Assembly (NCBI GenBank): GCA_003990765.1
Contig: RBNJ01000301.1
Span: 1-33,713, forward strand
Direction of reading: 5' to 3'
Length of the DNA stretch: 33,713 bases
DNA from: Jimgerdemannia flammicorona
Lineage: Eukaryota
The notes beneath the pieces are model-generated. The model saw nothing but the letters and a program-made list of their open reading frames with translations, did no database searches and was not told the origin of the DNA. Positions 1 to 33,713 of the stretch are shown here, piece by piece. The stretch's first letter is position 1. Every line of letters starts with the position of its first letter. A program made the position numbers and the translations under genes.

Positions 1-64
1 TTTTGAGGAATCGTGAAACTGATTGGATGTTGATATCTAATTCTCCTCCTCCGATTTTCATCTC

Positions 65-1048
65 ATGACCCCACCCGCAGCTCCCACCAACCTCGCCACC
101 AAACCGATGGAATCCGCCAACATCACGGACCTCCATCTCCGCCTCCAGCACCGAATCGCCGAGCTCCGCGCGAAGCGACACGCGTCCTCGGGCGATGCTG
201 CAAGCAAGGCTCCTTCGCGAGACGCCATCCTCGAAATGCGGCTAAAGCACAAGGAGAAGCGGAAGCAGATGAAGGAGAAGCGGAAGCAGAAGGAGAAGCA
301 CGCGCGCGTCCAGTCCGAGGAGATCGTCAAGGGCGCCGCAGGGGCCGCCCAGCAGCACAAAGCCAACGGCGTGACGGGGCCGTCGCCGGCGTCGATTAAG
401 GAGGATGGTGAAGTACGGTTTAGTAAGGTGGAGATGGGTGAGGCGGTGCAAAAGAAGAAAGGGCCGACGGACGCCAAAGGGCAGCTAAAGAAGGCGGAGG
501 CAAAGATGGAAAAGATGGAGAAACTGAAGGCGGAGAATAAGGAAAAGGTGCGTTCCGTTTTCACGCGTTATTTTTGTTTTCTGTCGTGTTTCACCTTTGC
601 TCTTCCTCCCAACTAAACCGAACACGTCCGCAGGCCGAGACTCTCGCGGAGAAGGAGACATGGAAGAAGGCCTTGGCAATGGCCTCAGGCGAGAAGGTGC
701 GGGACGACGTCAAACTGCTCAAGAAGACGGTGAAGCGCGAGGAGAAGATCAAGAAGCGGAGCGAGAAGGCATGGACGGAGCGCAAGGACACCGTGCAGAA
801 GCAGCAGGCCCATAAGCAGAAGAAGCGCCAAGATAACATCCAAGCGAGGATCGAACAGAAAAAGGATAAGGGGGGCAAGGGGAAGAAGGTTTGTTCTTTA
901 TTTGTATTTGGCATCGGCGGGTAATTGGCATCTGCCAATTCTTTATTTCGGCCCACGATACTGATGGCGCCTACATGATTCCTCGAAACTGCAGCCTAAG
1001 GCAAGACCCGGTTTCGAGGGTGGCAAACCAAAAAAATCAAAGAAATAA
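65..1048 (+). CDS. SURF6 / Rrp14-like nucleolar ribosome biogenesis protein (5' end may lie upstream of the window)
   Basis: Exons 65-547, 634-888 and 995-1048 join in frame via GT..AG introns. Lys/Glu-rich protein with 'GEKVRDDVKLLKKTVKREEKIKKRSEKAW' and C-terminal 'RPGFEG', typical of the SURF6 family. A CTAAT branch-like site and CAG at 78-80 suggest the ATG at 65 may be intronic. Confidence 0.88.
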
Positions 1049-1378
1049 TCCATCGATGGATTTCGGCATTAGAAGCGTGGGTGCTTGCGAGCCGGGATTG
1101 GAGGAGCTCGTATCATTGTATGGTTCATTATTATATTGCCCATCCTCTCGTTCGTTTTTGCTTCTCATCTTGTTCCTGGTGTCATGAACATTTTCAAAGC
1201 ATCAATGCACGTGCAAAGCGTTGGTTTTGCGTCCGATTTACTTGTTCCATGGAGAGTGTAGGTAGTTAGAGTAATAATAAAACATCTGTTTTCGTGTCCT
1301 TGCTACGATCGTTGTTAAATAATCGCCGTATGACCCGCTTGTTGTCTACTTGTTTTCACGTGCAAAAAGACGAGCATC

Positions 1379-2594
1379 TCACTCCTGCGATATCATCCGC
1401 TCCGCGGTAACGATCAGGTCGGGTTTGCGGTCTGTCTCGTTCGTCGGGATCCGATCAGCCTCGAGTACCTGCATCTCGAGAGCGAGCGCGACTATCAAAA
1501 GATGATTGGAGAAAACAAAGGGGAAATCAGGAGTCTGAACATAGGATCTTTTTACGCCTGCATAGAACACGCGAACTTACCTGTTTTGGGTTGCGACCTT
1601 CCTGCCGCGCGCGCCCACTCCTCGCATTTTGCCAGATAGCGATCGTAGTAGCTGTGAAGGGAGGGACGGGTAAGAAGCCGACTGGCATCAATGATGGGGG
1701 GGACGTTTGCCTGCATACTGGACCCTGGTTTACCCCTTACCCCTTGCCATGCCCCAGCCTGTTCCCCGTAGTATCGAACGCGAGGCCTGGAACAGCATAT
1801 TAAGGTGACTTGGGATCAGCGATGCGGAAGACAAATTGTCAAGAAAATCGTGGTCATTGCTCGTGCACGAAACCTACCGGGCATGATTATCAGGTCCAAC
1901 CCTTCCTTATCTAGGGCTTTATGATAAAGAAAAGATCACACGTGTTACTCGATCGTGGGTATACATTGATACCAAAGTTGAACGGTCGATCCACTCTCGC
2001 CATTCCATCGCCCCTACCATTGTCCCGCGCCTGCTCGTGCGACGGTTCCGGGATGTTCCACCGGTTGACGGGCAGCGACAGAAAGTCCTCCCAGGACTCA
2101 AGTCGCACCATCTCCATCTCGTCCTTACCCCATCGCGGGACGTAGCACGTCTTTTCTGGTATACCGGAGCGAGGTGGAATATTCGTATAATGAAGCCACT
2201 TATCAGTGGTAAACGAATAATGTGCGGCAGGATTGGATGCGGTCCGAAGCGAAGGATAGATGATATACACGAGAGACGAAGTCGAGGCAGACATACGTAC
2301 TCTTTTGGAACAGGTCCTGAATAATCGCCCTAGTGACAATCTCCCCCGACATGCTGATAAAAATGCTCACGTTTCGACTCTTCTGATACTCGTTCAGCGC
2401 GAGCAGCTTTTCCGTAACGACTTTAGCTGCAATAATGGACGAGTCGCGTCAATCCTGTGCTTGCGGCACGAACGACAAAGCATGCAAGCGGAGTAAGTAC
2501 ATTCGCGATCGACAACATCCGCAGTGAGGGTGCTGAGCTTGGCACTCATTTCCTTGCGGAGGGACTTCTTGAGAGCGCGGACGGTTTGGTTCAT
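1379..2594 (-). CDS. FAU1: 5-formyltetrahydrofolate cyclo-ligase (MTHFS/FAU1 family), multi-exon
   Basis: N-terminus 'KKSLRKEM', then 'CYVPRW', 'NRWNIPEP', 'LDLIIMPG', 'GLAFDTTGNRLGHGKG', 'FYDRYL' and C-terminal 'IPTNETDRKPDLIVT', read across exons on the minus strand. Confidence 0.93.
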
Positions 2595-2701
2595 GGTAGT
2601 ATTGGATGACTAGGGTATGTATATATGCACACTAGCAATGTAACAAACCAAATTCCTGAAGATTTTGTGGCTTGGAAATCGCGTAATGTTACTTTATTAA
2701 T

Positions 2702-4880
2702 CTATAAGGTCTCCAAGAACCTCTTCATGCCGATCAACTCCTGTACATCGTCCTCATGCGAAAGGCCGTGATTCTTGTACAATACCAGAGTCGCTCTAAT
2801 GGTGGCAAGAGCCTCCTGCAGTCTTTGACTGTTTCCAGAAATGCGAAAGGAACCAATATAAACAACCCAGTAAAACAAGCGATGGGTGTGACCAAAAGAT
2901 GCAAGAACAGTTGAAACGTACCTGTTGAACAGTAGCGTGCATAACTTGAACATCTCCCGCGCGAGCTCGGGGCTCTGTGAGCCGAATCTCGCGCGGACGA
3001 CGTCGATGGATTTGCGACAGTACGAGACCGACTCACAGAAATTCCCTGCAGAGCAAAGATGTTTCAAAGCGTTAACCTGGCGTTTAGAATATGGCCTGAC
3101 GCTAACTCATGAAATCCATACGCAAAGCAGAGTGACCAACCTTTACGGGCATAAAGCTCCGCAAGTCGATCGTACGTCGCCCCCAAGACGTGCGCGTCTG
3201 CACAATAGAGTTGCTGCTGAATATCAAGACACTTGCGCACAGAATCGATGTTTCCCGATTGTAGGAGACGGTTTGCTTGTGTTTCAGACTGGAGTAATAA
3301 CGGAAAGTTTGTCGATGAGTTTGTTCAGTTGTGGTTTGTAACGATTCCCATAACGGGTGGATCTGGTACTTACTTTAACTCGTCTGGTGAGATCCACGGG
3401 TAATCTACATGCTGGACAGGTTTCATCCGTGGCCGATAGCTTACCTTCGGGACACATGGTTGGGCACTTATAGAACCTGTCCAGCCCATTGGAAAGGCTG
3501 CTTTCAAGCGCGCATGTGATGTGAGCAAAAATTCAGGAGCAAATCCACATAACATATATGACATATACAACATGGCAAACGGTAGAGTAGAGAATTCATA
3601 AAGTACAGGCCGATATACCTTTCCCTACACGCCTCACACCCACAGTCGAAGAGATATTTCTCCCTCAATACCCGTCTCCTCTCCTCGGCATCCATCCTGC
3701 CAACCTGCGGCCCGTAACTCATACATATCGGTTCCCCCACCCGCCCAACCTCTCTCGTCATCACCACCACCAGCTCCCTCGGATCAATGTCGACCCTTCC
3801 CTCTTCCTTACGGGTACCGAATACGACCATGGCGTTCGGCCAACATGCATGGTTCAGCAGGCTCGCGCCGAGGTACACACCCGTCCCGAGCACGACCTCC
3901 CGCCGTTCCTCCATTCCACCCGCCGCGGCGTGGAGCGTGCACTTGATTCCGAAGCCGTTGCAGCGCAGCTGCGCTTGGATCTTGACAAGCGTCGGTTCAA
4001 TCGAGGACGGGAGGCAGAAGGTCGCCGTCAGGAGGATGGCCGTGGTGAGATAAGTAAGGATGGTGTTGGGGGAGTGAAAGGCGAGGTTGTGAATCAGGTT
4101 GGGGATGCCTGGTTGGTTGGCGTATAGACATGCATGGTGAGATGATTTGATTGATGGTTACTTTAATTTTTTTTGCTGCGTGTAAAATGAAACGATTACA
4201 AATGTATCAGGCTCTGCATACTAACCCTGTATCGCGTCGCCGATATCTCCCGGTGTCTCGCCCTGCATCAACTCCTCGACATCACTCGCAGTCTCTTTGG
4301 ACTGTGCGAGTCTCAAATAAGCTTTCAAACATAGCCAGCCGTCCTCGCCAACCAATTCCACCAAGCCATCAAATCCGCAGAAGAACGCGTGATTGTCACC
4401 CGCCCAAGCCGATAGCTCACATTCCCGAGAGCAATAAACCAGAGAGCATCCTCTACACTGGAATCGCGTTCCAATTACGATTTTGCGAAAGCACGTGTCG
4501 CAGAACTGTCCCTGGTACCTCTCGTGAAGTAAGCTAGCGAACGGCAGCTCGTGAAGAACGACAGAACCGGAAGGAGCAGGGCGCGTCGCTTCCAAATGCC
4601 GACCTTCCATTGATTTAGATTCTCTCACTCTTGCAAAGCTCGCGAGTTGGACATCAAGAGAATCGCTGGTAGATCGGCATGAACAAGGTGGGCCAACGTG
4701 AGCAGGGCTCAGTTTTCTTCGGAGACGTATCAGCCTGTTCTGGAAGACAGGTTTCTCCAGGACCCGATGACGAAGGAAATCTCTTTCTTCCAAAGACAGC
4801 GCATGATTGTAGCCTTTATAGTGGGTGTGGAACCATTGCTCAGCGAATTCGGGCGTGGTGAAGTGGGTGGATGTGGACAT
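2702..4880 (-). CDS. SET and MYND domain protein lysine methyltransferase (SMYD-like), multi-exon
   Basis: ATG at 4880. SET-N 'GRHLEATR...VLHELPFA', MYND finger 'CDTC...CRGC..VYCSREC...HAFFC', SET 'LNHACWPN' and 'ICMSYGP', post-SET 'YLFDCGCEAC', then a helical C-terminus ending at stop 2702. Internal exon boundaries were not all resolved. Confidence 0.9.
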
Positions 4881-5021
4881 TTTAGATTTGGAAAGAGGGT
4901 GCCACCCTTTAACCGTCACACTCAAATGATTACGTACCGCATCACCTTATCCATCCAATTTCATCCTTTGCCCCTTCCAACTTCATCCTTGCTCCCCTTC
5001 GACCTTTGCTTGCCATCCAAC

Positions 5022-6083
5022 ATGGTAGACGTCGCCTCTTCTCCGTCCTTCGATAGCATATACAACACCGAACAGAGCCTGTTCTTGACTTATGTCACCA
5101 AGACCCTCCGATCTCGCCTTGACCGACTCGCGCCGGACCAAGTTATTCGCGTCCTCGAGGTCGGTTGTGGCCCTGCGTACTTCGCACCACTGCTGAGCCG
5201 CGAGCTACAGGGGAAAGCGCGCATCGTAGGGATCGATCCGAGTACCGATGACATTAATGCCGCGTTGGAGAGAAGGAAAGATGTTCAAGATGACAATGTT
5301 GAGCTTCGGGTATCTGAGTTCCTGGAGTTTGAAGATCAAGAGAAGTTCGACGTCATACTCTTTACCAAATCCCTTCATCACATCTCACCGTTGGACAAAG
5401 TATGTGGATCCTTTCCGTTATTCACCACTCTCGTGATTTTACATCTTTCTTTTTACTCATGTCCGCCATCCTGTCACATGCAACCTAGGCCGTCGAGCAC
5501 GCCAACTACCTCCTCGCCCCCTCTGGCACGATGATCGTCGAGGAATTGGACTTCAACATCGTGACGGAGGCCACTATGAGTTGGCTCTTCGACCGCGTCG
5601 ACCTAATCTCCAGCGCTGGTCTACTCCGGCCGAGCGAGATCAAGAACGCCAGCCATCACGCTAACCATCACGCCAACCATCACGCAAACCATCACGCCAA
5701 CCATAACTTCAAGACCGGCCAATTCCTCAATCGGACCCTCCCCGTGTTGCAACGGTGGCCAGACTTCCCATCGCTCTCGGAACGGATGACGTTGATAACC
5801 GCCATCTCCAGGGTGTTTGGAGAGGCCAATGTCAGTGTCACGGGGGCGGCGTTCCTTTACCATTTTTTCTTGAAAGCTGGGTAAGTTGTTTTCCTAGGAT
5901 GGTCTTTCTGCAATATAACGTACGATTCCTGATTCTTCAAATCCAAATTTTGAGGTTAGTCTGGAAGATAGCTCCGTTGGTGCTCAAACCTTATCCATTT
6001 TTATGGAGCAAGAAGTCCGAGCGATTAACTCATCATCGATTATTCCGCTCGGTTTCCACGTTGTCGCTAAAAAACGCCAATAA
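5022..6083 (+). CDS. Class I SAM-dependent methyltransferase with His-rich insert
   Basis: Exons 5022-5399, 5489-5880 and 5960-6083 join in frame. Motif I 'VLEVGCGPA', 'IVGIDPS', 'KFDVILFTKSLHHI', 'LLAPSGTMIVEE'. Confidence 0.88.
5654..5707 (+). repeat. 12-bp coding tandem repeat (CATCACGCNAAC) x4.5, encoding (HHAN)n
   Basis: Read directly from the sequence; the four full units differ only at the synonymous third position of the Ala codon. Confidence 0.95.
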
Positions 6084-6778
6084 ACATACCCACAATGGCA
6101 GACGCAAACATATCATAATATTTAGACCCTTTCCAATGACAGACGTGCATTGTTTGAGACTCACTTGACCACTTTTATATAATTATCAAGAGACCTTCTG
6201 TTTATATCTCCGCGTACTACAAAAGAACCCCGCGCTGTCTCCCCTAAAATTGTTCGAGCTACAACCACTCACAGAAGGGGGGTGGGTAGAAAGGCCTTGT
6301 TTCCGGAACGGGGCTCATGCATAACCTCAAGATCAGTTGTTTGTTGATATCTTGTGTTTGATCCCCATTTTATTCTGCTTATTAGGTCAGCGAATTTGGT
6401 CATAGGCATCCTCTTCCTGGTATACCCCTGACCGCAAAGCAAATTGACAGCAAAAAAAAGATCGTCAAGGGTTCGTTCACCTGACAGTCGGTCGGGAAGA
6501 AACGTGTTGTTCAAAAAACTCCTCGGGACGGCACCTGAAGGTACTGTTCCGTCAGAAAGCACGGGAGACAACAGGAATCAACAAGACCGCAAAGTGCGCA
6601 CTTTGACACCATAGTTGTAGGGTGCAGCACGTCCTCTCGTCTCGTGGTTACGTCTACGCCCGTAAAAAACCAGCGTAACGTTAGCGAGCCAATCAACGGC
6701 CGTAGAGGATTCCAGTTCTTCTCTCGCTGTGCCATTTCCGGGCCAGCGGGCCTACGATCCCCCAACAAACCCCGCGTT

Positions 6779-6786
6779 TATATAAA
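6779..6786 (+). promoter_or_regulatory. Putative TATA box of the downstream orphan gene
   Basis: TATATAAA about 110 bp upstream of an ACCATGG start at 6894. Confidence 0.5.
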
Positions 6787-6832
6787 GGGCCCACGATCAT
6801 GAAACTGTTTTCACAATTTCCGGGAACCCCAA

Positions 6833-6888
6833 ACACGAACCACACGAACCACACGAACCACACGAACCACACGAACCACACGAACCAC
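6833..6888 (+). repeat. 9-bp tandem repeat (CACACGAAC) x~6 in the putative 5' UTR
   Basis: Perfect tandem units ending 5 bp before ATG 6894. Confidence 0.95.
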
Positions 6889-6893
6889 TCACC

Positions 6894-7720
6894 ATGGCCA
6901 CCTTCGAAAGACCTCCTGACGTCATGGCTCTTTGCTCACCAACCGTCGGTGGTGACCTCGCCATCGACTTGCCGCCCGAGCTGATGCACAGGCTGTCCGA
7001 CTTGTGTGTGGAGCAGATTCACGAAACGTCGCTCCGTGTTCATTGCTTCTATTTGGTAAATATTTCTGACAAATTTTTTGAGGGAAGTTGTTAGCTCATA
7101 TAACACCATCTCACCAAGTGTATACGAATCCAACCTGATATTGCTATGAAACTGCGCCAACCTCATTGTTTTTGCTGTGCCATCCTGCATCATAAACCTT
7201 ACTTCATGACGACCTTTGTGGCAAACCTCCAATAAAACAAAAACACAAAAACAAAAACGAAACAAATATATATGTCACTGACGCCCAATATCCGCAGCTC
7301 CAAATCCTCGCCAAAGAATGGCTCGCCGGCATTGACTCAACGACCTGCTCGCCCTCCTCGGTCTACGACGTCATCGCTGCCCACTGCCAAACGCTCTGGC
7401 ACCGCTTCGACGACGACGGCAGCGGCGCCAAGGTCTCGCCGACCGCTCTCCTCGCCACCTTCCGGCGCGAGATCCTTCGGCTCCGCGTCGACGTCTTTCT
7501 GAGACGGTGCTTCCGCGCCAACCGCGAAGTCATGGAGGGCACCATCACCGACGCCCAGGCGTCGCTAGTCTCGCGTGAGCTTTCCGACGTGGCCGACGAG
7601 CTACGTCAGTGCATACGGACCCTCCTACCCGAGCATGAACAAGGCGAGCTGCTGCAACCCGTCAAGATTTGTATTAAGGCCAATGTCCTGCTATTCGGAA
7701 TGGATAGCCTTTGTCTATGA
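6894..7720 (+). CDS. Hypothetical protein, 194 aa, probably alpha-helical
   Basis: Exon 6894-7055, GTAAAT..CAG intron 7056-7297 (CTGAC branch site) and exon 7298-7720 join in frame. C/G-ending codon bias as in neighbouring genes; no motif recognised. Confidence 0.72.
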
Positions 7721-8302
7721 ACGTGGGTTTCTGGGGTCGTGACTGTAGACTCCGATAATTTATCGAACTGTGCTGGTCGTAAAAACTTTTTTTTTTGTAA
7801 ATTCGTTTCATTTACCATTTGTAAAATAGTTTCTTATAATAAAGTTCAAGTGCTAAGTTCTCACAGCACATAATAAGACCTTCATTATCCTTCTTTGACA
7901 TTGCGGTTGACAATTATATATGCCGTTGTAAGCATGCAGTCGTTAAACGCACGAAATCATATAAAATGTCAACGATTGTATATTGCCAAAACATGTTTTG
8001 TGATATTATGATTGTACAATTGAAACGCAAACTTCAACCCAACGTGTAGGTTTTACAGGGCAAGATGGCATTCCCCCCGCCGCAACGCGTATGTCCTTCC
8101 CAACCGCGGTGATATTTACAAAAAAAAAAAAAAAAAAACCGAAACAAAGGAAGCATGGAAATGACAAGTACGCGTAAGGATACGATAGCCATCTTACCGC
8201 CACTGTTCTGAGCAGGGTACTTGAAATGTCCACAACCATTTGCGATATTTACTTGAGAAACAAACTCCAGTCCCCCGCCTGCAAATTCTATCCATGTCGA
8301 AT

Positions 8303-9074
8303 CTAACCCCTGCCTCTGCCCCTGCCGCGACCACCGCGACCACCACGGCCCATGCCACGCCCGCGGCCCCTGCCAACATTTGCTAGAAGATGTAATGAAT
8401 TTTCAAAGCGAAATGGATATTAGCAATCATTGTGAGATGATGCACCTGTAAGCTACGTAGAATTGGGGGCACCGTGAACAAAACTGTGTACGAACCATCC
8501 TTCTTCTTGGCCTTAGCCTTCGGCGAGTCATCCAGTAGCAGGGTATCTAGCGGTAGGCTATCGGGTAGGATGTAATACCGAATGTTATTGCCACGAATGC
8601 TTAGTGTGTCGAGGTTGACAGGGTCCTTGTTCTTGACCGTCATCTTGACGGTCTTGAGGTGCGTGTTCATGCTCATGTCGACGCCTGGAAGAACGCGTTT
8701 AGAACCAGTGAGCGCTCATTCGCGTGATCGAGTTTACAAAGCTAGTGAAAAGAAGCCCCGGAAACGTAAACAGGAGGGCGTACCAGTGATGGTGCCGTGC
8801 ACGATGGTACCATTCTTCAGCTCAATAGTGACAGTTTCATTTGTCAGCTTCATCAAAAACCTGTAAATAGGAAGATGCAAGGCGAGAACAGGAATATCGT
8901 GAGTCTATTCTGCCGTATCAAAGCTGTGATTTAAGCAACGGTCGCTATAAGGATTGGATGCTAGCGAATCGAATGTGATTCCCAACAAGGTGAATCGGGT
9001 GTTGTTGCCACCTGCGCTCCCTCCTCCCTCCTCAGAAACAGTCCTGTAAAAGAGGCGAACCTGACGAGCTTCAT
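8303..9074 (-). CDS. SMD1: Small nuclear ribonucleoprotein Sm D1
   Basis: Spliced '[41 protein letters not shown]...[23 protein letters not shown]' with a C-terminal RG-repeat tail ending at TAG 8303-8305. Confidence 0.97.
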
Positions 9075-10013
9075 GTTGAACTAGAATTGCTGGTTTCGCG
9101 CAAGGATAGATGGGTGGTGGATGGCTGTGGACGATGGCACGGATGAATGGTTGCGGCGCGGATGGATGCGTGTTTTACTTCGACGCGTTGTTGGGAGGTG
9201 TATGTGGCGATTGTTTTGGGGTTCGGATGATGACGTCACAAATATACTTACTGCACGTGACTCCAACGACGGGTTGCTGATGTACATTTTTTAGACACAC
9301 AAGAGACATTATACTTAATGAAGAGAACTTTCAACATATCTAGAATTACATTGAAAGAAAGAAATATAAGCTCATTTATAATTTATTTATAAATAGTAAT
9401 ATTTATTAAAAGATAAAGATATTCGTTTTAAATTCATATAAACAAAACAAAAAACAAAAAACAATATAAAAACAACAGATATCAGAACTAAATATAATTA
9501 TACAACTGTCTTTTCAAGAGTATTCTTCAAGTTTAATATCTCTGTAAGTATAAATAGTTTATAATTCTTACAGATATAAGAGAATGACGACCTGATATTC
9601 ATTGAAATACATCAATAATAAATATGTTATGATTATAAGAACATCCGAAATCTACCAGCGCAACCTCGACAAAAATCTGTGTTGCGAAAACTCGCGAGAA
9701 TTGCCTAGCTCTCACCCTGAAAGCAGTCTCGTGAAGCCGTGATCACCCCCAGCAGTGCATGTGTATGTCCAAAGCGGACATTAGACATTAAGACATTATT
9801 TTTTGGGTAGCGTAATAGTAGACAATAGATTCTGTGACGAGAGATTTTACTCTTTCAATTCATTCTGCATCCAGACCCATCAAATCATACCCATCAACGT
9901 ACTAGCCAAAGCCAAACAGACCAAATACGACTCCATATTTCTACATACTATCAACACCCACATTAGTGACCTTCATAAATCGCGACCCTATACCATATAG
10001 ATAATCCAAACAC

Positions 10014-11842
10014 TCAGCCCCGCTTAACATGTGCCTTAAGCAAATCCACAAAAATACGACGGAAATCCGGAACGTTGGTAAAACCTGCAATTAGTATTCC
10101 GGGAGTAAGGTATGTAGAAACCACCACGATCAGTTGAAGAGATAACGAGGTACGATGGGGTGTGGGGGATGGTGGATTGCTGACTCGCAACACGATAGAG
10201 AGAAAGAAAAATCGCAACGTACTTGAGAAGTAGTTCACGTCCACAACATAGTGGCGCCGCGTCCTAGACTCGATGATTACATCGAAACCCAAAAACGTTA
10301 AGCCCTGGAGGGTGAGCGCATATCTTTAGCTTTCATCTCGTAAACCACAATGGTCTATCAGGGAAACAACCATCACACACGACGACACTTTACAAAGCAT
10401 AGCTAACGTAACCGCAACCCACCAAACACTTTTGAATCCTCTTCGCGATCTTCTCCACACGACCGCGGTCCAGCTCGGATTCCTTCCGTGCGAGGAAAGC
10501 ATCGTCGACGGTCGTGAGGAAGGCCGAGAGCCACTGATCTGTCTCAGGAGCGGCAGTCGTGGATGTGCTGCCCGCGCGGTCCGTAAAGGTCTTGGGTATT
10601 TTTTGGCTGTCGAAGTATATGGGCTTGGCTGTTGCGGGACGGGATATAAATGTGAGGCATGGTAGGAACAGATGATAGCACTTCAATCAGTCCTTACATG
10701 CCTCCCTCACCTCCCTCCACGTTTCTTAACGAGGGTCTCGTCATGATAGAGACGTGATCTCCCAACACGTAGACCTTGAATATGATGCCGTCGTGGTCGA
10801 CAAATTGCTGCAATATCACGGGGTCGTCGATCTCCACGCGATCAGGGGAACCGGGTGAGAAGTGGCTGAGAGAGGAGACCAGGACCATCTGATGCGACAG
10901 TTCAGACGAGCAGGCTGCGAGACGTTTGCAGATCACCTAGGAGGATCGTGGTCAGTGGTGTGAGTTCGAAAAAACTTGAGAGGTCGACACGGAGAAAAGA
11001 AGTCCTTTCTTGGATTGAAAGAGTGAACGTACAGGGAAAGGAGGCACGTTCATATCATCCGTCAATGGCACCAACGACGACGGCAGAGATAAATTTGCAG
11101 GGACATAAAAAAGTGGCTCTAGACGCGGCAGCCAAAGCAAATGAAATGGAAAAAAAAAAAAAAACCTTCAGTACTGAGATTTCCAACGCCTTTATAGAAT
11201 TTCGTGTGGTTGGATCAGCCAATCTATCTCACCTCCGGCCTCCTCCGCTTGCGGATCGTCTGCTTCCTTGCCCGAGCGGCAATCTTCTAACACACCCAAC
11301 GTTTCCGCACGGTTTAGGAGTCTATCAATGTTACGCAAAGGGTCTAGAATTGTGACCTCCGGATGGGCATTTGTGAAACTCTGCGAAAGAGAAGATGTAT
11401 AATGAAAGAGTAATTGTCGGTTTTCGGGTGTCCCTTGTATCAATCGCAGGCGAAGTGAGGTCAAATCAAACCACTTTTCTTTGTTCTTTCCTTCAAACCT
11501 CTTCCTACCAAAGAAATTCACCCACCAGAAAATTGTCGAGCTGGGCCTTCGCTGCCACGTTTCCGCGCTTCGCCAACTCCATAAGATCCGTGACCTTATG
11601 GACAATAATATCGAACGGGCCCTGTTCCGCCACGGGAAGCGTAAGGTCGATGGGCACCAGATCGACGCCGCGCTCTCTGGTGGGTGAAGTTTCGTAAGCA
11701 CTTTCTACACGAAGGACCGCACAGCAACTACAGGAGAGATATTTCACGAAGTATATTACTTTGCATATTCCGGAAGACCAATGAAACCGGAGGATTTGAG
11801 CTTCTTCTGCAGAAAAACGAAACCGACTTTCGAATGTGTCAT
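10014..11842 (-). CDS. ITPK1: Inositol 1,3,4-trisphosphate 5/6-kinase / inositol-tetrakisphosphate 1-kinase (ATP-grasp), multi-exon
   Basis: ATG 11842 'MTHSKVGFVFLQKK', then 'IDLTLPVAEQGPFDIIVHKVTD', 'HPEVTILDP', 'MICKRLAAC..SHQM', 'LQQFVDHDGIIFKVYVLGD..RPSL', 'GFDVII...YVVDVNYF'. Confidence 0.92.
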
Positions 11843-12237
11843 TGTCGGTGGGGAGTGGTGGCATTTGCGAGAGCCAAGAGTCCAATTTATATTGGGGGTG
11901 GTAAGCCACCGTGACTGTCTACGCCAATGAAAAGGGGGAAACTGGAATACGCGGATGTGAATGACCTCATTTTCACCTTACCCGCCATTCTATACATCTC
12001 AGACTTGCATTTTTCATTTGAATAGGCATTTTTAATTCGTTTTGCCACTTGGATGATTCAAAGAAACAAAAATGTCTCGATTATATATTATACAAATCTC
12101 GGAAATTAGTGACAATAAGAAACGAAATGGTACGGGAGGCAACAGACAAGGGAGATCGCAACCTCTATCATATTATATACAACGGCGCCCACCACCACCA
12201 CATGCACTCTTCTATCTAGACCACCTCACACAACTCT

Positions 12238-13652
12238 CTAATGCTTCAACTCAGACACGTACGCGTGCTCAAGCGCCTGATCCAAGTCCTTCATCAGATC
12301 CTCCACGTTCTCAATCCCAACGCTGAAACGCACGAGGGTGTCGGTGATGCCAAGCAACGCGCGATCCTCTGTACTGATGGAGCCATGGGTCATGACGGCT
12401 GGGACCTCGATGAGGGACTCGACGCCGCCGAGAGACTCGGCCAAGGTGATGTACTGCAGTTGGCTCAGGAAAGCGTTGACGTTGGCCAGCGTGCCCTTCA
12501 TCCGGAACGAGAGCATTCCCCCGAAGCCTTTCTGCTGACGCTGCGCGAGTTCATGTTGTGGGTGCGAAGGGAGGCCGGGGTAAATCACCTCGTTGATGTA
12601 CCGGTGCTTCTCGAGGAAGCGGGCGATCGTCATGGCGTTTGATGCGTGTGCCTTCATGCGGACTTCGAGGGTCATGAGACCGCGTCTGTGTAATAGACGG
12701 GAATTGTTGTTAATGACGACGTCATAAAGAATACCTTGTAAACAATGAAATACGCGCAAAAAAGGTACACACCTTGCCAAGTAGCAGTCGAAAGGGGATG
12801 GCACGGCGCCGAACGAGTTCTGCATGAACTTAAGCTTGTTGTAGAAGTCCTCGTTGTTGGTGACGGCGATGCCCATCACGACATCGGAATGACCGTTGAT
12901 GTACTTCGTAACGGAATGAATGACGACATCCGCGCCGAGCTCGAGCGGGTTCTGGAAGTACGGACTCAAGAAGGTGTTGTCGACGACGAGCATGGCGCCG
13001 TGGTTGTGAACACGCTTGGCGATGGCGCGGATGTCGACGAGGCGGAGAGTGGGGTTGGTAGGGGTTTCAATCCAGACGAGCTTTGTGTTGGGCTTAAAGT
13101 AGCGCTCGATGTTATTCGGATCGTACATATCTACAAAGTCCGTGCTGATGCCGAACTGACTGGCCACCTTGGTGAAGTAGCGGTAGGTACCGCCGTACAC
13201 GTCGTTCACGGAGATCACGTGCGAGTCCGCACCGAGCGATTGCACAATACTCGCTGTTGTCGCCGAGCCGGAGCTGAAGGCAAGGCCGTACTTGCCCTTC
13301 TCGAGCGCAGCGACGGCCTTCTCGAAGACTTGACGGGTGGGATTGCCCGAGCGGGAGTAGTCGAAGCCCTGGTGATAAGAGGTAGTAGATTCTACGTTAG
13401 CATATACTGTAATGGGCAGGTTGCTACACCGCATCTTTTTCACTTCCGTATTGATATTTTGCCCTAGAACTAGGATGTGATGCTTACCAAATGCTCGCCA
13501 GCAGCAGGCTGCTTGAACGTCGTGGACAGAGATATAGGCGGAATAACGGCGCCTGTGACCTTGTCGGGCTCCTGCCCGGCGTGAACGGCACGAGTACTGA
13601 AGCCGACCTCGGATTGATTGGTGTGCTCAGTGCTGCTGTTTCCCTTTGCCAT
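12238..13652 (-). CDS. CYS3: Cystathionine gamma-lyase (PLP-dependent), with introns
   Basis: 'GAVIPPISLSTTFKQ', 'YSRSGNPTR', 'VWIETPTNPTL', 'VVDNTF', PLP-lysine motif 'HSVTKYINGHSD', 'LAESLGGVESL'. Confidence 0.96.
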
Positions 13653-14172
13653 TATTGCTCGTGTTTTGTGTTGTAGATGTTAAAAGTGATGAATGGGGGA
13701 TGTGGGGTGTGCTACTGTACAGTTAAGTTGAGATGAAGATAAGAGGACTGGCGGGACATTTCTCTATCTTTATAGCCAGAATTTAGATTGTTGTCGAAAG
13801 AGTGGATTTGTAATTTACTAGGCTGATAGACATGTCAGTGGCCAAAAACAGTTCGAATCTCGGTTTCACTTATTCACGCGATTGAGTAAATCCACCATTG
13901 GACACGGTATGTAACTTTCCCACGGCTTCTGTCCAATCGTGTGTACGGAATTGCATGCAATCGATCGCGCCATCCAGGCCCACTGCTTACACCTATCAAA
14001 TCCATCAACCGCGTATCAAGGAAAATACTACAGAGCACGCAACCGAGATGTTGGTGCCGCTAGCAAGAGGTAAGGGTTGGCGCATCCCTAAGTAGCATAG
14101 ACGCTGAGTCGCCGCTTTTTGTACGATAGGGGGGTCATGCTTAGAAATGCTTTTTTTGGTTCGGAGATTAGA

Positions 14173-14230
14173 CTTGCGTCATTTTGAAAATATGGCGTCA
14201 TTCCCGATTCCAGGAATCGGACCACACGTG
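14173..14230. promoter_or_regulatory. Candidate sulfur-regulon motif cluster upstream of cystathionine gamma-lyase
   Basis: ATGGCGTCAT at 14192-14201 fits the CYS-3 consensus ATGRYRYCAT; related bZIP-like site CTTGCGTCAT at 14173-14182; CACGTG at 14225-14230. Confidence 0.35.
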
Positions 14231-14470
14231 CGATTGCTGATCCATCTGTTCAATCTGTTCATCTGTCAAGGGGGGCGGGGGCTTATAAATTAATGGAAAC
14301 TGAAAATAGAACACAGATTTGTTTTTAGGTTTAAGACTTGTTTTATTATTTTGTATTTTTATCCAAAAAGTTCATAGGTTTGGGGGGTTTGAATTATTAT
14401 TTTGGCTGCCCAGTACCAGATTTAGCAGTATGTTGTCTTTCTTATTCAATCTAGAAAGAATGTAGAACCG

Positions 14471-16999
14471 CTACAGATTTTGGCTCAAGAATTGTATTTT
14501 CGCGTTCTTCTTGACGCCGCTCGGTGTGATAGCTTCAGCAGTTATTTCTGTGCAGCCAAATCTCATATTGAACTGCATCGATTTCGTATCATCGACAAGA
14601 CCGTCGCGAGTGGGGAGATGCACCACCAAAGTGGCGGCTAATTTCATGGAAGGAGCCATATAGGTGTCGCCAATACGATCGGTGGTGTACAGCGAAAATG
14701 TAACATCGTTTTGAGTACTTTTGTAAGGGAAGAACCTACGAAAATGTTGGTTGTGGAGGCATTAGTACCGAAAAAATTAACACTTAGGCCACGGAATAAA
14801 TCCATTATCTCAATACACACTCATTGGAAATTAGATCGTCGATTCCAATTCGTTGTCCTTTAGTGACGACAGTATAGAATCCATTGTATGCTTCATATCT
14901 AAACTTTTCCTGATATTTGAATATTGCAACGACACCGATTAGAGCTTTTAAGCCGCATTGCAGGTAAGAGCCACACCAAAATAAATAAAAAATGCAAACC
15001 TCATTCCAAAACCTTGCTGCTTCGCCTAGCGGATTATCAGATTTCCAGGGTCTGATGACCTTCACCCCATAAGTAAGCCGTGCGCAGCGAGCGCCAATGA
15101 ATCTATAACAAACATGGCCAGCATTATTGGGCTATCACTCATCGATGAAAATTTTATATTCGGCCACGCACACACATACGTACCTCGGATTCAGTCCGCA
15201 CAACACCGCCCCTTTCACAACGGCACTACCCGGGTCAGATGGCCTAAACATGTTTTCCACACGATTTTCAAATCTTTCTTTGGCGCGCATCCACAAGTAC
15301 TCGCTGGCCGAGAATCCTCCAACGAAGAACATCTTGTTAATTTTCGCTTCACGTTTCTGCATATCGAGTATTCTTTCGCTTCTCTCCAGCTGGGTTTCGA
15401 TAAGATTCAGTGTTTTGTTGATCGTTGGATCGAACATATTCAGCATGTCTGTCAGCGTCAGCACCAATTCACCTTGGGTTTCTTCATTGTACCTTGAATT
15501 CATAAGGTCAACAAGGCTTTTTGGAATTGCGAGCCGTTTTTCAGGAATTCTTTTAGGAAAACTAGGCTTTCCCTTAAATTGGCGCTAAAATAAAATAAAA
15601 AGCATTTAGATCCAGATTTAATCCCATGTAAACTATCGCATAACAATCGAAGTTTCGGAGTTACCTTCAGTTCTTCCCACTGCTTCATTAGTCTCGACCA
15701 CTCTGAAGGCTCTGTGGCTTGTAATTTTCTCACGGCAAAGGATCCACACTTGCACTTGACAAATTCGATAAAACTCATATCAATGAAAGTTGATCCACAT
15801 AAAGCACCATCACCATCGATTATTTCGCGCAATGACTCGATTCCCGTGCTATCGTCTCGAAAAACTTCATGTATGGTCTGCAGGAACCCCCAAATAAAAA
15901 ATAATAAATACTCCCGTGACTGGATTGACCAAATTGCGATAAAGAACTGCTTACTAGATCGACTGTTCCACCCCCCGCGTCGACGACAATAAATGTGTCT
16001 CCTGGCTTCAACATATTTTGCCCTGATTTTTCGCAGCACCACATCGCAGCAGCTTCCGGCTCCAAGACAATTTTGAGTCGGTTTTCGTCATTCTCGGCTT
16101 CTTTCGAAAGCTGTAACATGGAAAAACATAAGATCGGTCAGATCTTGCTCGATTACTGCCTTGGGAGATGGATAATTTAAGCCCAAGTACTCACCATACC
16201 CGCCTTAACCGCGGCTTTCCTCATCTGCTGCTTCGCGCGTTCAGTCCACATAGCTGGCACGGTGAGGTACCACACAACATTATCCTTAGTTAATAAATTC
16301 CCGTATGTCACGTCAAGTTCGTCAAGGAACTGTGCATGTAGACAACGCAAGTAATCCGCAACGACGTCCACAGCAGTCTTGTCAGGCGGGAGAGGAATAT
16401 CGTTTGGAGCGACTGATTCATCAAGGCGCAGCTTGAACCGATTGCAATAATAGAGCCAGCTGGGTTCGTCGAGTTCTCTTTTGTCTATATTGTAATTCCT
16501 CATTGCTGTAAATCACGCCAATTGATAATAAGCGGGGGAGTTAACTCGAAAGTAGTATCGCCAAACTTAGGTCAATGAAGGACACAGCTTGAAGTTTGTT
16601 ACCTGTGTAGCCCCAACATTCAACGCGTTCTCTGTCATTTGCTATCTGCGAGTCATATTGATACAGGATTGCCGTGAGGTTTTTGCTATATGGTACCGGT
16701 TGGTCGTCCCAGTCGTAGTAGGCATGAACAACTTTATCATCGACATGAGCCTGCGACGATTGTAATAAGTAGAGTATATGCCAGGCATTGGTAAAGATAT
16801 ATATATATCATAAGAGAGAAGCCATTGGGAACAAAAATATATGTAGCTAAGCTCACCGATGCAAAGCCCGAGTGAGATGTGCCGAAATCGATGGCGGCAA
16901 TCACTCTGGTTTCAGGACCAAACGGCAGAGTTACACCTTGATGTTGTGAAGGGGGGGCCAAATGACGTTTTGAAGGGGAACCCAAAGCTTTCTTCCGAT
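14471..16999 (-). CDS. HSPA12-like atypical Hsp70 (actin-like ATPase), multi-exon; start exon not resolved
   Basis: 'IAAIDFGTSHSGFA', 'WYLTVPAMWTERAKQQMRKAAVKAG', 'LEPEAAA', 'VVDAGGGTVDL', 'CGSTFID', 'FVGGFSASEYL', 'AVVKGAV', 'RLTYGV', 'MRFGCTEI'. The traced exons join in frame. A CTAAT..CAG acceptor at ~17000 implies at least one upstream exon. Confidence 0.9.
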
Positions 17000-17634
17000 C
17001 TGGTGGTATTAGATTATGTTGTGTGGAAAATGAAGGGAGACGGGCAATACAGCTATTGAAGTCGCATTTTAAAGCGAAAGGAAGTCCATTGATGAGAGCT
17101 GATTGCCATTTACATTATTAAAGGCTCTCACATTGACAACCTGTCGTGAAGTCAATGGGCGTTCTATCATCTGATTACAGATTGCGTATGATAGATTATA
17201 TTTTAGCCTAAAGTCAGTTATTTGTGAAGGAACATGTGCTTGATTCTCTACTGCGAATATATCACATTCCCGACTGAAAATGCATTACTACAAAATATTA
17301 CGTCTGTATAGAGGAACAAAAAACCTGGGTCAAAACACCAGACGTCAGCACAATGACAGTGGCACTGCGCCAGAAACAGCATCTATGGCATCCTCTTTAA
17401 TATATGATTAAAAGGTGTTTGTTCAACAAAATTCTCCGATATATGATGCTTTACATGTACAGTTAATTAAATGAAATGCCCCAAGAAATTTGCCTTGCAT
17501 ACGCATGACGCCTCAAGATGTTATATAATGCAGTATTATCAAAAAAAAAAAAAAAAAAAAAAAAAAATTGGGTTATACTCTGTTCAAAAATACAAGTATC
17601 TGCGCACAACACAACTGACCCCATATCAGGCACC

Positions 17635-19182
17635 ATGAATCCCCAGGCCAAGAGGGCTTCCGATGCACCTACACTAAACGGGCCATTTTTACAATACAAA
17701 AGCGAAAACTCTGCCAGAGACACCAGCAAAAATGGGATTTCCGAAGCACCAAGGCACGCTTCTCCTATTGCACTAGACGATACGCAACATCATGACGCTC
17801 ACCAAGCAACATCACTACCGCATGTCAAAGTACATCGCAGGCTATTCGCCGACTACGGGCTCAGGTCTCGAACGGAAGTTATTACCTCGTCAATGCAAAA
17901 TCCTGCCCCGCACCAACAGCGTGACGAACCAAACTCTGCAAATATCAAGCGCGAAGAGTTTGACGATTGCTTAGGCGCATTACTACGAACCTTCGACGAA
18001 AAATTTCAGAGGCAGAAAAATATCGAAAACCAAACCCAACACAAGCTGCAAGTTCGAAGACTCTTGCCAAAAATCCAAAAATTGAACAACCAGGTTTCCG
18101 TTCTCACCCAAGAAAAAAACGCCGCAATAGAAAGTATCAACCATCTCAACCTCGAAAATCAAACGCTCTCAGAAAAATTGGAGGAAGCAAACAAGAAGCT
18201 ACTTGAATACGAAAAGCAACAGCGTTTGGAAATTAACCTTCGCGCAGGCGTCAATGCGACTGGTACGTTTTCCATGGACGGAGTCAATCCTAAAAATTTC
18301 CACACCGCCTGGTCGATGATTTACTCCACCATGCACGATATGCTGAGCCACATAGCGAAGCAGGACATCTTTGATAGCGAGTTCCCCGACAATGTATTCA
18401 GAAAGCTGGTGCGGCCGCACGTCATGGCTGAAGTCATCAAAAAACGTGACGGGGTACTCTCGTTGGAACACTGGATAAGCAAAAACTTATTATCGATCTG
18501 GGAGTCTGCCGAGGTTGATCCTGGCGAGCATTCTGGTGGAAATATTCAACTGTGTCACGGAACAGGCGACGATATTTTCAAAGAGTTGACCCAACTAAAT
18601 TCGTTCATGTCGTCGAAGGGAGCCATCGCGGACGCAGAGGCTGTGATAACGAGCACCAAATTACGGACTTGTCTTGCCAAGTTCGTCTTAGATAATATAG
18701 TTAATCCCGAGGAGTTCGTGGACAGGATTGAGGATCCCAATTTCGACCCTTTCGATCTGTTGGCACCGGAGATCCGTCAGCGCTTTTTAAGTTGGTGCCA
18801 AGGCAAGCATGCAGCCATTTGCAGTATGCTTCGCAATTGCGTTCACAACAAGGTCATCGAAGAGCATCAACCTACCATCAGAATCCTGGTGTATGCGTCT
18901 ATCTACACGCGTCTGCAAATGGAAGTTTTGGGAGCCGGCAGGATGAGAGTCTTCTTTACCGGTCGTCACAACACACCCTTTTCATTCAACGAATCCTTCC
19001 ATATGTGTCTATCATCCATGCGGCTGCCGTCGACGTCGCCTCCGCCGGCTGGACAGCAAAAGGGCAGCACAGTACTTTTTTCGGTTTTTCCTGGCGTTGT
19101 CCGTTTCGATAAGCTCGAAAATGGAATGGCGTTGGGTTTGCGTGTGGTGGAGCCGTGTCTTGTATTCATTTCTGAATGCTAG
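17635..19182 (+). CDS. Intronless coiled-coil protein with a GrpE/MIEAP-like C-terminal beta motif
   Basis: Long uninterrupted ORF with likely start CACCATG at 17635. Heptad-like region 'IQKLNNQVSVLTQEKNAAIESINHLNLENQTLSEKLEEANKKL'; C-terminus 'FNESFH...VLFSVFPGVV...RVVEPCLV'. The ORF is solid; the domain call is inference. Confidence 0.75.
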   Translation: MNPQAKRASDAPTLNGPFLQYKSENSARDTSKNGISEAPRHASPIALDDTQHHDAHQATSLPHVKVHRRLFADYGLRSRTEVITSSMQNPAPHQQRDEPNSANIKREEFDDCLGALLRTFDEKFQRQKNIENQTQHKLQVRRLLPKIQKLNNQVSVLTQEKNAAIESINHLNLENQTLSEKLEEANKKLLEYEKQQRLEINLRAGVNATGTFSMDGVNPKNFHTAWSMIYSTMHDMLSHIAKQDIFDSEFPDNVFRKLVRPHVMAEVIKKRDGVLSLEHWISKNLLSIWESAEVDPGEHSGGNIQLCHGTGDDIFKELTQLNSFMSSKGAIADAEAVITSTKLRTCLAKFVLDNIVNPEEFVDRIEDPNFDPFDLLAPEIRQRFLSWCQGKHAAICSMLRNCVHNKVIEEHQPTIRILVYASIYTRLQMEVLGAGRMRVFFTGRHNTPFSFNESFHMCLSSMRLPSTSPPPAGQQKGSTVLFSVFPGVVRFDKLENGMALGLRVVEPCLVFISEC

Positions 19183-19958
19183 ATTCTGTTTGTTTGTGGA
19201 GCCGTTTCATGCCGCTTGAACCGTCAGATAAAAAAAAAACCCCCCGACTTGAACGCATATCGGATTGGGAAGGGGTTGTCCTGTATCGATTTGGTTGTAA
19301 ATCAATGATTCGAAATAAATGGTTGGAAACACATGCGACGATGAAAGATTTAAGAAACAAAGTTCTCAATCGAACTTCCCACTATCTAATTACATCTCTT
19401 TAGATCCTCGAAAAACGAACTCATCACACTCTTTCATTTTTAATGCGTCGTTCGATTCGATAGAAGTCTATATTGGCTATAGACAAATTTTGGAGTGTTG
19501 TGCATATTGAGAATTGGCCTGGACAGCGGGCAAGTTTGAATTCAAAAGTATCTCGAACAAAGCCTTGACACGCCTGTCAGTCATTTATGATGCTTTTTGG
19601 TATGCAATCCAATCCGAGCTTATGAGACGAGCATCGCCTAGTACCCAATAGAGGGGCATTCTGAGCTGAACATAATGCTGCACACCTGTATGGCGACGTT
19701 TTGGCGTGAAAAATGATCCACGTACTTTAGTTAGTTCATGTTGGAATAGGATACAGATCCTTTCGAACACAGGCAAATAGTTTTGTTGATGTGTAGAATG
19801 ATTTCTATAATGATCCGACATATCTACTTTTCTCCTACTATCGTGGTTTCGACCACAATGCGTCTAATATATATACAGTGAATTTTGTTTGGAGTTCTAC
19901 AAACTTCTTGCCACTGCTTCCACTCAATCAAATCAGTCAAAAAATCGCATTTATGTTT

Positions 19959-21239
19959 CTAGAATAAGGTCACGGCGATGACTCCGCCGATCATGGCGAC
20001 GGAACCCAGGCCGCGCCAGACGGTAAAGTTGCGCTGGGGAACGCCGACGAGGCCGAAGTGATCAATGAGGCAGGCGGTGATGATCTGCGGAAGGATAGGT
20101 TGATTTGGTAAGACATGAGATGAACACGGAAAATGGAGTAACATATGCGAGATGGAGTTCTCACCTGTGAGCACACGAACACGCTCAGTACGGTTCCTGC
20201 GCCAAGACGTGGCACTACACGGAATGAAGATGCGAATGTTCGTTTAGTAAGGAAATGGATAGCACTGCGCGATAACACGCATAGGTGGGCGACAAGTGCA
20301 AACAACTACAAAAAAACAATCAATAAAAACACAGAGAATTCATTACCTGTGAGGATATTGACAACAACAAAGTACGCGCCTAGTGCACCGCCTGTGAGTG
20401 TCAAGAAAAAAAATTGATGAATAATAAAATGATATACTATGACTGGATTCTCTCAAGCGAAGCGGTGAGCAAGCTTTTTTTTTTTTCTTTCTTTTTTGGT
20501 GGGGAAGGGGTATTGGTGCAAAAGAACGGACGAATAATCGTGTAAGACATACCAACAAATGCCCACCAGGGTAAGGCTAAATTGAAAGAGGGGAATGACA
20601 AGAATAAAAGCGAGCTGAAATCTAGATGAATGCATCACGAATGAAGCCGATCGCGCAGGGAGCAGAAGACATGTGACGCCACTCACTGGTGAAGGTGCGC
20701 GCCAGATCCGGCGCTGGCGACTTGATGGCCAACACGTCAATGGCGCAGTAGATGGCCACGCAGATGAAGCCCGTGCCAAAGGAGAAGACAGCGGAAAAGG
20801 CGCCGCCTGCCACCTTGCCTAGCTTGCTGTTGCAACCTGGATTGTGGATATGCCATGAGAGAGGAAGGGAGGGGTGGCAAGATCAGATCGGACATTGGAT
20901 CGCATGAATTGCAAGAGCTGGGGAGCACGCACCGGCCTGGATAGCCAGAGAGGCGCCGGCGAGGATGAGGAGGAAACTGGCGAAATAGATGTTGCTGAGG
21001 AGGTCCATCTTCTTTTGTTTGAGAGGGACGGCGAGGTCGACGGCGGAATCGGGGAACGAGTTGGGGAGCGAGTTGGGGAGCGAGTTGGGGAGCGAGTTGG
21101 GGAGCGAATGGTCGGGCTGGTGGTTGATGTGCTCTTTGAATGGCGGGATATGCTCAAGGGATGACGAACGGGGTTGGTTCACTTGTGTTGCGGGATGGTC
21201 GGCGGCCGTTTTCTCAATGACAACGTCGGTCAGATCCAT
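19959..21239 (-). CDS. DMT-superfamily transporter, YdcZ/DUF606 type, multi-exon
   Basis: 'AGASLAIQAG|CNSKLG', 'SFGTG', a 24-nt micro-exon at 20553-20576 giving 'LPWWAFV|GGALGA', 'PRLGAG', 'IDHFGLVG..QR'. Confidence 0.87.
21049..21107 (-). repeat. 12-bp coding tandem repeat encoding (SLPN)n in the N-terminal extension of the DMT gene
   Basis: TTGGGGAGCGAG x~4 plus one degenerate unit on the + strand. Confidence 0.95.
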
Positions 21240-22120
21240 ATGGACATTAGATGTAGAGAGGAAAACAAAGCGAAGGTTTGGGTCACGTTATTTGGCATCC
21301 CGTGGAAATAACCGCCTTAGGTTAGATCGCTTTTTTCCGCTTACTTCAACCTTTGGGGGATAGGTATAATTCCATAACGGGGGGTCCATTAAAACGCGGA
21401 GTATAAGCCACAGGATGGATTTGTGATACAGGCGTGTTACAGGCGTGTGATGGTAACACCGTCCCTGATTCACACAGACCGCTAGACTGAAATTGGGTAA
21501 CCATACATAACGGACTTCGCCTCCGAGAATTCGCTGCATAACCCGGTTTAATCCTCAAAGCAAGAATCACCCACCGAATTCGCCACATATCTCGAATTTA
21601 GTCCCCGGGACAAGAATTACGCATTATTACCTAGATCTCCGATCAGGATACACTCTCCAATAAAACCAAGAGTTAGGAAATAAGCCTGAACAATAATAGA
21701 CTGCACTGCATATATACCCGTATGCCCACTCCACTCACATAATTACCAAACACCTATCTGCTAATTCGGTATTAGAATTAATCAGCATATATTTTCATAA
21801 AGTTGCGGATAGACATAGATTTTAATGTAGAGTATCAGAATACCATGAGGTTAAAAGAAACAGATAAATGTAAAAAAAGAAAAAGAAAAAGAAACTAAAA
21901 GCAAATACTTTTCATTTGTCACTTATGCCAAATCTACATGTGTTCATATCAGACATAAGAAGTATTTTGGATAAGGAAGAAATTAGAGATCCGTACAATG
22001 AGCTAGGGAAGAAGTCCTCAGAGCCCTCTACTACTAAGTTTCCATTCTCTCCATTATCAGTTTCTGCTCTCTCTGCCTATCACTAATTTTTTATTTCCTC
22101 TACGTTTCCTGTTCAGCATC

Positions 22121-24075
22121 TTAATGACCTTCATCTTGCCCACTAATAACAGGCTCTAATACATTTCTCAAATGTCCAATAAACTTTGTTGCTTTCTCTG
22201 CTAATTCTTCTTCCTCCAGTATATAAAATTGATTTCTTGTTCTCTTAAATAATTTATATATTATATATCAGTTAATGTTTCTCTATATTTTTCTCTTGCT
22301 CTGTTAGTTCAGGCTCAAGAACTCTTACCAAACCATGAGACTAGTAGACCTCCATTCCAGCTTCTTCAAATATTTACTGAAATTTTCTCCATACTTTAGA
22401 TATTAAGATACATATGTATAAGTATTATTATATAGCTCTTCATGAAAGATATAGTAATAGGTCAGTATATAGTGATTGAAAAGCTTACAGTAACATTCAG
22501 AAGCTATGAGGTCTGGTATCTTCTTTCCTTCATATAGCTTTTTTGAAAGTACACTTATCTTCTCAGTAATAAGTTTTTGAATTATAAATAGAAACTTATA
22601 AATTTTAGCAAGAAATTTAAATCTCATATCAGTAATAGAGATCTTCTTAATATGAAGTCAGCAGCAGTCTCTTTGGCAGCTATATTTTTTTTCTTATTAA
22701 GCTTCAGAATCTTGTAGTAAGCTCTTATAATTTAAAAATAAAATTTAAATTTTATCTATATATTATATATATATATTTAAAAAATATATTTAATAAAATA
22801 CTTACTAATGAGACTATGTATAATAGAGGTCTCCCACTTAAGTTCACTATGATATGACTTAAGAGTATTAGTAGATATTATCTGAAAGAAAAGAGATGAA
22901 TGATTTTATATCTAAAGTCTTTACTTTTGAGAGTTTTTGTTATAGTTTCAGTGAATATATTTAGTATTTATCTTAACAGAACAAATTCTAATTATTTCTT
23001 CTATAAGATCTTCATAGCTAGCTTTTATATACTTGTACATTATCTGAATCATCTTGTTTATAATATATATATTTGTATAATATATACAATATAGAGAAGA
23101 ATATCACACTTCTATTTATCTATATAAAGTCTCTGAAAAGTAGTAGTAATACTATTAACTTTTACACTACTTTGATTATAGAGTATATACTGAGAACTTC
23201 AGTATAAAGTAAACAGCTGAATTGTTTTTAATATTTTTGTAACAGTTTTGCTATCTTCTTTATTAATAAAAAAGTAAATACCAATATTTTAGCAACTATA
23301 GCTATTATATAGATAAAGAGTAAATAAGTACTATTTATATTTATTGGTACTATATATAGAGTCAATAAGTATTAATTATCTATAGTGTACCAGATTCTTC
23401 AATTGTTCTAAGCTTACAAAGCAAAAGCCTTTTGAATTCTGAATAGAATACTATTTAACTTAATAATCTTCAGCTATCAGAAATTTTGTAAAGCTCAGAA
23501 TATCTGCCTTTAGATTACTTTCTCCTATAAGATGCAAGATCATCAAACTCATGAGTTTTTGCTTAATATTAGCAATCTCTAGTTACTTTAGATGCTTAAT
23601 ACTAAAGTCTAAATACTCTTTCTTTATTTTTTTCTCTGATAATACTAGTAATTGCTGGAGTTATATAGCTTTTAACTACTTTCTGAGCAATGGTATCTCT
23701 GATGAATTTTGAGTACTTCTATATATCAATCTCATCAATAGAATAATAATGATTAAGAGTATCTTTAAATTTTCCTACTCATATTTGCTATATTATTATA
23801 AACTAAATAATCTTAATTTTGACTTAATAATTAAGAGCTAGTTGTTTTCAAATAGTAGAGTATTTTTCAGAAAGAATATTTTTCTTTTAGTTAGCTGAAG
23901 GTTAAGGTTTAGAGAATCAGCAGACATATGATATCTATTTATCACTATTTTCTTGAGTATTTCTCTCAAATCTTATCTAAAAGTTATTTATAAAAATCTA
24001 CTGATTGTCAAATTTCTAAAGAGAGAGCTCAAGAGACTCTTTAATATTAAAAAATTATTAGTGAGTAAAAGATAT
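22121..24075 (-). mobile_element. Degenerate Mutator-like (MULE) DDE transposase with SWIM zinc finger, heavily transition-mutated
   Basis: The minus strand reads 'R*LILIDSIYSTNKYK*YLFTLYL' (MULE first-Asp motif, D-x-T-H/Y-x-T-N-x-Y), 'CDILLYIVYI' (CxxH remnant), 'TNTLKSYHSELK' (TNxxESxH remnant) and 'ECYC..TYYYIFH' (SWIM remnant). Many in-frame stops; probable start ATG>ATA at 24075. Confidence 0.82.
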
Positions 24076-24191
24076 AATGAAGGTGAGTGATGATGAAAAA
24101 GATAATAAAAGAATATATATTCTCAACTTTGAAAAACAATATATTGCTACTAGGTAAGTTTTAATTATTTTTATTATCAGATATATAGACT

Positions 24192-24276
24192 AAGATATTT
24201 TGATCTTTAAGAGATTTCAACTATCAAGGAATTTTAACCATTAAGAGATTTTGACTATTAAGAGATTTTAACCATT
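24192..24276. repeat. 17-bp tandem repeat x5 (consensus ~AAGAGATTTTRACYATT), probable subterminal repeat of the MULE element
   Basis: Five adjacent 17-mers starting at 24192, 24209, 24226, 24243 and 24260, about 120 bp from the transposase 5' end. Confidence 0.8.
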
Positions 24277-24604
24277 AAGCATTGTTTAAAAAAAAAAAAA
24301 AAAAAAAAAAAAAGTCATTAAGTCTACTAATCATACAACTATACAATCTCTTAAATTATCTTTGAAAGTAATACAAAATCCATTTTTATAATGAATCTAA
24401 GAGAAATAGAAATTTATATAAATTATATATCTCCTTTTATCACTCTAAATATATATATACTATTAATACTAATTAATGATATCTCTTTTACCAACTGAAG
24501 ATACTCTTCACAAACCTAGTAGTTCTCTCACTAATCTTTGAATGGATAATTTAAGCCTATCATACTCATCTCACTACAACAGACACATTTATCACTATTT
24601 TATA

Positions 24605-24609
<5 letters not shown>

Positions 24610-24678
<69 letters not shown>

Positions 24679-24683
24679 CTTTT
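24610..24683. repeat. Long poly(T) tract at the right edge of the AT-rich block (a poly(A) run lies at 24288-24313)
   Basis: About 74 nt, almost all T; CpG-containing sequence resumes shortly after it. Confidence 0.9.
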
Positions 24684-25943
24684 CTAGCTCAGATCTTTCT
24701 CAGAGTTTGTGACTTTATGGTGGCAATGCTCTATGATTTTCAGACGTTATCGATCTTCATGGAACATGTATCTCACAAAGTTTCGCCTGATCCTCAATAG
24801 ATACCTGACGATATGTCGTTTAAACAAGTTGCCAGTATCAATCTCGGTGTCTCCACGTCATTTGTCGCTCTTGATCTTAAGCTGCCTCGTCCGCAGGAGC
24901 ACAAAAGTCTGAATACATTTTGGTGAGATTTTTACTCAAATAAACTGCGTGTATCAATTATGATCTCATTTATAGTATAACCTTGCGGGCTATCACGATG
25001 TTTTTTTTTTTTTTTCATTAGATTTGGGGCGGTACCTCCAGTAGGTAGTCACGCCATATCACGAATGGGCGCTGACTACTTGTCATCTCCAAATCTGCGA
25101 GTCCGCAAGGTGGTAAGTTTCGAGATGTCTACGACACCGTTGGCGCTGCCATATTTCAAGTCGGCCCTTTCCGCCTGCAATAAGCGCCGTGGTCATCACC
25201 ATGTCTCCATTCCAAGGAGCATAGAGCGGGGTGCTCGTAATCTGACGAAAGCCAATGGTTATGTCAGGGCTTAACTAGCGATGAATGTTGGCAAATGGTG
25301 TACGCCAACATCGGTGTCGAGAACTCCGGAATTTGCCATACGCAAGTCGACAAATTAATGCGTGGATTGAGTGCTGGATTTGGCAAAGTCGTGTCTCGCC
25401 GGTATCCTAAATTCTCAAACTAGAAGTATCTCGTTATTTGGGAAAGAAATAATAGACGAAGAACTGTAGCTATTAATACAGGAAGGTAGTTGGTTTTACC
25501 ATATGATTGGTAGAAAATTCTCCTTTTGTAAAAGGTTCTCCCCATGAATGATTGTTCCGATTATGCTCGCTTCGCGCCTGTAACGTAAGGCACGAACAAT
25601 GACTGCTACGGCTAAATGCAAGCTAGGGATACTTCTACAGGCAGACAAACGGCTATTGCAAGGTCGTACAAGCCCCAAACTAGTGGCTCGGCTGCCACCA
25701 GAACCAGCACCATTTGTTGACAAGTTGTATGGAACATACTGTAGTTCAAACTTTCAACACTTGCACGCGATTGTGTGACTGATCTATCCCGCAAAATGCC
25801 TACAGATCTACGCCTTAGAAGGGTGGCCCAAGAGTTTTTTCTGTGCAAGTATAAAAAAAATAGTTTTATTTGTCACATTTATATCAATGCTCTTTGGGTG
25901 GACGTATTGCGCTCCTCGGAGTGCGTTCCTTTTACCGCAAAAC

Positions 25944-31268
<5,325 letters not shown>

Positions 31269-31271
31269 TAC

Positions 31272-31454
31272 GACAATACCCAATTAGGAAATTTCGTGAT
31301 GGGGTTAGGAGTGGGACCTAACAGAGAGTGGATTTACTTAAGAGTGGTTTGTGAGTTATTAAATAGGTTTATTCGCTATTCATGATATTGCTATACTAGG
31401 AGTAGTTGTGTAAAGAGATATTATAGGAAAGTGTTCAGAAATGTTCTTGTGCAT
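31272..31454 (+). repeat. Left copy (A) of a 183-bp inverted repeat
   Basis: Reverse complement of 32584-32766, ungapped, with 31 mismatches that are all transitions (hand count). Confidence 0.95.
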
Positions 31455-31533
31455 CTCTCTCCACTACAATTCACGTTACACACACTTTTCAACACACTTT
31501 CGAAGCATTTATTGGAGAAAAGATACTAAGGCA

Positions 31534-32090
31534 ATATCAACCAGCAAGCAAGCCGACGCGCGTACTAGGTCGGGTGGACCTGGGGCCTTCAACTGGCAGA
31601 CTGTCGGGAGAGGTTATGGTTTGGGGATGGGGTCCTTCGGTGGCTCGAGTGGGCAGGGTGGCTCAGGCAGTGGAAGTGGCACTGGTGGGGGGGCTGGAGG
31701 GAAGCAGGGTAGGAGCTTTGCAGACATGCTGAGGGGTAGGGGCTGGCCATTGGGCACTCGTGGTGGACCAGCGGGAGGAAAGGGGAAGCAGAAGGATAGA
31801 ACCACTGGGGGAGCTGGACCTTCGCTGGGGGGAGGTGGGGGAAGTGGAGGGGTGGCTGGGGGTAGTGGTGGGACTGCTGATGGTGGCGTGATGGCGAATC
31901 TGGAGAAAAAAAGAGATGTGACAGTTGATGGCCAGGGGGGGCAGGGGCTCCCAATATAGAAGGGGGACCTGGCTGATGGTGTAACGGGACTGGCAGTGGC
32001 CCTGTTGCTCAAGAAGTCAATCTCGGAGTTCGCGGCTACCTTGTGCTTCCAGGGCTTGGCGGTGACGGCGAGGATGGTCCTGGGGCTTAT
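31534..32090 (+). other. Gly-rich ORF remnant, possibly the N-terminus of a retroelement ORF1/gag-like protein
   Basis: G-rich frame '(I/M)STSKQADART...GRSFADMLRG...' with one internal TAG (31957-31959), cut off by the direct repeat at 32091. Identity uncertain. Confidence 0.35.
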
Positions 32091-32351
32091 TGCAGTGATA
32101 TGCCAATTCAACTAAGCTGGTCTTAGTTTCTTGAACTTTCTGAAATACGGAAAATCTGAACATTCAGAACTAGTCCGAAAAAGGACTTTAGTTGAGACAT
32201 CAACCTGATCTTGAAATCAATAAGCATAGAGGATATACTCTATATAAAATTGATCCTGACCATAAAAAAACAGTCTTCCAGAATATTCAGAACCTCTAGA
32301 AAATCTTTCCAGAACTACGTAATAGTTACCTTAAAAAGCAACTCTCTTACA
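32091..32351 (+). mobile_element. LTR-like direct repeat, copy 1 (TG...CA)
   Basis: Begins TGCAG and ends TTACA, contains TATATAAAA, and matches 32767-33028. Confidence 0.75.
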
Positions 32352-32583
32352 AATCTATAAATAGCCTAGCCATCATAGTATAGTTAGATTAGCCTTATAT
32401 AATATGACTGTGAACTGACTCAGCAGTTAAATAATCTTTTGATATATTAGATTATACTTATACTATATAACTGTATTCTGACTCAGTAAGATACTAAGTG
32501 TTATATCTATATTCAGTATAGCCTAGATAGCCCCTTACTAATATAAATACTTCCTCTTCCAGACCTCAGAATCTCAGACTTGA

Positions 32584-32766
32584 ATACATAAGAATATTTC
32601 TGAACACTTTCCCACAATACCTCTTCATATAACTACTTTTAGTATAGTAATATTATAAATAGCAAATAAATCTATTTAATAACCTATAAACTACTTTTAA
32701 GTAAATCTACTCTCCATTAAGTTTCACTCCTAACTCTATTATGAAATTTCCTAATTGGGTATTGTC
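32584..32766 (-). repeat. Right copy (A') of the 183-bp inverted repeat
   Basis: Reverse complement of 31272-31454; the more A/T-shifted of the two copies. Confidence 0.95.
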
Positions 32767-33028
32767 TGCAGCAATATATTAATTCAACTAAGCTAGTCTT
32801 AGTTTTTTAAACTTTCTGAAATACAGAAAATCTTAAATATCCAGAATTAGTCCAAAAAAGGACTTTGGTTAAGACATCAACTCAATCTTGAAATCAATAA
32901 GTATAGAGAATATACTCTATATAAAATTAATCTTGATCTTAAGAAAATAATCTTTTAGAATATCTAGAACTTCTAGAAAACTCTTTCAAAACTATGTAAT
33001 AGTTACTTTAACAAGTAACTTTCTTATA
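32767..33028 (+). mobile_element. LTR-like direct repeat, copy 2 (TG...TA; terminal CA mutated)
   Basis: Aligns to 32091-32351 with about 42 transitions, 2 transversions and 1 indel (hand count). Confidence 0.75.
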
Positions 33029-33713
33029 TCTTTACTATTTATCTAGTATAAGCTATTTGATAGAGAGACAATCTGAATATATTTAAAGATAAAAATAGGT
33101 GTTTAGAGAATTAAATCACTAAAGGAATGAACTTTATATAATAATATAAGTAATACTTAATAATATTAAAAATAAGCTAGTCTGGTGAATTTGTCTGACA
33201 GAATAACTTAGTCATCTTGGCTGCACTCAACTGGAACCAAGAGCTGATATGGTAATGTGATCAAGACCCACAGGCTTGAGTAGTGAGGTATTGGGGGTTT
33301 TCTCTCACCTTACATGTAAGTCCTTTACTCACCTCGACTGGGAGAACCAGGCCCTACCCACCATGTTATGCTTTGATGAGGGTTTTTTTTTTACCTGTCA
33401 TTCTCTTTGGAGTGGTAGAGGCTATTCTATTTGGCTTGGGTATAGCCTTATACATATATTGGGTTCTCAGACATGCACTTTCGATCATTGGCATATGGTT
33501 GGGTTTCCTCTGATAGTAGAGAGAGTATAGTATACAGAATGAGATGTGGGTCTAATCGGCCCTACTGCACCTGGCATAGTTGAGCTGCTGGATAATAAAT
33601 AGCTTAGATTAATGAAGGGGCAGTACTTGGTGAGTGGTGGGAGAGGGTTTTGGCCTATATAGTTTTGGTTCCCTTTCAATAAAAATCCGCAGAACATGAG
33701 TCTATTAAAAAAA

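Follow-up and report, generated by a model that had tools for sequence, protein, structure and literature searches.

Probable transposon-restricted G:C>A:T hypermutation, RIP-like in outcome, in Jimgerdemannia (Endogonales)

RIP and RIP-like mutagenesis is currently regarded as a trait of the Dikarya, and essentially of ascomycetes. The repeats near one end of a 33,713-nt stretch of DNA, analysed here at its full length (the window), raise the question of whether such a process has also acted outside that group, as an earlier note on this DNA had proposed on the premise of a Mucoromycota-like genome. The analysis covers this one 34-kb window with three loci. The window was compared with contigs of two other sequencing runs, X1 and X2, neither of which is recorded as RNA; X1 behaves like RNA, because its contigs skip GT..AG introns. 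Rows of difference between the window and the run contigs numbered 312, of which 40 are listed. The organism was placed through one gene:

12238 to 13626, minus strand: CYS3 (cystathionine gamma-lyase) open reading frame, used for placement of the organism and as control in the codon test

In a protein search, CYS3 was 99% identical to a J. flammicorona protein and 78% identical to its counterpart in Endogone sp., and the later named matches came from Mucorales and other early-diverging fungi, a single amphipod sequence (P0005, 38% identity) being the exception. The source organism is thus Jimgerdemannia, the lineage of which is Mucoromycota; Mucoromycotina; Endogonales. This placement rules out a pezizomycotine origin and bears out the premise of a Mucoromycota-like genome.

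Two repeat pairs and their differences

The repeat complex includes an inverted pair, a direct pair and the segment that separates D1 from B; the private changes given below are counted under an assumed polarity:

31272 to 31454, plus strand: arm A of the inverted repeat, 183 nt, GC 35.5%, lightly mutated (6 private GC>AT changes)
32091 to 32350, plus strand: direct copy D1, 260 nt, ends TG...CA, GC 33.8%, lightly mutated (8 private GC>AT changes)
32351 to 32583, no strand assigned: repeat DNA separating D1 from B, GC 30%, with T/A in the window against C/G elsewhere at 11 listed places
32584 to 32766, minus strand: arm B of the inverted repeat, 183 nt, GC 25.1%, heavily mutated (25 private GC>AT changes)
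32767 to 33027, plus strand: direct copy D2, 261 nt, ends TG...TA, GC 24.1%, heavily mutated (33 private GC>AT changes)

A recount returned the figures of the earlier note for both pairs. Arm A and the reverse complement of arm B differ over 183 nt by 31 transitions, with 0 transversions and 0 indels, while D1 and D2 (83.9% identity over 261 columns in self-BLAST) differ by 42 transitions and 2 transversions (32262 A/T and 32335 A/C), to which one 1-base indel has to be added. The difference between CA and TA at the putative LTR ends (32350/33027) is likewise real. Arm A starts at the exact point where the reading frame of an ABC transporter is cut, and D1 sits as an insertion in a repeat whose other copies lack it, with X2 contigs diverging at 32090 (behind) and 32351 (before).

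Taken as one set, the two pairs contain 73 transitions and 2 transversions. The probability of at most 2 transversions among 75 changes is 5e-11 at a ts:tv ratio of 2, and still 5e-4 at the background of 17:3 found in unique exons. That background is fairly high, which weakens the contrast with the repeats, and a direct Fisher comparison of 73:2 with 17:3 reaches only p = 0.06, because the 17:3 control is small.

The polarity of the pair differences was assumed to be GC>AT, and 72 changes were polarised in this way. Other copies show C or G at 32595, 32720 and 32950, the only three pair-difference sites among the listed rows, in agreement with the assumption; at 32950, G is present in 22 X2 contigs and A in the window. 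More broadly, the window carries A/T against G/C in the other copies at 128 and 139 places in the two runs and the reverse at 73 and 63, with an overall ts:tv of 201:30 and 202:24. The claim that both copies of each pair have private changes holds under the assumed polarity only (A 6 vs B 25, D1 8 vs D2 33). The private load differs about four-fold between the members of both pairs, which is at odds with a single event striking both copies to the same degree. Given loads this unequal, it is improbable that a single young insertion supplied both members of a pair as its ends. Two candidate structures, the direct pair as LTRs of one miniature element and the inverted pair as terminal inverted repeats of one element, were rejected as firm labels on the same four-fold difference and on the target sites, as no target-site duplication was seen by eye in the sequence, nor one of 5 bp around the putative-LTR direct copies. 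A six-frame read-through of 31272-33713 yielded no Pfam domain.

The fraction of cytosines mutated under the assumed polarity depends on the 3' base: 31/48 in CpA, 11/16 in CpG, 17/39 in CpC and 13/60 in CpT, the difference between CpA (65%) and CpT (22%) being significant (Fisher p=1e-5). The 5' neighbour has no clear effect (ACA 8/11, CCA 10/14, GCA 5/8, TCA 8/15), and no TpCpG-specific motif appears in these counts (TCG 4/5, ACG 3/5, CCG 3/4). The earlier note had seen many CpA>TpA changes and more than CpG decay; with 31 of the 72 polarised changes in CpA and 11 in CpG, 61 fall outside CpG, and polarising thus did not reduce the changes to that context. In 32400-32950 the listed rows include 14 of the type T>C/A>G, 8 of which also read as CpA>TpA, as do 7 of the 11 listed places in 32351-32583 (rows 32400-32552). 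Set against 2 transversions in 444 aligned sites, the CpA loss of 31/48 corresponds to a ratio of about 200-fold, with a wide error as there are only 2 transversions.

Changes that are all transitions of the G:C>A:T type would also be left by an AID/APOBEC-like cytidine deaminase editing single-stranded transposon DNA or retroelement cDNA, and 26 of the 31 raw changes in the inverted pair are indeed G>A on one strand. However, normalisation for base content largely removes this bias and finds both strands hit (inverted pair: G 26/54 and C 5/17; direct pair: C 26/57 and G 15/39), and the context here is set by the 3' neighbour, whereas that of AID/APOBEC enzymes is set by the 5' neighbour. Such editing is therefore a very unlikely source of the signature.

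A dead transposase under the same signature

The second locus offers a polarity that comes from protein homologues:

22104 to 24745, no strand assigned: CpG-free AT-rich block, 2.6 kb, GC 24.3%, 0 CpG against 38.5 expected
22136 to 24054, minus strand: degenerate transposase gene of MULE type (ZSWIM1/3 RNaseH-like), with changes of frame and, in aligned columns, 32 in-frame stops

No CpG-free gap in the window is longer than this block, which, judged by its sequence, carries a dead MULE transposase. With stops read as X, Pfam gave PF10551 (MULE) at E=3.5e-4 and 21.4 bits, under the cut-off of 27.6, and PF21056 at E=2.3e-3; a phmmer search with the relic returned 69 matches (best E=1.7e-60), the homologues being named ZSWIM1/3 RNaseH-like. 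Eight homologues were looked up, of which seven are from Diversispora or Rhizophagus and the eighth from JGI/IMG. Local alignment of the flanks in purine/pyrimidine space detected no MULE terminal inverted repeats above shuffles (63 vs mean 54, max 73), and the element ends are probably eroded.

Polarity was assessed by tblastn and codon analysis at the conserved columns of the 69 homologues. Among 302 conserved columns, 163 are identical in the relic and 139 differ; C>T/G>A alone explains 87 of the latter, T>C/A>G alone explains 10, and neither explains 42. All 14 stops at conserved columns lie on W, R or Q (8, 5 and 1, respectively), and one of these three is the commonest homologue residue at 24 of the 32 stops in aligned columns. 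In the same codon test, the 50 differing columns of CYS3 comprised 12 forward, 5 reverse and 33 neither, so that the forward share is much greater in the relic (p=2.8e-6). As the CYS3 control itself leans forward (12:5), part of the asymmetry in the relic may come from the method.

The relic repeats the direction and the contexts seen in the pairs. His codons have changed from CAY to TAY at 6 of 11 columns, Trp TGG is mutated at 8 of 9, and no CGN codon survives at 13 conserved Arg columns. At the 12 conserved Thr columns that are still ACN or ATN, ATA occurs 5 times and ATT once, and all 5 retained Thr codons of the relic are ACC or ACT. Deamination of 5mC in CpG alone (DNMT1/DNMT5 type) was tried as a cause and rejected: CpG accounts for 11/72 of the pair changes, the relic shows H>Y and T(ACA)>I besides W>stop, and the GC content is too low, since by simple arithmetic 24-25% cannot be reached from about 45-48% through CpG loss alone. 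Both strands of the relic are mutated; a MULE is a DNA transposon without a cDNA stage, which argues further against an AID/APOBEC-like enzyme.

The relic also bears on the idea that natively AT-rich transposons have simply diverged neutrally, with a high transition bias and plain CpG decay. The closest MULE homologues are those of Glomeromycotina, whose genomes are AT-rich, and the background ts:tv in unique exons is 17:3. Yet neutral divergence predicts that transversions in K, Y, L or E codons account for most stops of an AT-rich gene, whereas 24 of 32 are on W, R or Q, and the forward and reverse changes stand at 87:10. The probability of 5e-4 even at 17:3 and the preference for CpA over CpT speak against it as well. 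We consider that neutral divergence has only a slight chance of being the explanation.

Transposon DNA against single-copy DNA

The restriction of the signature was examined by composition across the window and at a single-copy gene fragment that directly adjoins the repeat complex:

28902 to 31271, plus strand: ABC transporter fragment, single-copy control of normal composition, interrupted by the repeat complex near 31269-31271
31455 to 32090, no strand assigned: G-rich segment, GC 58.6%, between mutated repeats, assessed for composition and read depth
33028 to 33713, no strand assigned: further high-copy repeat DNA, extending to the window end

Between the AT-rich repeats and unique DNA, symmetrised o/e compares as 0.05-0.14 vs 1.03-1.08 for CpG, 1.57 vs 0.88 for CpT and 1.0-1.1 vs 0.70-0.73 for TpA; across the window, CpG o/e of unique DNA stays near 1.0-1.3. 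In addition, the two longest CpG-free gaps of the window, of which 32318-33335 is the second, coincide exactly with the two transposon regions. The ABC fragment (Pfam ABC_tran 6.6e-9, ABC_membrane 4e-8) has a CpG o/e of 1.06-1.07. A spliced transcript contig matches it to 31268 and then continues for about 740 nt; relative to this contig, the fragment has five indels (12, 1, 10, 10 and 10 nt), and its 14 listed substitutions divide into 12 ts and 2 tv. The window has G/C against A/T in the contig in 9 of these substitutions and A/T against G/C in 3, and the ABC fragment is therefore not GC>AT mutated.

These results agree with the earlier note, by which the ABC pseudogene keeps its CpG and the process looks repeat-specific, in that mutation is found in the transposon regions, the genes beside them and the ABC pseudogene are spared, and unique DNA shows neither CpG loss nor TpA excess.

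Within the repeat complex, the composition of the G-rich segment counts against hypermutation of the repeats, as it shows no non-CpG signature although mutated repeats flank it: symmetrised o/e is reduced for CpG (0.40), not raised for TpA (0.66) and not depleted for CpA (1.22). This segment is found in soil contigs at 80-86% identity, and its 31654-31951 bin has a depth of 3.3 in X1 and 198 in X2. In the tail of the window, 33028-33200 has a GC content of 22%, and 33201-33713 one of 42.5% with a CpG o/e of 0.17. No further copies turned up in JGI metagenome contigs, where two scans for exact 24-nt matches returned 0 loci each. Separately, a 40-nt two-copy family (32384/32447) differs by 3 transitions and 5 transversions and may be a chance match.

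Endogonales genomes have been assembled from field material, but nothing in the analysis spoke for mis-assembly or for deamination in damaged DNA. The signature is confined to transposon segments of one contig, the junctions are common to independent contigs of X1 and X2, both of which cover these repeats at high depth, and damage would ignore both transposon borders and the 3'-neighbour context. An artefact is thus hardly credible.

Causes, related systems and significance

Taken together, the direction of change is RIP-like, the context is set by the 3' base in the order CpG ~ CpA > CpC > CpT, the changes are restricted to transposon DNA, and the lineage is Endogonales. Transposon-restricted G:C>A:T hypermutation, RIP-like in outcome, is the best explanation and probably the correct one for Jimgerdemannia. 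The restriction is to transposon DNA, and the likeness to RIP is one of outcome; RIP in the strict duplication-triggered, premeiotic sense would be a further step. A DNMT1-superfamily cytosine methyltransferase would act on the silenced repeats, and deamination following cytosine methylation would then give C>T. A stronger form holds that Endogonales own a true genome-defence mutator which targets transposon DNA that is repeated or heterochromatic and, without RID, turns C into T in the contexts CpG, CpA and CpC, presumably through an enzyme of the DIM-2/DNMT1 clade; this we regard as possible but doubtful.

Slow passive decay, in which constitutive 5mC at CpG and non-CpG sites deaminates spontaneously with no homology sensing and no mutagenic step, has several points in its favour. 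CpG has been erased more completely than any other context (the MULE block has 0 against an expected 38.5, and its relic retains no CGN codon for Arg); it is also low where the non-CpG signature is absent (0.40 in the G-rich segment, 0.17 in the tail), which suggests a separate CpG-only layer; and different ages would fit the unequal loads of neighbouring copies. On the other hand, 61 of the 72 polarised pair changes are non-CpG, and the roughly 200-fold loss of CpA over transversions is far above spontaneous 5mC deamination. Methylation in the related Phycomyces cuts both ways, since its repeat 5mC is reported to be mainly CG (CG 2.2%, CHG 0.3%, CHH 0.5%) and the non-CG part is accordingly low (PMC7862722). 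Overall, passive decay appears unlikely.

RIP of Neurospora crassa is RID-dependent, premeiotic and CpA-biased, with the hierarchy CpA >> CpT > CpG > CpC. The mutations described here resemble it in being G:C>A:T transitions (73 ts : 2 tv in the pairs, 87 vs 10 in the relic) on both strands, in a 3'-neighbour bias with CpA strongly hit, and in their confinement to repeat or transposon DNA, where they leave stops in a transposase and AT-rich, TpA-rich relics. Unlike in Neurospora, CpG is hit as hard as CpA, CpC is hit more than CpT, and CpT is spared. Repeat hypermutation in basidiomycetes is CpG-centred (TpCpG in Pucciniomycotina), and RIP of Aspergillus and Penicillium affects CpG and CpA; the Aspergillus type is the closest to the CpG and CpA mix found here, but in contrast to both patterns CpC is also hit (17/39), and there is no TpCpG-specific motif. 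The setting differs from Neurospora too, in that the lineage is Mucoromycotina and the genome still consists of 73% repeats (PMC12543289, S1).

Reviews place RID outside Mucoromycotina (PMC7862722, PMC13297926). DIM-2 is described as driving C>T mutation in Neurospora besides RID, as a second, heterochromatin-dependent RIP pathway (bioRxiv 10.1101/115501), and Dim2-dependent repeat mutation is reported in Zymoseptoria (PMC8016269). In the DIM-2 pathway a DNMT1-like methyltransferase on repeats gives C>T, and the putative enzyme of the present case would be of that kind. The mucoromycete Phycomyces is reported to have DNMT1 and Dim-2-like enzymes and 5mC on repeats (PMC7862722, PMC13297926), and by analogy a DIM-2-type route is, of the routes considered, the likeliest to be available in this lineage. 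A further claim of RIP outside Dikarya in a transposon-rich 'zygomycete' genome concerns Zoophthora radicans (Entomophthorales), for which a RIP-index signal over 24.2% of the genome was reported from window-based composition, with caveats by its authors (eLife 2024, PMC11105155). That case differs from ours in phylum (Zoopagomycota), and here the mutations are polarised and resolved by context, in one window only.

A literature search, whose results included no Endogonaceae genome paper, found no published description of RIP-like mutation in Endogonales or Jimgerdemannia. Leptosphaeria maculans has a textbook RIP genome. A 2025 kingdom-wide k-mer screen reports RIP-type mutation to be unique to Ascomycota (PMC12543289), and its S14 labels both Endogonales genomes 'no_rip', J. 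flammicorona included; L. maculans is also 'no_rip' there, with a similar profile (45/0/0). According to the same S14, Endogonales have 23 and 13 non-coding-enriched k-mers, the highest among the Mucoromycota rows listed (others 0-5), and TATA is 4.0-fold enriched in Jimgerdemannia non-coding DNA. Repeat annotation by homology may overlook AT-rich relics, as is illustrated here by the MULE match in Pfam, which was under its own cut-off.

The J. flammicorona assembly is given as 231 Mb with 73% repeats and 77,106 repeat matches in the identity range of 95-100% (PMC12543289, S1 and S3), and because of these figures any such defence would be weak, old or episodic. If the hypermutation reading is true, repeat-directed mutagenesis would extend to Mucoromycota, would point to a RID-independent enzyme, and would make it necessary to explain how a genome of 231 Mb, 73% of it repeats, could still expand. 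Should the more doubtful mutator reading also be true, repeat-directed cytosine mutagenesis would be older than Dikarya or would have arisen twice, and it would belong to the DNMT1 superfamily as a whole and be no ascomycete invention.

Repeat pairs and the context of their changes

The protein encoded by CYS3 (cystathionine gamma-lyase; 12238-13626, minus strand, 462 codons; Cys/Met-metabolism PLP enzyme, Pfam E = 7.6e-143) showed 99% identity to Jimgerdemannia flammicorona and 78% to Endogone sp. in NCBI, followed by Mucorales and other early-diverging fungi at no more than 68% and a single amphipod entry (38%). The organism's lineage is Mucoromycota; Mucoromycotina; Endogonales, and the earlier note's guess of a non-Dikarya, Mucoromycota-like fungus was thus correct. 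Homopolymer matches aside, self-BLAST of the window returned only two pairs of repeats.

Repeat pairs (repeat search)
31272-31454 (arm A) and 32584-32766 (arm B), opposite strands: inverted pair, 183 nt, 83% complementary
around 32091-32350 (D1) and 32767-33027 (D2), same strand: direct pair

The positions and counts in that note were reproduced. Of 183 positions, the arms differ at 31, exclusively by transitions and with no indels; the direct copies, within their coordinates, differ by 42 transitions, 2 transversions and one 1-base indel. Summed over both pairs, there are 73 transitions and 2 transversions. The probability of at most 2 transversions in 75 changes is 5e-4 at the background of unique exons (17 transitions : 3 transversions, a small control) and 5e-11 at a transition to transversion ratio of 2, while a Fisher test of the pairs directly against this small control gave p = 0.06.

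For the pairs, the C or G state was assumed to be ancestral at all differing sites, which agrees with other copies in public runs at the three checkable sites (C/G state at 32595, 32720 and 32950). With this polarity, the loads of private changes are unequal (A 6 and B 25; D1 8 and D2 33). The GC content drops stepwise from A (35.5%) and D1 (33.8%) through the middle segment between D1 and B (32351-32583; 30%) to B (25.1%) and D2 (24.1%). Also within the middle segment lies a direct repeat of 40 nt in two copies (32384-32423 / 32447-32486; 63 nt apart, 80% identical). The copies differ by 3 transitions and 5 transversions, and the match may be due to chance or reflect an old microduplication.

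Mutated cytosines (in one or both copies of a pair), by context (assumed polarity)
CpA: 31/48
CpG: 11/16
CpC: 17/39
CpT: 13/60

The mutated fractions of CpA and CpT differ at p = 1e-5. With the assumed polarity, just 11 of the 72 changes that can be scored lie at CpG, and the remaining 61 bear out the proposal that this is not just CpG decay. The main rival explanation, passive deamination of methylated transposons, is disfavoured by this non-CpG majority and by the great excess of CpA transitions over transversions. Both strands were mutated after correction for base content (inverted pair: G 26/54, C 5/17; direct pair: C 26/57, G 15/39), and the 5' neighbour of mutated cytosines had no clear effect in the pairs. 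AID/APOBEC enzymes recognize a motif at the 5' neighbour; the dependence on the 3' neighbour is unlike this and is as in methyltransferase-linked processes, such as repeat-induced point mutation (RIP) or 5mC deamination.

A transposase relic as an independent locus

The window's longest stretch without CpG (22103-24745; 0 CpG against 38.5 expected) falls in an AT-rich block of 3 kb (GC 23-28%); the second longest (32318-33335) lies within the repeat complex, and the third is just 193 bp. The block (21650-24745) has a gradual left edge, with sparse CpGs at 21640-22103, and a sharp right edge at 24745. Its right end carries a 26-nt poly(A) run (24288-24313) and about 70 nt of poly(T) broken by a single G (24610-24680); shorter homopolymers at 17541-17567 and 26799-26825 cross-match to these.

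When stops were read as X, a weak Pfam MULE match (E = 3.5e-4, below the cut-off) appeared in one of the block's minus-strand frames. A phmmer search with the relic, run in full against 1.84 billion representatives, yielded 69 matches at E <= 1e-3, the best being a protein of 602 aa (E = 1.7e-60). Among eight homologues looked up, seven were ZSWIM1/3 RNaseH-like proteins of Diversispora and Rhizophagus (Glomeromycotina) and the eighth was a JGI/IMG entry; none was named as Endogonales.

Relic within the AT-rich block
22136-24054, minus strand: dead MULE-type transposase, 32 in-frame stops in aligned columns

The homologues were aligned to the DNA by tblastn, and columns were kept if at least four homologues covered them and at least 60% agreed. 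Of these 302 conserved columns, 163 are identical and 139 differ. Starting with a codon for the conserved residue, C>T/G>A changes alone could account for 87 of the 139, T>C/A>G changes alone for 10, and neither class for 42. For the intact CYS3 gene, the same procedure divided 50 differing columns into 12 forward, 5 reverse and 33 neither. The share of forward changes differs between the two loci (p = 2.8e-6), but the forward:reverse ratio does so only at p = 0.047, so the codon method has a slight forward lean of its own.

Conserved columns hold 14 stops, every one on W (8), R (5) or Q (1), and one of these three is the commonest homologue residue at 24 of the 32 stops overall; the other eight (F 3, K 2, E 2, L 1) are all at poorly conserved columns. 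Conserved His codons changed from CAY to TAY in 6 of 11 cases, TGG was mutated at 8 of 9 conserved Trp and a CGN codon was kept in none of 13 Arg columns. Twelve of 14 conserved Thr columns read ACN or ATN, with 5 ATA, 1 ATT and 5 retained as ACC or ACT, and CTN was kept in 18 of the 26 conserved Leu columns reading CTN/TTN. Judged from these codons, the relic establishes the GC>AT direction with no prior assumption on polarity, and it has the same context order as the pairs.

Repeat copies and spared DNA

In 1-kb windows, the CpG observed/expected ratio is 0.91-1.32 throughout unique DNA, 0.00-0.05 at 22001-24000 and 0.17-0.37 at 32001-33713.

Symmetrised dinucleotide odds ratios
AT-rich repeats: CpG 0.05-0.14, CpA 0.79-0.84, CpC 0.67-0.93, CpT 1.57, TpA 0.99-1.10
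Unique DNA: CpG 1.03-1.08, CpA 1.07-1.13, CpC 0.95-0.97, CpT 0.88, TpA 0.70-0.73

Contigs of two public sequencing runs, X1, whose contigs skip GT..AG introns, and X2, labelled soil metagenome, were compared with the window at 80% likeness or more. Over the nine bins of 31058-33713, summed depth was 198-1400 in X2 and 54 to 1600 in X1, except for 3.3 in bin 31654-31951; unique DNA to the left had a depth of 0-93 in X1 and nearly none in X2. Therefore, this is a high-copy repeat family. Its summed X2 depths of 200-1400 stand beside a soil sample that barely covers unique DNA, and relatives carrying the family seem abundant there. Differences were 201 transitions : 30 transversions (X1) and 202 : 24 (X2). 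The window has A/T against G/C in the others at 128 (X1) and 139 (X2) places, and the reverse at 73 and 63; this roughly twofold excess indicates that the window's copy is more mutated than average. Between 32400 and 32950, 14 of the listed differences are T>C or A>G, and 8 of these read as CpA>TpA against the window sequence. In addition, X2 contigs part from the window at 32090 and 32351, which marks D1 as an insertion when the surrounding repeat is compared with its other copies.

The truncated ABC transporter gene (28902-31271, plus strand) is cut by the repeat complex, its end being at 31271. A spliced X1 contig (2231 nt, depth 98; match 29739-31268 across five GT..AG introns) follows it to 31268 and continues for about 740 nt absent from the window, so an intact, expressed copy or allele exists elsewhere. 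The two differ by indels of 12, 1, 10, 10 and 10 nt and by 14 listed substitutions, which lean the opposite way (window G/C against contig A/T in 9, the reverse in 3); these indels and this lean support the proposed contrast between a pseudogene decaying by deletions and repeats decaying by transitions.

Another spliced X1 contig, of 1830 nt, defines an intron-rich gene at 26389-29212 (minus strand), with nine listed introns of 70-91 nt (GT..AG) and one listed GT..GC joint (27243-27346); the open frame 26294-26920 matched no Pfam family. At 3504-5534, a plus-strand frame that matches class-I methyltransferases (Methyltransf_31, E = 1.9e-14) is overlapped by minus-strand SET and MYND-finger matches, probably as neighbouring or overlapping gene models.

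Two segments fit poorly. The G-rich segment 31455-32090, although flanked by mutated repeats, has CpG at 0.40 of expectation, TpA at 0.66 and CpA at 1.22, the latter two values placing it without the non-CpG signature; depth in bin 31654-31951 was 3.3 (X1) and 198 (X2), at 80-86% identity. Its GC content is 58.6% with a GC skew of about +0.3, and a Gly-rich open frame (31414-31959, 181 aa) found no Pfam match. The tail segment 33201-33713 combines high copy number and a low CpG ratio (0.17) with 42.5% GC. Together, these two segments suggest two layers: CpG loss across all repeat DNA and heavier non-CpG hypermutation in some copies.

Relation to RIP and possible route

The data show the direction, context and two-strand symmetry of the hypermutation, and its restriction to transposons; the enzyme is inferred. 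Reviews assign the cytosine methyltransferase RID to ascomycetes and credit Phycomyces with DNMT1 and a Dim-2-like enzyme, its 5mC lying mainly on repeats (PMC7862722, PMC13297926). Neurospora DIM-2, also a cytosine methyltransferase, can reportedly itself drive homology-directed C>T mutation (bioRxiv 10.1101/115501), and Dim2 is reported to raise the repeat mutation rate in Zymoseptoria (PMC8016269). On this basis, a DIM-2/DNMT1-clade route to C>T in transposons is favoured.

A 2025 screen of 1,239 genomes concludes that RIP-like signatures are peculiar to Ascomycota (PMC12543289). Its supplement S14 labels J. flammicorona (n_noncoding 23, n_repeat 0, n_both 0) and Endogone sp. (13/0/0) 'no_rip', with 0-5 in other Mucoromycota among the rows examined, and S13 gives a 4.0-fold enrichment of TATA in Jimgerdemannia non-coding DNA. 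As far as S14 indicates, Leptosphaeria maculans (45/0/0) is likewise 'no_rip', so that the label stems from the metric, applied to a mostly-repeat genome, and is not evidence of absence. A RIP-index signal in Zoophthora radicans is presented, with caveats, as a sign that RIP may act outside Dikarya (eLife 2024, PMC11105155). Among the papers covered by our literature searches, none described RIP-like mutation in Endogonales.

Taken together, the results confirm the observation in the earlier note and support its hedged reading of a RIP-like or non-CpG methylation/deamination defence. The likeness to RIP is one of outcome, with trigger and enzyme outside the comparison. The case for generality, drawn from one window, is thin; that for the signature itself is strong: a hypermutation RIP-like in outcome, with the hierarchy CpG ~ CpA > CpC > CpT, in a lineage, Endogonales, where RID is not expected. 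According to supplements S1 and S3 of PMC12543289, repeats make up 73% of the public assembly of the species, and many repeat matches reach 95-100% identity; evidently, the process has not contained the transposons.
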